From NCBI GenBank assembly GCA_021787665.1, contig JAJYLN010000006.1, positions 7,912-71,911 on the forward strand: a stretch of 64,000 nt of DNA. The letters are read 5' to 3'. The notes beneath the pieces are model-generated. The model did not search any database, had not been told where the DNA came from, and saw only the letters and a list, made by a program, of their open reading frames with translations. The position numbers and the translations under genes are program-made. Positions 1 through 64,000 of the stretch are shown piece after piece. Origin of the DNA: a bacterium. Its GTDB lineage: Bacteria; JAMCPX01. Position 1 is the first letter of the stretch. Every line of letters starts with the position of its first letter.

Positions 1-2
1 GG

Positions 3-737
3 GACGTCGGCGAGTGGATCACGAGGAACGCGGGGCTGAAGCGGGTGGTCATGGAGCTCGGCTCGAACTCCGCGGTAGTGGTGTGCGGAGACGCGGTGCC
101 GACGGGCATCGTAAAAAGGGTCGCCATGGGTGGCTACTCCCAGGCAGGGCAGGTCTGCATATCCGTGCAGAGGGTCTATGTGCACGAGAGCATATTCGAC
201 ACATTCGTCGACCTGCTGGGACAGCAGGTCAGGTCCCTCAAAACGGGCGATCCGCTCGACGAGTCCACGGACGTGGGCCCGCTCATAGCCGGCAAGGAAG
301 TGGAGCGGGTGAGGTCATGGATAGACGAGGCGGTCAGCAACGGCGCAGAGCTGGTCTGCGGCGGCACCGTCAGGGGCAACGTGATGGCCCCGGCCGTGCT
401 CGCCGACGCACGGGAGACGGACAGGGTCGTAAGGGACGAGCTGTTCGGCCCGGTCATCGTCGTGAACAGGTTCAGGGACGATGCCCAGGCGATAAAGATG
501 GTAAACGACTCGAGGTACGGCCTGCAGGCGGGTGTCTATACCAACGATGTCGGCCGCGCCTTTAAGTACGCGAGGGAGCTCGACGTGGGCGGGGTACTGA
601 TCAACGAGATCCCGAACTTCCGGGTAGACCACATGCCGTACGGCGGCGTCAAAGAGTCAGGCATCGGCAGGGAGGGCCCGCGCTTCGCCGTGGAAGAGAT
701 GACCGAGATCAAGCTCGTCGTGTTCCACCTGGATTGA
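3..737 (+). CDS. Aldehyde dehydrogenase family protein, C-terminal part (runs off window start)
   Basis: Open frame from position 3. Motifs MELG (Glu), GQVCIS (catalytic Cys), DELFGP and MPYGGVKESGIGREG. Confidence 0.92.
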   Translation, partial: DVGEWITRNAGLKRVVMELGSNSAVVVCGDAVPTGIVKRVAMGGYSQAGQVCISVQRVYVHESIFDTFVDLLGQQVRSLKTGDPLDESTDVGPLIAGKEVERVRSWIDEAVSNGAELVCGGTVRGNVMAPAVLADARETDRVVRDELFGPVIVVNRFRDDAQAIKMVNDSRYGLQAGVYTNDVGRAFKYARELDVGGVLINEIPNFRVDHMPYGGVKESGIGREGPRFAVEEMTEIKLVVFHLD

Positions 738-795
738 CCCCTGAGTTTCCCCTTAGTACGTTTTTCTTGGGGGAATTGTTCGGGGCTCATGGCTA
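730..795. repeat. Imperfect inverted repeat, possibly an IS3/IS2-like end relic
   Basis: TGGATTGACCCCTGAGTTTCCCC (730-752) versus the reverse complement of 769-795, TAGCCATGAGCCCCGAACAATTCCCCC. The ALDH stop codon lies inside the left arm. Confidence 0.3.
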
Positions 796-885
796 CCCCC
801 ATGTACCTGACGCCGACGATGTTCTTTTCGTTGAAGCAGCCCTATCCAGAAATGGGCTGCAGGAGAGAGGGAGTTGAAAGAGATG

Positions 886-1388
886 TCAAATGTCAAAGGG
901 TACGCCAGAAACGGTATCACCCCGTCCCAGTTCCGCCGCCACAGATCCCCGATCGTCGGCTACTTGCTGTCCCAGACTGCACAAAATGCCTTCAGGCTTT
1001 CTTGTGCTGCTTCCGCAGTCGGCGGCACTATAGATTGGCTTGAGGGCTTCTACGACCGCTTTGCGGTCCTTCCAGGACACATATTTCAGCGAATTCCGGC
1101 TCCTATGCACGATACACAACTGTACCTGCGTTGGGGGATAAACACCCGCTATTGTCTCGCTGAATCCCTTTAAACCATCCACGCAGATGATAAAGATATC
1201 TTCCACCCCGCGGTTCTTCAGTTCCGTCAATATCATGGCCCAGAATTTGGCCCCCTCCGTCTGGGCTATCCACATCCCCAGGACGTCCTTCTGCCCATCC
1301 AGTCCGACGCCCCGTTCCTCCGGGGATACCATGCTGGAGTGACAGCAATATGTCAGTGATCAAATTACACTCTATTTTGGTTTGTCTC
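886..1388 (-). mobile_element. IS256-family remnant: internal transposase fragment with frameshift and stop, plus one terminal repeat
   Basis: GLDGQKDVLGMWI...GAKFW...LKNRGVEDIFIICVDGLKGF...QLCIVH...RNSLKYVSWKD. After KPIYSAA the homology continues in another frame (TAEAAQESLKAFCAVWDSK*PTIGDLWRRNW...FLAYP). The end at 1388 reads GAGAC...GTGTAA, with GTGTAA at positions 19-24 as I recall for IS256 ends. Confidence 0.88.
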
Positions 1389-1688
1389 ATCGTACCCTGT
1401 TGTACAGGACGGATTATTTTAATAGCGGTTTAACGCAGTACAACCTTCAATGCATAGGTGAACTTAACCCACGGTATCCTCTATGTAATGGCTCATGCCG
1501 CGCATTCTTCACCCTTCGTTCGGCCTTCTGATAGGCAAGATCGCGGACTCCAAGAAAAATGATAAAGGCAGTAGGCTGGTGTACCTCGATAAGATGGCAC
1601 CGTCTATAGGCAATAGTACGACGATTGAGGTCATAAGCATAGACAACCTTGTGCATTACAGATGCCGTTTGAGGAGTGAGGGGAAAGG

Positions 1689-1717
1689 TTGACTTGCCGT
1701 GAATGCGCATCTACCAT
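1689..1717 (+). promoter_or_regulatory. Sigma70-type promoter of kdsB-pyrG (leaderless-type)
   Basis: TTGACT (1689-1694), 17 bp, TACCAT (1712-1717); in-frame ATG at 1725 with no SD. Confidence 0.6.
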
Positions 1718-1724
1718 GAGGTCC

Positions 1725-2474
1725 ATGGATGATGTGACTGTTATTATACCTGCGCGGTACAACTCAAAGCGGCTGCCAGGAAAGCCCCTCTTAAAGCTCG
1801 GAGACAGGACGATCATCCAACACGTCTATGAGAACGCCGCAGCATCAAGGCTCGTCAGCAGAGTCGTCGTCGCGACCGATGACAGACGCATCTACGACAC
1901 AGTCAGAGACTTCGGCGGTGATTGTATCATGACGCCGAAAGGCATAAGCAGCGGAACCGACAGGGTGGCCTATGCCGCAAAAGATATACGCACAAAGCTG
2001 ATAATGAACCTTCAGGGAGACGAGCCCTTCCTCACCCCCGCTATCTTCGATACAGGTCTGCGTACTGCCCTGGCAGACCGACGTGGGAGCGATGTGGTAA
2101 CACTCGCCTCGAAGATAAGGACGGCCAGGGAGCTCGAGAACCCAAACCATGTTAAAGTCGTCATGGACAGGCAGGGACACGCCCTCTACTTTTCGCGCTT
2201 CCCCATACCGTTTGTAAGGGACAATAAGGGAAAACTTGTCAAAACAGTAAAAAACCACTACAGACATATCGGTATATACATTTTCCGACGTAAGGTACTG
2301 CTCGGATTCATAAAGCTGGCGCCGTCACTGCTCGAGAGGATGGAGCGCCTCGAACAGTTGCGAATGTTGGAAAACGGCTACAGGATAACGGTCGTCGTTA
2401 CCGGAAACCCGCCCGCCGGGATCGACACCCCGAATGATATGGAAAGGGCGAGGGGAATCGTAGCGGGTAGATAA
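1725..2474 (+). CDS. kdsB: 3-deoxy-manno-octulosonate cytidylyltransferase (CMP-Kdo synthetase)
   Basis: [38 protein letters not shown] and LEQLR motifs. Start placed at ATG 1725. Confidence 0.95.
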
Positions 2475-2484
2475 GGAAGGAATC

Positions 2485-4089
2485 ATGAAATCGAAATTCA
2501 TATTCGTGACAGGTGGGGTTGTTTCCTCGCTCGGTAAGGGCATAGCGTCGTCTTCCATAGCGGCACTGCTGCAGGCCAGAGGCCTTAACGTAACGATCCA
2601 GAAACTCGACCCGTACATCAACGTCGATCCCGGGACTATGAACCCCTACCAGCACGGCGAGGTGTTCGTAACCGACGACGGCGCAGAGACGGACCTCGAC
2701 CTCGGCCATTACGAGCGGTTCACGAACATCAACATAACGCACTCGAACAATGTGACCGCAGGCCAGGTATACGACACCGTCATAAACAAGGAGCGGAAAG
2801 GGGAATATCTGGGCGGTACCGTGCAGGTCATCCCTCATATAACTGATGAGATTAAGCACCGGATAAGAGAGAATGCCAAGGGCAGGGACATCGCCATCAT
2901 AGAGATCGGAGGGACCGTGGGGGATATCGAGAGTCTTCCGTTCCTCGAGGCCATCAGGCAGATCAAAAAAGACGTCGGTCCGGAGAACGTCCTCTACGTG
3001 CACCTCACACTCGTTCCGTACATAAAAGGATCGGGCGAACTAAAGACAAAGCCGACCCAGCACTCCGTAAAAGAGCTCAGGGCCATCGGCATCCAGCCCG
3101 ATATTCTGCTGTGCAGAACGGACAGACAGATAGACAAAGACCTTAAGGCGAAGATTGCATTGTTCAGCGATGTGGATCAGGCCGCCGTGATAGCAGCCAT
3201 CGACGTCGAGTCTATATACGATGTGCCCATGGTATTCCACGCCGAGGGACTCGACGAGAAGATCATCGAGAAGCTGCACATCTGGACCGGTGCTCCTGAT
3301 CTTTCGAAATGGGAGTCCCTCTCGAAGAAGTCCGCCGGAATAAAGGACCATGTGACGATAGGGGTCGTCGGCAAGTATGTACATCTGAAGGACTCCTACA
3401 AGAGCCTCCATGAAGCGCTGACGCACGGCGGTATTGCAAACAACGTCAGGGTCGACCATAAGTACATAGACTCCGAGGAGATGGAGAAGGAGGGTGCTGC
3501 AAAGTTCCTGAGCGACGTGGACGGCATCCTCGTACCCGGCGGGTTCGGCAACAGAGGTATCGAAGGCAAGGTCCTTGCCGCAAGGTACGCGAGGGAAAGG
3601 AAGATACCGTACTTCGGTATATGTCTCGGCATGCAGATCGCTGTTATCGAGTTCGCTCGCCACGTCCTCAACATAAGAGACGCGAACAGCAGCGAGTTCG
3701 ACCCGGCGACCAAAAACCCCGTAATTGATCTGATGCCGGAACAACAGAGCACTATGCAACTCGGGGCAACGATGAGGCTCGGTGCCTACGAGTGCAGGAT
3801 CAAGCCTGGCACACACGCAGCCAGGGCATACGGCAAAGACACGGTACAGGAGAGGCACCGGCACAGGTACGAGTTTAACAATACCTACCGAAATGATTTT
3901 ATAGCCAAAGGCATGGTCATAAGCGGAGAGTATCCGGCCAAGGAGCTCGTCGAGATCATCGAGCTAAAAAACCACCCGTGGTTCCTTGGCTGCCAGTTCC
4001 ACCCGGAATTCAAGTCAAGGCCTATTGCCCCACACCCGCTGTTCGCACAATTCATAAAGGCTTCTATAAAGAAGAATGCCCGTCACTAA
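2485..4089 (+). CDS. pyrG: CTP synthase
   Basis: [47 protein letters not shown] and QFHPEF; SD AAGGA upstream. Confidence 0.99.
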
Positions 4090-4145
4090 AGGCCCCGCGC
4101 TCCTTACCCGTTCACTTTTGATAACTATGCGTTATGTTATACAGT

Positions 4146-5069
4146 ATGGATCCTAGTATCTTACTCAAAAACGGGATAGCTGTCTTTCCCGATTTCATCG
4201 ATATTGATCTGGGGATGAAACCGTACTTCGATGGGCTCTTGACACTCCAGGCTCCCCTGGCATCCGAGTACACCTTTACCAATATCTTTATATGGAGACA
4301 CCTGTACAGATTCAGGGCATGTTCCCTGGATGGGGCACTCTGCATCAAGGGCGTCGATCGCAGCGGCGTTGAGTTCCTCATGATCGTGGCGAAGGACACC
4401 GGCGCGTATGTCGATACGGTCCAACGGATCTCAGATAGGTACAGAAGGGAAAGCGGCACGGTGAGGCTTTTCAGGGTCGAAGAACGGTTCGTAGAGCCAT
4501 TGAAACGCACCTTCCCCGCCATGACCACTGAGGATGATAGGGACAACTCTGACTATGTCTACCTGTCATCAGACCTCATAGACCTTAAAGGGAGAAAGTA
4601 CGACGGCAAGCGTAACCACATCAAGCGTTTCAGGGAACGATACACCTACGACTATGCGCCTATCACGGACGCCTTGAGAGACGAGTGCGTGGAGCTCACG
4701 GAGGTATGGCATAAAACAAAGGGCAGCGATGGGATCGAAGCGGACATCACGGCGACCAGAGAGGCCATTACAAACTTTGGCCCCTTGGGACTGACCGGCG
4801 GCGTGATACGCATAGACGGGAAGGTGCGTGCGTTTTCGATAGCCGAGCGTTTGAACGCAGAAACAGCAGTGATACATATAGAAAAATACGACCCTTCATA
4901 CGAGGGCCTTGCGCAGGTGATGAACCAGCAGTTGTGTTCACAAGCATGCAGCGCATTCAAGTATATCAACCGTGAACAGGACATGGGCATCCAGGGCCTG
5001 CGAAGATCCAAGCTGTCGTACAATCCCGCATTTCTGCTCAACAAGTACAAAATAATAATCGGCCCATAA
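4146..5069 (+). CDS. DUF2156 / phosphatidylglycerol lysyltransferase C-terminal-like (GNAT-fold) protein
   Basis: SEYTFTNIFIW, DYVYL..DL..LKGRKYDGKRNHI, IHIEK, YINREQDMGIQGLRRSKLSYNP. Confidence 0.85.
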   Translation: MDPSILLKNGIAVFPDFIDIDLGMKPYFDGLLTLQAPLASEYTFTNIFIWRHLYRFRACSLDGALCIKGVDRSGVEFLMIVAKDTGAYVDTVQRISDRYRRESGTVRLFRVEERFVEPLKRTFPAMTTEDDRDNSDYVYLSSDLIDLKGRKYDGKRNHIKRFRERYTYDYAPITDALRDECVELTEVWHKTKGSDGIEADITATREAITNFGPLGLTGGVIRIDGKVRAFSIAERLNAETAVIHIEKYDPSYEGLAQVMNQQLCSQACSAFKYINREQDMGIQGLRRSKLSYNPAFLLNKYKIIIGP

Positions 5070-5090
5070 TGGGATTCTTCTCACTTTGAT

Positions 5091-5120
5091 TTGACAACAC
5101 GGCGGGTGAGGATACATAGT
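5091..5120 (+). promoter_or_regulatory. Probable sigma70 promoter of cstA
   Basis: TTGACA at 5091-5096, CATAGT at 5115-5120, SD AAGGAG ahead of ATG 5155. Confidence 0.45.
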
Positions 5121-5154
5121 ACGGACATGACACTACGAAAGGAGAGTCGACACC

Positions 5155-6999
5155 ATGAACTCAGTGTACCTCCTGCTCGCCGGACTCGGGGTGTTCGCGC
5201 TCGGCTACAGGTACTACTCCGCATTCATTGCCGCCAAGGTACTGAGCCTCGATGAGGCAAGAAAAACACCTGCCCATACGAGAAGTGACGGCAGGGACTA
5301 TGTACCGACAAACAGATTTGTCCTGTTCGGTCATCACTTCGCAGCGATTGCCGGCGCCGGACCGCTCATAGGTCCGGTACTCGCCGCACAGTTCGGTTTC
5401 CTGCCAGGAGCAATCTGGATCATCTTCGGTGCCGTGTTCGCGGGCGCTGTCCACGATATGGTCATCCTCTTCGCATCGGTGCGCAACGGCGGAGAAGCGC
5501 TGCACAACATAGCGCGGAGGTATATGGGCAGGCTCAGCGGCATAACGACCGCACTTGCTACACTCTTTATCATCGTCACCGCCCTTGCAGGTCTTGCCAT
5601 AGCCGTCGTGAACTCCATGAACGAGAGTTCGTGGGGCACCTTCACGATCGGCTTCACTATACCGGTCGCGCTGTTTGTGGGATGGTACCTGAAGGGACCG
5701 AGGTCTGAGAAGATCATCGGGGCCAGCGTCATCGGCGTCGTGCTCGTCCTTCTCGGCGTGGTCTTCGGCAGGGTCATCCAGCAATCGGCCCTTTCGCCGT
5801 GGCTCATGTTCTCAAAACACCAGCTCTCGATCATGCTCGCCGTATACGGGTTCGCGGCGTCCGTGTTACCGGTATGGCTCTTGCTTGCGCCGAGGGACTA
5901 CCTGAGCACGTACATGAAGCTCGGGACAATCTTCCTGCTCGCCATAGGCATATTCATTGCACACCCCTACCTCCAGATGCCCGCGGTGACCCAATTCGTA
6001 CACGGCGGCGGGCCTATAATACCCGGCAAGGTATGGCCGTACGTGTTCATTACTATCGCGTGTGGCGCTATCTCGGGTTTTCATTCTCTTATAAGCTCCG
6101 GCACGACACCGAAGATGCTCTCGAACGAGAGGGACATCCGGTTTATAGGCTACGGTGCCATGGTCACGGAAGGGTTCGTTGCCCTGATGGCGCTGATAGC
6201 CGCGAGTGTCCTGCCCCCGGGCGACTACTTCGCGATCAATACCGCGCACGCAGTGTTCGCAAAGCTGGGGATGTCCACGGTGCATATGGATGCGCTCTCG
6301 AAGCTGGTAGGCGAACACATCGCCGGCAGGCCTGGTGGCGCTGTCTCGCTGGCGGTCGGCATGGCTTACATCTTCGGCAATATACCGGGGCTCAAGACGC
6401 TCATGTCATACTGGTATCACTTTGCTATCATGTTTGAGGCCCTGTTCATACTCACGACTATCGATGCGGGCACAAGGGTCGGCAGGTATATACTACAGGA
6501 ATCCGTCGGTACCTTTATACCGAAGCTCAAGGATCTCTCGTGGTGGCCGGGCGTAATCCTGACGAGTGCGATGATATCCATCGCCTGGGGATACCTGCTG
6601 TACTTCGGCAGTATTGGCACGATCTGGCCCATGTTCGGTGTTGCGAACCAGCTCCTCGCTGTCATTGCCCTGACCATTGGTACGACCTTCCTGTTGAGCC
6701 ATTCTCCCAAGAGGGCGTACGGCCTGATAACCTTCATTCCGTTCGTCTTCATGCTCGTCGTCACGTTCACGGCCGGGGTTGAGAACATAGGAAACATCTA
6801 CCTGCCGCAGGCCACGACAACGGCGTACGTGAATATGGTTCTCACAACGGCCATGCTCGTCCTCGTGTTTCTTATCGCGGCCGATGGCATAAGAAAGTGG
6901 ATCGCCATACTTTCGGGCAGAGGCACACCCATTACCCCGGGTGCGACGACTGACAGGGTGCCCGATGACGTCAGACGCTCGGTAGATAACCTGGATTAG
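5155..6999 (+). CDS. cstA: Carbon starvation protein A family peptide/pyruvate transporter
   Basis: LFGHHFAAIAGAGPLIGPVLAAQFG, LAPRDYLSTYMK, IACGAISGFH, MFEALFILTTIDAGTR, IWPMFGVANQLLA. Confidence 0.95.
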   Translation: MNSVYLLLAGLGVFALGYRYYSAFIAAKVLSLDEARKTPAHTRSDGRDYVPTNRFVLFGHHFAAIAGAGPLIGPVLAAQFGFLPGAIWIIFGAVFAGAVHDMVILFASVRNGGEALHNIARRYMGRLSGITTALATLFIIVTALAGLAIAVVNSMNESSWGTFTIGFTIPVALFVGWYLKGPRSEKIIGASVIGVVLVLLGVVFGRVIQQSALSPWLMFSKHQLSIMLAVYGFAASVLPVWLLLAPRDYLSTYMKLGTIFLLAIGIFIAHPYLQMPAVTQFVHGGGPIIPGKVWPYVFITIACGAISGFHSLISSGTTPKMLSNERDIRFIGYGAMVTEGFVALMALIAASVLPPGDYFAINTAHAVFAKLGMSTVHMDALSKLVGEHIAGRPGGAVSLAVGMAYIFGNIPGLKTLMSYWYHFAIMFEALFILTTIDAGTRVGRYILQESVGTFIPKLKDLSWWPGVILTSAMISIAWGYLLYFGSIGTIWPMFGVANQLLAVIALTIGTTFLLSHSPKRAYGLITFIPFVFMLVVTFTAGVENIGNIYLPQATTTAYVNMVLTTAMLVLVFLIAADGIRKWIAILSGRGTPITPGATTDRVPDDVRRSVDNLD

Positions 7000-7131
7000 G
7001 CACTCCTGTCTCAGCATATGGACCTGTCAAAGGTACCCTTGATAGCCCAACTTCCCCTTTCCCCAAAAGGGACAACCATCGATTCATAGTGCAGACATAG
7101 TAGAATCGGGGATCGCTCACAGCCGTGTCAC

Positions 7132-7149
7132 TTATTTGTTGACAAATAA
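7132..7149 (+). promoter_or_regulatory. Palindromic operator overlapping a TTGACA -35 box; likely TetR autoregulatory site
   Basis: TTATTTGT-TG-ACAAATAA perfect 8-2-8 inverted repeat, with TTGACA at 7139-7144, immediately upstream of a TetR gene. Confidence 0.7.
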
Positions 7150-7176
7150 ATCAAAATACCTTAAACAGACTCCATC

Positions 7177-7803
7177 ATGAGCAGGAATCATAGAAAAAAA
7201 GAGAAAGTGGACAGGATGAAAGAGCAGATCATCATGGCCGCGATAAAGGTCTATGCCGCAAAGGGCATGCAGGGCATACGCATAGCGGACATCGCAAAGG
7301 AGGCGAAGGTCTCATACGGACTCGTGTATCACTACTTCAAAAACAAGGAGGATGTCCTAAATGCTATATTTTCCAAGAGCATCAACATCTTCCTGAAAGC
7401 GATAGAGAATACGTCCGTGCAGGAGAAGAGCCTGAGGGAGAAACTGACCTCGATAACAACGTTCTTGTTCAACGCGTGCCGCGAGCTGCCCGAGTTCATG
7501 TACGTCATTATGTTCGAGGTCATCTGGACGCCCAAGTTCCTCGAGACAAGGAACTTTATTACCTTTACCAAGGCGTTCACCACGTTCGAGAAGATCCTGA
7601 TCGAGTTCAAGCAAAAGGGAGAACTCAGGAGCGATATCAATACGACGATAAGCACGTACATGTTTTTCGGGGGACTCGAAATGATCCTTACCGGCATCGT
7701 CCTCAAGGCGATACCCGTGGAAAAGCAGGAGGTGTTCCAGAAGCTTTCGAGCACTTTCATCAGTCAGTACATTTACGGGTTGACCGTAATGCAAGAGGCA
7801 TAA
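7177..7803 (+). CDS. TetR/AcrR family transcriptional regulator
   Basis: N-terminal HTH: IADIAKEAKVSYGLVYHYFKNKEDVL. Confidence 0.92.
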   Translation: MSRNHRKKEKVDRMKEQIIMAAIKVYAAKGMQGIRIADIAKEAKVSYGLVYHYFKNKEDVLNAIFSKSINIFLKAIENTSVQEKSLREKLTSITTFLFNACRELPEFMYVIMFEVIWTPKFLETRNFITFTKAFTTFEKILIEFKQKGELRSDINTTISTYMFFGGLEMILTGIVLKAIPVEKQEVFQKLSSTFISQYIYGLTVMQEA

Positions 7804-7825
7804 AAATCGAATAGGGAGGTTTGCG

Positions 7826-8983
7826 ATGGAGTTTAGTATTCCCAAGGAGAGTCTTGACTTTAAGGAAAGCGTTTACCGGTTCGCCTTGCGCGATATAGCG
7901 CCGGAGGTCCAGAAACCTGAGTACGACGAGAGGGAGGAGTTTGTCGTGGCGAGCTGGAGGAAGATGGCAGACTTCGGTCTCCTCGGCCTCCCGTACCCTG
8001 AGGAGTACGGCGGATCAGGAGCGAGCGTCCTGACCACTACACTGGCAGGAGAGGCACTCGGACACGCTGGTGTCGATGCCGGCCTCATGCTTTCATGGGG
8101 GGCACACATGATCCTGTGCGGCGTGCCGATCTGGCAGATGGGGACGGAGTCACAGAAGAAGAAGTACCTCCCGAAGCTTGCATCCGGGGAGTGGATAGGA
8201 GGCCTTGGGCTCACCGAGCCGAACGCCGGCTCTGACGCGGCCGGTATACAGACGACGGCGGTAAAAAAAGGCGATCGGTATATCCTGAACGGAGCCAAGA
8301 TGTTTATAACCAACGGACCGATCGGCAATGTGTTCGTCGTCGCCGCTGTTACCGATAAATCGAAGAAGGCCTTCGGGATAAGCGCCTTCATCGTGGAAAA
8401 GGGGATGAAGGGTTTCTCGCCGGGCAAGAAGCTCTCCAAGCTCGGCGTCAGGACATCGCCGACTTCTGAGCTTATATTCGAGGACTGCGAGGTACCTGAA
8501 GAGAACCTGCTCGGCGAGCCCGACCTTGGCTTTGTGAACGTTATCAAGCTCACCCTGGAATGGGAGAGGAGCTGTCTGGTTGCCCCGGCCATAGGCGGTC
8601 TCGAACTGGGTCTGCAGAAGGCCATCGAATACGCAAAGCAGAGGAAGCAGTTCGGAAAGCCCATTATAAAGTTCCAGGCGGTCAGGCACAAGATAGCGAA
8701 CCTCAAGATGAACCTCGAGGCGGTCAGGCAGATCGTCTATAAGGTCGCATGGCTGAAGGACAAGGACATACCCGCGATGATGGAAGCATCCGCGGCAAAG
8801 CTGTTCGTATCTGAGATGGCGGAGAAGATGTCGTCCGAGGTACTGCAAATATTCGGTGGGTACGGGTTCATAAAAGAGTATCTTGTGGAGAGAGGATACA
8901 GGGATTCCCGGCTTGCCTCGATAGGCGGTGGAACGTCGGAGATACAGCGCGGCATCATTGCACGCTCCATCATAAATTTTTAG
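7826..8983 (+). CDS. Acyl-CoA dehydrogenase (IVD/LCAD-like catalytic Glu placement)
   Basis: LGLTEPNAGSDA, LNGAKMFITNG, LEWER, RKQFGKPI, IFGGYGF, IGGGTSEIQR. Confidence 0.93.
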   Translation: MEFSIPKESLDFKESVYRFALRDIAPEVQKPEYDEREEFVVASWRKMADFGLLGLPYPEEYGGSGASVLTTTLAGEALGHAGVDAGLMLSWGAHMILCGVPIWQMGTESQKKKYLPKLASGEWIGGLGLTEPNAGSDAAGIQTTAVKKGDRYILNGAKMFITNGPIGNVFVVAAVTDKSKKAFGISAFIVEKGMKGFSPGKKLSKLGVRTSPTSELIFEDCEVPEENLLGEPDLGFVNVIKLTLEWERSCLVAPAIGGLELGLQKAIEYAKQRKQFGKPIIKFQAVRHKIANLKMNLEAVRQIVYKVAWLKDKDIPAMMEASAAKLFVSEMAEKMSSEVLQIFGGYGFIKEYLVERGYRDSRLASIGGGTSEIQRGIIARSIINF

Positions 8984-8993
8984 GAGGAGAGAC

Positions 8994-10142
8994 ATGGATT
9001 TCGAACTCACGGAAGATCAAAAAAAGCAGAAAGAATCGTTTGCCGAGCTCTGTTTAAAAGAGATCGCACCCAAAGCGGAGTTTACCGACAGAGAAGCCGT
9101 ATTCCCGAAAGAAAGCATCCGTCTTCTCGGTAAGGTCGGGTTCCTCGGGATGGGCTTCCCTGAGGAATACGGAGGCTCAAAGGGCGACCCCATCATCAAA
9201 TCAGTGCTCGGCGAGGAACTCGCAAAGGCATGCGCATCGACCTACCTGTCTGCGGGCGCCTCGTCAGGACTGTTCGGCATACCCCTCTTGAGGTTCGGTA
9301 CGGAGGAACAGAAGAAAAGATACCTGCCGGGCGTTCTGTCCGGCGAGAAAATAGGGGCTTTCGCCATAACTGAGCCACAGGGCGGGTCGGACGTGCTCGG
9401 CATGAAGACGAACGCCCAGAAACGCGGCAGCACCTGGGTCATCAATGGCTCGAAGACACTCATAACCAATGGGCCCGTGGCGGATTATTATGTCGTTGCC
9501 GCTTACACAGACAAGGGGAAAAAGAGTGACGGTATCAGTCTGTTCATCGTCGAAAAGGGCACAAAAGGATTTTCTCAGGGAAAGTCCTTCGACAAGCTCG
9601 GTGTAAGGGGCTCACCGACTTCCGATCTATCCTTCGAAGACTGCGAAGTCCCGGAGAAAAATCTGATCGGAGAAATCAATAAGGGCTTCGTTCAGCTCGC
9701 GCAGATACTCTCGCATGGCAGGATTGGTATGGCGGTCTACAGCCTCGGCATCGCCCAGGCATGCCTCGAGGAGTCTATATCCTACGTTCAGGAAAGGACA
9801 GCGTTCGGAAAAAAGCTCGCTTATTTTCAGGACGTACACTTCAAGATCGCAGATATGAAGATGTACATAGACGTGGGCAGGGAGCTCATCTACAAGGCAG
9901 CGTGGATGCTCGATCAGAACGACACGCAGTCTATCCTGTTTGCGTCCATTGCCAAGCTGTTTATGTCGGAACATGCGACCAAGATAGCGAGCGACGCGGT
10001 TCAGATATTTGGGGGATACGGGTTTATTAAGGGCTACAAGGTCGAGAGACTTTACAGAGATTCCAAGCTCGGTGAGATAGGTGAAGGTACCTCGGAGATC
10101 CAGAGAACGATAATAACGAAGCTTATAGAAGACCAGTACTGA
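8994..10142 (+). CDS. Acyl-CoA dehydrogenase (SCAD/MCAD-like catalytic Glu placement)
   Basis: FAITEPQGGSD, INGSKTLITNG, RTAFGKKL, IFGGYGF, IGEGTSEIQR. Confidence 0.93.
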   Translation: MDFELTEDQKKQKESFAELCLKEIAPKAEFTDREAVFPKESIRLLGKVGFLGMGFPEEYGGSKGDPIIKSVLGEELAKACASTYLSAGASSGLFGIPLLRFGTEEQKKRYLPGVLSGEKIGAFAITEPQGGSDVLGMKTNAQKRGSTWVINGSKTLITNGPVADYYVVAAYTDKGKKSDGISLFIVEKGTKGFSQGKSFDKLGVRGSPTSDLSFEDCEVPEKNLIGEINKGFVQLAQILSHGRIGMAVYSLGIAQACLEESISYVQERTAFGKKLAYFQDVHFKIADMKMYIDVGRELIYKAAWMLDQNDTQSILFASIAKLFMSEHATKIASDAVQIFGGYGFIKGYKVERLYRDSKLGEIGEGTSEIQRTIITKLIEDQY

Positions 10143-10154
10143 GCTGTTTGTACA

Positions 10155-11039
10155 TTATACCGTAAATACGAGAGCGGGCTGCAACGTCTGCGGAGCAACG
10201 ATCGCCTTTTTCTCCATGAAGGAGGCGATCTTATTTACAAACATATGGTTGAGCGAATGACCACTCTTGTAGCTTGTTATATGACCTTTCAACGAGCCGC
10301 CGAGCGTATACAGGTCTCCCAGCATATCGAGGATCTTATGTCGAACAAACTCATCCCTGAACCGCAAGCCGTCGGTATTCATAACGTCCTTCTCGTCGAG
10401 TACCACGGTATTTTCCATGGATGAGCCTCGTGCAAGCCCGAGGGCCTGCATCGTGGTATAGTCCTTCAGAAAACCGAACGTCCTCGCCTTTGCAAGTTCG
10501 GAATAAAAATGTTCCGGAGAGTTGTGGTACGTATACTGCTGTCTGCGTATCCTGGGGTGATTAAAGTCTATGACGCCGTCTATGATAAGGGTACTCGCCG
10601 GCGTGTATTCTATGTACCCCGTATTGTGCTCGACTCTTACGGTATTATCTAGAAGGATATTTTCTTTTTGGGCGGTGAGCGTGAATATACCCGCGTCGAG
10701 TATTGCGTCCGCAAACAGAGACGCACTGCCATCCCCGCCAGGGACCTCGTCTCCTTCGACCTCGATTATCGCGCTGTCCACACCAAAGCCATGCAAGGTA
10801 CTGAGGAGGTGTTCTACCGTAAAGACTACGAAGTCGTCGTTCCCAATCGTCGTAGCGAACATCGTGCTTTTGACCTTGCTGGAACTCAGCGGAAGGTACC
10901 TCAGGACGTTCCCGACTTTCTTGACGAATAATATACCATCCTTCTCCGAGGCTGGATGTATTATTATTCTCGAAAATTCGCCGGTATGCAGCCCATACCC
11001 CGCACACACAATCCTTTTTTTCAATGTCCTCTTAAACAT
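10155..11039 (-). CDS. lpxC: UDP-3-O-acyl-N-acetylglucosamine deacetylase
   Basis: GYGLHTG, TVEHLLSTL, DGSA, ARTFGF, LARGSSMEN, EFVRHKILDMLGDL, KSGHSLN. Start placed at ATG 11039 (MFKRTLK). Confidence 0.95.
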   Translation of the reverse strand: MFKRTLKKRIVCAGYGLHTGEFSRIIIHPASEKDGILFVKKVGNVLRYLPLSSSKVKSTMFATTIGNDDFVVFTVEHLLSTLHGFGVDSAIIEVEGDEVPGGDGSASLFADAILDAGIFTLTAQKENILLDNTVRVEHNTGYIEYTPASTLIIDGVIDFNHPRIRRQQYTYHNSPEHFYSELAKARTFGFLKDYTTMQALGLARGSSMENTVVLDEKDVMNTDGLRFRDEFVRHKILDMLGDLYTLGGSLKGHITSYKSGHSLNHMFVNKIASFMEKKAIVAPQTLQPALVFTV

Positions 11040-11052
11040 CGGACAAAAATAA

Positions 11053-11068
11053 AGCAATCATCATGCCA
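11053..11068 (-). promoter_or_regulatory. Sigma54 -24/-12 promoter of lpxC
   Basis: Minus strand TGGCATGATGATTGCT: GG-N10-GC in TGGCA...TTGCT context, 14 bp upstream of the ATG. Confidence 0.72.
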
Positions 11069-11085
11069 ATTAAAGTGTTACTATA

Positions 11086-11098
11086 TATCAATCAGTTA
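11086..11098 (+). promoter_or_regulatory. IHF-binding site
   Basis: TATCAATCAGTTA matches WATCAANNNNTTR and lies between the sigma54 box and an upstream palindrome. Confidence 0.55.
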
Positions 11099-11119
11099 AC
11101 TCGATAGGCCGATTCAGAT

Positions 11120-11137
11120 TGTGATGCTAAAATCACA
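11120..11137. promoter_or_regulatory. Palindromic upstream activator site candidate for lpxC
   Basis: TGTGAT-GCTAAA-ATCACA, a perfect 6-6-6 palindrome about 80-95 bp upstream of the predicted start site. Confidence 0.5.
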
Positions 11138-11204
11138 CCTTTTACCGATATATTTGATACGGGGGGGGCAGTTCGTAAACCGCTCCTGCTTTTCGATCGT
11201 GGTA

Positions 11205-11552
11205 TTATGCCACATGAATATGCAACGGAGCTCCGCCCACAACATGGAGGTGGATGTGGTATATGCTCTGGCCTCCCCATTGCTTAACATTAAACACGGC
11301 CTTAAAGCCTTTTTCTGAGATGCCCGTCTTGTCTGCCATCTCTTTAGCCACCAGCATAATTTTCCCCAGTAGTACCTGATCCTGCGGTGTTATGTCGGTA
11401 AGCGTGGGAATGTGCTTCTTGGGGATTATCAAAAGGTGCACCGGAGCGACCGGGTGAAGGTCCTCTATCACGACGACATCGCTGTCTTCGTATACTTTCT
11501 TGGAGGGTATTTTCCCTCCTATGACCTGGCAGAATATGCACGTGTCCATCAT
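11205..11552 (-). CDS. Histidine triad (HIT) nucleotide-binding protein
   Basis: CIFCQVI, DLHPVAPVHLLIIPKKH, HIHLHVVGG; SD AGGAG. Confidence 0.95.
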   Translation of the reverse strand: MMDTCIFCQVIGGKIPSKKVYEDSDVVVIEDLHPVAPVHLLIIPKKHIPTLTDITPQDQVLLGKIMLVAKEMADKTGISEKGFKAVFNVKQWGGQSIYHIHLHVVGGAPLHIHVA

Positions 11553-11614
11553 TATTCTCCTTTCAAGGTTTGGTATCAGGACATGGGTCTGTAACCGAGA
11601 GGCTTATGGTACCG

Positions 11615-12277
11615 TTACAAGGACTGGAACGGGAACGCCTGAATATCTTTTTTTGCCGCGACCCCCATGGTAAGGATAAGTTTGAATGCCTCCTCAATGG
11701 ATATATTGAGCTCGAACAGGTTTTGCTTTTGTACAAAAAGGAAGAAGCCCGAGGTAGGGTTCGGTACTGTCGGGACAAACACGGTAATGCTCTCTCGATC
11801 CTGGGCCGGGCCATTGATCTCGGCCTTACCTACGACGAAACCTACGGCATAGCTGCCCGCCCTCGGGAACTCCACGAGCACCACATGGTTGAATTGCCTC
11901 CTGTTCTCGGTGAAGGCGTCCGTGATCTGCTTTGCTCCATGATAGATGCCTTTAATGAAGGGAATATTCGAAAATACATCCCCCATCAAGTTCAATAGCT
12001 TCTGCCCCATATAGTTATAGGTCATCAGCCCCATGATGAAGATCAGAACAATGGCAATGACAACGCTTATGCCCTTTATCGGTATGTATGTCTGGGGGTT
12101 TATGACACTCGGCAGTATGTTCAGCAGGCTGTCAGACCACGAAACCACGATCTTGAGGATAAAAATCGTGATGATTATGGGGATATAGACAGCTATGCCG
12201 GCTATAAAGATGTTCCGTATCCTGACACTGAGCTTTTTTTTGATCCGGCTTATCTGTGGGATTGAACTATTCAGCAA
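11615..12277 (-). CDS. DUF502 family membrane protein
   Basis: FIAGIAVYIPIIIT, IPFIKGIY, VLVEFPR, VFVPTVPNPTSGF. Confidence 0.9.
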   Translation of the reverse strand: MLNSSIPQISRIKKKLSVRIRNIFIAGIAVYIPIIITIFILKIVVSWSDSLLNILPSVINPQTYIPIKGISVVIAIVLIFIMGLMTYNYMGQKLLNLMGDVFSNIPFIKGIYHGAKQITDAFTENRRQFNHVVLVEFPRAGSYAVGFVVGKAEINGPAQDRESITVFVPTVPNPTSGFFLFVQKQNLFELNISIEEAFKLILTMGVAAKKDIQAFPFQSL

Positions 12278-12665
12278 AGATGTCCTCTTCTATGGAGCCT
12301 TTCTCGTTTTCTATATATGATACCAGATAAGTTCTGCTTTGCTCGTCGAGTTTCAGGAACTTTATACCCATTCCCGGGAGGGCATTGCTGGTTGGCTCTG
12401 TACCGGGCACATACCGGTGCGACCATATGACCTCTCCCTTTGTCTCGATAAGCTTTATCGCCCCCGGTAACCTGAACCGTATGTCGAGCAGCAGGCCTTT
12501 TTCGAGAGGTGCTTCCGTTTGAATGAGAAAACCGCCTACACTTATATCGGTAGTATAATCTATCTTAAAATTATTGCCTCCTTCTATCGATAGGAGCACC
12601 GGTATGCATATCAGTTTTCTTTGACGCTTCCTTGCCCGATGTAACAGATTCAACTCATCGTTCAT
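12267..12665 (-). CDS. Single-domain PilZ protein (c-di-GMP receptor)
   Basis: RKRQR (RxxxR) and DISVGG (DxSxxG) motifs, followed by GEVIW...PGMGIKF. Confidence 0.88.
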   Translation of the reverse strand: MNDELNLLHRARKRQRKLICIPVLLSIEGGNNFKIDYTTDISVGGFLIQTEAPLEKGLLLDIRFRLPGAIKLIETKGEVIWSHRYVPGTEPTSNALPGMGIKFLKLDEQSRTYLVSYIENEKGSIEEDIFAE

Positions 12666-13056
12666 ACGGTGTGACTTCTAAGAGCAGGCTCCTTGTTCGT
12701 GGACCGTCGAACTCGCAGAAGAAGACGGACTGCCACGTACCGAGCACAAGCCTGCTGTTTTCAACAAACAACGACAGGGTTACGCCTATCATACTCGACT
12801 TGATATGGGCGTCAGCGTTGCCTTCCTTGTGATTGTAAGCTCTATTGACTGGCGCTATTCTTTCGAGTGTATCCAGTATGTCCTGCTTTACGGCAGGGTC
12901 TGCGTTCTCGTTAATCGTAATACCGCTGGTCGTATGCGGTACAAACAGATAACAAATGCCTCTCACAATACCCAGCTTTCTGAGCATACCGTTGATCTCC
13001 GGCGTAACGTCGATCAACTCTATCCTTTTTTTTGTAGCAACGGATATATGTTTCAT
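12655..13056 (-). CDS. YjbQ / UPF0047 family protein
   Basis: LFVPHTTSGITINENADP, HKEGNADAHIK, LGTWQSVFFCEFDGPR. Confidence 0.92.
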   Translation of the reverse strand: MKHISVATKKRIELIDVTPEINGMLRKLGIVRGICYLFVPHTTSGITINENADPAVKQDILDTLERIAPVNRAYNHKEGNADAHIKSSMIGVTLSLFVENSRLVLGTWQSVFFCEFDGPRTRSLLLEVTPYER

Positions 13057-13071
13057 GGGTAAAACCATCTT

Positions 13072-13101
13072 AAAAAACAAGCCCCTGTGTCACAGGGGCT
13101 T
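13072..13101 (-). terminator. Intrinsic terminator downstream of the 320-aa lipoprotein
   Basis: AAGCCCCTGTG-T-CACAGGGGCTT hairpin followed by GTTTTTT on the minus strand. Confidence 0.75.
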
Positions 13102-13146
13102 GCCAACGAAGACACATACATGGGGCAACCTCTTCCATCGGGTGTG

Positions 13147-14109
13147 TTAGGGTGCCGTGGGCGGTTGAATATTGGATATGCTTACAGAATTTGTGATTGA
13201 TTCCGCATAGCTCTGTCCAAGCACGGTCGTAGTGGTATCACCAGCAGACAGCACGCCCGTAGCAACCAGGTAATAATCCCCCGGGGGTGTATTCAGTGAA
13301 ACGAATATCCCATCGTTCGATGTCATCGTGAGCGTGGGATCCGGGATGTCTCCCAGCCCCGCCGCAGTCTTGAAGTAAATCATATTGGTGGCAACAGTCT
13401 TGCCCGTATTTTTATCGACGACCGAGACGGTAGCATTCTCTATGGGGTTGCCGTTGCAGTCCCACACGGTGCCGGCTATGGCGCCGTTCGACCAGTTCTG
13501 CGTAGCATGTGCCAGCGCGCTGACGAGGCTTACCGTGCCGGACGATATGATCAGAACTTGAAAGAGTGAACCCGCATCGGCCGCAGAGAGGATATCGCCA
13601 AACTGGTATGTGTCCTGATAGTTCGTCATGGACGCCTTTGCCACAAACGGGATCCCCGTCGGAAGTGTGACGGTAACCGTTCCATCCGCGCCGGTCGTAT
13701 CTACTATAGTGGGCGTAGCGCTACCGACCGTATTCGACGTCATCGTAAAGAACGATACCTCCGCCCCTCCGACTGCAGCTTTGGTCTGGAAGTCCGTTGC
13801 GGTCACATCAACGCTGATCGGGCCCGTAGCAGCGATGGTGGAACAGGAGTAGTACGAGCCACCGTTCGCTATTACGATAGGTGGTGGTAGAGGCTGTTGT
13901 TTCGGCGATGGTGTCTGTGACGACGTTGGACCGGAGGGACAGCCGAGCAGCTTCTTCATATCGGAAGACAGACTCTGTGAACAGGTAGCACTGTTTACCC
14001 CGGCGGGCACATAGCCCGGTCCTCCGCTGCAACCACTAAAGACCATTGTCAAATAAATAAGCGCTGATAGTGCAAAAAGTCTCGTCAACTTTCTGGTTAC
14101 AAGCTTCAT
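13147..14109 (-). CDS. Orphan lipoprotein, Thr/Ser/Pro-rich, with carboxypeptidase-regulatory-like beta domain(s)
   Basis: Signal peptide with lipobox FSG-C; GAIAGTVWDCNGNPIENATVSV; SD AGGAGG; own promoter and terminator. Confidence 0.8.
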   Translation of the reverse strand: MKLVTRKLTRLFALSALIYLTMVFSGCSGGPGYVPAGVNSATCSQSLSSDMKKLLGCPSGPTSSQTPSPKQQPLPPPIVIANGGSYYSCSTIAATGPISVDVTATDFQTKAAVGGAEVSFFTMTSNTVGSATPTIVDTTGADGTVTVTLPTGIPFVAKASMTNYQDTYQFGDILSAADAGSLFQVLIISSGTVSLVSALAHATQNWSNGAIAGTVWDCNGNPIENATVSVVDKNTGKTVATNMIYFKTAAGLGDIPDPTLTMTSNDGIFVSLNTPPGDYYLVATGVLSAGDTTTTVLGQSYAESITNSVSISNIQPPTAP

Positions 14110-14133
14110 AGAGAGCCTCCTTTTATTTTTTTA

Positions 14134-14162
14134 AATATACAGAAGCATTTATGGTATGTCAA
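14134..14162 (-). promoter_or_regulatory. Strong sigma70 promoter of the lipoprotein gene
   Basis: TTGACA (14162-14157), 17 bp, TG-TATATT (14139-14134). Confidence 0.7.
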
Positions 14163-14191
14163 GAACATGTAAAGACTGATCCCGCGGGTAA

Positions 14192-14467
14192 CTATTCTTT
14201 TATTACCTCGAGCACTATCTTCGATGCCACCCCCTTCCCTATTGCTGCCTTCGTCCCTTCTGCCGCTACAATTAAGGGACCGGCCGACGTATTTAAGACC
14301 CTGACCGTACTCCCCGTGCGGATACCGATATTGAGAAGCTTCTTGAGGACCCCCATACCGCCTGAGATATGTCTGACAACTCCTTTCTCTCCCGCTTTAA
14401 GGTCAGAGAGCGGCAGCAGAACACCGGACTGCGCCTTATCGTCTTCCCTGCTGTATGTCGCTTCCAT
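14192..14467 (-). CDS. feoA: FeoA family (SH3-like) ferrous iron transport protein A
   Basis: LSDLKAGEKGVV...KKLLNIGIRTGSTVRV...GPLIV...AIGKGVASKI. Start placed at ATG 14467. Confidence 0.88.
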   Translation of the reverse strand: MEATYSREDDKAQSGVLLPLSDLKAGEKGVVRHISGGMGVLKKLLNIGIRTGSTVRVLNTSAGPLIVAAEGTKAAIGKGVASKIVLEVIKE

Positions 14468-14474
14468 GCTTTTA

Positions 14475-14503
14475 TTGATAATGATTTTCAACAGCGTTGT
14501 CAA
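14475..14503 (-). promoter_or_regulatory. feoA promoter with overlapping Fur box
   Basis: TTGACA (14503-14498), 17 bp, TATCAA (14480-14475). TGAAAAT-C-ATTATCA differs by one base from the 7-1-7 Fur consensus TGATAAT-N-ATTATCA. Confidence 0.8.
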
Positions 14504-14639
14504 CAATTGTTTGATGTGGCCGGCATTGAACAAAAGCGATGCTTCATCGTTATGAAGAGTAAAAAGGACTATCTCTCATAAGGGCTTATAAAAAAGCATG
14601 GCCCCTACGGAATGCCGATGCGGTCGAGGTAGGTTATCA

Positions 14640-14910
14640 GGATAGTTGTACTATCGGGGGAAACCCCATCAGGGAAATATCGCTGCGACAGACTCAGCTC
14701 ACAACAGAGAGAAGGGGACCGTCCACTTTAGCATTGCTCCCTTCCTAAAGAACAGGAAAATCGGTGCACAGGTCGGTAAGGTAAATGTATTACGTAGGCA
14801 CGGCTCACCCCGATGTTCCCTTTGCCTTTGCCACGCTTAAAAGCAAATCGTGGATGACAAGATAAGGATACAAACCTATCTATGCTTGCCCTTTATTCGG
14901 CTTATAGAGA
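14640..14910 (+). pseudogene. Possible heavily decayed sigma54-activator (bEBP) AAA+ fragment
   Basis: One frame reads VVLSGETPSGK...RPL*HCSLP...IT*A...KANRG*, then after a shift DKI.IQ..L..FIRL. This echoes GETGxGK / PF...C..LP / GAFTGA / AxGG / DEI..LQ in order and spacing, but with several stops. Weak. Confidence 0.25.
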
Positions 14911-15017
14911 TACGCGGATACTTTTCTGCTCACACCATTATACATGGTTGTCACGGCGTAGTGCAATAACTCGTACATCACACCTAACGCTATAAAAGTA
15001 AACTTTAAGAACCACAT
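14880..15017 (-). CDS. Unannotated 45-aa small protein with hydrophobic N-terminus
   Basis: MWFLKFTFIALGVMYELLHYAVTTMYNGVSRKVSAYLYKPNKGQA*. SD AAGGGAGG 8 nt upstream and a sigma54 box just upstream. Below the ORF-track cutoff. Confidence 0.6.
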   Translation of the reverse strand: MWFLKFTFIALGVMYELLHYAVTTMYNGVSRKVSAYLYKPNKGQA

Positions 15018-15055
15018 AGCCTTTGCCTCCCTTATATTCACAATCGTCAGTAGGA

Positions 15056-15071
15056 TGCATTTTATGTGCCA
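15056..15071 (-). promoter_or_regulatory. Sigma54 -24/-12 promoter candidate
   Basis: Minus strand TGGCACATAAAATGCA (GG-N10-GC). Predicted start near 15045, upstream of the SD of the 45-aa ORF. Confidence 0.6.
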
Positions 15072-15200
15072 GCAACCATTCGTTATATTTCAGATAGTTA
15101 TCATGTTCGATCGTGATTTATTTGTAGAGCGATCGTTAGAATAATATCACAATAGTCACGCAAGGAGACCTGTCCGTCTACGGGTATGTTCTGTTTCTGC

Positions 15201-15229
15201 TTGACTTAAAAAGCTTTTGAAGCTACCAG
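15201..15229 (+). promoter_or_regulatory. Sigma70-type promoter of the CaCA-hppA operon (leaderless-type)
   Basis: TTGACT, 17 bp, TACCAG; ATG 7 nt later with no SD. Confidence 0.45.
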
Positions 15230-15235
15230 ATTTCT

Positions 15236-16411
15236 ATGCATTGGCTTTTCGGCCTTATCCCGAATCTTATAAACACTATATACCCTAGCAGTTCAGGTGC
15301 GATACATGCACTGTGGACGTTCCCTGCAATCGTGCTGCTCGCCCTCGTGATCTCCTTGGGGGCAGACTCTGCACAATATTATATATCCCAGGGACTCGCG
15401 CTTGCCATACTTGCATGGATGCAAACGGCGCCGGAATTCATGGTCGAAGCAGACCTTGCATGGCACAAAGAGGTACACCTGCTGCTCGCCAACCTCACGG
15501 GATCGTTACGGCTCCTTACCGGCCTCGGGCTTCCCCTCGTATTCTTCGTATCCTACCTCTACCATGGTAGGGGCGGAAAGAATACAACCATCCATATAGA
15601 CTCGGCACATTCCATAGAGGTGGTCTCCTTTACGGCAGGGGTTTTGTATCTTGTTGTCGTTTATGTGAAGGGCAGCTTGACCATGCTCGACGGCATACTA
15701 TTGCTGTTGCTCTACCTTATCTATCTGTTCTTCCTAACCAGGTTGCCTTCACGGGAGAAAGGGGAGCCGGCGAAGATGGAATATGTTCCGGGCAAGATTA
15801 TGCATATGAGCAGATGGTACAGATCAGCATCGATCCTCGCCTTATTCGTCATAGGAGGGGTCGGGCTCATTCTCGTGGTCGGTCCCTTTATAAACAGCAT
15901 GAAAGGCGTTGCCGTGGCCGTGGGCGTCTCGGATTTTGTTTTTATCCAATGGTTATCACCGTTCCTTTCGGAGTTCCCGGAGAAGTTGAGCGCGTTCATG
16001 TGGACAAAAAAGGAAGAGGGCACGACGATGGGTCTTATGAATATTGTGTCTTCGACCGTGAACCAGCTCACTCTATTGCCGGCGCTCCTCCCCTTCATCT
16101 ATGCTTACGCTGTCGGAAGCGTGACTCCGATCCAGTTCGGTGCCCATCAAAGATCGGAGATACTCCTCACGATTGCCCAATGCAGCACCACCATAGTACT
16201 TTTGGTTGACATGAAATTCAGTTCGTATGAAGCAGGCGGTTTGTTTATTATATGGTGTATACAATTCTTTGTACCCGCAGCGAGGACTATCGTAACGATG
16301 ATCTTTTTTCTATGGACGTTGACGGAAATAGGTTTGATAGTGTTAAAGGTTAAGGGAGTGGATTCGGTAGAGAATTTTATCGGCACCTATAAAAGGTATA
16401 TTAAAACTTAA
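15236..16411 (+). CDS. CaCA-superfamily (Na+/Ca2+ or H+/Ca2+) cation antiporter-like membrane protein
   Basis: About 10 hydrophobic segments with two alpha-repeat-like motifs, QTAPEF and LSEFPEK. Confidence 0.75.
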   Translation: MHWLFGLIPNLINTIYPSSSGAIHALWTFPAIVLLALVISLGADSAQYYISQGLALAILAWMQTAPEFMVEADLAWHKEVHLLLANLTGSLRLLTGLGLPLVFFVSYLYHGRGGKNTTIHIDSAHSIEVVSFTAGVLYLVVVYVKGSLTMLDGILLLLLYLIYLFFLTRLPSREKGEPAKMEYVPGKIMHMSRWYRSASILALFVIGGVGLILVVGPFINSMKGVAVAVGVSDFVFIQWLSPFLSEFPEKLSAFMWTKKEEGTTMGLMNIVSSTVNQLTLLPALLPFIYAYAVGSVTPIQFGAHQRSEILLTIAQCSTTIVLLVDMKFSSYEAGGLFIIWCIQFFVPAARTIVTMIFFLWTLTEIGLIVLKVKGVDSVENFIGTYKRYIKT

Positions 16412-16425
16412 AGAAGGAGGAACAT

Positions 16426-18579
16426 ATGGCAGGTCAAACGTTGAGTCCGGAGTTAATCCTGACTTTCATTATCGTGGTCAGTCTCGTATCATTGGGATAC
16501 GCGGGCTGGCTGGCTAGGTGGGTCCTGAAAAAAGACATGGGAACACCAAAGATGCAGGAGATCAGCAATGCGATCAAGGAAGGAGCCGTGGCATTTTTGA
16601 ACAGACAGTACAAAACGATCATCGGCCTCGCCGTCCTTACCGCGATTATCATCTTCGCCATTTATCTTGGTGTACAGCACAATACGGGACTTGCGGTAAA
16701 AACAGGTATTGCCTTCATATTCGGTTCTTTTTCATCTGCGATTGCGGGATATGTCGGCATGCACATCTCTATCAGATCGAATATCAGAACGGCAGCGGCA
16801 TCAACGAGGAGCCTGGATGAGGCACTGAAGGTATCGCTCCGCGGCGGGGCTGTCTCAGGTATGACGATAGTTGCAATGAGCTTGCTCGGTATCGCGTTAC
16901 TGTTTCTGATATACGGAGGTCTTAGTAATCCGCAGCACGTTCCCTACATGATCGTCGGATACGGGTTCGGCGCAAGCTTCGTGGCATTGTTTGCTCAGCT
17001 CGGCGGCGGTATCTATACCAAGGCCGCCGATGTCGGCGCGGATCTCGTCGGTAAGGTGGAGGCAGGCATCCCTGAAGATGACCCGCGCAACCCTGCCGTT
17101 ATAGCTGACCTCGTCGGAGACAATGTCGGTGACTGTGCAGGAAGGGGAGCTGACCTCTTTGAATCAACGGCTGCTGAGAACATCGGTGCAATGATCCTCG
17201 GTATAGCCCTGTACCCGTACTTCCACATATACGGCATCCTGTTTCCTCTCCTGGCGAGGGCCTTCGGCCTTATCGCCGCTGCGTTCGGGATCCTCGTCGT
17301 GAGGACAAAGGAAGACGGAGATCCGATGCAGGCATTAAACAGAGGTTATTACCTGACCAGTTTCCTGGCCGCAATCGGTTTTTTAATTGCAACAGAGACT
17401 ATGCTTCAGGGAAATATGTGGTATTTCGGTGCAGGACTGGTGGGCATTCTGACCAGTGTTGCGTTTGTATATATCACGCAGTACTACACGGAATATAAAT
17501 ACAGACCCGTAAAAGAGATCGCCGAGGCTGCAAAAACGGGCCCTGCCACGGTCATTATCACCGGTATTGCCGTTGCATTCGAGAATACCGTGCTGCCCGC
17601 AATCGTCATTGGCATCGCCCTGCTAATCTCCTACTACTTCGGGGTAAAGGGCAGTGCTGATCTGCACGGTGTGACCGGGGGCGGATTCTTCGGTACGGCT
17701 ATAGCGACTATGGGTATGCTTTCTACATCTGCTTACATTCTTGCTATGGATACCTTCGGACCGATAACCGACAATGCAGGAGGTATTATCGAGATGTCGC
17801 AGGCGCCTGAAGAGATCAGAAAGAAGACGGACAGACTCGATGCCGTAGGCAATACGACCAAGGCATTGACCAAAGGCTATGCGATCGGTAGCGCTGCACT
17901 CGCAGCCTTTCTGCTGTTCAATGCGTATCTTGATACGGTCGGTCAGTTAATGGCGAAATCTGGTCAATACTTATCGCAGACAGCGCAGCAGATCTATAAC
18001 CGTGCACATACCATTAATCTCGCGGATGTCCATGTATTCGTTGCCGCTTTACTCGGAGCTATGCTGGTGTTCATATTTGCGGCGCTGGCGATATCGGCCG
18101 TCGGTAAGGCTGCCTACTCCGTCATAGGCGATGTCAGGGACCAGTTTAAAGAAAACCCGGGCATCATGAAGGGGACTGCAAAGCCCGACTACGGACGTAC
18201 CGTCGACATCGTAACGAGGACGGCATTGAAGAAGATGGTACTCCCGGGGATTCTGCCGATACTGGCACCTATTGCGATAGGCTTGCTATTCAAACAGTTC
18301 GGCTTCGGAGCACAGGCGGTTGCCGGTTTCCTGATGGTTGCAACGATTACAGGCGTACTCCTTGCGATTGTTCTGAATAACGGCGGTGGTGCATGGGACA
18401 ATGCGAAGAAGTACATCGAGACCGGCGCATTCGGTGGCAAGAAATCAGATGCACACAAGGCAGCAGTCGTGGGAGACACGGTAGGAGACCCGTTCAAAGA
18501 CACAGCAGGACCATCTATCCACGTTCTCATCAAGCTGCTCGCAACGGTGACCCTTGTCATGGCCCCGCTGTTCCTGTAA
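16426..18579 (+). CDS. hppA: Membrane H+-translocating pyrophosphatase, K+-independent type
   Basis: [62 protein letters not shown] (Lys determinant), [14 protein letters not shown]. Confidence 0.97.
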
Positions 18580-18607
18580 GCTGTAAAGAGTTTACATCGA
18601 TACGCTC

Positions 18608-18637
18608 AAGTCCCGCTGAAAACAGCGGGACTTTTTT
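18608..18637 (+). terminator. Intrinsic terminator after hppA
   Basis: AAGTCCCGCTG-AAAA-CAGCGGGACTT followed by a T run. Confidence 0.88.
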
Positions 18638-18675
18638 ATTTGCATTTATTTTATTTACACCCTACATACTATTTC

Positions 18676-19608
18676 ATGAAGATTGTATTCATGGGTAGTG
18701 CCCGGTTCAGTGTACCGGCGCTTGAGGCCATTCTACGATCGGCCCACCTCCTCACGGGCGTGATAACAAACCCGGAAGAGCCCGCAGGCCGGGGGCTCAA
18801 CGTCAGGCAAACACCCGTTGCGGAGATAGCCAAAACACAGGGAATCGATCTGCTGACGCCTGGTACCCTGAAAAATAACAGGGATGTGATTGATTGGATA
18901 AAGGCGTACAAGCCGGACGCAATTGCGGTTGTCGCCTACGGCAAGTTTATACCCTCCGCTATCCTGAACATACCGGTGCACGGCTGTTTGAACCTGCACC
19001 CTTCTCTGCTGCCAAAATACCGGGGGGCAGCACCCATTCAGAGGGCCATCATGAACAACGAGAAAGAAACAGGCGTAACAGTCATGCGTTTGGACGAAGG
19101 TATGGACAGCGGACCCGTTTTTATCCAGGAAAAGGTTGGAATCGATACGACTGATAATGCGGCGACGCTCGGGGAAAAGCTATCGAAGCTCGGCGCCGAT
19201 TTGCTTATAAGAACGCTCGATCTCATCGAACAAAAACACATCTCGCCCCTCGCCCAAAAGCACGGACTTGCTACCCTTGCTCCCAAAATAAGCAAGGAAG
19301 AGGGCAGACTCGATTTTCTCAAGCCCGCGCTGTTACTCAATAACATCGTCAGGGCACTAATCGAGTGGCCAACAGCGTGGACCACCTGGAAAAACAACCC
19401 TGTTCAGGTGCTGAGCACGGGATACACTGCCGGGGCGAACACCGATCCTCCGGGGACAATCGTTGCGATAGACAGGGTCGGTGTCCACGTCGCGACCGGC
19501 GACGGCACGCTTATTATAACAGCGGTAAGGCCTGCCGGCGGCAGATCTATGGACGCATTGAGCTATGCAAACGGAAGAAGGATCATGATCGGGGATACAC
19601 TTGGATAA
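18676..19608 (+). CDS. fmt: Methionyl-tRNA formyltransferase
   Basis: MKIVFMGS, VVAYG, NLHPSLLPKYRGAAPIQRAI, GVTVMRLDEGMDSG. Confidence 0.96.
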   Translation: MKIVFMGSARFSVPALEAILRSAHLLTGVITNPEEPAGRGLNVRQTPVAEIAKTQGIDLLTPGTLKNNRDVIDWIKAYKPDAIAVVAYGKFIPSAILNIPVHGCLNLHPSLLPKYRGAAPIQRAIMNNEKETGVTVMRLDEGMDSGPVFIQEKVGIDTTDNAATLGEKLSKLGADLLIRTLDLIEQKHISPLAQKHGLATLAPKISKEEGRLDFLKPALLLNNIVRALIEWPTAWTTWKNNPVQVLSTGYTAGANTDPPGTIVAIDRVGVHVATGDGTLIITAVRPAGGRSMDALSYANGRRIMIGDTLG

Positions 19609-19720
19609 ACTACAAACGGAGGGTGCGGTCCGCAGACCGGACGTTCGTCCGCCTGGCCGGACGGACGATTTCTCCCCTCAATAAATCCCGGCCCCCTCGA
19701 TCGACTGGTCATCCAATCAT

Positions 19721-21220
19721 TTATCTCGTCTTCTCGAGCTCTTTGACCTGTGCCGGCGAATATCCCAGTGCCTTAAAGTCCATGACACCCCGTGGTGAAT
19801 GACACTGGTTGCAGGAAAGGCCTATTTTCTTTATGGCGTGGTTTACGGATATATACGATGTACCCGGGATCTGCATGGCCATCCATGCACCGCTCCAGGT
19901 AAAGCCACTGGACTCCAGTGGCCTCATACCAGCATCTATGGCTTCCTGGATATCGCCCGTTTTATTGTAAACCTCCCTGTTCGGAGCGAGCAAGGCCGGG
20001 AAGTTTGCCATGTGAGGGTTATCTTTCAAAAAGCCCATGCCCGGTTCCTGCCACATCTTCAGCTTTTTATCGAACAGTAGTATCTGTGTTAACCCTCTCA
20101 CCGGGTATATCTTTGCCCCCGGCGTTTTGATGCCTGATATCTGGAACGCCATCCAGCTCTGCACGTTCATACGTGTCTTCTTGTTCGCAACCCGCCAGAT
20201 ATAGTCTGGGTGGCCCATCGTTATTTTTACCGTCGGCACATAGAGACCCTTGATAGAAGGGATCTTATCGTATTTTGAGAGCTCGCTGTATCTGCCGTGG
20301 CTATCATCCTTAACAGGCTCCCCCCAGTTTTCATACGAAATGCCGGCTACGACCGGTATATGGCAGGTCTGACAGGCGATCATGGCAATGTGTTTGTTTA
20401 TAACTTTGCCTATGTTCCCCCGGTGGGGCTCATCGCCATGACAATTCGAGCAGGTAACTGTGACGTCCGGCAGATCGTTTGCGGCCATGTCCGATTCGTA
20501 TTGTCCCTTGGGCATCTTATGATGTTCTGTGACATGACAGGTTATGCATTGTATCCCTGCCTGTGCATGGACATCGGTATGCGGCGTATAGGGAGTACCC
20601 CTCTTGTAATCATAGGAAAAAGCATGCTCATGGCACCTCAGGCATGCCTCATTTGTCGGGACCTTCGTTATGCTGAGTGCCGCTTTCAAGGACGTGTCCA
20701 CCCCCCAGTGCATACCGGTAGCATCTATAACGAGGGTTTTCCGGTCATGCATGGCATAATCCTTTGCGTGACATACCAGACAGTCTACAGTATTTGCCTG
20801 TGCTTCCGTAGCCGATGCCCCCGAAGGAAAGGGCGGCCTGGGCAGACTGCCTATGTGACATGCGCCGCACCCTGCCGCCTGGACCGTAGCATGACCGTCT
20901 GTAGAAGCTGTCCAGTTGGAAATAGTCAGGGAACCCGCGAGGGCACATTCCCTGTTGAGCATACCCCACCACGAGCCGTCCGGCAGTCCCTGAACATTCC
21001 TGATAGGGGTGGCCATATACCAATGCACCGTCTGTGTAATTTCCTGGAGTGCATCCGGGTGACACATGGCGCACGTCTGCGCACCCTGGTAGCCATTCTC
21101 CTTGAGGAACTCATAGCCGGGATGAACCCATCCTCTCAGTGCTCCAAAGTCGTCTTTTGCGAAGGCCGTACCAGTCAGGGGAAGCAGGGCAAAAACCGCC
21201 ATAATCACTTTTCTTCTCAT
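19721..21220 (-). CDS. Periplasmic octaheme cytochrome c, octaheme tetrathionate reductase (OTR)-like
   Basis: Sec signal; eight CxxCH motifs (CAMCH, CGACH, CLVCH, CLRCH, CITCH, CSNCH, CQTCH, CNQCH); long gap before heme 8; C-terminal NH...L.C..CH....DF.ALGY. Confidence 0.85.
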   Translation of the reverse strand: MRRKVIMAVFALLPLTGTAFAKDDFGALRGWVHPGYEFLKENGYQGAQTCAMCHPDALQEITQTVHWYMATPIRNVQGLPDGSWWGMLNRECALAGSLTISNWTASTDGHATVQAAGCGACHIGSLPRPPFPSGASATEAQANTVDCLVCHAKDYAMHDRKTLVIDATGMHWGVDTSLKAALSITKVPTNEACLRCHEHAFSYDYKRGTPYTPHTDVHAQAGIQCITCHVTEHHKMPKGQYESDMAANDLPDVTVTCSNCHGDEPHRGNIGKVINKHIAMIACQTCHIPVVAGISYENWGEPVKDDSHGRYSELSKYDKIPSIKGLYVPTVKITMGHPDYIWRVANKKTRMNVQSWMAFQISGIKTPGAKIYPVRGLTQILLFDKKLKMWQEPGMGFLKDNPHMANFPALLAPNREVYNKTGDIQEAIDAGMRPLESSGFTWSGAWMAMQIPGTSYISVNHAIKKIGLSCNQCHSPRGVMDFKALGYSPAQVKELEKTR

Positions 21221-21423
21221 ACTTCCTATCCCCCTATATTTTTAAATATAAGATATATTTTACTTGTTTTAAAATTCTGTCAAGCTAATAGTTTCGTAAT
21301 GTATTTTTAACCAAACCCGCCATCTTTTCTGCTGGATCGCCCCGATGCGCGCCGTTGTGCTTGCATTATTCGTCATGAAGTATTAAGACAGGGATTATGG
21401 TATCTGTAAAAAAGGAGAGCACT

Positions 21424-21627
21424 ATGGAGATAGATAAGGTCAACGAACTGGAAAACAAGATCGGCGCGCTCATAGACAAGTGTGTCTCATTGAAGGAGGA
21501 GAACAACGCCTTGAGAATAAAAGTGGACGAGATGAGGAAAGAAAGAGATGAGCTGGTACAGTTCAAGCAGGAGGCGATTGCGAAGGTAGACAGGCTTATC
21601 AATACGCTTGACGAAGTGAGCCTGTAA
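21424..21627 (+). CDS. zapB: ZapB-like coiled-coil cell division protein
   Basis: ELENKIGALIDKCVSLKEENNALR; SD AAGGAG; directly upstream of zapA. Confidence 0.7.
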   Translation: MEIDKVNELENKIGALIDKCVSLKEENNALRIKVDEMRKERDELVQFKQEAIAKVDRLINTLDEVSL

Positions 21628-21639
21628 AGGCCGGCATTA

Positions 21640-21924
21640 TTGAAGAAGCCTTACTCAATAAACATCCTCGGCATCGAGCTCACCGTGATGAGCGATGACG
21701 AGCAGGAGTATGTAGACAGGGTCGCCTCATTCGTGGAGAACAAACTCAAAGCAACGATGGGGGATGCCCATATCTCAGACACCTCGATACTTTCTATACT
21801 GACATCGATGAATATAGCAGACGAACTCTTCAAGGCTGAAATCAAGTATAAAGAAAGAATACAATATCTCGAGACCAAGATCGAAGAGTTGATCAAGATG
21901 ATTGAAACCAAGGTCTCGTTATGA
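21640..21924 (+). CDS. zapA: Cell division protein ZapA
   Basis: INILGIELTV...EYVDRVASFVENKL...ILTSMNIADELF. Confidence 0.9.
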   Translation: MKKPYSINILGIELTVMSDDEQEYVDRVASFVENKLKATMGDAHISDTSILSILTSMNIADELFKAEIKYKERIQYLETKIEELIKMIETKVSL

Positions 21925-21965
21925 TACGACGTTTATTGTAGGGCGTTTATTTCAATAACGGTACC

Positions 21966-22544
21966 ATGCCAGAGCCGAACAACAAGTCCATCATCAGGAG
22001 CAGCATGCTGGAGTGCAGGAAAACAATGGACGCTGATGATTACAGGAAACTGAGCAAAAGGGTGCAGTCGTTATTCCTCCAGTCTGCTGTTTACAAGGAA
22101 TCGCGAACGATTATGTGTTACCTGCCCGTGAGCAACGAACCTGACACGACTCTGGTGATAGCGGACGCATTCGATAGTGAAAGGACCGTACTGCTTCCGC
22201 ACATGCAAGGGGACCATATCTACCCGGTGCTGTATGCAAAGGGCATGCCTCTGAAACGCGGGAGATACGGCGTACAGGAGCCGTCAGGACCTGAATTCCT
22301 TCCAGACCATCGGATAGATGTCGTGATCGTACCCGGTATCGCATTCGATCTCCACGGGAACAGAATAGGATACGGGAAAGGATACTATGACAGGTTCCTG
22401 TGCACGCTCGACAAAAAAACGGTAAAGGCAGGTTTTTCTTTTAAAAGGTGTATCGTGGATACCATAAATAATAATGATTGGGATATCTCTGTCGATATGA
22501 TCGTTACAGAGACGGATATCCTCACCAAGGAGCAAAGAGTATGA
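21966..22544 (+). CDS. ygfA: 5-formyltetrahydrofolate cyclo-ligase
   Basis: IDVVIVPGIAFDLHGNRIGYGKGYYDRFL, DISVDMIVTE. Confidence 0.93.
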   Translation: MPEPNNKSIIRSSMLECRKTMDADDYRKLSKRVQSLFLQSAVYKESRTIMCYLPVSNEPDTTLVIADAFDSERTVLLPHMQGDHIYPVLYAKGMPLKRGRYGVQEPSGPEFLPDHRIDVVIVPGIAFDLHGNRIGYGKGYYDRFLCTLDKKTVKAGFSFKRCIVDTINNNDWDISVDMIVTETDILTKEQRV

Positions 22545-24103
22545 TAAACATAATGGAAGCCATCGGCATCGGGCTCACCGGCACCGTGACAGGCTATGTT
22601 ATAGCGAAGTATCTTGATCGCGTTATCAGCATATCAAAGATAAAGCAGTCAGAACAGAAGGCCGGGGAGATCCTCGATTCCGCAAATAAACAGGCAGAGT
22701 ACATAAAGAAAGAGGCAGCGCTCCATGCGCGAAACAACCTCCTCGAACTGAAGGCTGAGTTTGAAAAAGAAACCAAAGACAGGAGACAGGCGCTCGTCAT
22801 ACTTGAAAAGAGACTGCTGCAAAAAGAGGAGTACCTTGAGAAGAAGGAAGACATCATAAGCAAAAAAGAGGCCGACCTCCTGAGGAGGGAAAAGAACGCC
22901 AACGCGGCAGAGCACAGCCTCTCCGCAAAAGAAGAAGAATACAAAAAGAAATTCAACGAGATCAATAGCGAGCTCCAGCGTGTATCCGGACTCACGACGG
23001 ATCAGGCAAAGCAGCTCCTCATGGACAGCGTGCGGGACCAGGCGAAACTCGACATAGGAAGGATGCTGAAGCAGATCGAAGAAGAGGCGCAGCAGACCGC
23101 AGAGGCCAAAGCAAAAGATATCATCTCGGTCGCCATTCAAAGATATTCCGGCGAATATGCGCAGGAACATACGGTCACGACCGTCGGTCTTCCGAACGAC
23201 GATCTCAAGGGCAGGATCATCGGCAGGGAAGGCAGGAACATACGGGCGATAGAAGCAGCAACCGGCGTCGATATAATCGTCGACGATACACCGCAGGCGA
23301 TCGTGATCTCCGGGCACGACCCGGTGAAAAGGGAGATAGCGAGACAGTCGATAGAGAAGCTCATCGCAGACGGCAGGATCCATCCCGGCAGGATAGAGGA
23401 CATCGTGAACAAGACGTCCCAGGAAATAGAGAAAAGCATGAAGGAAGCCGGCGAACGTGCGCTGTTCGATCTCGGGCTGCACGGCATACACAACGAGCTC
23501 GTGAAGCTCATCGGGAGATTGAAGTACAGGACGAGCTATGCCCAGAATGTATACCAGCACTCGATGGAGGTCGCATTCATACTCAGCATCATGTCGGCGG
23601 AGCTCGGACTGAACGTCAAGCACGCCAAGAGGGCGGGCATACTGCACGACATCGGTAAGGCCGTGGACCACGAAGTGGAGGGCTCACACGCGGTGATCGG
23701 CGCCAACCTTGCCAAGAAGTACGGCGAGCCCCCCAGGGTCATCGAGGCAATCGAGCAACACCATAACGATACGCCGACGGGCCTCCTCGGTATACTCCTT
23801 CAATCGGCGGACGCCCTGTCCGCGGCGCGGCCCGGGGCACGAAGAGAGATGTACGAGGCCTATGTCAAAAGACTGCAGGACCTTGAGAGGCTATCGACCT
23901 CGTTCGACGGGATTGACAAGGCCTATGCCATCCAGGCGGGCAGGGAGATACGGATCATAGTCGCGCCCGACAAGGTAAGCGACGACGAGATACCACTGCT
24001 GAGCAAACAGATAGCCGACAGGATCGAAAAGGAAATGAGCTATCCGGGCACGATCAAGGTGACCGTCCTACGGGAGACCCGGGCATCCGTATACGCGAAA
24101 TAA
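22541..24103 (+). CDS. rny: Ribonuclease Y
   Basis: N-terminal TM plus coiled coil, KH domain (KGRIIGREGRNIR), HD domain (LHDIGKA), ADALSAARPGARRE. ATG 22541 overlaps the ygfA stop. Confidence 0.97.
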   Translation: MINIMEAIGIGLTGTVTGYVIAKYLDRVISISKIKQSEQKAGEILDSANKQAEYIKKEAALHARNNLLELKAEFEKETKDRRQALVILEKRLLQKEEYLEKKEDIISKKEADLLRREKNANAAEHSLSAKEEEYKKKFNEINSELQRVSGLTTDQAKQLLMDSVRDQAKLDIGRMLKQIEEEAQQTAEAKAKDIISVAIQRYSGEYAQEHTVTTVGLPNDDLKGRIIGREGRNIRAIEAATGVDIIVDDTPQAIVISGHDPVKREIARQSIEKLIADGRIHPGRIEDIVNKTSQEIEKSMKEAGERALFDLGLHGIHNELVKLIGRLKYRTSYAQNVYQHSMEVAFILSIMSAELGLNVKHAKRAGILHDIGKAVDHEVEGSHAVIGANLAKKYGEPPRVIEAIEQHHNDTPTGLLGILLQSADALSAARPGARREMYEAYVKRLQDLERLSTSFDGIDKAYAIQAGREIRIIVAPDKVSDDEIPLLSKQIADRIEKEMSYPGTIKVTVLRETRASVYAK

Positions 24104-24207
24104 GAAGACTTTATGCCGCGCATGGACCAACAGTTTCACCATGGCATCCGGATATGGTTTGATTTTAGAAATGTTGACACCGGGAAGGCGTATGGTAAAG
24201 ACGCACT

Positions 24208-24645
24208 ATGACTGCTTACAGGAACCCTATTCCGACGGTGGACATCATCGTTGAGATCGGCGATACGATCGTCCTCATAGAGAGGAAAAATCCTCCTCAC
24301 GGATGGGCCATACCGGGGGGATTTGTCGACTACGGTGAATCGCTCGAAGACGCCGCTGTCCGTGAGGCACGCGAGGAGACATCGCTCGACGTGGAGCTCT
24401 GCGAGCAGTTGCACACCTACTCGAGACCGCAGCGCGATCCGCGCCACCACACCATAACAACCGTCTATATTGCCCGTATACAGCGAGGCAGGCCGGCAGC
24501 AGGGGATGACGCAAAGTCGCTTGACCTGTTTACGTTCAATTCGTTACCCGATAGAATCGCATTCGATCACAGGGATATCCTGATGGACTATTTCGCCTAC
24601 AGGAAAACGGGCAGGAGACCGCCACCGGTACCATGTCGAAGCTGA
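24208..24645 (+). CDS. NUDIX hydrolase
   Basis: Nudix box [23 protein letters not shown]; RDPRHHT. Confidence 0.93.
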
Positions 24646-25205
24646 GTCTTCAGGAACAAAAAGAGCTCCTGGCCCTTGCACGCACAACGATCGAGTCATA
24701 TCTGAGAGACGGCTCCATGCCTGAATTTAAAACGGAATCTCCCAACCTCCTGAAGAAGTTAGGGGTATTCGTGACCCTGAACAAGCACAACATGCTCCGG
24801 GGCTGCATAGGGAACTTCTCTGCACGGGGGCCGCTGTACCATAATGTCCAGATGATGGCAATCGCCGCGGCCGTCGAGGATCCACGGTTCAGGCAGGTGA
24901 CGCTCGGCGAGCTCAAGGATATAGGAATCGAGATTTCCGTACTGTCGGATCTGGTACCGGTGGATTCCATCGATGGCATATGCGTGGGCGAGCACGGCCT
25001 GTACGTCACGAAAGGCCTCTCCCGGGGCGTCCTTCTGCCCCAGGTCGCCACCGAGTACGGCTGGGACACGGACACCTTTCTGTGCGAGACCTGCGAGAAG
25101 GCCGGCATGGACCCCGACGAGTGGAGGGACGGAAGCGTGAAGATTGAAAAGTTCAGTGCCCAGATCTTCAGCGAGGCAGGGACATTTAAAACGGGTACAC
25201 CGTGA
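24633..25205 (+). CDS. AMMECR1-domain protein (AmmeMemoRadiSam protein A-like)
   Basis: GVFVTL...[39 protein letters not shown]. Confidence 0.92.
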
Positions 25206-26064
25206 AAGAGATGAGCTGGGTGTTGCCATACGGGCCGTTCCCGCTGCCGCCGATGAAGGCGTACGAGAGCGAAAAGCGCTGCACCTTCCATGCGATGCCT
25301 GCTGAAACGTCATTTATTTTCGTTGCCACATGCCATACATATCCAGCGCGCAGGGCTATCTGGTTGATGATCATAACCTCCCCGCCCAGGTGGTAATCGA
25401 TGTTCTTGTTCGTCGTTATATCGAGGTCCTTAACGGCATCGAAGGCGACGGTAACCGTTCCCTGCAGGAGCAGCGATATGCCCGCATCGATGAGCCTGGG
25501 CGGGAGTTGCCCCCGGTTGCCCTTCACCCTCGTCAGATTGAGGGCCGCCAGCGAGATGTTCAAGAACGGCAGGTCCGGGGAAAATAGGATTCCATAACCG
25601 AGTGTGCCGGAACTCCCTGAGAGGCCCTGCGAAAACTGATCCAGCCTGCCGGTAACGCCGGCACTGAATAAACCTGGCTCCCCCATCGACAGGGCAAGCG
25701 CGTACGTGTCCCTGTGTACCGAGAGAGAGGAGAGATGGTACTTATCCCTGTAATAGCCGAAACCGACCCCCAACGAGGACGTAACGCTGTCGATGACCGA
25801 GAGGTCTATCCTGCTCTCGCTATACGGGTTGTTGAACAGATAAGCGGCACCAGCACCGTACCTTCTCGTTGCGCTCATGCCCGCCGGGTTTAAAAGGATC
25901 GCACCGTTGTCGGCCGCGACCGCCCCATAGGCACCGCCCATGGCGGCCGATGCCGGTGTCGTTGCATCGAGGAGAGAGTCCGCCCGGGAGGGAGACGCTA
26001 CCGCCGTAACTATCGCTATCAGCGTAGCTATGTACAATGACCTTTTACTAACCATGCGCCTCAC
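25186..26064 (-). CDS. Outer-membrane beta-barrel protein (FadL/PorV-like N-terminus)
   Basis: Signal peptide, AMGGAYGAVA.D..AI..NPAGM, amphipathic beta strands, C-terminal Phe. Confidence 0.7.
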   Translation of the reverse strand: MRRMVSKRSLYIATLIAIVTAVASPSRADSLLDATTPASAAMGGAYGAVAADNGAILLNPAGMSATRRYGAGAAYLFNNPYSESRIDLSVIDSVTSSLGVGFGYYRDKYHLSSLSVHRDTYALALSMGEPGLFSAGVTGRLDQFSQGLSGSSGTLGYGILFSPDLPFLNISLAALNLTRVKGNRGQLPPRLIDAGISLLLQGTVTVAFDAVKDLDITTNKNIDYHLGGEVMIINQIALRAGYVWHVATKINDVSAGIAWKVQRFSLSYAFIGGSGNGPYGNTQLISFTVYPF

Positions 26065-26492
26065 GGTCTCTTGCCTACCGTTTTCAGGAGCTTAAAGGTG
26101 TAGGTGATCTCCGCGGACTTGCCGAGCATCGCCGAGGCAGAACAGAATTTGTCCTGAGAAAGCTCTATGGCCCTCTTGACGTCCCCGTCTTCCATGTCTC
26201 CCTCGATCCGGTACTCCAGGCCTATCTTCGTATATACTTTCGGATGCTCAGAAGACCGTTCCGCACGGACGATCAGCTTGAAGGACACGATGTTCTTCCG
26301 CATCTTCCTGAGGATGGACACGACATCCATACCCGTGCATCCGCCGAGGCCTATGAGCAGGAGTTCCATCGGCCGTGCGCCGACATCGTTTCCGTTCTGC
26401 TCCCTCCCCGCGTCCATAACGATCACATGTCCTGAGTCCGGCGTCCCTTCGAAACGCATACCCTCCTTCCATACTATCTCCACCCCGGGCAT
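26061..26492 (-). CDS. OsmC/YhfA family protein
   Basis: GARPMELLLIGLGGCTGMDVVSIL, KFCSAS. Confidence 0.92.
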   Translation of the reverse strand: MPGVEIVWKEGMRFEGTPDSGHVIVMDAGREQNGNDVGARPMELLLIGLGGCTGMDVVSILRKMRKNIVSFKLIVRAERSSEHPKVYTKIGLEYRIEGDMEDGDVKRAIELSQDKFCSASAMLGKSAEITYTFKLLKTVGKRP

Positions 26493-26493
26493 A

Positions 26494-27846
26494 TCAGACC
26501 TTCTTCATCGCATCGTTTGCTGCAACAAGCAACGGGTCCCACACCGGGGCAAAGGACGGTGCATAACTCAGATCGAGCCTGGAGAGATCATCGATCGTCA
26601 TACCCTTATAGAGTCCGGCAACAACGATATCGATTCTTTTGGACACCCCTTCACCTCCGACCATCTGCGCCCCCAGTAATCTCCTGCTCTTCTTCTCGAT
26701 AACGAGTTTCACCGTTATGGGCCGTGATCCAGGATAATAGTGAGCCCTGGTCCTCGAGGTTATGGTGGTCGTCACAGCGTTGAGCTTGCTGTCCCTGACC
26801 TCCCTCTCCGTCAACCCGGTCCTCGCCACCTCAAGATCAAACACCTTTACGACGGCCGTCCCTGCTGCTCCTTTGAACGTCTCACTCGCACCGGCTATAT
26901 TGGCTCCGGCAATCCTGCCTTGCTTGTTTGCAGTCGTGCCCATCGGGACAAAGAGGTCCTTTTTCAACAGGATGTGCCGTGCTGTCGCACAGTCCCCGGC
27001 AGCGTAGACGTGGGGTAGATTTGTCTCCATCTTCTCATTCACGAGTATCGCGTCACGCTCTCCGGTTACGACGCCGGCAGCCTTCGCTAACTCCGAGTTC
27101 GGCCGTACACCGATGCCGAGTATCACCATGTCGACGTCAAAGCTACCCGCCGTCGTCTCGATGCGAATCAGACCGTTGTCCTTCTGGTCAAACGACTTTA
27201 CCTCTGAAGACTTCAGCAGCCTGACACCATTGCTCTCGAGCGTCTTCTCGACAACGGACGTGATCTCGGTGTCCATCCCCCCGAGAATATTCGGTAATTT
27301 CTCGATCACAATGACCTCGAACCCCAGTCCTTTCAGGGCCTCGGCCATCTCCATACCAAGGTACCCTGCCCCGATAATAGCGGTCCTCTTCACATGGCTG
27401 GATTTTATGTATCCTTTGATGGCGAGCCCGTCATCGAGCGTTCTGAGTTGGAATATCGCACGATTATCGATGCCCGGTATGGGCGGCCGTATCGCTGAAG
27501 CACCAGTCGTGATCGCGAGGTAATCGTACGGCAGTACCACGTCCTTCTTCTCGTTCTGGTCTACTGCATGGACCTTCCCCTCTCTCGGATCGATGCCGAC
27601 GACCTCCATCCTCGTCAGGACGTTGATGTCTCTCTCGGACTTGAACCTCTCTTTTGTTATGGCGATGAGGTCCGTATGCTTCTTGACGACGTCCATGATG
27701 TAGTACGGCAGACCGCACGAGCCGTAGGAGACAAACTCGCTCTTCTCGAGCACAGTGACATTGAGCGATGGCCTTCTCCTCTTTGCCTGGCTCGCAGCGC
27801 TCATGCCCGCGGCCACTCCGCCTACAACAACGAGGTTCTCAGCCAT
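26494..27846 (-). CDS. CoA-disulfide reductase / NADH oxidase family flavoprotein
   Basis: GGVAAGMSAA, single-Cys SYGSCGLPYY, IIGAGYLGME, YAAGD, LDLSYAPSF. Confidence 0.9.
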   Translation of the reverse strand: MAENLVVVGGVAAGMSAASQAKRRRPSLNVTVLEKSEFVSYGSCGLPYYIMDVVKKHTDLIAITKERFKSERDINVLTRMEVVGIDPREGKVHAVDQNEKKDVVLPYDYLAITTGASAIRPPIPGIDNRAIFQLRTLDDGLAIKGYIKSSHVKRTAIIGAGYLGMEMAEALKGLGFEVIVIEKLPNILGGMDTEITSVVEKTLESNGVRLLKSSEVKSFDQKDNGLIRIETTAGSFDVDMVILGIGVRPNSELAKAAGVVTGERDAILVNEKMETNLPHVYAAGDCATARHILLKKDLFVPMGTTANKQGRIAGANIAGASETFKGAAGTAVVKVFDLEVARTGLTEREVRDSKLNAVTTTITSRTRAHYYPGSRPITVKLVIEKKSRRLLGAQMVGGEGVSKRIDIVVAGLYKGMTIDDLSRLDLSYAPSFAPVWDPLLVAANDAMKKV

Positions 27847-27869
27847 ATAGCAATGCTCCTCGATCGCGC

Positions 27870-28517
27870 TCAGCGCTGTTCAAGGGCTGAAAGGACACCG
27901 TCGACGAACTGGTCCTCCGGGAGCGCCCCGACGAACTCGACGTTATCGTTTACGACGATCTTCGGGACCGACTGCACGCTGTACTTGTTGCTCACGACCG
28001 GGAACTCCGTTGCCTCCACCATGTCGGCGGTGACAAACTCGTTTTCTATGGCTATCTTGTGAGCCGTCCTGACAGCCTTGGGGCAATACGGGCAACTCGG
28101 CGTCACGAAAACCTGTATCTTCACGGGTCTGTCTATCGTCTTTAGCCGCGTTTTCGAGCTGTCCGACAGGTTCGTGGCACCCTGGGACACGTCCATGATG
28201 TCCTCTATGACCGAGGCAAACTCATAGCCCGCCGGGATGCCGTAATATCTGATGCCGTAGTCCCTGGCTCCTTCGATGATGAGGGCCGGGAACTTGTCTA
28301 TCTTGTATTGTTCCTTCTTGTCGGCCTGTCCCGCATAGTCATAGAACTCCACCTTTATCTTCGGTGAGAGCGAGCCGATCTCGTCCATGAGCATCTTCTC
28401 GTCGTTGCAGTATGTGCACCCCTCTTCCTGCGTGAAGAGGATCAGCTTGACGTCGTTCTTTAATTTCGAGAACTCGTTCTTCAAATACTCTTTATCTTTC
28501 TCCTGCAGTAAACCCAT
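27870..28517 (-). CDS. Protein disulfide oxidoreductase (PDO; two thioredoxin units)
   Basis: CTYC and CPYC, YYGIPAGYEF, MVEATEFP, SVPK. Confidence 0.9.
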   Translation of the reverse strand: MGLLQEKDKEYLKNEFSKLKNDVKLILFTQEEGCTYCNDEKMLMDEIGSLSPKIKVEFYDYAGQADKKEQYKIDKFPALIIEGARDYGIRYYGIPAGYEFASVIEDIMDVSQGATNLSDSSKTRLKTIDRPVKIQVFVTPSCPYCPKAVRTAHKIAIENEFVTADMVEATEFPVVSNKYSVQSVPKIVVNDNVEFVGALPEDQFVDGVLSALEQR

Positions 28518-28529
28518 GGCTTCTCTCCT

Positions 28530-29513
28530 TTATTTCCTGACCGTTTCCCGTTGTTCGATATACCTCTGTACTGCTGCACCTGCAGTGGCGCCATCGCCGA
28601 CCGCTGTGGAGACCTGTCGTACCGTCTTCGCCCGCACATCGCCCGCTGCGAACACCCCGGGCACATTGGTCTCCATCTCGGGCGTCGTGACGATATAGCC
28701 GTTCCCGTCCAACGTTACGAGGCCTTTTACAAACGGCGTATTCGGCCTTGTCCCGATAAAGATAAACACGCCATCTATCGCCTTGGCCGAAGTAGCGCCG
28801 CTCTTCAGGTCCTTTATGTCGACGGACTCGACGGTCTTTGTCCCCCTGATCTCCGTTACAACGGAGTCCCACAGAAATTCTATGATAGGGATACCGAAGG
28901 CCTTCTCCTGCAGTATCTTCTCGGCCCTCAGCTTGTTCCTGCGGTGCACCACGTAAAGCTTCTTTACAAACCGGGTCAGAAAGATAGCGTCGCCTATCGC
29001 GGTGTCGCCTCCTCCGATCACGATCACTTCTTTATCCCTGAAGAACGCTCCGTCGCACTGGGCGCAGTACGAGACACCTCGTCCGGTAAATTGTTTCTCG
29101 CCTTTCACGTTCAGTTTGATGCTCTCCGTACCCGCAGCTATGATAACAGCCTTAGCGACGATCCGCCGGTCGTCCGTCGTATTGACGACCCTGTCGTCTC
29201 CTTCGACAACGATACGGTGCGCACCCACCTCGCATATCTCCACACCAAACGACCTGGCCTGCTCTTCTATGGCTGACGTGAGGTCGGAGCCTGAGATCCC
29301 TTTCGGAAAGCCCGGGTAATTCTCCACGATATCGGCGACCACGATCTCCCCGCCGACTGCCTTCTCTTCCAGAAGCAGGGTCTTCAGCCTCGCCCGTGCC
29401 GTATATATCCCTGCTGTAAGCCCCGCTGGGCCGCCCCCTATGATGACACAATCGTAGCTATCGCAGGACGGCTTCTCTTCGGTCTTCTCAATTGTTAAGT
29501 CTGATAATAGCAT
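28530..29513 (-). CDS. trxB: Thioredoxin-disulfide reductase
   Basis: IIGGGPAGLTAGIY, GVSYCAQCDG, GGGDTA, VHRR, GVFAAGD. Confidence 0.95.
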   Translation of the reverse strand: MLLSDLTIEKTEEKPSCDSYDCVIIGGGPAGLTAGIYTARARLKTLLLEEKAVGGEIVVADIVENYPGFPKGISGSDLTSAIEEQARSFGVEICEVGAHRIVVEGDDRVVNTTDDRRIVAKAVIIAAGTESIKLNVKGEKQFTGRGVSYCAQCDGAFFRDKEVIVIGGGDTAIGDAIFLTRFVKKLYVVHRRNKLRAEKILQEKAFGIPIIEFLWDSVVTEIRGTKTVESVDIKDLKSGATSAKAIDGVFIFIGTRPNTPFVKGLVTLDGNGYIVTTPEMETNVPGVFAAGDVRAKTVRQVSTAVGDGATAGAAVQRYIEQRETVRK

Positions 29514-29871
29514 TGTCGATAAAGTTTTCGTAGTCCGCCATCTTACTCTCCCCGACGAGCCTCTCCACGGAGTTGCCCTGATAGTATATGATGAGCGTCG
29601 GCAGACTGGTCACCTGGTACGTCGATGCTATGTTCTGGCACGCATCGGCGTTGACGTTGTAGAAGGTTATGTGCTCCCGGTACTTCGATGCAAGCTTTTT
29701 CAATAGGGGCTTTACGGTATGACATGCCGCACACCAGTCTGCCCAGAAAGTGACGATGACGGGCCTCCTGGACTTCAGGACGAGGCTATAAAACTCTTCA
29801 CAATTGATATCGGCGACAGGCGTAGGGCCTGCTCTCAGCTTCTTACCCTTTATCGTCTCAGGTTTTATCAT
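29488..29871 (-). CDS. Thioredoxin family protein (WCAAC)
   Basis: FWADWCAAC, SLPTL. Confidence 0.85.
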   Translation of the reverse strand: MIKPETIKGKKLRAGPTPVADINCEEFYSLVLKSRRPVIVTFWADWCAACHTVKPLLKKLASKYREHITFYNVNADACQNIASTYQVTSLPTLIIYYQGNSVERLVGESKMADYENFIDNAIIRLNN

Positions 29872-29889
29872 AGGCCGGCCGATGTACTC

Positions 29890-30216
29890 CTATAATACTT
29901 TATTGACCATCTTCTCGATGTTCGATTTCGGGACCGCCCCCACGATCTGATCCACGATCTTGCCGTCCTTAAAGAGGATTATCGTCGGTATCCCCATGAT
30001 GTTGTACTGCGTAGGCGTGCGGGGGTTATCGTCCGTGTTGAGCCTGGCAAACTTCACCTTGCTTTCGTACAGCTCGGACAATGCTCTGAAAGACGGCTCT
30101 ATCATCTTGCACGGCATACACCAATCGGCCCAGAAGTCCAGTAAGACCGGCTTGTCCGCCTTCAGCACCTCTGTTTCAAAGTTATCATCGGTTACGGTGA
30201 GCATCGTATCACCCAT
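29890..30216 (-). CDS. trxA: Thioredoxin
   Basis: LDFWADWCMPC, MGIPTIILFKDG. Confidence 0.92.
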   Translation of the reverse strand: MGDTMLTVTDDNFETEVLKADKPVLLDFWADWCMPCKMIEPSFRALSELYESKVKFARLNTDDNPRTPTQYNIMGIPTIILFKDGKIVDQIVGAVPKSNIEKMVNKVL

Positions 30217-30283
30217 GTCTATCCTCCCTTTTTATAGTGCAGCCTATGCCGCCTTCACCCACAACATCTCCTCGCAACAAGAG

Positions 30284-31183
30284 CTACAAGGAGCCATCGA
30301 AGAACCACTGGTACGTCATCGCTACCCCATCCTCTATGCCGACAACAGGTTTCCAGCCGAGTGCTGCTGCTTTTGTATTTGATAATATATCAATTTGATC
30401 ATCTCGTTTCAATATTTCAAGAGGGATGTCCTGCCTGCCGGCGATGCGTTTGAATATATCGAACAGCTCCGATACGCTCGTCCCGACCCCGGAGCTTATA
30501 TTCACGATCTCGTTGTCCCATCTCCGGTCCAGCGATGCGATGAGGGCGCGCACGGCATCGTCTACATGGAGAAAATCGTACAGGGAGCCCGGGCTGTCAT
30601 AGAGCGTTACCCTGCCCTTCTTCAGTATACCGTTTGCCATGTCGAACACCGGGTTGCGCTCCATAAAGGGACCGTACAGCCGGGAGAACCTCAGTATCGT
30701 ATACGGCACCGAGAACGTATCGCGATAAAGCCGAATCATGTTTTCCGCCTGCCATTTCGTGGTCCCATAGTAGGTGTTCTTGGGTACCGGATCCTCCTCC
30801 GTGGCGTGGTCAGTTGTCTTGTAAACCGCTGCGGACGACGAGAAAACGACTTTACCGAGCCGGGCCCTCCTTGCCATCTCGAGCACATTGACCGTTCCGA
30901 GTACATTGACCTTGAAGCAGCCTAAAGGCTCCTCTGTGGCCTTGCGCTCGGATGAGACGCCCGCAAGGTGCAAGACGCAGTCCACGTCCCGGAACGGGTG
31001 CTCCAGATCTTCGAATTTCGTGACGTCACCCGGAAAAAATCTGAATTGCTTCCTGCGCATCAGATTATCGAGCGAGGGCCTCTTCGCCCGCGCCAAGCCG
31101 TGGACCTCATGACCGAGGTCAACCATGGCCGCAGCGACACGACACCCCAGCAAGCTCGTCACTCCGGTTATACCTATCTTCAT
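30284..31183 (-). CDS. NAD-dependent epimerase/dehydratase
   Basis: ITGVTSLLG (degenerate GxxGxxG), HLAG, FSSSAAVY, YGTTK (YxxxK), LYGP. Confidence 0.85.
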   Translation of the reverse strand: MKIGITGVTSLLGCRVAAAMVDLGHEVHGLARAKRPSLDNLMRRKQFRFFPGDVTKFEDLEHPFRDVDCVLHLAGVSSERKATEEPLGCFKVNVLGTVNVLEMARRARLGKVVFSSSAAVYKTTDHATEEDPVPKNTYYGTTKWQAENMIRLYRDTFSVPYTILRFSRLYGPFMERNPVFDMANGILKKGRVTLYDSPGSLYDFLHVDDAVRALIASLDRRWDNEIVNISSGVGTSVSELFDIFKRIAGRQDIPLEILKRDDQIDILSNTKAAALGWKPVVGIEDGVAMTYQWFFDGSL

Positions 31184-31193
31184 CCCGATCTTC

Positions 31194-32132
31194 TCACAGC
31201 AATTCCAGGGCCCACGCCGCGAGGATCGGGAACATGATCTCGTGGTGTCCGGTTATGGCGAACCCCTGTCCGCCTGTCTTCGTTGGTCTCTCGACCACGT
31301 TCTTCAAAGGCCTGTAGTGCTGTATCATGTCCATGTTTATCGCCGTAAAGTTCTTCACGTCGCAGCCGATGTTCCGCGCAACCGAGAGCGCCTTCAGAAA
31401 CACCTCCGGCAGGATTACGGCAGAGCCGATGTTCAGGACAACGCCGTTCTCGAGCATGGAAATTATCGTCACGAACTTCCTGAAGTCTATCTCCGTGCCC
31501 TTTCCTATCGCTGCACCGTCTGCCCGGGGGTGCATGTGGATGATGTCTGTCCCATACGCGACATGCACGGTCAGGGGCACACCAAGCCTGTAGGCGTTGT
31601 AGGTCACGCTCATATCCTTGAACGGCGCATCGATGGTCGACAGGACCTGCCCGGCGGCCTCGCCGATGCCCACCCCCTTGTCGGCCCCTGACTTGATGGC
31701 GTCGTTCAGCAGGGAGCCGGTCTCTTCTGCCATACCGAAGCTGCCGTCCTTGATGGTGACTGCCACGTCCTCGGAGGTCTCGCCGATGAGCGCTATTTCC
31801 GTGTCGTGTATCACGCCGGCGCCCTGCATGGCGATCGCCGTTATTAGTCCGCTCTCCATCAACTGGATGACGAGCGGCGATAGGCCGACCTTTATGACAC
31901 TGTCTCCCATTGCGAGGACGATCTGCTTTTTGCCCTTCTTCGCCGCGACGATCGCCTCTGCAGAAGCTCTCAGCTCCTCGGTCTTCAGTATCCTGGGGAG
32001 ACCGTCCAGAAACTGCCTGACCGTCCACCCCTTCTTATACGGCTGCGAGAAGTCAGCGATTTTGACTTTGTTCTTCCGCGTTTTTATCGAGCTTGTCTTT
32101 ACCCTCTTCAGGTCTATCGGCTCTATATTCAT
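31194..32132 (-). CDS. Deoxyhypusine-synthase-like fold protein (GSU2086-like)
   Basis: VIKVGLSPLVI.LME.G.ITAIAM.GAG.IHD.E, GTDIIHMHP, NIGSAVILPEVFLKALS, GHHEIM. SD GGAGGGG before ATG 32132. Confidence 0.7.
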   Translation of the reverse strand: MNIEPIDLKRVKTSSIKTRKNKVKIADFSQPYKKGWTVRQFLDGLPRILKTEELRASAEAIVAAKKGKKQIVLAMGDSVIKVGLSPLVIQLMESGLITAIAMQGAGVIHDTEIALIGETSEDVAVTIKDGSFGMAEETGSLLNDAIKSGADKGVGIGEAAGQVLSTIDAPFKDMSVTYNAYRLGVPLTVHVAYGTDIIHMHPRADGAAIGKGTEIDFRKFVTIISMLENGVVLNIGSAVILPEVFLKALSVARNIGCDVKNFTAINMDMIQHYRPLKNVVERPTKTGGQGFAITGHHEIMFPILAAWALELL

Positions 32133-32185
32133 CGCCCCCTCCCCGTCGCTGTCGGACAACAACCTGTCCTTGCAAAAAGTCCCAT

Positions 32186-32755
32186 CTATCCTCCTTCTTC
32201 TGATTTGAATGTAAACCGAATCTCGGTACAGGGATCACCATAGCACGGGCACTTTTCGATCCCGGACTTTACGTTCTGGAACTTGCACATAACGAGAAAT
32301 TGTTCAAGCCATCCCTGCGCATTCTTGACATGCGCTATGTCTATGTCCGGGAACTCCTTTATCGTTACCACTATCCCATGGTCCGGAAGCATGCTTGCCT
32401 CAACCTTGCCGACATCGTAGCAGCTGTACCCTATGCTCATCGCCTTGTTGATGATCATGTTCGGACTGATGAAATTCAAAAAAATCCTGTATACGGTCGA
32501 GAGGTCGTGCTGGGCAGAGAGCTTTCCCTGCTCGATGCAGTATGAGAGGTCCCCTCTGCCCACGACCCTGTCCATCATCTTGAGCAGGTCGGTGTAGAGC
32601 GTGTAGGGGTACCACTCAGTAAGCAGGATGTGCTCGCCCACATACTTCCTCGTCTCTGGCGGCAGGGAAGCGATAATCTTCGGGAGATCGTCTTTCATGT
32701 TCTTTTTGATAAACTTTATCAGGCCAAGGATCGCTATGCCCTTTACCTGTGCCAT
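32186..32755 (-). CDS. DUF2378/TIGR02265-like conserved hypothetical protein
   Basis: VKG start, TEWYP, GWLEQFL...C...GDPCTE; SD upstream. Function unknown. Confidence 0.55.
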   Translation of the reverse strand: MAQVKGIAILGLIKFIKKNMKDDLPKIIASLPPETRKYVGEHILLTEWYPYTLYTDLLKMMDRVVGRGDLSYCIEQGKLSAQHDLSTVYRIFLNFISPNMIINKAMSIGYSCYDVGKVEASMLPDHGIVVTIKEFPDIDIAHVKNAQGWLEQFLVMCKFQNVKSGIEKCPCYGDPCTEIRFTFKSEEGG

Positions 32756-32828
32756 GCCTTTCTCTCCTTTCTTCATTGTTACTGTATAAGTTTCTCATAA
32801 GTCAACAATTGCAACGACACATTCTTTA

Positions 32829-32857
32829 TTGACAGCACCGATTCCCGTGAATATAGT
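32829..32857 (+). promoter_or_regulatory. Near-consensus sigma70 promoter (leaderless-type)
   Basis: TTGACA, 17 bp, TATAGT; ATG 32864 is exactly 7 nt downstream. Confidence 0.75.
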
Positions 32858-32863
32858 TTTACC

Positions 32864-33709
32864 ATGAAGAGGGAGGATCGGCATCCTTTGCGTTTTGAAG
32901 GAACGGAGCGCTATGGTAAAAAGATCTTAAAAAGCATACTCAATGTACTGATTTCCTGCGGCATTAATCCGATACTATTGCTTCAAAGTTTTAGAGGAAT
33001 CCCTATTTTCCTGAGAGATCTGATCAGTTTTGAAAAAAAAGTATGCCGTGTTGCCAAACCAAGTTTTACCATTACTACGTTATACCCGATATTTAACGAT
33101 CGATTCGTAGAAAGCGGTATCGCATCAGGCCATTACTTTCATCAGGATCTGCTCATTGCCAGAAGAATTTTCTTCAATACCCCAACCAAACATGTGGATA
33201 TAGGCTCGAGGATAGATGGTTTTGTAGCCCATGTTGCAGCTTTCAGAGAGATAGAAGTTTTTGATATCAGGCCCTTACCCAGAAGAATTGAAAATGTTAC
33301 ATTTACAAGAATAGATATCATGAGGGACGATCTGGATATGCTTGATTACACAGATTCACTTTCTTCTTTACATGCCGTTGAGCATTTTGGATTAGGAAGA
33401 TACGGAGATCCAATCGATCCGGACGGTCACATAAAAGGACTGAACAATATGTATAAATTTCTTAAAGCAGGAGGTAAATTCTATCTATCCTTACCTATAG
33501 GAAAACAACGAATCGAATTCAACGCACACCGCATTTTCTCCCTTGAATATATCCTATTCCTGATCGGCGGTAAATACAGAATTGATAGATTTTCCTATGT
33601 TGATGATAACGGTGACTTGTTTGACCATGTACCGCTCGCTGAGAAGGACATTAAGCAGAATTATGGCTGTCATTATGGATGCGGTATCTTTGAATTGACC
33701 AAAGAATAA
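32864..33709 (+). CDS. DUF268-like SAM-dependent methyltransferase-fold protein
   Basis: GHYFHQDL, HVDIGSRIDGFVAHVA, SLHAVEHFGLGRYGDPIDPDGH, FNAHRIF. AT-rich relative to neighbours. Confidence 0.8.
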   Translation: MKREDRHPLRFEGTERYGKKILKSILNVLISCGINPILLLQSFRGIPIFLRDLISFEKKVCRVAKPSFTITTLYPIFNDRFVESGIASGHYFHQDLLIARRIFFNTPTKHVDIGSRIDGFVAHVAAFREIEVFDIRPLPRRIENVTFTRIDIMRDDLDMLDYTDSLSSLHAVEHFGLGRYGDPIDPDGHIKGLNNMYKFLKAGGKFYLSLPIGKQRIEFNAHRIFSLEYILFLIGGKYRIDRFSYVDDNGDLFDHVPLAEKDIKQNYGCHYGCGIFELTKE

Positions 33710-33715
33710 AGTTCC

Positions 33716-34480
33716 ATGGAACTTAGAGATATCCCATTTCCGAGGGAGTACGGCTCGTGGGCGATAGTGCTGACATCGTGCGCCATCGGTGTGTCCCTGC
33801 ACGTCGCCGGCATCAGGTGGTGGACGCCTGCCGCGCTCGTCGGCATTGCCCTCCTTTTCATGACCAAGGCATCCATCAGCACGTTTATCAGGAGGCGGAA
33901 TACTGCCCTCCTGCTGTTCACGGCGCTGTATGCGGCTGCCGGCACCGCGCTGCTCATACCTGCGCTCCTCCGCATCGGCGTCCGGTACACTCTTGCACTG
34001 TCGGTCATCCCCCTGTGCACGATCGCCGTGTACAGCATGTCGGTATACGTCCACAGGGAGCGGGCATCGGTAACGGAGTTTTTCGCCATGGGAACGTTGA
34101 CGATGCCGGTGGTATTTTTCTCCCTGGCGGAACAGGGTGGCCCGGCTGTCCGCGTCCTCGTCATCTGGGTCTTTACGTTCCTCTATTTCTCGTCGAGTAT
34201 TTTCAGGGTAAAGATGCTGCTATTCGGGAAGCAGGTGTACCGGTCTGCGAACATCGTGTATCTTTCGGTGCTGACCGCATTCGTCTCTGCCATGATCCAT
34301 CTCGGGATAACCAGCCCACTTTCCGCTGCCGCATTCCTGCCGTTGCTCGAGAATCTTGTCGACACGTTCAGGAGTCCGCAGCGGCCAAACCTCAGAGCAA
34401 CCGGCATCAAGGAGCTCATCAAGGGCACGGCGTTCGCCTTCATCATCGTCCTGTCCGCCCTGTCTTCCGGGCGAGGGTGA
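33716..34480 (+). CDS. YwiC-like membrane protein
   Basis: PREYGSWA N-terminus, multiple TMs, YFSSSIFRVK, G.KE near the C-terminus. Confidence 0.75.
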   Translation: MELRDIPFPREYGSWAIVLTSCAIGVSLHVAGIRWWTPAALVGIALLFMTKASISTFIRRRNTALLLFTALYAAAGTALLIPALLRIGVRYTLALSVIPLCTIAVYSMSVYVHRERASVTEFFAMGTLTMPVVFFSLAEQGGPAVRVLVIWVFTFLYFSSSIFRVKMLLFGKQVYRSANIVYLSVLTAFVSAMIHLGITSPLSAAAFLPLLENLVDTFRSPQRPNLRATGIKELIKGTAFAFIIVLSALSSGRG

Positions 34481-36395
34481 GCTTTATGTCGCCGGTGAAG
34501 CGCTCGATGCTCGCGATTTCCACGCTGACCTTCTGTCCGATCTTGAACGTACGGTGGGTCCTTCTCCCCGTGGCGATGTGCCGGGCCGTGTCCGTGTAGT
34601 AATAATCGCCCGGCATGTTCTCGAAGGCAAGGAAGCCGTCGATAAAGAAATCCTCTATTTCGACGAACAGCCCGGAGCCCGTTATACCGCTTATATACCC
34701 GGCTATGGGGCTGTCCTGTCTGTCTGCAAGGAGCCTGGCGATGAGCAGTTTATTGAGGTCTCTCTCCGCATCCATGGCCCTCCGCTCGGTTTCCGAAGAG
34801 TGATCCGCGATGTCACGAAGCCTGGCAGCCCACAGTTCGGCGCGTCCCTTCGACATAGAGCCGGCAAGCAGGTCTTTCAGTATCCTGTGCACGGTGAGGT
34901 CCGGGTACCGCCTGATCGGTGAGGTGAAATGCGTGTATAGGTCGAAGGCGAGCCCGTAATGGCCGATATTCTCGATCGAATACTTCGCCTGCTTCATGGA
35001 TCTGAGCAGTGTGTAATTGACGACTTTCTCGAGGCCACTGTCCTTGACCCGGTCGAGTATGCGCTGGATGGATGCCGAATCCATGCTGTCGAAATGCGGG
35101 GGCTTCAGCCCGAGGTTATGCATGAACAGGTAGAACTCGTAAAGCTTGTCCTTGTCCGGCGGCTCATGGACCCTGTAGATGAACGGGTGCGCATTGGACG
35201 TGCAATGCGCCGCAACGCACCTGTTGGCCTCGAGCATAAACTCCTCCACCATCAGGTGCGCGACGTTCCTCTCGATCCGTGTAACGGACTGCAGGTCACC
35301 GTACTCATCCATGTTCAGCTCGATATCCGGTAAATCGAAGTCCAGACTGCCGCTCTGCATCCTGCGCTCCCGGAGGATCAAGGCGAGATCCCGCATGGTC
35401 TGCAGGTTTGAAAGCAAGTCCGGCGATGCGTGCTCCGTAGCGGACTGCTGCCCCTGCTTGAGCATATCGCTGACGATGGTATAGGTGAGGCGTGCGGAGC
35501 TCTTGATGATGCTCGGGTAGATACTGTAGCCGATCCTCCCGCCAGCCCTGTCGAACCGCATCTCGGCCGTCATGGTCAGCCTGTCCTCGTCCGGCCTCAG
35601 GCTGCACAGGTCGTTCGACAGCACCTCCGGAAGCATCGGTATGGCCTTGTCCGGAAAATACACGCTCGTGCCCCGCGTGTACGCGTCCGCATCGACCGGG
35701 TCGTCCATACTCACGTAATGGCCGACGTCAGCGATCGAGACATACAGGGTGTAGCCGTGCCCTGCTCTCCTCACGAACACGGCATCGTCGAAGTCTCTGG
35801 CCGTCTCTCCGTCGATCGTCACGATAGGCATGTCGGTGAGATCGCGCCTCTTCGAACGCTCCACCTGGGGTATCGCATGATGTATCGACGAGGCATGCTC
35901 TGTCGTCTTCCGGCTGAAGACCGCGGGTAGTTCGTACTTGGCTATGACAATCTTCTGGTCGATGTCCGGCGTACCGCCATCGCCGATCCTCTGGTGCAGC
36001 CTCGCCCTGCTCTTGTTTCCGGCATCGGTCGTTATCTCGCACTTGACCACGTCGCCGGGCTTCAGTCCCTTCGTACCCTTCTCGAACGACAGGTCGAAGT
36101 TCATATGTTTGTCGAGCGGTGAGCAGACGAGCTGACCGCTCTGCCTGGTGACCGTTCCGGTGATATACCGCATGGTCCTTTGCACTATCTTGAGTACCTT
36201 TCCCTCATACAGCTTCCCGTCACGCGCGCTCGCATCGACCATGACGACATCGCCGTGTATGGCGCCGTTCATGTACTTGGGGGGCACGAATATGTCTTTC
36301 GGCAGGTCCGTGCTGACAAAGCCGTAGCCGTCCGGGTGGACGAACATCGTGCCCTGCTTCTTAAAGCTCTTGGTTCTTTTTGTTATCATCTTCAT
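34443..36395 (-). CDS. rnr: Ribonuclease R
   Basis: HPDGYGFV, VTIDGETARDFDDA, IADV, RGTSVYFP, VEEFML.AN, YTHFTSPIRRYPDL.VHR, C-terminal S1. Confidence 0.95.
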   Translation of the reverse strand: MKMITKRTKSFKKQGTMFVHPDGYGFVSTDLPKDIFVPPKYMNGAIHGDVVMVDASARDGKLYEGKVLKIVQRTMRYITGTVTRQSGQLVCSPLDKHMNFDLSFEKGTKGLKPGDVVKCEITTDAGNKSRARLHQRIGDGGTPDIDQKIVIAKYELPAVFSRKTTEHASSIHHAIPQVERSKRRDLTDMPIVTIDGETARDFDDAVFVRRAGHGYTLYVSIADVGHYVSMDDPVDADAYTRGTSVYFPDKAIPMLPEVLSNDLCSLRPDEDRLTMTAEMRFDRAGGRIGYSIYPSIIKSSARLTYTIVSDMLKQGQQSATEHASPDLLSNLQTMRDLALILRERRMQSGSLDFDLPDIELNMDEYGDLQSVTRIERNVAHLMVEEFMLEANRCVAAHCTSNAHPFIYRVHEPPDKDKLYEFYLFMHNLGLKPPHFDSMDSASIQRILDRVKDSGLEKVVNYTLLRSMKQAKYSIENIGHYGLAFDLYTHFTSPIRRYPDLTVHRILKDLLAGSMSKGRAELWAARLRDIADHSSETERRAMDAERDLNKLLIARLLADRQDSPIAGYISGITGSGLFVEIEDFFIDGFLAFENMPGDYYYTDTARHIATGRRTHRTFKIGQKVSVEIASIERFTGDIKLTLARKTGRTGR

Positions 36396-36430
36396 CGTTC
36401 AATGCTATAGTATGTTGAACAAATGTGCAA

Positions 36431-37042
36431 ATGATACACTCCAGTACGACAATCATACTCGCCTCGACTTCGCCGAGAAGGAGGGCCCTGCTGAGGAGCA
36501 CCGGTATGCGGTTCACGGTATCGGAGCCACAACTCGAGGAGGGCAAGTTTGCGTCGGGACGCGGGCAGAAAAGGCCTTCGGAGCTCGCGGTCTCGCTTGC
36601 ATGCGCCAAGGCCAGGGACGTTGGCTTGCGGACACGGGGCGACCGTATCATCATTGCAGCGGACACGATCGTTGTCATGGGAAGCACGGTCATCGGCAAG
36701 CCGGGGAACAAACAGGACGCAGGACGCATCCTGAAGCTCTTGAGCGGGAAGACCCATAAGGTCATAACCGGCGTGTGCATGCTGGAGCTGCCCGGGGGCG
36801 CCTCGCGCAGCTTCCCGGTCACCACGATGGTCTCCATGATCAACATGACGAACGCAGATATACGATGGTACATCGGCACCGGAGAGCCTATGGACAAGGC
36901 GGGCGCTTATGGCATCCAGGGACTTGGCGGACAATTCGTCAGAAAGATAAGCGGCTCGTACACGAACGTGGTAGGGCTGCCGATCGCAGAGGTTATCGAG
37001 GGGCTGAGAAAGCTCGGCTTACCCTTTCCCTGCTGCACATAG
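36431..37042 (+). CDS. maf: Maf-like nucleoside triphosphate pyrophosphatase
   Basis: IILASTSPRRRALL, IAADTIV, LSGKTH, DKAGAYGIQG, YTNVVGLP. Confidence 0.95.
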   Translation: MIHSSTTIILASTSPRRRALLRSTGMRFTVSEPQLEEGKFASGRGQKRPSELAVSLACAKARDVGLRTRGDRIIIAADTIVVMGSTVIGKPGNKQDAGRILKLLSGKTHKVITGVCMLELPGGASRSFPVTTMVSMINMTNADIRWYIGTGEPMDKAGAYGIQGLGGQFVRKISGSYTNVVGLPIAEVIEGLRKLGLPFPCCT

Positions 37043-37139
37043 CCACGGGTGCCCGTGACTGGATCGCACGAGTCGATTTTTGCAGTATTTTTTATACGCT
37101 TTTTAACTAATTCTCGTAATACTCCCTTGCTAATCGCAT

Positions 37140-37170
37140 AAAAAGGGGGCGCCCGTACGGGTGCCCCCCT
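37140..37170 (-). terminator. Intrinsic terminator after the 483-aa lipoprotein
   Basis: Minus strand GGGGGCACCCG-TA-CGGGCGCCCCC followed by TTTTAT. Confidence 0.7.
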
Positions 37171-37197
37171 CAGACACAATACCTCTCCCTGTCCGCC

Positions 37198-38649
37198 CTA
37201 CTGCTTCGTCATCCTGAACATCATGTGCATGGGATGGCTCAGGTCCTGGTACACATAGTTGTTCGGTATGGTGTTGTCCGTACACTCTGTCGGGCTACCT
37301 CCGCTTAATGTCCTGTACTGGTCAACGGTACCCGTAAGTGTGTTCGCGTCAAGCTGGGACACCGCAAGCTTCGTCACCTCATTGATGTAGCAGTCATACG
37401 AAGTCTTCGATGCCTGGTCCCACACGGTCTCCAGCCTGTAATCCGTATAAACCTCCGACGCCGCTGTATCGGAAGAATATATGAGCTCTCCGAACATAAG
37501 TCGTGCAGCAGGATTGTGGTTCCCGAAGTCTATGAACGATGTGCTCGTATTGCTATCGTTATTCAGAGGGCCATTCGGTACATTTTGCATACCGGTCATG
37601 TCCCATCTGTAGTTCCTGTCTTCCATGCAATACGATGTTGTGTCCTTGATGTTGACGTTGTAAAAAGCGTCCGCGTAGCACATCTGCTGGCATTGTGGAT
37701 CTGTCCACGGAGACGACATAGTCCCCGGGGGGCCCCAGCCGTTGACGTTTGTTACCTGTCCGCAGGTCGCTGCCGACGATCCGCAGGTACTGAACGTGTT
37801 CAAAGCAAGACTATTGAGCGCGGGCTGCCATACGCTGTCATACGCAAACGTGAACGGCCCATCGGCCCGGTCAAGTATGACCGTCTGCCCTCCGGGCCCC
37901 TGTCCCGTTGTCGAACCCGGTGTGGGGCTTATGCCCTCAACCCTCCCGCATACGGTGTAGTTGGTCTGGGATATCCATACCCCCATGCCGTAGTGTTCTT
38001 TACCGTCGGAGGAAAATATGCCGCTGATCCGGTCGAGGTACAGGGAAGGCGGAATATCCGTCGGACACGAATAGACCGGGTCTCCTACTGGCGATGTACA
38101 GGAAAAGCTCCACGCGCCGGTCGGGTCAAACGGCGTACCCGTGATGTTGTTGCCTGCCACACCGCCCACGCCCGCCACATTCACGACCGCCTCGCCGGTG
38201 CTCGGGTCGACCGTGATTGTCCCGAGGTTGGCATTGCCCGTGAGCATGATGCTGCCGGAGTACGTGCCGGACGTCGTGCCGAGCCCTGCGAAGAGCAGGT
38301 CTGCCACGTGGTTGTCGTTCGAGTCGAGCACAAAGCACCCGAAGGGTGTGTACGACTTTATGCTCAGCGAGAACTTGCCGGAGCTGTCTGCGGTACCTTT
38401 GGCGCCGACAGGCGAGTCCTCGAAGGTGACGCAGTACATCTTGTAGTTTGCAAGGGCCGTGCCTGACAGATTGAGGCTGTTCCCGTAGGATACAACGCTC
38501 ATACCCGACAGTGTGCCCTGCTGCATCAGCCCGGTCAGCGTTACCTGCTGCCCCGGCTGTATGGTCTGCTTCTGGGACGAGCCCGTGCACCCTGCGAGCC
38601 CGATAAGCCCGATTGCCGCTAAAACGATAATGACCTTCTTTGTGTTCAT
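37198..38649 (-). CDS. Orphan Cys-rich lipoprotein
   Basis: Lipobox LAG-C; Thr/Gly/Ser-rich with many Cys; SD AAGGAGG; TTGACA-17-TAGCCT upstream. Confidence 0.8.
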   Translation of the reverse strand: MNTKKVIIVLAAIGLIGLAGCTGSSQKQTIQPGQQVTLTGLMQQGTLSGMSVVSYGNSLNLSGTALANYKMYCVTFEDSPVGAKGTADSSGKFSLSIKSYTPFGCFVLDSNDNHVADLLFAGLGTTSGTYSGSIMLTGNANLGTITVDPSTGEAVVNVAGVGGVAGNNITGTPFDPTGAWSFSCTSPVGDPVYSCPTDIPPSLYLDRISGIFSSDGKEHYGMGVWISQTNYTVCGRVEGISPTPGSTTGQGPGGQTVILDRADGPFTFAYDSVWQPALNSLALNTFSTCGSSAATCGQVTNVNGWGPPGTMSSPWTDPQCQQMCYADAFYNVNIKDTTSYCMEDRNYRWDMTGMQNVPNGPLNNDSNTSTSFIDFGNHNPAARLMFGELIYSSDTAASEVYTDYRLETVWDQASKTSYDCYINEVTKLAVSQLDANTLTGTVDQYRTLSGGSPTECTDNTIPNNYVYQDLSHPMHMMFRMTKQ

Positions 38650-38731
38650 ACGAACCTCCTTGTTTTATAGGAAGGCTAATAGAGAGATCTCAAGATGTCA
38701 ATGACGGAGATCACATACACAGGGGAACGGC

Positions 38732-40078
38732 TCAGACGATCTCGCCGGCGAGGTCCGGGCCGATAGCGTCGGTTATCTTCACTGTTGCGAACCGCCCTTT
38801 CTTCGGGACGGTCCGGTCGTGTAGCAGGACGTACCCGTCGATTTCCGGGGCAAAGAACCATGGCCTCGCAAAGGTGGTCCCGGGGTCAGCCGGGTCCTGG
38901 CCCTCGATCAGCATCTCGTAGGTCTTATCGATGAACCCGTCGGCCATAGCGTGCATGATCCTACCGGCAAGCTCGCTGATCCGGCTGACCCGCTCGGTCA
39001 GGCTGCGCTGCGGTACCTGGTTCCTGAGCCTCGATGCAGGCGCAGGCTCCTCCCGGGAGTAGGGAAATACACCGATACGGTGGAACGGGTACGCGCCAAA
39101 GAAGTCGAGGAGCTCCCCGAAGTTTTCCTCCGTTTCCCCGGGAAAGCCCACGATAACGGTGGTCCTGAGAAACGGGTCCTTTATCCTTTCCCGTATCCTA
39201 TCGATGACGCCCTTGATGTCGGAAGAGGTCGTCGTCCTGTTCATGAGCTTCAGGACATGGTCGGAGATGTGCTGAATCGGCACATCGAAATAGGGGACGA
39301 TTTTCTCGCTGCCGGCGATGAAATCGAGGAGACGGCCCGTGATATGCGACGGATAGAGATAATTCAGCCGTATCCATTTCAGGTCCCGGATCTTTTCGAG
39401 CGCTGACAGGAGCTGGACGATCTCGCTGCCGCCCCGGTCGGTCCCGTAATTCAGGGTGTCCTGCGCGACGATACAGAGCTCCACCGCACCCCGGTCAACG
39501 AGCAGCTTCGCCTCGCTGACGATGTCCCCGGTCCGCCTGCTCTTCAGCCTGCCTTTGATAAACGGTATCACGCAGTATGAGCAATTGTTGCTGCAACCCT
39601 CAGCTATCTTCAGGTAGGCCGAATGGGCGTTTCCGTACCGGTACCTCTCTACCGCCTCCGGGTACGCTACAGGGGACCTTCCAGAAGGAACTGCCGATGT
39701 CCTGGACGCGAGCGGTATGCCGGCGCCGGTCTGCCGGACAAGTTCGGGGATGCCCCCGATACCATCGACGCCGGCGAAAATGTCGACCTCGTCGAGCTGG
39801 CCGGCGAGCCTGTCTCCGAACCGCTGTGACAGACATCCCGCCACCACGATCCTCTTCACCCTGCCCTCCTGCTTCGCCTTTATCGCTTGCATGATCGCAT
39901 CCAGGGACTCGTCGATAGCGTCCTTGATAAAGCCACAGGTGTTTATCACGACAGTATCGCAGCTCATCGTGTCCCACTCGACACGGTACCCTTCCTTCCT
40001 GAACGAGCCTGCGATGAGCTCGCTGTCAACGTCGTTTTTGGGGCAGCCGAGTGGAATTATGGAGACACTCTTCATCAC
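38732..40078 (-). CDS. rimO: Ribosomal protein S12 methylthiotransferase
   Basis: LGCPKNDVDSE, NTCGFI, AEGCSNNCSYC (CxxxCxxC), IVGFPGETE, APEIDG, TRAM domain. Confidence 0.96.
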   Translation of the reverse strand: MMKSVSIIPLGCPKNDVDSELIAGSFRKEGYRVEWDTMSCDTVVINTCGFIKDAIDESLDAIMQAIKAKQEGRVKRIVVAGCLSQRFGDRLAGQLDEVDIFAGVDGIGGIPELVRQTGAGIPLASRTSAVPSGRSPVAYPEAVERYRYGNAHSAYLKIAEGCSNNCSYCVIPFIKGRLKSRRTGDIVSEAKLLVDRGAVELCIVAQDTLNYGTDRGGSEIVQLLSALEKIRDLKWIRLNYLYPSHITGRLLDFIAGSEKIVPYFDVPIQHISDHVLKLMNRTTTSSDIKGVIDRIRERIKDPFLRTTVIVGFPGETEENFGELLDFFGAYPFHRIGVFPYSREEPAPASRLRNQVPQRSLTERVSRISELAGRIMHAMADGFIDKTYEMLIEGQDPADPGTTFARPWFFAPEIDGYVLLHDRTVPKKGRFATVKITDAIGPDLAGEIV

Positions 40079-40746
40079 GGTACCGGGCTGTGGATGACCT
40101 CTGCATCCTTGGGCGGCACGAAGGTAAAGAGGCCGTCCGGCATCGCGGTATTCAGCTTTATGTCGCTGAAATCTATCTCGGTCCGGTTGCCGAGTTTATC
40201 GATCACCACGCTCCTCGTGATCAGAAAGCCCTTCTTATCGACTGCGATCAGTATCTTCGCAGGCGCACCCTCCTCCTGCTTCTTCGGGATGAGCTGCAGA
40301 ATATAGGCGTTTCTCGCGCCCTTGATCGCACTGCCGCTGTCGAATTTCACGTTGAACTCGGCGAGGATCCTGCCCATGCCGGTAAGGAAGGTCTGCATGG
40401 GCTTGTATTTGAAGGATTGGTCGAAGCTGCCGATGATTACCTGTTTGTCGGACGGCATGTAAAACCATATCTTCCTGCCGTTGCTTACGATGAGCTGCTC
40501 CTTGGGCTTCCGGTACTCCCACCGGATCCTGCCGTCCTTCTTCATGTACACCATGCCCTTGTCCTGCTCCGCTATGTCCAGTGCCTTCATCTTCGCCGTC
40601 TGAACGAAGTCGGCCTTCAACGAGGAGGTTCTGTCGTAGAGCGACTGCACCTTCCTTGCCACGTCGTTCGCCCGCATGCCTGCCATTGCCCCCGTGCACA
40701 GCAACAAAACAATGCCCGTTACGGTTAGCGTCCTGATACCCTTCAT
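40075..40746 (-). CDS. lolA: Outer membrane lipoprotein carrier protein
   Basis: ADFVQ, RIRWEYRKP.EQLIVSNG..IWFY; follows ftsK. Confidence 0.9.
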   Translation of the reverse strand: MKGIRTLTVTGIVLLLCTGAMAGMRANDVARKVQSLYDRTSSLKADFVQTAKMKALDIAEQDKGMVYMKKDGRIRWEYRKPKEQLIVSNGRKIWFYMPSDKQVIIGSFDQSFKYKPMQTFLTGMGRILAEFNVKFDSGSAIKGARNAYILQLIPKKQEEGAPAKILIAVDKKGFLITRSVVIDKLGNRTEIDFSDIKLNTAMPDGLFTFVPPKDAEVIHSPVP

Positions 40747-40771
40747 ATATACCTCCTTCGATCGGCTATTT

Positions 40772-42958
40772 TCACTTCGAAACTATGGTGTTCTTGTTTG
40801 CACTGTCCGGCCTCGAGATGATCCCGTCCTTCTCCATCTTCTCGACCATACGCGCGGCCCTGTTATACCCCACCCTAAGCCTCCTCTGGATCAGGGATAT
40901 CGACGCAGAGCCGCTCTCCTTTATTATTTCAAGCGCCTTGCCGTACAGCTCGTCCGCGAGGCCGTCGTCTGCTGCATTGTCCTGCTCCTGCTGCTCCTCT
41001 ATCCGTATCTCGTACGCCGGCTTGCGCGTCTTCTTGAGGTACTCCGTCACACGGACCACCTCCGCGTCCGACACATAGACGCCGTGTACCCGCACGGGCT
41101 GCGAGCCTCCCGGCGGTATGAACAGCATGTCCCCGGCGCCGAGCAATTCCTCCGCGCCGGATTGGTCCAGGATTATCCTCGAGTCCGTCTTCTGGGGCAC
41201 CTTCAGCGCTATCCTCGACGAGAAGTTGGACTTGATCGTCCCGGTGATCACGTCCACGGACGGCCTCTGGGTCGCAAAGATGATGTGTATGCCGGCAGCA
41301 CGCGCCTTCTGGGAGAGCCGGATGATGTATTCCTCGACTTCCTTCGGCGCGGTGAACATAAGGTCGGACAGCTCGTCTATGATAAGCACGATCTTCGGCA
41401 GCTCAATCGCCTCGGCGTCGTCCAGCTTTTGTGACCTTACCATCTGGTTGTACACTGAAATGTTGCGGGCCCCTGCCCTGTTGATAGTGCTGTACCGTCT
41501 GTCCATCTCCTCCGTGACCCACCGGAGAACGGAGGTTGCCTTCTTCGGCTCTGTTATCACCTCGTGCAACAGGTGCGGTATATCATTGTACGGCGAGAAC
41601 TCCAGCATCTTCGGATCCACCAGTATGAACTTCAGTTCGTCCGGGGTTGCCTTGAACAGCAGGCTCATAATGATGGCGTTCATCGTGACACTCTTGCCGG
41701 AGTTCGTGGAGCCGCCTATCAGGAGGTGCGGCATCTTCGCGAGGTCCGCAACCACCGGCTCGCCGGTCGTGTCCACCCCAAGGCAAACCGTGAGCATCGA
41801 GGAGCTCTCGCGGAACCGCTTCGACTGGAAGACCTCCTTGAGGTACACGATCCTCCTCGAGGCGTTCGGCACCTCGATGCCGACGGCCGACTTGTCCACC
41901 ACGTGCGCCTGGATGCGTACGCTGGGGACCTTCATGGCAAGGGCGAGATCGTCCGAGAGGTTCATGATCTGGCTCACCTTGACACCGGGTGCCGGCTCAA
42001 ACTCGTACATCGTGATGACCGGGCCGGGCCGGATATTCGTCACCTTGCCGTTCACATTGAAGTCTGCCAGCTTCTTCTCGAGAGTACGGGCATTGAACTG
42101 GAGCGTCCCGGTATCGTACTCGATGTCTCTTGCCTCGTAGTCATCGAGCAGGGTCAGGGAGGGCTTCTTAAACTCGCCGGGCACAGCCTTGAAAAGCTCC
42201 TCCTGAACCGGCTCCGGCGCCCGGTGCTCTTCCTTGGGAAGGGGCTCCGGTCCTTTCTTCGGCGGCTGGATCACGATGTCGTGCTCCTTGTCCTTGATGC
42301 CGAGCCGCTCCCGGATCCTCCTCTGCTTCTCCCTCCATACCAGAATACCGGTACCCAGCCTCTTTACAGCGCCGGCCACGAACCCCATGCTCAAGGCGAA
42401 CAGGTGCGTGATGGGCCTCCTGATCAGAAGGACGACAGCTATGAGCATGAGTGTTACCGCGACCATGATCGTGCCCGTGTTTCCGATGTAAGGATGCAGC
42501 TTCAGGGTCAGCAAATAGCCGATCACTCCGCCCGGCCCGGGATTACGCAGGCTTGCGGACTGGAACATTGATACCTCCTTGTGAACGGAGACGGGCGTCC
42601 GGCTGACGATCGCTGTGACGGTAAATGAAAGCGATACGATAAGGATCAGCAGCCCGGTAACGTGCGTCCAGCGATGTTCCCATCGGTCCTTCAGGAGCAC
42701 GGCGAAAAAAACCATAATGCCGGCAATGCCAACCAGGTAGCCCGACCACCCGAATATCAGGCGCAGCAGGTCGGACAGGTTTGCGCCGATGCGGCCAGCC
42801 ATGTTGTGGTATACCGACATACCGGTCGCATGGAACATGGTGGGGTCCCGTACGTCGTAGGAGAACAGACTCAGCAGGACGAATATCGAGAAAGCAAGGA
42901 TCAGTAAGGCAACGATGTCCTTCCCTATCCCGTTGCTTTTGCTGTTGGGCGAGGCCAT
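40772..42958 (-). CDS. ftsK: DNA translocase FtsK
   Basis: 4-TM N-terminus, PGPVITMYE, HLLIGGSTNSGKS, VDPKMLE, IIDELSDLM, ARAAGIH, QRPSVDVITG, gamma domain. ATG 42958 overlaps the rpoN stop (TAATG). Confidence 0.96.
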   Translation of the reverse strand: MASPNSKSNGIGKDIVALLILAFSIFVLLSLFSYDVRDPTMFHATGMSVYHNMAGRIGANLSDLLRLIFGWSGYLVGIAGIMVFFAVLLKDRWEHRWTHVTGLLILIVSLSFTVTAIVSRTPVSVHKEVSMFQSASLRNPGPGGVIGYLLTLKLHPYIGNTGTIMVAVTLMLIAVVLLIRRPITHLFALSMGFVAGAVKRLGTGILVWREKQRRIRERLGIKDKEHDIVIQPPKKGPEPLPKEEHRAPEPVQEELFKAVPGEFKKPSLTLLDDYEARDIEYDTGTLQFNARTLEKKLADFNVNGKVTNIRPGPVITMYEFEPAPGVKVSQIMNLSDDLALAMKVPSVRIQAHVVDKSAVGIEVPNASRRIVYLKEVFQSKRFRESSSMLTVCLGVDTTGEPVVADLAKMPHLLIGGSTNSGKSVTMNAIIMSLLFKATPDELKFILVDPKMLEFSPYNDIPHLLHEVITEPKKATSVLRWVTEEMDRRYSTINRAGARNISVYNQMVRSQKLDDAEAIELPKIVLIIDELSDLMFTAPKEVEEYIIRLSQKARAAGIHIIFATQRPSVDVITGTIKSNFSSRIALKVPQKTDSRIILDQSGAEELLGAGDMLFIPPGGSQPVRVHGVYVSDAEVVRVTEYLKKTRKPAYEIRIEEQQEQDNAADDGLADELYGKALEIIKESGSASISLIQRRLRVGYNRAARMVEKMEKDGIISRPDSANKNTIVSK

Positions 42959-44313
42959 TAGGATGCTTTCACCTTGCGGAGGTGAATGGGGGCTATGTTC
43001 ATGATCTCGCGGTATTTCGCCACCGTCCGTCTCGCTATGTTGACGCCGTCCGTCTTCAGTACCCGCACGATGTCCGTGTCCGAAAGAGGTGAACAAGCGT
43101 CCTCCTTCTCGATGAGGTCTTTGATCCTCTGCTTCACGATCTTCGTTGAGAGGAGATCCCCGCTGTCCGTCCTCAGCGAAGGACTGAAGAAGTATTTCAG
43201 CTCATAGATGCCCCACGGGGTCTGGACATACTTGCCGTTCGTCACCCTGCCCACGGTGGTCTCGTGAATACCGATATCGTCGGCAATATCCTTCAGGACC
43301 ATCGGCACGATGTACTGCTCTCCGTACTCGAAGAAGTCCCGCTGCCTGGCCACGATCGCTTCCACCACTTTTCTGATCGTGTTCTTCCTCTGCTCTACGG
43401 CCTTGATGAGCCACTTCGCACCCTGCATCTTCTCCCTGATGAACCTCTTTGCATCGTCGTCGTTGCTGCACTCGGTAAGCAGCTTCCTCGCGTAATAGTC
43501 CGAGGCGGCCAGGCGCGGAATGCCGTCCTCGATCAGGTCAACGATCAGACGATCATCGCGCTTCATCACCATGACGTCCGGAATAATGTAGTCGTCCTCC
43601 ACGGAGCTATAGGTATAGCCGGGCTTGGGGTTCAGATGGGAAATGGTGTTCGCAGCCGTGATCACGAGGTCCACGGTAACGGACAGCGCCCTGGCTATCG
43701 TCGGGTAGTCCTTTCTCTGGAGGTCGGCAAGGTGGTCCGAGATAATGCTGCTTATCACCGGTTCGTCTATCCCAAAATAACGTATCTGGATCAGGAGGCA
43801 TTCCTTCAAGTCCCGTGCGCCCACGCCGGACGGGTCGAATTCCTGGACCTTCTTCAGGACGTTCTCCACGCCGTTCGTATCGGCACCGGTAAACGATGCG
43901 ATGTCTTCCACGGAAGTCGTGAGGTAGCCCTCGTCATTAATGTTGCCGATTATCGCCTCGCCGATCTGGACCTCCAGGTCCGTGTTCGCGGAAAGGCTGA
44001 GCTGCCACAGCAGGTAATCGTGCAGCCCCATGTCCCGGTGCGTCATGTTTTCGATGGGGTCTTCCTCCCTCCTCGACAGAGACCTGTGCTCTCCGCCCGC
44101 CGGTGTGCCGGCGCCCACGGTCACGTTCACGTCTCCCTCTGCCGTCTCATGTTCAGCCTGCTCTTCCTCAAGAAACGGGTTTGCTTCGAGCTCGGTCTTG
44201 AGCTCCTGCTCGAGCTCGAGCCTCGTCAACTGGAGCAGCCGGAGGGCCTGGATCAACTGAGGCGTCAGCTCGAGCTGCTGCCTCAGGCTGACCTCATGCT
44301 TCAGCTCTATCAT
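42958..44313 (-). CDS. rpoN: RNA polymerase sigma-54 factor
   Basis: Q.L..TPQL.QA..LLQL, HETTVGR, RpoN box ARRTVAKYRE. Confidence 0.97.
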   Translation of the reverse strand: MIELKHEVSLRQQLELTPQLIQALRLLQLTRLELEQELKTELEANPFLEEEQAEHETAEGDVNVTVGAGTPAGGEHRSLSRREEDPIENMTHRDMGLHDYLLWQLSLSANTDLEVQIGEAIIGNINDEGYLTTSVEDIASFTGADTNGVENVLKKVQEFDPSGVGARDLKECLLIQIRYFGIDEPVISSIISDHLADLQRKDYPTIARALSVTVDLVITAANTISHLNPKPGYTYSSVEDDYIIPDVMVMKRDDRLIVDLIEDGIPRLAASDYYARKLLTECSNDDDAKRFIREKMQGAKWLIKAVEQRKNTIRKVVEAIVARQRDFFEYGEQYIVPMVLKDIADDIGIHETTVGRVTNGKYVQTPWGIYELKYFFSPSLRTDSGDLLSTKIVKQRIKDLIEKEDACSPLSDTDIVRVLKTDGVNIARRTVAKYREIMNIAPIHLRKVKAS

Positions 44314-45035
44314 AGCTTAAAGTCCTCTCCCAAATAAATACGTCGTGCATTCTCGCTCATCGCTATTTGTTTCGGCTCTCCCTCCTCTATGATCTTGCCG
44401 TTATTTATAATATAGGCTTTATCGCAAACATTCAAGGTTTCCCTGACGTTGTGGTCCGATATGATGATCCCGAGCCCGTTCGCCCGCAGGGATAAAAGAA
44501 TCTCCCTGAGCTCGTTTACCGCTATGGGGTCGATGCCGGCGAAGGGTTCGTCGAGCAGCATGAAAAAGGGGCTTGCGGCAAGCGCCCTCGAGATCTCGAC
44601 CCTCCGCCGCTCTCCCCCTGACAGGGAATAGCCCATGCTCTTCCTCAGGGGCAGTATGTGCATGCTCCTCATGATGTCTTCCGTCTTCTCATGGGCGACA
44701 TCGCTCCCCAAGTTCATCGACTCGAACACCATCTTGATGTTGTCTTCGACCGAAAGCTTCCTGAAGATCGACGGCTCCTGCGGGAGATACGTTATACCCT
44801 TCCTTGCCCTTACGAACATCTGGTCCCCGGTGATGTCTCCGCCGTTCAGTACGATCGTACCCTTATCCGGCCTGTACACGCCGACAATCATGTAGAACGT
44901 CGTCGATTTTCCGGCCCCGTTCGGTCCGAGAAGCCCGATGATCTCGCCGCTCTTCACCGAGAAACTCACATCGGAAACGACCGTCTTCCTGCCAAAAGAT
45001 TTCTTCAGCCCAACCGCTTCAAGCCGGTAATCCAT
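44310..45035 (-). CDS. lptB: LPS export ABC ATPase
   Basis: GPNGAGKST, YLPQEPSIFRKL, LSGGERRRVEI, DEPFAGIDP, DHNVRETL. Confidence 0.97.
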   Translation of the reverse strand: MDYRLEAVGLKKSFGRKTVVSDVSFSVKSGEIIGLLGPNGAGKSTTFYMIVGVYRPDKGTIVLNGGDITGDQMFVRARKGITYLPQEPSIFRKLSVEDNIKMVFESMNLGSDVAHEKTEDIMRSMHILPLRKSMGYSLSGGERRRVEISRALAASPFFMLLDEPFAGIDPIAVNELREILLSLRANGLGIIISDHNVRETLNVCDKAYIINNGKIIEEGEPKQIAMSENARRIYLGEDFKL

Positions 45036-45038
45036 ATG

Positions 45039-45539
45039 TCATTCCTTCCGCCGGGGGGGCTCCGTCGTGCCGGGGGTGTAAAGGGACTTGGCGCCCTCGA
45101 CGAATATCCTGTCGGTCCCGAGATAGAACACTATCTTCGTGCCCTCGATGATGTTCTTTGCCTGCCATATCCGCGGGGATCCCGACAATGTGAGGAGCTT
45201 GCCCACGTTGTCGAAGACCGCCTTGCCGCCCGTTGCGATCATGTCTTTCCGTGTGATCTTGACGTCCCCGGTCGCTACGATCTTCGTTATGTCCTTTTCT
45301 TTCTCGCCATAGTAGGCCGTAAGCCGGTCGCAATACAGCACCACGTTCCCCTGCTTCGCCACAACATCCCCGCTGAAGATGACGATGTGCGACTTGAGGT
45401 TCGCCTCGAGACGGGACGAGGTTATATCGATCGGCTTCAGCCTGGTGCCCGGCTTCTGCACCTCGTGCAGGAGAGTATCAGCAGAGGAGGTACAGACGCT
45501 CGCCATAAAAAGGACTATCAGGAAGACCGTCCGTTTCAT
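45039..45539 (-). CDS. lptA: LPS transport periplasmic protein
   Basis: PIDITS..LE, FSGDVVAKQG..L.CD.L, ATG.V, L.GSP..WQ..N.I.G..I. Confidence 0.9.
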   Translation of the reverse strand: MKRTVFLIVLFMASVCTSSADTLLHEVQKPGTRLKPIDITSSRLEANLKSHIVIFSGDVVAKQGNVVLYCDRLTAYYGEKEKDITKIVATGDVKITRKDMIATGGKAVFDNVGKLLTLSGSPRIWQAKNIIEGTKIVFYLGTDRIFVEGAKSLYTPGTTEPPRRKE

Positions 45540-46168
45540 TTCAGACTCATGTGGTAAATCTTTGCACGGATGTTCCCCTGCATCGTGAGCTTGTCTTCAG
45601 GGAGATCTATCCTTCCCCTATCGGCATAGAGCTGTAGGTCCTTGCCGGTGACGGTCACCGGCGCCCGTGCAATGAGGACCTTGTCAGCGATCAGGTAGTC
45701 CATCAATTCGCACCGGACATCGTAGTCGTTGTTCAGGTCTGCGGCTATGTTGTCCTTCAGGGTTATCAGCTTCTTGCTGTCGTCGTAGAACGCACTGTCT
45801 GACGATGCCGTAAAGGACACTCCTTCCCTGAGTTCTCCGTTCAACCTCGGGTCCACAACGATGCCGGTACGTTGATCATCGTAATATGCTGCGCTGGTCG
45901 CAATGCCGGAATATTCGGTCCTGTTTTTTTGGGTCTCCTGGAATGTGACGCCGTCGAGCCTAATCGCGGGAATGGGAGCGGCTTTCGGGCCGGACACACC
46001 GGGCGCGCCCTTGCCTGCGCTAAACGAAGTACCGACCAGTGCAACCAACAGGACAAGGCACACAACGATCCGCTCGGACACAGCCTGCCAGACTGACGCT
46101 CCGCATATTGAAAACGCATTCTTTCTCAGCGATCCCATAGAGAAACAGTGTATCACAATTCTCCGCAT
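45536..46168 (-). CDS. lptC: LPS export protein LptC-like (start uncertain)
   Basis: TM anchor plus beta-jellyroll-like region; position between kdsC/lpxL and lptA. Confidence 0.7.
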   Translation of the reverse strand: MRRIVIHCFSMGSLRKNAFSICGASVWQAVSERIVVCLVLLVALVGTSFSAGKGAPGVSGPKAAPIPAIRLDGVTFQETQKNRTEYSGIATSAAYYDDQRTGIVVDPRLNGELREGVSFTASSDSAFYDDSKKLITLKDNIAADLNNDYDVRCELMDYLIADKVLIARAPVTVTGKDLQLYADRGRIDLPEDKLTMQGNIRAKIYHMSLK

Positions 46169-46188
46169 TGAACAAAGAAAGTGATGGA

Positions 46189-47100
46189 TCAGCCGTTATG
46201 GACTTCAGGCGGCCTCTTGGCCCACCTTGCGTGCATCCACACCCAGTCAGACGGATGCTGCCGTATGTGCTGCTCGATGCAATACGTCATCGACTGGGTC
46301 AGCGAGACGACGTCGTCCTCGTACGAGGACGTCCGCTCGGGCACGATCGGGCCATACAGCTTTATGACGTGACGGTTGGGGCCGGTCCTCGTGATAAAGC
46401 CGGCCACGACACGGGCACCCGCCTTTAGGGCAAGGTCTGCAGCGCCCCTCGGGGTAAAGGCGTTATCGTCGAAGAACCTGACAAACACGCCCTGGACGTC
46501 CGTATCCTGATCTATCAGCATGCCGAGAATAGCGTTCGATCTGAGCGCCCTGAGTATCTTCTTCCCTGATCCAGGGCTGCCCCTCAGTATCGGACGCACC
46601 CCGTAACTCTCTCGCAGGCCGTTCAGCAGACCGTCCATCCTCGGGTCATACAGTTCCTTTGCGACCACATACGTAAGGTGTCCCTTCCGCGCGAAGTAGA
46701 CCGGCATCAGCTCCCAGTTGCCGATGTGCCCGGTGATCCATACGACGCCCTTTCCTTCCTTCTCTGCAGCTTCGTACACCTCGAGGCCCTCCACCGTAAT
46801 GTAATCATCGATACACCCGGCTATCGTGTCCAGCTTTATGAGCTCCATGACGCTGATACCGAAGCCCTCGAAGCTTAGCTTCAACTGCCGTCGGGCCCAG
46901 GTCAGATCTTTTTCAGGGAATGCCTTCCTTAAATTATTGATGCCTTTCATCCTCTCGCGCGTAAGCACATGATAGGACAGCACGCCGAGCATACCGCCAA
47001 GCCATGTGTCGAAGCCCAGAGGAAGCAGCTTGAAAAGGCCTATGACCGCCCGCGTTCCGTAATAGATCAACGACCTGATGAACCGCTGCTTCAATTGCAT
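46189..47100 (-). CDS. Lipid A late acyltransferase (LpxL/HtrB family)
   Basis: GHIGNWE (HxxxxE), LIDQD, VRFF, HPSDWVWMHARW. Confidence 0.88.
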   Translation of the reverse strand: MQLKQRFIRSLIYYGTRAVIGLFKLLPLGFDTWLGGMLGVLSYHVLTRERMKGINNLRKAFPEKDLTWARRQLKLSFEGFGISVMELIKLDTIAGCIDDYITVEGLEVYEAAEKEGKGVVWITGHIGNWELMPVYFARKGHLTYVVAKELYDPRMDGLLNGLRESYGVRPILRGSPGSGKKILRALRSNAILGMLIDQDTDVQGVFVRFFDDNAFTPRGAADLALKAGARVVAGFITRTGPNRHVIKLYGPIVPERTSSYEDDVVSLTQSMTYCIEQHIRQHPSDWVWMHARWAKRPPEVHNG

Positions 47101-47101
47101 C

Positions 47102-47623
47102 TTAGAACAGGGAAACGCCCTTTGCCTGCATGATGAGCTCGGCGACCTCTCGCACCGCGCCACTGCCGCCGGGTCTTTTCGTAATATAAACTGCACGCTG
47201 TCTTACCGCCTCTACCGCATCGCACACGGCGATGGGTACACCGACCTGACCGAGCACGCCGAGATCCGGCACGTCGTCTCCTATATAGGCTATCTCCCGA
47301 TCCCGGAGCCCGTTGATCTTCTTTATCTCGCTGTAAGCAGTAAGCTTGTCATCGACCTCCTGGTACAGCGTGTCAATCCCGAGGTCCCGTGCCCTTCTCC
47401 CGACGATGTCCGACGACTTTGCTGTGATGATGCCGACCCTGATACCGGCCTCCCTCAGTCTCACCAGCCCGTACCCGTCCTTGACATCGAAGGCCTTGAG
47501 CTCAATGCCGTCCCCGTTATACAGAAGCTTCCCGTCCGTCAGGACCCCGTCGACGTCGAGCAGGAGCATCCTGACTGCCTTCAGCCTATCTCTCAATGCA
47601 GCTTTGTTGTCCTTCCCGGCCAT
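47102..47623 (-). CDS. kdsC: Kdo-8-phosphate phosphatase
   Basis: LLDVDGVLTDG, FDVKDG, YIGDD.PD, GG.GAVRE. Confidence 0.95.
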   Translation of the reverse strand: MAGKDNKAALRDRLKAVRMLLLDVDGVLTDGKLLYNGDGIELKAFDVKDGYGLVRLREAGIRVGIITAKSSDIVGRRARDLGIDTLYQEVDDKLTAYSEIKKINGLRDREIAYIGDDVPDLGVLGQVGVPIAVCDAVEAVRQRAVYITKRPGGSGAVREVAELIMQAKGVSLF

Positions 47624-48321
47624 ATTTTGTCTATAACCCCGTACCTGATGATTGTCCACACGGTAGACATACCGTCCCACCAGCTTATCTTCTTGCCTTC
47701 CCTTCGTGTCCTGCCCCGGTACGAGATCCGGACCTCCCGGACACGGCATTTCATCCGTGCAATCCTGGCAGTCACTTCAGGCTCGAACCCGAACCGGTCA
47801 GACTCGATTGGGATCCTGCCGAATACATCGGACCTGAATGCCTTGTAGCATGTCTCCATATCGGTAAGCGCGAGGCCGTTGAAGCGGTTCGACAGGAACG
47901 TGAGGAAGCGATTGGCCATGGTATGCACGGACGTCAGGGGGCAATGCGCAGGATCAGAAAACCGTGATCCGTACACCACGTCCGCGTCGCCCCTTACGAT
48001 GGGCGCCACGAGCCCCGGATACTCCGCAGGGTCGTACTCGAGATCGCCGTCCTGGATAATCACGATGTCACCCTCGACGTGCGACTGCGCGGTCCGTATC
48101 GCAGCACCCTTGCCCCGGTTGCGGCCGTGATAGAGGAAAAGAAAGCCGTTCTCATAGCCCTCTTCCCGCTCGAGGGACTTCAACACCTCTGTGGTACCGT
48201 CTGTGGAGCAGTCATCGATAATGATGATCTGCTTCGACAGAGGCACCGCTGCCACCCGCTCGAGCAGCTCACGCACGGTATTCTTTTCGTTATATAGAGG
48301 GATAATCACGGAGAGCTTCAT
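47593..48321 (-). CDS. GT2 glycosyltransferase (polyprenol-phosphate mannose synthase-like)
   Basis: DDCSTDGT, NRGKGAA, QDGDLEYDP, YGSRF, DMETCYK, FGFEPE. Confidence 0.92.
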   Translation of the reverse strand: MKLSVIIPLYNEKNTVRELLERVAAVPLSKQIIIIDDCSTDGTTEVLKSLEREEGYENGFLFLYHGRNRGKGAAIRTAQSHVEGDIVIIQDGDLEYDPAEYPGLVAPIVRGDADVVYGSRFSDPAHCPLTSVHTMANRFLTFLSNRFNGLALTDMETCYKAFRSDVFGRIPIESDRFGFEPEVTARIARMKCRVREVRISYRGRTRREGKKISWWDGMSTVWTIIRYGVIDKIWPGRTTKLH

Positions 48322-48353
48322 GCCTTCATCCTCGAGCGGTCCTTACGTGACGA

Positions 48354-49070
48354 TCACGCGGCCTCGTACACTCCATAGATCGTCGTTCCCACGGGCAGAC
48401 GGACCCCGCGGCCTATAAGACGGTTCTCCAGCATCAACAGCCGGTAGAACAGACCATTGAGGGATTTGCCCAATGCCGGGGAATGGATCGAAGTGTTGTC
48501 CTCATGCCGCTTTGCTATCCGTGCAACGGCGACCGGCAAGAAGAGCGAGCAGACCCAATAGCCTGTCTCCACACACCGGAAGTCGCGCAGAAGATCCTTC
48601 AGCATCCTCCTGTTGTATCGTCTCCGGTGCTGGAGCGCCCTGTCGTGGCCGCTGAAGAGGAATTGGAATGCAGGGACGGTAAAAAGGAAAGTGCCTCCAG
48701 GCTTCAGCACCCTGTGGATCTCGCCGACGACAAAACTATCTTTCTCCAGATGTTCCAGGACATCGAAGGTGACCACCATGTCGAACGACGCATCCGGATA
48801 GGGGACACCGTCGCAGACGTCGCAGAGCCTTTTCTCGGCACACAGATCGTCCCGGACCAATGCAAGCGCCTTCGGCTCGATATCGACCACATATACCTCG
48901 CCGCGTCGCTTCAATATCTCCAGCTCCTTGCTGACCCCACAGCCTATGCTCAGTATCTTGCCACGCCCCCGGCCCCTGACTTTCTGCAAAAGGACATCGA
49001 TGAGCTCCGCCTTTGCCTTGAACCAGAAGAAATCCTCGGTCGCGCCTGTCTCCAGATCTCTGTAATCCAT
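48354..49070 (-). CDS. Class I SAM-dependent methyltransferase
   Basis: FWF..K, ILSIGCG, DVLEH, TVPAFQFLFSGHD, HRRRY. Confidence 0.88.
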   Translation of the reverse strand: MDYRDLETGATEDFFWFKAKAELIDVLLQKVRGRGRGKILSIGCGVSKELEILKRRGEVYVVDIEPKALALVRDDLCAEKRLCDVCDGVPYPDASFDMVVTFDVLEHLEKDSFVVGEIHRVLKPGGTFLFTVPAFQFLFSGHDRALQHRRRYNRRMLKDLLRDFRCVETGYWVCSLFLPVAVARIAKRHEDNTSIHSPALGKSLNGLFYRLLMLENRLIGRGVRLPVGTTIYGVYEAA

Positions 49071-49073
49071 ACC

Positions 49074-50069
49074 TCAGAGATCCCGGACCGTGGGGCTTGT
49101 CCCCTGCTCCAGGGGGCCATCGAACCCGACCGCTTCACGGACTATGTAGATAGGCCTCCTTTTCACCTCGCTGTAGATTCTCCCTATATACTCGCCAAGG
49201 ACCCCTATGGTAAAAAGCTGGACTCCTCCGAGAAACAGCACGACAGAGAGCAGCGAAGGATAGCCCGGGACCGGGTTCCCCCGCACCAACGTATCCACGA
49301 TAATGAAAATGGCATACATGAATGCAAGCAGCGCAATGAAAAGTCCGATATACGTGGCAAACTGAAGGGGAACAGAGCTAAAAGAGGTTATCCCATCTAT
49401 GGCAAAGTTCCAAAGCTTCCAGTAATTCCACGCGGTCTTGCCGGCATTCCGTGACTCTCTGTGGTAAAACACAGCGGTCTGTTTATAGCCGACCCACTGA
49501 AACAGGCCTTTCATGAAGCGATTCCTCTCCTGGAGCCTTTTCAGCGATTCTACCGCGGGCCGGCTGATGAGTCGGAAGTCCCCTGTATCTTTGGGGATCT
49601 CTATATTCGTGACCCTGTTTGCAAGCCGATAGAAGCTATGGGCGGTCCACCGCTTGAACCAGCTCTCCCCTTCCCTCGACCTTCGTGTTGCATACACGAT
49701 GTCGTACCCTTCCCTCCACTTCGCGATGAGCGCCGGGATCGTCTCGGGAGGGTCCTGGAGGTCGGCGTCTATGGGTATGACGCACGCCCCTGATGAAAAA
49801 TCGATGCCCGCGGTCAGGGCAGCCTCTTTCCCGAAGTTCCGTGCAAAGCTGATGACCTTCACGTTCGGGTCCCTCTTGCGCAGGGCCAGCAAGAGCTCCA
49901 GCGTGTCATCTGTAGAGCCGTCATTCACACAGATGAGCTCATAGCTTACACCGACACCATCGATGACCTTCTTTGCCCTCGAATAGAAAGCGGTAATATT
50001 CCCGGCCTCGTTGTGCATGGGCACGACGAGCGACAAAACTATCTTTTTCTCCCTGTCCGCTTCCAGCAA
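49074..50069 (-). CDS. GtrB/YkoT-like bactoprenol glycosyltransferase (GT2 plus 2 TM)
   Basis: VNDGSTD, RNFGKEAALTAG, IDADLQDPP, DTGDFRL, NFAIDGITSFS, GEYIGRIY.EVK.RP.Y. TTG start with SD. Confidence 0.92.
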   Translation of the reverse strand: MLEADREKKIVLSLVVPMHNEAGNITAFYSRAKKVIDGVGVSYELICVNDGSTDDTLELLLALRKRDPNVKVISFARNFGKEAALTAGIDFSSGACVIPIDADLQDPPETIPALIAKWREGYDIVYATRRSREGESWFKRWTAHSFYRLANRVTNIEIPKDTGDFRLISRPAVESLKRLQERNRFMKGLFQWVGYKQTAVFYHRESRNAGKTAWNYWKLWNFAIDGITSFSSVPLQFATYIGLFIALLAFMYAIFIIVDTLVRGNPVPGYPSLLSVVLFLGGVQLFTIGVLGEYIGRIYSEVKRRPIYIVREAVGFDGPLEQGTSPTVRDL

Positions 50070-50259
50070 ATCTACTCCGCCTCCTCAAGATCGGTGCTAT
50101 CGCATTAACCCATACTTCCCGGGAAGAGTCAATTCTTAGCTCAGGCGGCCTTACCCTTGCCATTTCTGCTGTTTGAATATACAAAATTCGAATAACCATG
50201 CGGGCCGGCACGGAGATCGACCCATGGTTTACGCTGTAGAGCTACAGTGTTTTTAGCTT

Positions 50260-50539
50260 TCATTCAATCTCTTCTATAAAGGTGTATAAGTCTTTAGCTC
50301 CGGATCGAAGATTTGCAAGAATCAACCCGTCGTCCATTGTCCAATATCCGTGAACAAGTGCATGGCGGAACTTAAAGAAAGGCTGAAGATTGGCAAATAC
50401 CCGGTCGGAAATGTTCCCTTCTTTGATCACTGTCTTTGTCTACAATAAGTCTCCCATTCAACACATGCTGCAAATATAGGCAAAAATAACCCTTTCCTCT
50501 CTTTCTAAAACATTTTTTTATAGAGCCTACAATATCCAT
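50260..50539 (-). pseudogene. Decayed MNT-HEPN (DUF86-type) toxin-antitoxin remnant
   Basis: ATG 50539 gives MDIVGSI, then a +1 shift in an A7 run restores KNVLEREERVIFAYI (MNT N-terminus). It is followed by a HEPN C-terminal fragment, FKFRHALVHGYW...DLYTFIEEIE*, containing Rx4H. Confidence 0.65.
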
Positions 50540-50658
50540 ACCTCTTTCCCTTTGTCAATTGTGTAGCCCTGACCCCAGTCTTTTCCCTCTTTTAATTACA
50601 CGTGGTTACTTCTACATAAGAGGTCTTTTTTACCCACTCACTTTGGAGAAGAGCCAAT

Positions 50659-52500
50659 TTATTGAGCTGTCCATATTAGTGTACCATTAATAACCGTCCT
50701 TTTCAAGGAATGAAGTTTGTCAATTATGATAGGTTCTTTAGCATACGGCTCATGCCAAATTCGCATGAATTTTATATATATTTTAGATTTATTTATATTT
50801 GTATCGTCGACTTTTATATAATTTATTTTTCCTAACATAACATATCCCTCCTTATTTTGATTATAACAGTATTCAGGATATGATTCAATATCCAAAAGAA
50901 ATATATTTTTATTAACCAAATCAATTTTATCTGATTGTTTCTCGGGCTTTATATCAACAAATTGAGAAATGTGCTGAACTATATTTACCATCTTCTGAGA
51001 ATGGAGATAAAACAAAAATTTATTATCCCAATCATATCCCTTTAGCCAGCCTCTCAGCCCATTAAACACAAATGCTGGATAGGGATCATATTTATAGTTA
51101 TATTTTACTAATATCGTTGAATTTTCCGGAATATTTTTAAGAATGTTATTCTCTAATGCTTTTTCCAAAGTCTCTCTTCCATAGTAAAGATCTGTATTGG
51201 CTTTATCAACTACGGCTCTATTACAGTTTAAATTTATTAATATTATTAAACTTATACCCGTCGTCAAAATAAGCTGTAGTATTATTTTGTTATTAGCCTT
51301 AATTATTTTGTTTATTAAAACTACTATCCCTGCAAGAATCATTAATGAACCATAATATTGAATATAAACTGGAAGATATCCCACCCCCCAGCCACCATAC
51401 CAATTCAATTCTTGTTGATATTTAGCCGATAACGAAATTGGTAAAGCTGGAAGTACTACTAAACTGACCCCTAATAAAAGAATTTTATGCCAATTTATCA
51501 TGTTGAAATCAATTTTTTTCATTAAACTCCAATAGATAACGTTGAATATAACTACGCTCATCATATCTGTGCTTTTAATATTTCTAAATACATATAAAAT
51601 ATTATGATTAAATAAATGAGCAGGATTATTTATATAGTAACTTAAAGGTATTGAAGAAAATGATTGCATAAATAAAGTCTTTACAATCAACACCAGATTA
51701 AAATTAAAAGTTATACCACTATACTCTTTATTGACCGCAAAGCGAACCACTAAATTAATAATTATTGATATAAAAATAGAATATATAAAAGGTAAGTACC
51801 TTCTTAAGGATAATTTTAGATTTTTAAAATGGTCGAATATTAGGATAAAAATCAATAAAGCCAAAGGAACACTTATTTCATACGCATATAACGAAACGTT
51901 GAATAAAATAAGACTTATCACTAAATATAATCTATCATTATGATCTAAATACTTCTGCAAAAATATTAACGAGCACATTAGATAACAGAAAAAAAACTGT
52001 AAATGACCTGCAAATGATAATATAGGATCGTGGTATAGTCTAAATTGAAAACATATCGGAGCGCATAACATTAAAATATACGCAAAATATATTTCTTTAA
52101 AAACTATTTTAATGAAGTAACCAAATAAATAAATATTAATAATTATCAGAACAAGGATTAGTGCTTTGTATAAAAATAAATTATAAAAATAATATGAAAC
52201 AGCAACTAGCGTAAATATACTTACTGGAATAAACCTGCCTTGATCTTTAAACATATATATAACGAAATTAATCCAGTAGTGCACAAAAGATATGTTCTCT
52301 AATAAGATTTGCCCTCTTATGGACGAATTCACCATATCATCAGAATAATAGCCACTATGAAGAAGTGGAAGCATAGACAATATAATATATAAACTCATCA
52401 AACTATAAATTATGATTGTTGTTATAATATTTATTCGTGAGTAATTTTTTATATTATTAATTCTCATCATTCTATTTTTACATTTCTTTGAAAGAATCAA
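50659..52500 (-). CDS. Multi-TM membrane protein, GT-C / GtrC-like glycosyltransferase candidate
   Basis: Early periplasmic YYSDD, GRFIP, YE motif, about 11 TMs plus a C-terminal soluble tail. Extremely AT-rich; lies upstream of a gtrB-like gene. Confidence 0.6.
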   Translation of the reverse strand: MILSKKCKNRMMRINNIKNYSRINIITTIIIYSLMSLYIILSMLPLLHSGYYSDDMVNSSIRGQILLENISFVHYWINFVIYMFKDQGRFIPVSIFTLVAVSYYFYNLFLYKALILVLIIINIYLFGYFIKIVFKEIYFAYILMLCAPICFQFRLYHDPILSFAGHLQFFFCYLMCSLIFLQKYLDHNDRLYLVISLILFNVSLYAYEISVPLALLIFILIFDHFKNLKLSLRRYLPFIYSIFISIIINLVVRFAVNKEYSGITFNFNLVLIVKTLFMQSFSSIPLSYYINNPAHLFNHNILYVFRNIKSTDMMSVVIFNVIYWSLMKKIDFNMINWHKILLLGVSLVVLPALPISLSAKYQQELNWYGGWGVGYLPVYIQYYGSLMILAGIVVLINKIIKANNKIILQLILTTGISLIILINLNCNRAVVDKANTDLYYGRETLEKALENNILKNIPENSTILVKYNYKYDPYPAFVFNGLRGWLKGYDWDNKFLFYLHSQKMVNIVQHISQFVDIKPEKQSDKIDLVNKNIFLLDIESYPEYCYNQNKEGYVMLGKINYIKVDDTNINKSKIYIKFMRIWHEPYAKEPIIIDKLHSLKRTVINGTLIWTAQ

Positions 52501-53671
52501 TTAATCCATTCCCTATATGTTCCCATGAGTAATTCAATGTTACCGTTCTTCTTGCTTCTTCGCCAATCGTTTTTCTCCTGGAATTATTTTTCAGGAGATC
52601 TATAACTGCTCTCGCAAAAGCTTTTGGATGGTCTTCAATACAAATGTCTTTGCCGTTTGTGACCTTCAGCCCATCTGCTCCACGGGAGGTTGCAACCACC
52701 GGTTTTTTTAGCGCCATGGCTTCGAGGATCTTTGTCCGTGTTCCGCTACCCTGCAAAAACGGTGCAACCATCAGAGCATGTCTTGTCATAAATTGAACAG
52801 CATCGGGGACATACCCGGTTATAATTATGTTTTTACCGTCCGAAAATCGCCGGAGATCTCCGGCAGGGTCTTTCCCGGCAATATAAAACTTCACGCCCGG
52901 GACAGCCTGCTTTACCGAAGGGAATATCTTTTCAAGAAAATAAGAAACAGCCTGCACATTGGGAGGATACCGCATAAGCCCGATAAAATAAACAGAGTTT
53001 TGTTCCTCAGGTTCATTGGAAACAAATCTGTCTAGATCTACCCCATTGGGAATGACTGCTCTCTGCACATTCGGCGCTATCTCTTTTATTTTTGTATCTT
53101 CTGACTCGGATGTGGAGACTATAAGGTCAAAATACGGCATGAACCTCTTCTCATTGATAACCATCGATTTCCAGAACACATAATAAGGAGATCGCTTCAA
53201 CAGGTTGCTGTCATTGTAAAACTGTTTCCAGAGGTCTGCCTCGATATTGTGCGCATCAAGGACGGTTTTTATACCCGAAGTGTTGAACATGGGAACGTAC
53301 GGAGCAAGCCATGAATGTTCAATGATGGCAAAATCCGGTCTCACTGCTTTTATGTAATCTGCAAGAATGTTTCTCGCCGCTGCGTAAAGGAAGGTGTCAA
53401 CCGACGGATTTTTCAAAAACAGCATCCTCCTGCCATTTCTCAGCAGTTTACTGACAATATCTTTCCTGTGCTTCGGGACGTTTATGGTGATGCAATTCTT
53501 GCAGTATTTCATGAGTTCTGATGTTTCTAGGGCTCGCTGTTCAACGAGAAAAGAAAAAAGATAGATCTCAAACTTTTTACTGAGCGCTTTTATTATATTG
53601 AATGTCCGTATGTGACCACCTTCATCAAGCGGCCAGGGGAAATAGGGAGAAAGGACAAGGAGTTTCTTCAT
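52478..53671 (-). CDS. GT4 glycosyltransferase
   Basis: PWPLDEGGHIR, DAHNIE, IPNGVD, GSGTRTKILEAMA. Confidence 0.92.
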   Translation of the reverse strand: MKKLLVLSPYFPWPLDEGGHIRTFNIIKALSKKFEIYLFSFLVEQRALETSELMKYCKNCITINVPKHRKDIVSKLLRNGRRMLFLKNPSVDTFLYAAARNILADYIKAVRPDFAIIEHSWLAPYVPMFNTSGIKTVLDAHNIEADLWKQFYNDSNLLKRSPYYVFWKSMVINEKRFMPYFDLIVSTSESEDTKIKEIAPNVQRAVIPNGVDLDRFVSNEPEEQNSVYFIGLMRYPPNVQAVSYFLEKIFPSVKQAVPGVKFYIAGKDPAGDLRRFSDGKNIIITGYVPDAVQFMTRHALMVAPFLQGSGTRTKILEAMALKKPVVATSRGADGLKVTNGKDICIEDHPKAFARAVIDLLKNNSRRKTIGEEARRTVTLNYSWEHIGNGLIDSFKEM

Positions 53672-53721
53672 GTCTGTAACAGTTTAATCCGAAGACTTAA
53701 ACACTGATGCACGCATGTTCT

Positions 53722-56706
53722 CTAACTTTTTTCTGCCTTGGCAAATATCGTATTCAAGAAAAGTGGTCGGGCTGCTGTGATAGCAGGTATTTCTGCCAGG
53801 AGCTTAATGGTCAGATCCGCAGTTTTAGTGTTCCAGTTTGAAGGCGTATTGAGATAGCCTATTTTTATGTTCTGAAAACCGGAGCCTTTCAATAGAGAAA
53901 AGACTTCTCCCGGGGTATATTCACGATTATGTCTGTCTGTACTGCCGTAGAATATCGGTGGATCCCAAAAAATATTTTCCCCCCGCATAAGTGCAAAAAC
54001 ATTGCTGATATTGGATACATTGGGTGTAGACATGATCAGTATCCCGCCTGGTGACAACACCCTGTTTATTTCTTCCAATACCTTTGCAGGATGTTGGATT
54101 GCTATATGCTCGAGGACTTCGGTGAAAACGATACAATCGAAGGTATTATCAGCATAGGGAATCTTTTCATTTTCAAAGTTACATTGTTTGATATGCAGTC
54201 TTTCGACAAATGATTTCGGATATTTATAAAGGTATTCGCTATTTAAATCGATACCATAAACATCCATACCCATCGCATCCAGAGCCATGCCGAGATGTCC
54301 CGGAGAACAACCGAGTTCCAGCACCTTTCGAATCGCTTTTTTCTTGTGTTCAAGGATTACCTGGAGGGTAAAGATATAACGTTGCCTTGATGTATCAAAA
54401 TATGTTTTTACATCATCGGACTGCCCGGATAGCTTGCCCTTTAATGTGTTCAGCAATTTTATTGCTTCTTTTTTTGTGGAAAATGTCACCGATAATGTCG
54501 GCGGAGGGAAATATTTTGTATCATCCTCGATTAATTCCTCGACCATAGTCATAAGCTGTTTATCTGTCTTATGGTACGCACTATTACTTTCGAGATGAGT
54601 GGTTTTGTTTGCAGGATCCGGCAGCGGAGTACTATGGCCCTCTATTACGGTCGCTTTGCCGTTCATGATAACTTGTTTGTAAAGATCTTTATAAAACTCC
54701 GGGAGCTCAACCCCGTATTTCTGTAAGCCTTTAAGAAAATTCCCCCAGAATCCTTCGGTGTTCTTCCAGTGTCCTTCTTTAAGAAAGAGTTCTTTATACT
54801 TCTCCGGATGTTTTTTTAGTAATAAAGCATCTTTCTCAAAAAATTTGTTTCTCTCACCAACGGATTCTCTTTCTATAGCGCGCTTATGCGGGGGATGGAA
54901 AACCTCCACATCTTTGGCAAAGGGTATTGCCCCGTATGCTAAGGCGCGCCATCCAAAATCAGTATCTTCTCGGAAGTGTGGGTTGTCAAAGTTTTCATCG
55001 AACCCATTGAGTCTGTTAAAAGTATCAACTTTAACAAAAAGGTTTGCAGTCATAAAACCAATGCCTTCAAACCCTTCATTGGTTACTATTCTATAATCCG
55101 GACTGTCCGTTGCATTGGATTTTATAATGCCCTCTACACCGACAACATCGGTCCTGTTAAAATAAGCGCTTGCTTTCTCCAGCCAGGTATCGGAAGGCAG
55201 GCAGTCATCATCGACAAAAGCCAGAATAGAACCTTGGGCATAAAATGCTCCCCTATTCCTGGCTTTGGTTGCTCCAATAATATTCGTATGGATATAGAAT
55301 AATTGGAAATCAAAGTCTTGGGCCTTGTATGACCATATATCTTTACTTTGATCAACGACGATAACCTCAAAATTGCGATATGTTTGTCTTGATAGCTTAT
55401 CCATTACCTTGAACAGGAGCGCATGTCTTTCATAGGTCGGGATTATGACGGAAAACAAAGGTCTCCCTGCAGGAAGAGCATCGCGGAACTTAAGAAACAA
55501 GGTACCAAGCATGGGGGAGATGCGTTCCCATGAATATTTCTCTTCTACTGTCTTCCTTGCGCACGCACCCACAAGCAGCCTCTCGGCCTTGTTTTCTATA
55601 ATTTCTTTTATCCTCGGAACAAACTCTTCTTTTCCATAAATTTTAAATGCATCAGGGAAAGAAGGTTCGATACCCCGTGCCCCGACAGCGGTAGTCAGAA
55701 CGGGCAGTCCCGCCGCCATGAAATCAAACATCTTGATGTTTGTACCAGATCCGCTAAACATGGGGTTTATGGCAAAATCAGCCGCCTGAAGGTAGCGGAG
55801 CTTATCCCGCTCTTCAAGGAAGCCGGTAATCTTTAGATTGTTGGCATGTTCAGAGTTCTCCTTGTCGATGCCCTCACTAACACCGCCTGCAATTACGAAC
55901 GTTACGTCAGGCAACTGCGGACACAGGACCTTACGTATATAGTTTGCTGCCTCTGCATTGGGCGGATAGTTGCTACCTATAAAGATAGCTACCTTTTGTT
56001 TTCCCAATCCGATCTCTTGCTTTACCCTTTCCTTCTCATCCTGAGAAACGGGCTTTATTTTCTCAGTGAAAACACCGTTGGGAACAATTTTTATTTTTTC
56101 AAAAGATACATCGTATAATCTGTTGAACAATTCCCTATCTGTAGCTGAACACGCGAGTACCGTGTCAGCGGTATGGCATAGCTCATATTCCACTTTTATC
56201 ACTTCTTTGACAAGATCTGTGCCGGTGCCGCCATCGTCAAGAAGCGTTGTGCGTAATAAGCCCTCCACATTATGAGTGTCATATACAACGAGTTGTATGC
56301 CCTTCTTAAGCAGATCTTTTACAAGCGGATAGATCCATGGATGGGAGAAAATCAGTATATCCGCATTGACGACCTCCTTTCTAACAAAGTTTACATAGTC
56401 GGATGAAAGATAGGCAAACTGATGAAACGTTGAATCTATGATTGTTTTCCCGTCGACCTTATCCTGCAGTTTTTGGCACTCATAAAAATGCGCTTCGCTT
56501 AAAGGGATATCGATTTCTCTGAGAGACTTGCTTAAGTTATGGTCCCGGTACTTTTCACCGGGCCAATCATACGTGCCAACGTAAGTTGTCTGCATGCCCT
56601 TCCCAAGATTATGATAGAGCCCAAGGAGACGTAACCTTCCACCTCCTATAGGTGGATCTATGGGCTGCATATCAAGTACTAAAACATTATACTGTTTGTC
56701 TGTCAT
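53722..56706 (-). CDS. Three-domain fusion: GT4 + GT2 + SAM methyltransferase
   Basis: GT4 (GSGTNIKMFDFMAAGLP), GT2 (IIPTYER, VDQS, FVDDD, EDTDF), methyltransferase (LELGCSPGH, FTEVLEH, STPN, HNREYT). Start placed at MTDKQ. Confidence 0.88.
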   Translation of the reverse strand: MTDKQYNVLVLDMQPIDPPIGGGRLRLLGLYHNLGKGMQTTYVGTYDWPGEKYRDHNLSKSLREIDIPLSEAHFYECQKLQDKVDGKTIIDSTFHQFAYLSSDYVNFVRKEVVNADILIFSHPWIYPLVKDLLKKGIQLVVYDTHNVEGLLRTTLLDDGGTGTDLVKEVIKVEYELCHTADTVLACSATDRELFNRLYDVSFEKIKIVPNGVFTEKIKPVSQDEKERVKQEIGLGKQKVAIFIGSNYPPNAEAANYIRKVLCPQLPDVTFVIAGGVSEGIDKENSEHANNLKITGFLEERDKLRYLQAADFAINPMFSGSGTNIKMFDFMAAGLPVLTTAVGARGIEPSFPDAFKIYGKEEFVPRIKEIIENKAERLLVGACARKTVEEKYSWERISPMLGTLFLKFRDALPAGRPLFSVIIPTYERHALLFKVMDKLSRQTYRNFEVIVVDQSKDIWSYKAQDFDFQLFYIHTNIIGATKARNRGAFYAQGSILAFVDDDCLPSDTWLEKASAYFNRTDVVGVEGIIKSNATDSPDYRIVTNEGFEGIGFMTANLFVKVDTFNRLNGFDENFDNPHFREDTDFGWRALAYGAIPFAKDVEVFHPPHKRAIERESVGERNKFFEKDALLLKKHPEKYKELFLKEGHWKNTEGFWGNFLKGLQKYGVELPEFYKDLYKQVIMNGKATVIEGHSTPLPDPANKTTHLESNSAYHKTDKQLMTMVEELIEDDTKYFPPPTLSVTFSTKKEAIKLLNTLKGKLSGQSDDVKTYFDTSRQRYIFTLQVILEHKKKAIRKVLELGCSPGHLGMALDAMGMDVYGIDLNSEYLYKYPKSFVERLHIKQCNFENEKIPYADNTFDCIVFTEVLEHIAIQHPAKVLEEINRVLSPGGILIMSTPNVSNISNVFALMRGENIFWDPPIFYGSTDRHNREYTPGEVFSLLKGSGFQNIKIGYLNTPSNWNTKTADLTIKLLAEIPAITAARPLFLNTIFAKAEKS

Positions 56707-57727
56707 ATAGGAGACCCAAGGCATTGAGTAATGTTTGGGCAATAGCATCCCACGTTATCCCGGCAATCGATTCCTTGCCATTCTTTCCCATCGTTGAAGC
56801 TTTTTCAGGATTGTTGTACAAAAAAGCAATTTTCTCTGCAATGAGCCTTGGATCGGGTTCGCAGACAAAGCCGCTTCGATTATCTTGAACAAAATGTGCA
56901 GGTTCTCCAGAATCAGAACAGGTTAAAACAGGTTTTTCGCTTTTGAACGCTTCGAGTGTTATATAACCATAGTCCTCATGGATTGGAACAAAAGGTACTG
57001 CCAGTGCATTCGAATATAAATCGACGAGTTCTTCATCGCTGACCCTTCCCAGGAACTCTATCCTTTTATCCTTTTCTGCCAGCGCATAGAGTTTTTCTTC
57101 ATCTTCGCCGACGCCCGCTATCTTGAGGCGTACAGACTCTCTGACATATTTCATGGATTGTATAATTAAATCCACCCGCTTCCACCGATGCAGCCTGCCC
57201 GGAAGGAAAAGGTATTCCTGGTATTTCCCCGGCTTGAAATTATCATACGCCAACGCAGGATGCAACACTTCACTTTTCAGGCCATTATACCGAAGCAACC
57301 TATTTGAAACGGTGTTCCCAATGGTGAACACCTTTTTGACGCGTGGATAATGTAATGCGGCCGTATCAAGCATAGTAATAAATTTTCTCTGTTCCAATAA
57401 TTCGGGAGTCGGACAGAGAAATTCATTCTCAAACATATCATAAAAAACCCGCATGGTATGTACCAGATAACAAATATGATTCTTATGCCTGATAAGATAG
57501 GAAGGTGCTTTTGTAGAGATGACACCATCATAATCAGAAAGATCTGTATCATAAAAATTCAGCAAGGACTCTTTGATCCTGTCGAAGTTTGACTCGTCGC
57601 CCACCAAGCCGATCATATCCGTTTGGATATCCCATGCCTTAAGAGCGGCCACGAGACCGTCATAAAAACGTTCTGCCCCTCCCCTTTCTTTGTTCTTCGA
57701 TGTTACCGTGACAACAGCGACCTTCAT
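56687..57727 (-). CDS. GT4 glycosyltransferase
   Basis: GGAER, GRLHRWKRVD, PIHEDYGYITLEAF. Confidence 0.92.
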   Translation of the reverse strand: MKVAVVTVTSKNKERGGAERFYDGLVAALKAWDIQTDMIGLVGDESNFDRIKESLLNFYDTDLSDYDGVISTKAPSYLIRHKNHICYLVHTMRVFYDMFENEFLCPTPELLEQRKFITMLDTAALHYPRVKKVFTIGNTVSNRLLRYNGLKSEVLHPALAYDNFKPGKYQEYLFLPGRLHRWKRVDLIIQSMKYVRESVRLKIAGVGEDEEKLYALAEKDKRIEFLGRVSDEELVDLYSNALAVPFVPIHEDYGYITLEAFKSEKPVLTCSDSGEPAHFVQDNRSGFVCEPDPRLIAEKIAFLYNNPEKASTMGKNGKESIAGITWDAIAQTLLNALGLLYDRQTV

Positions 57728-59379
57728 CCTTTGTAACCTATTATTGAAAAGTCCTGCTCCATGTTCATTCTATACAAGACTTCATCGACAAACTTTTGAT
57801 TTGTATAGTCTGGTTCTTTGATTTTATGGAGTTTTAATATCTCTGTGTTTAAGAACCCTCTTTGCCTCGCGAGAAATCGCAGGGTTTCTGGTGGGAGTGG
57901 GTGAAGATGGGTGGGATCTACATAAAAATTACATGCCCCCACTATCAGATTTTCAGGATTTGGCGTTTCAAATAGTATCATACCGCCGGCTTTTAAGGTT
58001 CGAAAGCATTCATCAAGCAGGCGAATCAAAATTGTAAACGGTATATGCTCAACAATATGATACCCGGTGATTATATCCAATGAATCCGATTTTTGTTCTC
58101 TCAGATATTGTATGACATCTGCCTCCGTAGCATCAAGGCCAAGCTCGCCGCATTGTTGGACCATCATTCTATTTATATCTATGCCTTTTGCATGGTATCC
58201 GTTTTCTTCCAGCAACTCCAGCCATTCCCCCCTACCGCAGCCGATGTCCACTATGCTGGCTTCAGCTCTATCAGGCTTCATCTTCTCAACGGTCGGCAGA
58301 TAAACTTTTAATCTTTCCTTGATATCGGCACGCGCACCCCTGAATTGATTCTCAAATGCAACATACAGGGCGTCAAGAATATGACTTTCAGTTTTTACGA
58401 TATTCTCTGCCGGCCCTTTCGTGACCTGTTCCGGCAGTTTCATTTTTACCTGTTCCAGCAACGCGGTAATGGTTCTTTGTTGATTCAGGATATCTAATTT
58501 GTTCTCTTCAACTTTATTTGCATCAGCTTTGCGCGACAATTCATTCTTAATATCACCAACCACTTGAACATCGGCTTTATTCTTTAATTCATTTTTTACT
58601 TCATCTACTGCTTGAACATCGGCCTTATTCCCTAATTGATTTATTACTTCATGCACTGCTTGAACATCGGCTTTATCCGTTAATCCATTTTTTACTTCAT
58701 CTACCGCTTGAATATCGGCTTTATCCTTTAATTCATTTTTTACTATATCTACCGCTTGGACATCGGCTTTTGCTGACAGGCCCTTGCTTACTTGAGCAAA
58801 TTGCTGATCAGTATACACTTGAGATTGTTCAATGTTTGTTACTATCTTGGGTAATTGTACTATTGCTGTTGTAACCCGCAGCATGTATCCAAACAATGGT
58901 ATGCGATAGGATACATTAACGAAGTATCTAAGAAATAAACCCTTTATTTTTACCCCCTGTTCCCTGCCCTCCTTTGAGTATCTCAGAATGCCAAGTATCT
59001 GGAGTTTATTGAGTTTATTTGCTTTTAATTGAGACACATAAAGATTAAACCCAGCTTCATCAGGTATCCTTTTAAGGATACCTGAATAGGCATGTGTAAT
59101 GAAATCTTCACCATTATCTTTTAAGAGGTCTTCCAGGGAGGCATAGTCTTTATACTTGGAAATATGTTTTTTAAACTTAAAAGCAATCTTATAGACAACG
59201 TTATAAAATGGATACTCTTGTAATTTATGTTGGGCCTTCTTGATAAAAGTCCAGGTCCTTGCTTCACTCGCCTGAGGCTTTCCTTTCAAGGATTTTTCTG
59301 CTTTCTTTTTAGACAATTCTTCCCTGATCTTCTCCATGATTGCATCTACATTAATTTCTGGCATGTTATTCCTTTCCAT
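57724..59379 (-). CDS. DUF4214 + coiled-coil repeat + SAM methyltransferase (glycan-capping-like)
   Basis: FITHAYSGILKRIPDEAG (DUF4214-like), 16-aa repeats, FENQFRG, VDIGCGRGEWL, HIVEH, ETPNPENL, FYVDPTH. Confidence 0.85.
   Translation of the reverse strand: MERNNMPEINVDAIMEKIREELSKKKAEKSLKGKPQASEARTWTFIKKAQHKLQEYPFYNVVYKIAFKFKKHISKYKDYASLEDLLKDNGEDFITHAYSGILKRIPDEAGFNLYVSQLKANKLNKLQILGILRYSKEGREQGVKIKGLFLRYFVNVSYRIPLFGYMLRVTTAIVQLPKIVTNIEQSQVYTDQQFAQVSKGLSAKADVQAVDIVKNELKDKADIQAVDEVKNGLTDKADVQAVHEVINQLGNKADVQAVDEVKNELKNKADVQVVGDIKNELSRKADANKVEENKLDILNQQRTITALLEQVKMKLPEQVTKGPAENIVKTESHILDALYVAFENQFRGARADIKERLKVYLPTVEKMKPDRAEASIVDIGCGRGEWLELLEENGYHAKGIDINRMMVQQCGELGLDATEADVIQYLREQKSDSLDIITGYHIVEHIPFTILIRLLDECFRTLKAGGMILFETPNPENLIVGACNFYVDPTHLHPLPPETLRFLARQRGFLNTEILKLHKIKEPDYTNQKFVDEVLYRMNMEQDFSIIGYKG
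58531..58770 (-). repeat. Intragenic tandem repeat: 5 x 48 bp (16 aa, KAD[VI]Q[AV]V...) plus a partial sixth
   Basis: KA codons recur at 58770, 58722, 58674, 58626, 58578 and 58530, exactly 48 bp apart. Confidence 0.95.
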
Positions 59380-59426
59380 GACAACTCCATAAATAGTTAT
59401 TGTGTAGCTTTATGGTGCTGCTGCAT

Positions 59427-61022
59427 TTAAAAATACCCAAGGGCTTTCAATTGCTTCACAATCTTTTCTTTTTCGCCGGCTACGGCATGGTTTTCTGCGA
59501 AAATACGTTCGCCAGCAGTGGCTTCCTTTTCGATTTCCGATACGGTGCCCAGAACTTGGTGAAAGTCACGCAAAACATGTATGTCAGAAGCTGCGGTTAT
59601 GGGTGTTTCCTCATAAGGATCTGCTTGTAAATCAAAGGCGAAATAATTTGGATTTGTTCTTGCTTCTTCGGAAGATAAGAACTCTTTCCATTTTTCCCTG
59701 CGTGTAAAGAGTCTGTTTTTTAACGTCTTAACATGGTATTCAAGTCCTTCCGGTTCCTCCCATCGTCCAAGAACTTTCCTGTAGAGCGTTTTAATGAATT
59801 GCTCGTCGTCAAGTATTGTATCATCTAACGCCACATCTTCTTGTTTGCCCCTCATAACGAATTTCCTGTCTGCCGTCCTGATGGACCTTTGACTGAGCAA
59901 CCACTCATTATCGTCCATAAATTGATGCGGAATTAATGGATTTCCACGCTGATCCTCCGATAGGTCAGCATTTCTTCGTGGCGACCATTTTTCCGAGAAG
60001 GCCTCTTTTCTGACCTGGTGGACAGGTACGGCATCAAGGGCATGTTCCGGTTTAAAAGATATACTTGAGAGTTCCAGAATGAGTACGAATATATCGCAGA
60101 CAGACAATAACCTGTGGTCTGTTGAAGGCTGTACATCCCTGTGGAGGATAAACAGCGGCACCCTCAATACGTTGTCGTAAAGGTCTCCGCCGTGAGAAAA
60201 GAAGTCAGGGTTGTAGCGGTCGCATTTTCCCTCGCCATGATCTGAAAATATAACAATAAGACCGGTATCGAAGAAGTCCATTCTGGTGAGCACTTCCGTA
60301 AAAAGTTTGAACCTTCCGTAATCGAATTTTGTAACCCCCTTTACATATATCGGCAGCATATGCTGCACATGCCTATGGGTGCTATCAGAAAACTCTCGCC
60401 ACAGCGTGTGAGGCCTCCTATCCTTAATTTCTATACCCTGCTGTTTGTAAAGAGTTTCCATTAAAACAAAATAATCATTATTATAGTCTTTGGAGCTTGG
60501 TGTTTCGCTGAATAAATAGGGTTCGTGTATATCAAAAAAATGTACAAACACAAACAACTTATCTTTTTTATGGTTTGCCATAAAAGTATATAACCCTTCA
60601 TCGTCTCTTTCGAAAAGATGATCGAATCCCCTTGTCAGGTCCAAGGGTTTAAATAATGCCATGACGTCTGTAGCAAACACCGTTATGTACCCGTTATCTT
60701 TAAAGATCTCTGCAAGCGTCTTTATATTTCTGTTGAGCTTGGTGTCATAAAAAGCCCTTACGCCGTGGTGCGGAGGATAAAGACCTGTAAAAACGGAAGT
60801 ATGTGCCGAAGTTGTATAGGTGTTTGTACTGAAACACTGGGTAAAGCAGAGTGCCTTTGCAGAAAGTTTGTCTAACGTCGGAGTCTCAAGGAGAGACGTA
60901 ACATTATATTTATCCAGTTCTTTCTTGTCCGGTTGATAACCCACACAATCAAATCTCAGGTTATCGATCGATATAAGTATGACTTTGTCCGGAGTGGATC
61001 TTTTAACGTTAAACATGGTCAT
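59427..61022 (-). CDS. Alkaline-phosphatase/sulfatase-superfamily protein with C-terminal DUF4214-like insert
   Basis: ISIDNLRFD, TPTLD.L, YTTSAHTSVFTG (no C/SxPxR), HFFDIHEPY, FSDHGEG, RVPL, LYRKVLGR...G...SSEE. No signal peptide. Confidence 0.8.
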   Translation of the reverse strand: MTMFNVKRSTPDKVILISIDNLRFDCVGYQPDKKELDKYNVTSLLETPTLDKLSAKALCFTQCFSTNTYTTSAHTSVFTGLYPPHHGVRAFYDTKLNRNIKTLAEIFKDNGYITVFATDVMALFKPLDLTRGFDHLFERDDEGLYTFMANHKKDKLFVFVHFFDIHEPYLFSETPSSKDYNNDYFVLMETLYKQQGIEIKDRRPHTLWREFSDSTHRHVQHMLPIYVKGVTKFDYGRFKLFTEVLTRMDFFDTGLIVIFSDHGEGKCDRYNPDFFSHGGDLYDNVLRVPLFILHRDVQPSTDHRLLSVCDIFVLILELSSISFKPEHALDAVPVHQVRKEAFSEKWSPRRNADLSEDQRGNPLIPHQFMDDNEWLLSQRSIRTADRKFVMRGKQEDVALDDTILDDEQFIKTLYRKVLGRWEEPEGLEYHVKTLKNRLFTRREKWKEFLSSEEARTNPNYFAFDLQADPYEETPITAASDIHVLRDFHQVLGTVSEIEKEATAGERIFAENHAVAGEKEKIVKQLKALGYF

Positions 61023-61560
61023 ATTCCCCTGATTTAACCAAAATCTTTTTTTCTAACAAAGAAGTCTGCAATGCCATGAAACTTTCATCTATAGTACATG
61101 TATCCGTTTCAATAGCGAGGTCTGGGGTTAACGGCTCCTCATAAGGATCATCTACGCCGGTGAAGTGCTGCATGAGCCCCCGTCGTGCCTTTTTATACAT
61201 GCCTTTGACGTCCCTTCTTTCGCAAATAGCAACGGGGCATTTTACATATACCTCAAAAAAAATATCGGCGAGCTTCTTTTGCTCTTCTCTGACCGCTCTA
61301 TAAGGGGAGATAGCCGCAACGATGACGTTTATGCCGTGTTTGTTCAACAGCCTGCTCAGCCAGCCTATTCGCCTGATATTTTCATCCCTGTCCTCCTTGG
61401 TGAATCCAAGTCCCCGCGTGAGATACTGTCTGACGACGTCGCCATCGAGGAGTTCAACATTCATCATGCCGCCTTTCTGTACATGGTCATACAAAAGGGT
61501 AGCCAGGGTCGTCTTGCCAGAACAGGGCAGACCTGTGAACCATATTGTAAAGCCCTTCAT
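61009..61560 (-). CDS. cysC: Adenylyl-sulfate (APS) kinase
   Basis: IWFTGLPCSGKTT, LDGD, LGFTKEDRDENIRR, ISPY, RDVKGMY, FTGVDDPYE.P. Confidence 0.95.
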   Translation of the reverse strand: MKGFTIWFTGLPCSGKTTLATLLYDHVQKGGMMNVELLDGDVVRQYLTRGLGFTKEDRDENIRRIGWLSRLLNKHGINVIVAAISPYRAVREEQKKLADIFFEVYVKCPVAICERRDVKGMYKKARRGLMQHFTGVDDPYEEPLTPDLAIETDTCTIDESFMALQTSLLEKKILVKSGEYDHV

Positions 61561-62399
61561 TTCAGCGGCCCCTCAACAAAGGGTACTTCAAAAACCTTTT
61601 CATGCATGATGGGACCATGACCAAAGAACCCTCGTTCTCCAAAGAGTTCACCGTGGTCTGCGGTAACGATAACATAGGTATTTGAGGGACATTTATCTAA
61701 CAGTTTTCCCATCACCCCATCGATATATTCGATACATTCGATCTGCTTCTTCTTGAACCGCTTCAACATACTCCTGTTAAAAAAAGCGGGAGGCTTGTCG
61801 GCTTGGGTCGGGTCCTCCTCGGTAGCATTCATGAGATCATCCATGTGTTTGAATACGCCGTGAAGGCCGTGCATCTTGGGGTAAACTACAGGGTCTTCCC
61901 CGGGGAGGACATACGGGTAATGTGCCTCGCCCACATTAAGGAAATAGAAACAGGGCCGGGAACCATCAAATGTAATTTCATCGACCATACCGGAAAAGTC
62001 GTTGTGATGGTCCATAAGCTTGTAATCATCGAAAAATGCAGAAAAGCCGGTAAACTTATTGAGCACCGGCAGGGATACCTTTGCAATCGTTTTATAGCCG
62101 AGAATCTTGAGCACCTTGGGAAGACTCAATTCAGGAACAAAATTTTTAAATGTCAGCTCGGTCCCGATCCGCTGGGTCCACAATCCAAGCTCTTTTTTAT
62201 ATACTTCTGAGGCAAATATGCGCGCGGGGTTACGGTGGGGCATAAGTCCCATGAGATAGACGTAATGGGAAGGCGATGTCCAGCTTGCATAGCTGTACCG
62301 TTTTTGCACCGCGCCCAATTTCTTTATATTGCTGGTTTCCGCATTTATAAAGTTATCGTACCGTGCGCTATCGATGATAAGAAAGATGATATTGTTCAT
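61557..62399 (-). CDS. Alkaline-phosphatase-superfamily metalloenzyme
   Basis: IIDSARYD, ASWTSPSH, GEAHYPY, TADHGELFGE...GH, EVPF. No signal peptide. Confidence 0.8.
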   Translation of the reverse strand: MNNIIFLIIDSARYDNFINAETSNIKKLGAVQKRYSYASWTSPSHYVYLMGLMPHRNPARIFASEVYKKELGLWTQRIGTELTFKNFVPELSLPKVLKILGYKTIAKVSLPVLNKFTGFSAFFDDYKLMDHHNDFSGMVDEITFDGSRPCFYFLNVGEAHYPYVLPGEDPVVYPKMHGLHGVFKHMDDLMNATEEDPTQADKPPAFFNRSMLKRFKKKQIECIEYIDGVMGKLLDKCPSNTYVIVTADHGELFGERGFFGHGPIMHEKVFEVPFVEGPLK

Positions 62400-62424
62400 G
62401 CTAAATAATTCCGCTATCCTTAAA

Positions 62425-62799
62425 CTATTTTTCCACTTTTTTTACAAATATTGCCAAATCACTGAGTATTTTCTCTGCAACTTCTTTTTTAATATCGCTA
62501 AACTTGTAATCAGAATCCTCTCTTTGTTTTCTTAAGAATTTATAGATCTTTCCATATTCTTTTGGAAAGATCTCTGCTTTCACGAAAAATTGATTAAAAG
62601 CTGACTCTACCCCTGAGTGCTTTACCCTCTCACCATCTTTTGTAAGCAGCATTGCGTTGGTAATGGCGAAGATAGAATAGTACGCCCTGTTTGCCAATGC
62701 TCGGTATCTTTTAGATTTAAAAAGTTCCCGTGCAGTTTCAAGATCTTCTTGAGCTTTTTCTAAACGTTTTTTGACAAGAACCTTTACGTTTTTGTCCAT
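62425..62799 (-). CDS. HEPN-domain protein
   Basis: A.EDL..A, NRAYYSIFA, KHSGV, R...DY. Confidence 0.85.
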   Translation of the reverse strand: MDKNVKVLVKKRLEKAQEDLETARELFKSKRYRALANRAYYSIFAITNAMLLTKDGERVKHSGVESAFNQFFVKAEIFPKEYGKIYKFLRKQREDSDYKFSDIKKEVAEKILSDLAIFVKKVEK

Positions 62800-63140
62800 A
62801 AATCAGTTCCATATTTTTCTATCTGGTTGTAGAGAGGATCTCTGTACTCTTTGTACCAGTTAAATTCTCTCCTATCCATAACTAATGGAGAGAGGACTAC
62901 AAGGTTTTTCAACTCAGGATCAAAAGAAAGCATAGCAACCTTGCTTTTGAATTTCCAATCATTCTTTTTTACAACTACCAGGATATCTACATCAGATTCG
63001 CTGTCATAGTCGCCTCGCACAAAAGAACCAAACAACCTTACATTGAGTATGTCGTTTTTAAATCTTTTTCTTAATACTTCCAAATACTGTGTCATCGCTC
63101 TTTTAACCTTTAAAGGTATTGGTTTATTTTTGGATTTCAT
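62784..63140 (-). CDS. Minimal nucleotidyltransferase (MNT) antitoxin
   Basis: LFGSFVRGDYDSESDVDILVV; overlaps the HEPN gene. Confidence 0.9.
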   Translation of the reverse strand: MKSKNKPIPLKVKRAMTQYLEVLRKRFKNDILNVRLFGSFVRGDYDSESDVDILVVVKKNDWKFKSKVAMLSFDPELKNLVVLSPLVMDRREFNWYKEYRDPLYNQIEKYGTDLWTKT

Positions 63141-63195
63141 ATTCTATTGATGCAACAATGACAGAAGTATCTACCGTTATTTCTTCGATCATCAT
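63124..63195 (-). pseudogene. Truncated PIN-domain (VapC-like) toxin N-terminus
   Basis: MMIEEITVDTSVIVASI matches the PIN start (xxDTSV). ATG overlaps the upstream stop; the frame ends after 23 codons inside the MNT gene. Confidence 0.6.
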
Positions 63196-63404
63196 TTTTC
63201 TTTTAGCTGTCTCATTTCTTCTACGGCCGTGTACCCTTTCCCTTGAGCAGATACATCTTTCATAAGAAGCGTCCATCCAGAAATCTGTCTATCTGTAGTC
63301 TTCCCATTTTTAATTTTTGGGAGCATACTATCCTTTTGTATTTCTTTACTGTCATGAAGCATGTGATTTAATTTTGTAGATAGCTTATCTCTTAAGATCG
63401 CCCT
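63192..63404 (-). pseudogene. Putative antitoxin (VapB-like) with lost start codon
   Basis: TTGATT-17-TATCAT promoter and AAGGAGG SD are followed by in-frame AGG (63404) instead of ATG. C-terminus SAQGKGYTAVEEMRQLKEK; coupled to the PIN stub. Confidence 0.4.
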
Positions 63405-63552
63405 ATAACCTCCTTGATAACGATGATAGTATAATACGTTATTGAAATCAAGACATGCTATCATGTTAAAATTGATGGCCAGTCAGCACATTTGGAACAG
63501 AGCTGTACCCTTCCTTGCGTTGAAAATAAAAGCGGTTTCCGGCACCAAATCC

Positions 63553-63999
63553 TCAGGCGCCCTTGCCCTGGCTCCCGATGAGCTGTACGAACCTGTTTAC
63601 GAACGCCAGGACCTTTGCTGCGTGCCCGGGGTACACGATCAGCTTCCCCCTGCGTATACCACGTATGGATTCCCTGACCACGTCCGCCGGACTATCCACG
63701 AGTGCCCGGATCACCCGCCTCGTCGGTCTGCTACCGTAGTCGGTCGACCGGAGGAGGGGGGTGTTTGCCCAAAACGGCAGTATGATGGTCACATCGATAC
63801 CGCTGGAGTGTACTTCCCCGTACAGGGACAGCCCGAACCCCCGCATACCGAACTTGGAAGCGGCGTACGCCGCGCTCTGCCTTGTTGCGATGACCCCGGC
63901 AAGCGACGAGACGAGCACGATGTGCCCCCGGCGTCTCTTCAGCATAGCGGGCAAAAACAGATACGTGAGTCTCATGGCCGAGAGCAGGTTTACCTCCAT
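63553..63999 (-). CDS. Short-chain dehydrogenase/reductase, C-terminal part (runs off window end)
   Basis: MEVNLLS, GHIVLVSSLAG, YAASK (YxxxK), TPL. Confidence 0.9.
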   Translation of the reverse strand: MEVNLLSAMRLTYLFLPAMLKRRRGHIVLVSSLAGVIATRQSAAYAASKFGMRGFGLSLYGEVHSSGIDVTIILPFWANTPLLRSTDYGSRPTRRVIRALVDSPADVVRESIRGIRRGKLIVYPGHAAKVLAFVNRFVQLIGSQGKGA

Positions 64000-64000
64000 G

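Follow-up and report, generated by a model that had tools for sequence, protein, structure and literature searches.

A predicted enhancer-dependent sigma-54 promoter directly upstream of lpxC, with elements conserved across an uncultured bacterial phylum

LpxC controls the flux through lipid A synthesis and is a target of antibiotics. Its textbook regulation is proteolytic, through FtsH/LapB; in E. coli, transcription of the gene is driven by sigma-70 at the end of the dcw cluster. The locus described here raises the question of whether transcription of lpxC could itself be governed by an enhancer-binding protein (bEBP).

We identified a single copy of lpxC in the genome, located in the window (the whole 64,000-nt stretch of DNA that was analysed) at positions 10155..11039 of the minus strand, with its ATG at 11039. 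The 294-aa product, UDP-3-O-acyl-GlcNAc deacetylase, matches Pfam LpxC (1e-87) and TIGR00325 (281 bits, cut-off 187 bits). The gene is the last of a co-directional cluster, the genes that follow being convergent toward it, and its start codon could be fixed because in every relative protein conservation begins at codon 1 (MFKRT...) while the DNA carries synonymous changes. Upstream of lpxC lies a HIT-family gene (11205..11552, minus strand; HIT/DcpS_C domains), separated from it by a spacer of 165 nt in which an Rfam search found no family. The window also encodes sigma-54: rpoN (42958..44313, minus strand; TIGR02395, 437.7 bits, cut-off 277) is immediately downstream of lptB (44310-45035, minus strand; TIGR04406, 337 bits), in agreement with the initial annotation, which had placed rpoN in the LPS-export operon.

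Elements of the spacer between the HIT gene and lpxC

The four elements that the initial annotation had listed in this spacer, a -24/-12 box, an IHF consensus, a palindrome and a G8 tract, were all recovered at the same coordinates when read on the minus strand. The first of these, TGGCATGATGATTGCT (11053..11068, minus strand), is classed as a putative sigma-54 promoter by its sequence and its conservation. It agrees with nine of the ten fixed positions of the sigma-54 consensus TGGCAC-N5-TTGCW, and its GG (11067-11066) and GC (11055-11054) doublets are at the canonical spacing of 10 nt. Further upstream we found a perfect 18-bp palindrome, TGTGAT-N6-ATCACA (11120..11137, strand-less), which on the same two grounds is a candidate upstream activator site (UAS). 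Its centre is located 61 nt from the -24 GG, or at about -86 relative to the predicted transcription start. The 52-nt AT-rich DNA between palindrome and promoter contains an IHF-like site (11086..11098; TATCAATCAGTTA on the plus strand, YAANNNNTTGATW on the minus strand), which is exact to the consensus, ends 17 nt from the promoter TGG and can be assigned a role only tentatively. The last element is a C8 tract on the minus strand (G8 on the plus strand) at 11161-11168.

Taken singly, these motifs are unremarkable. The strict sigma-54 pattern occurs once in the window, against 0.12 matches expected, and 12 of 100 shuffled sequences also contained it; the palindrome, with one mismatch permitted, is also matched once (0.15 expected; 15 of 100 shuffles), and the IHF consensus has four matches against 1.97 expected. 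These frequencies favour the reading that the motifs are a chance constellation, or that something unrelated, for instance DNA structure or a mobile-element remnant, accounts for their conservation. However, as judged from the sequences, neither the co-occurrence of the motifs within 85 nt in the correct order nor, most importantly, their conservation in relatives is due to chance.

The spacer also has to be considered together with the gene that precedes it. On the minus strand between 11040 and 11204 we found neither a terminator-like site nor a sigma-70-like promoter, and a sigma-70-like site (11579-11551) precedes the HIT gene. With no terminator between the two genes, read-through from the HIT gene is possible; it may add a basal level of lpxC expression in this family and could supply part or most of it. 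Metatranscriptomes from the source study contained no reads from the lpxC locus, and searches for RNA runs with two of the relatives likewise gave nothing. In its strongest form, this reading makes sigma-70 transcription through the HIT gene the main source of lpxC message, and the sigma-54 site with its palindrome chiefly a negative element, at which a regulator or a closed complex in stable association would act as a roadblock or tuner in place of a productive promoter.

Conservation across the phylum

The comparison covered 13 species-level genomes of the phylum, consisting of 12 family genomes and one from a sister family (G012), among which the LpxC proteins are 45-86% identical. All 13 contain, in the same order, a GTGAT-N6-ATCAC palindrome, a -24/-12 box and the ATG that is the lpxC start codon in each of them. 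The box has the form TGG[CT]A[CT]-N5-TTGC at the orthologous place in every family genome (12 of 12) and GGGCAC-N5-TTGC in G012. Among the 12 family genomes, mean pairwise identity is 0.84 for the -24 box, 1.00 for the -12 box and 0.93 for the palindrome arms, with 9 of the 12 arm columns invariant, compared with 0.54 for the 6-nt centre of the palindrome, 0.46 for the remaining spacer columns and 0.47-0.52 for third codon positions of the flanking genes. The spacing is conserved as well: the palindrome centre lies 60-62 nt from the GG in all 12 family genomes and 111 nt from it in G012, and the distance from the -12 C to the A of the ATG is 14 nt in the window and 14-17 nt across the 13 genomes.

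A footprint of this kind over so diverged a background argues against a chance constellation, as does the experimental precedent in Desulfovibrio discussed below. A metagenome scan with the composite motif points in the same direction, having yielded, among the matches listed, two further contigs of the family with lpxC immediately downstream; the other 78 of the 80 loci fetched from these listed matches had no LpxC match and are probably chance. We consider an accidental or unrelated origin of the motifs extremely improbable.

The full UAS-IHF-sigma-54 layout that the initial annotation had described upstream of lpxC is borne out for the palindrome and the -24/-12 box, whose conservation is firm. 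For the IHF site conservation is weak: its register carries 1-4 mismatches in the relatives, the consensus is exact solely in the window genome, and identity at the site is 0.58 compared with a background of 0.46, in a spacer that is 64-79% A+T. The G8 tract is not conserved; it sits in a stretch of ~45 nt unique to the window genome and is thus not part of the element. The palindrome arms are conserved as sequence, without compensatory changes, which fits a protein-binding site over an RNA hairpin. On this ground, and with no T-run present, a hairpin or terminator was ruled out.

The same alignment bears on whether sigma-54 is the right sigma factor. Several relatives have TGGTATGAT, one mismatch from TGnTATAAT, and the motif TGGYATGAT could accordingly be taken for an extended -10 promoter of sigma-70, with the palindrome as an ordinary operator for a dimeric repressor or activator and no part for sigma-54. 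The palindrome does recall CRP/FNR-type operators, which have TGTGA/TCACA half-sites. However, the invariant columns are the GG and the TTGC at the exact sigma-54 spacing, and the -12 box has 100% identity among 12 genomes and persists in the 13th, whereas the putative -10 is variable at its key positions: G002 has CACGAT, three genomes have TATGAA and G012 has CACAGA. There is also no partner -35 at 16-18 nt, and the half-sites are separated by N8 (TGTGA-N8-TCACA) rather than by the N6 of CRP sites. A sigma-70 promoter at this position is therefore very unlikely in our view.

Read-through from the HIT gene is less easily dismissed. Adjacency of the two genes is kept in 12 of 12 family genomes, and the HIT stop codon lies just 9-25 nt from the palindrome in the relatives, which counts in favour of this reading. 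G012 provides counter-evidence. There, lpxC is divergent from its neighbour gene, which leaves no transcript that could read into it, but both the palindrome and the -24/-12 box are retained. In addition, the 60-62 nt phasing between palindrome and promoter is required for contact between an activator and polymerase but is unneeded by a roadblock, and the mapped lpxC start in Desulfovibrio is located just downstream of its sigma-54 site. As the main source of lpxC message, read-through appears unlikely.

The best explanation, which we consider probable, is that the 165-nt spacer contains an enhancer-dependent sigma-54 promoter dedicated to lpxC. From a sigma-54 promoter of its own and an upstream activator site, footprinted in 13 species, it follows that control of lpxC transcription by a bEBP is well supported at the sequence level. 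The initial annotation had gone further and proposed that lipid A flux is switched by such a protein. The sigma-54/bEBP core of this proposal is upheld by the 13-species footprint, but "switched" is too strong, as no terminator follows the HIT gene.

Predicted start site and candidate activators

The canonical start, 12 nt past the C of the GC doublet, falls at 11042, within a predicted start zone of 11039..11045 (minus strand) defined by geometry. This agrees with the start near 11042, about 3 nt from the ATG, predicted in the initial annotation. The 5' leader is thus predicted to be ~0-6 nt long and to lack a Shine-Dalgarno (SD) sequence, and we found no SD-like 4-mer within the 20 nt preceding the lpxC ATG, a feature that is not diagnostic because roughly one gene in two of the whole genome has no recognisable SD. 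In the SD-less genes of the window genome we also observed a small excess of TANNWT located 12 nt before the ATG (18 versus ~5).

Compared with ~20 other candidate sigma-54 promoters in the genome, which were picked by eye from the scan for a following SD-like stretch and start codon, lpxC is the sole one without room for a leader; the others have ~15-45 nt between box and start codon and an AG-rich ribosome-binding stretch. By E. coli standards, a leader of 3-6 nt is a poor substrate for leaderless translation (Krishnan et al. 2010, as cited in PMC3616915), a point that counts in favour of read-through as the productive source of lpxC message. For the sigma-54 promoter, our analysis suggests that either the transcript would begin with the A of the ATG itself, or lpxC translation may be deliberately inefficient.

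The genome encodes ten PF00158 bEBPs (E values of 1e-60 or better), eight of which are response regulators. It also has genes for IHF-like subunits: IHF-beta passes the NCBIfam cut-off, and an IHF-alpha-like gene narrowly misses it. With rpoN and at least one bEBP encoded, the organism has what a sigma-54 promoter requires in trans. No bEBP gene was found in the window or on its contig, nor adjoining lpxC in the family genomes. Two bEBP genes are located 1-9 kb from lpxC in G012; the nearer has no clear orthologue in the family, and we rejected the pair as a pointer to the activator. A bEBP gene near lpxC in an outgroup genome (G035) was likewise set aside, as lpxC there overlaps its upstream gene and has no sigma-54 box.

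The NtrC-type paralogues are mutually 40-48% identical, so that BLAST best hits do not settle orthology. Conservation of the helix-turn-helix leaves three phylum-wide orthogroups of response regulators, represented by C1:31026-32381, C5:9954-11297 and C28:55473-56855. For the first of these (G000:C1:31026-32381), the best-scoring model is NtrX (475 bits, under the 600-bit cut-off); it is co-operonic with a 736-aa membrane kinase. A second exact GTGAT-N6-ATCAC occurs in the genome, in surroundings that contain one ORF of 1045 aa and several small ones. No sigma-54 box was found in the 600 nt read around it, and we discarded it as a further target, two matches in the genome comparing with 1.66 expected by chance.

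Based on these features, we propose the following mechanism. Sigma-54 RNA polymerase would occupy TGGCAT-N5-TTGC (11068-11053) as a closed complex, and a dimeric or oligomeric bEBP, most likely one of the phylum-wide NtrC-family response regulators, would bind the upstream TGTGAT-N6-ATCACA, 61 nt from the -24 GG. Bending of the AT-rich intervening DNA with its IHF-type site would allow the activator to meet the polymerase, and ATP hydrolysis by the activator would open the promoter. The transcript would then start ~0-6 nt ahead of the lpxC ATG, giving a leaderless or nearly leaderless message to be translated without a Shine-Dalgarno interaction. In this way a two-component signal might set lipid A flux at the level of transcription, as DVU2934/Dde_3003 do with lpxC in Desulfovibrio. 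A bolder version, which we regard as possible but doubtful, is that throughout the phylum lpxC is made solely from a sigma-54 promoter starting within a few nt of the AUG, as a genuinely leaderless transcript. RpoN and one signal-responsive bEBP, possibly the NtrX-like G000:C1:31026-32381, would in that case be strictly required for lipid A synthesis and hence for growth, and translation that bypasses the SD might keep the amount of LpxC, which is potentially toxic, low.

Comparison with known systems

The initial annotation had contrasted sigma-54/bEBP control of lpxC with the proteolytic control and operonic sigma-70 transcription for which the gene is best known. The arrangement does not conflict with what is known, since such control has been demonstrated experimentally in D. 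vulgaris and D. alaskensis, and it is an already known kind of regulation rather than a new mechanism. The Desulfovibrio response regulator DVU2934/Dde_3003 has lpxC as a proven sigma-54-dependent target (PMC3333781, PMC4045070, PMC4641369), and binding of DVU2934 was found solely upstream of lpxC (PMC3333781). In D. alaskensis, the sigma-54 site lies just upstream of the mapped lpxC start, with the UAS centred at -101 (PMC4045070). A mutant of the cognate kinase shows upregulated lpxC (PMC4045070), which means that the system is normally held down and lends some support to a negative role of the element, as in the read-through alternative.

The arrangement in the window resembles that of Desulfovibrio (promoter and site tables in PMC4641369) in having a -24/-12 box directly before lpxC (CGGCACGATTATTGCT in G20, TGGCATGATGATTGCT in the window and TGGCACGATGATTGCT in G002), an upstream inverted repeat of the TGT...ACA type ~100 nt from the start, and lpxC as the apparently sole target. 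The Desulfovibrio leader also appears short. If the tabulated position is taken as the first base of the site, the DvH 19-mer at -40 from the start codon implies a leader of ~12 nt, and the G20 site, at -118 from the ATG with its centre at -101 from the start site, implies one of ~10 nt. The differences are equally clear. The window has a single 18-bp TGT-N12-ACA site, whereas in Desulfovibrio the site is TGT-N9-ACA, 15 bp long and present in 2-4 copies; the latter motif in several copies was not found upstream of the window lpxC. The GC-to-ATG distance is 14-17 nt in the phylum compared with ~23 nt in DvH. The DVU2934 operon also encodes a kinase and an HD-GYP regulator, whereas no HD-GYP regulator gene was found beside any bEBP gene of the window genome. 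The host also belongs to a different, uncultured phylum of 13 species.

What is distinct in this phylum is therefore the single-copy TGT-N12-ACA site, the phylum-wide arrangement and the predicted leader of ~0-6 nt without an SD. As a solid comparative prediction, this extends a little-noticed Desulfovibrio finding to a whole uncultured phylum. Of 17 outgroup genomes, five have a similar box, counted when at least 8 of 10 positions matched in the 300 nt preceding lpxC (0.55-0.97 expected), and sigma-54 control of lpxC probably exists in several other lineages. The case of lpxC supports the view that sigma-54 controls the cell exterior in general (PMC3162934). Should the near-leaderless geometry prove true, the locus would be a natural sigma-54 promoter fused to a start codon, and one in which the reliance of an essential gene on an activator-dependent sigma factor could be studied.

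Known leaderless mRNAs, such as those with -10 boxes in Deinococcus-Thermus (PMC12340547) and the lmTSS of S. meliloti (PMC3616915), similarly have a promoter element near the AUG, no SD and, as in lpxC, a fixed short distance between that element and the AUG. They use sigma-70-type -10 boxes, whereas the lpxC box is of the sigma-54 type, and the lpxC start is a predicted one, 0-6 nt ahead of the AUG. In the leaderless-mRNA literature examined, we found no description of a sigma-54-driven leaderless mRNA. In R. sphaeroides, loss of NtrYX raises lpxC mRNA 8.8-fold; there is no NtrX site at lpxC and the effect was judged indirect (PMC7240162). The likeness to our NtrX-like candidate is a lead only.

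E. coli-type control acts on the same enzyme, which has to be limited in both settings. In E. coli, lpxC is part of the dcw cluster, whereas the window lpxC lies outside it and has a predicted dedicated, activator-dependent promoter. The genome does contain a 459-aa ORF tentatively classed as LapB-type by its zinc ribbon, of a Pfam family that also matches Gram-positive control genomes, and proteolytic control of LpxC may coexist in this host.

Classic UAS-IHF-sigma-54 promoters are those of K. pneumoniae nifH with NifA, E. coli glnAp2 with NtrC and Pseudomonas Pu with XylR. The lpxC promoter resembles them in order and spacing, with an inverted-repeat UAS at about -86, an AT-rich or IHF-type spacer and GG-N10-GC, and the half-sites of its palindrome, 11 bp apart centre to centre, resemble those of NtrC sites. 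These systems drive nitrogen and catabolic operons, whereas lpxC is an essential envelope gene; its IHF site is poorly conserved by comparison, and its promoter runs up to the start codon, leaving no space for a ribosome-binding site.

Architecture of the lpxC upstream region

The window, part of a MAG from mine drainage, carries the only copy of lpxC in the 2.25-Mb genome (10155–11039, minus strand), identified by matches to Pfam (1e-87) and to the NCBIfam model TIGR00325 (281 bits; cut-off 187 bits). The spacer between this gene and the upstream HIT-family gene (11205–11552, minus strand) contains, reading towards lpxC on the minus strand, a C8 tract (11168–11161; G8 on the plus strand), a perfect TGTGAT-N6-ATCACA palindrome (11137–11120), TAACTGATTGATA, which is an exact IHF consensus (11098–11086), and the -24/-12 box TGGCATGATGATTGCT (11068–11053), with its GG and GC at canonical sigma-54 spacing. 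Our reading of the minus strand confirmed the motif observation of the initial annotation, including the coordinates of all these motifs. The placement of rpoN in the same window was also correct: this gene (42958–44313) directly follows lptB (44310–45035). The genome further encodes ten enhancer-binding proteins (bEBPs), eight of which have a receiver domain, and one IHF-beta, one IHF-alpha-like and one HU-like nucleoid protein.

Within the 64-kb window, the strict sigma-54 pattern and the palindrome each matched once (0.12 and 0.15 matches expected, respectively) and the IHF consensus four times (1.97 expected). Single motifs are therefore near chance level, and it is context and conservation that carry the case. 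A scan of the HIT-lpxC spacer identified no sigma-70-like promoter and no terminator-like hairpin, and an Rfam search of this spacer matched no family.

Conservation across the phylum

We compared all 13 species-level genomes of the phylum, comprising 12 family members and the sister-family genome G012. The order (T)GTGAT-N6-ATCAC(A), -24/-12 box and ATG precedes lpxC in 13/13 genomes and is kept even though the LpxC proteins are only 45–86% identical. The box follows the pattern TGG[CT]A[CT]-N5-TTGC, with GGG replacing TGG in G012. Mean pairwise identity in the alignment of the 12 family members was 0.93 for the palindrome arms, 0.84 for the -24 box and 1.00 for the -12 TTGC, compared with 0.54 for the 6-nt palindrome centre, 0.46 for the remaining 69 spacer columns and 0.47–0.52 for third codon positions of the flanking genes. 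The palindrome and box were thus conserved, whereas the IHF 13-mer (identity 0.58) matches the consensus exactly only in the window genome and shows 1–4 mismatches in the same register in relatives. The G8 tract, which had been counted among the promoter components, does not belong to the element, because it falls in a stretch of ~45 nt found in this genome alone. That stretch lies within 11141–11200 and separates the palindrome from the HIT stop codon; in the 11 family relatives these two are 9–25 nt apart. It looks like a lineage-specific insertion. The composite motif with lpxC directly downstream also occurs on at least two further metagenome contigs among the matches listed.

Conservation of the palindrome arms is at the level of sequence: changes affect one arm and are uncompensated (GTGAC...ATCAC at locus L010; GTGAT...GTCAC in G012). 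A putative protein-binding site on DNA is therefore indicated, and we rejected an RNA hairpin.

The missing terminator is what would be expected if, in the family, lpxC were transcribed by read-through out of the HIT gene and the sigma-54 site served as a brake. We consider this improbable, as it leaves unexplained both the fixed phasing of palindrome and promoter (centre-to-GG distance 60–62 nt in the family, 111 nt in G012) and the arrangement in G012. There, lpxC is divergent from its neighbour, by eye resembling a thymidylate kinase gene, so that read-through cannot supply it; the sigma-54 box is still present, together with a weak sigma-70-like match (9/12 positions). That TGGTATGAT represents an extended -10 sigma-70 promoter is more improbable still: the invariant bases are the sigma-54 ones and the would-be -10 hexamer varies at key positions. 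Putative sigma-54/bEBP control of lpxC is supported in substance by these comparisons, and is neither unprecedented nor proven.

Predicted leader and candidate regulators

We take the ATG at 11039 as the real start codon because the protein is conserved from codon 1 onwards (MFKRT...) with synonymous nucleotide changes, no alternative in-frame start is conserved and the Pfam match extends from residue 3. This ATG lies 14 nt past the C of the -12 GC, and the corresponding distance is 14–17 nt in 13/13 phylum genomes. With this C taken as -12, canonical spacing predicts +1 at 11042 and a leader of 3 nt (3–6 nt in relatives); candidate start purines lie 10–15 nt past the C. There is no room for a Shine-Dalgarno (SD) sequence, and none is present. 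By contrast, ~20 other candidate sigma-54 promoters of this genome, chosen by eye among 174 pattern-filtered matches of a genome scan, have ~15–45 nt between box and start, with an AG-rich SD-like stretch between. Genome-wide, there is a clear SD peak 8–14 nt before start codons; about half of the genes lack an SD by a crude count, and -10-like hexamers 12 nt before their ATG are slightly in excess (18 versus ~5), which suggests that leaderless messages occur in this organism. Leaderless sigma-54 transcripts were not described in the literature searched, which does not prove absence. The genome scan also identified a second good sigma-54 box in the window, TGGCACATAAAATGCA (15056–15071, minus strand; G000:C19:22967); AAGGGAGG comes next, and then the ATG (15017) of a small ORF.

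The genome contains one other exact GTGAT-N6-ATCAC, in a region where a 1045-aa ORF occurs alongside small ORFs. Since this count fits chance and the 600 nt read there hold no sigma-54 box, lpxC looks like the sole target of the palindrome-binding regulator. Among 66 bEBPs gathered from seven genomes, three phylum-wide response-regulator orthogroups have conserved DNA-binding helices. One, represented by G000:C1:31026-32381, keeps ISRENLSRK(I/M)K in all seven genomes sampled, reading ISRENLSRKIK in both this member and that of G012. Its best model is NtrX (475 bits, under the 600-bit cut-off), and its gene shares an operon with that of a 736-aa membrane kinase. A clear orthologue occurs in outgroup G038, which has four bEBPs only and a sigma-54 box before lpxC. 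In Rhodobacter sphaeroides, NtrYX loss raised lpxC mRNA 8.8-fold, though the study detected no NtrX site at this gene (PMC7240162). We regard this NtrX-like protein as a lead for the candidate activator.

Outside the window, G000:C1:18480-18621 carries GTGAT-N4-ATCAC, the lpxC-palindrome half-sites with a spacer 2 bp shorter, 120 nt upstream of the sigma-54 box TGGCACATATAATGCA, behind which lies a gene for a small single-domain response regulator. This site, 12 kb away from the NtrX-like bEBP gene, could be bound by the same regulator as a second target, unless the resemblance is coincidental. Also outside, at G000:C17:245160-250100, three good sigma-54 boxes (246900, 248543 and 250035) stand in succession behind a GAF-type bEBP gene. 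An SD and start codon accompany each box, and the whole resembles a compact local sigma-54 regulon. A 459-aa ORF (G000:C10:5772-5852, outside the window; conserved in 12/13 phylum genomes) includes a zinc ribbon of the LapB type (PF18073, 51 bits), a weak assignment as PF18073 also matches Gram-positive control genomes; proteolytic LpxC control may thus operate alongside transcriptional control.

Comparison with other phyla and Desulfovibrio

In five of 17 outgroup genomes, which represent other phyla, the 300 nt preceding lpxC contain a sigma-54 match of at least 8/10 positions (0.55–0.97 expected; Poisson P ~3e-4), namely at loci L014, L016, L019, L021 and L027 in G029, G032, G033, G038 and G018. 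L019 and L021 have an SD-like stretch between box and start codon; 80 nt upstream, L021 also carries an 18-bp palindrome, TGTATAC-N4-GTATACA. Control of lpxC by sigma-54 may be widespread outside Proteobacteria-style models. A 2011 survey presenting sigma-54 as controller of the bacterial exterior stresses LPS and leaves lpxC unmentioned (PMC3162934).

The contrast drawn initially was with lpxC control as in E. coli, but sigma-54/bEBP control has a published precedent in Desulfovibrio. The single DAP-chip target of the D. vulgaris response regulator DVU2934 is lpxC (DVU2917), confirmed by gel shift (PMC3333781), and lpxC looks alike as sole target in the window genome. A sigma-54 site, CGGCACGATTATTGCT, closely precedes the mapped lpxC start in D. 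alaskensis G20, where the gene also has a regulator site with its centre at -101; disruption of the cognate kinase Dde_3000 left lpxC the sole strongly upregulated gene (PMC4045070). In the D. vulgaris sigma-54 regulome, the promoter 19-mer of lpxC is tabulated at -40 relative to the start codon, and Desulfovibrio genomes each have two to four 15-bp TGT-N9-ACA regulator sites (PMC4641369). The D. vulgaris lpxC-regulator operon includes an HD-GYP c-di-GMP phosphodiesterase. In the window, the co-directional cluster to which lpxC belongs contains, two genes further upstream, a PilZ-domain (c-di-GMP receptor) gene (12267–12665, minus strand); a c-di-GMP link is conceivable.

The upstream sites share TGTG/CACA ends, whereas the window site is single, 18 bp long and spaced 3 bp wider. 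Desulfovibrio leaders appear short too (~12 nt in D. vulgaris and ~10 nt in G20, taking the tabulated position as the site's first base), and a short lpxC leader may be a common trait taken further in this phylum. The lpxC promoter in the window is a new phylum-wide case of a known, under-appreciated regulation, apparently distinguished by its single 18-bp upstream site and a promoter abutting the start codon.
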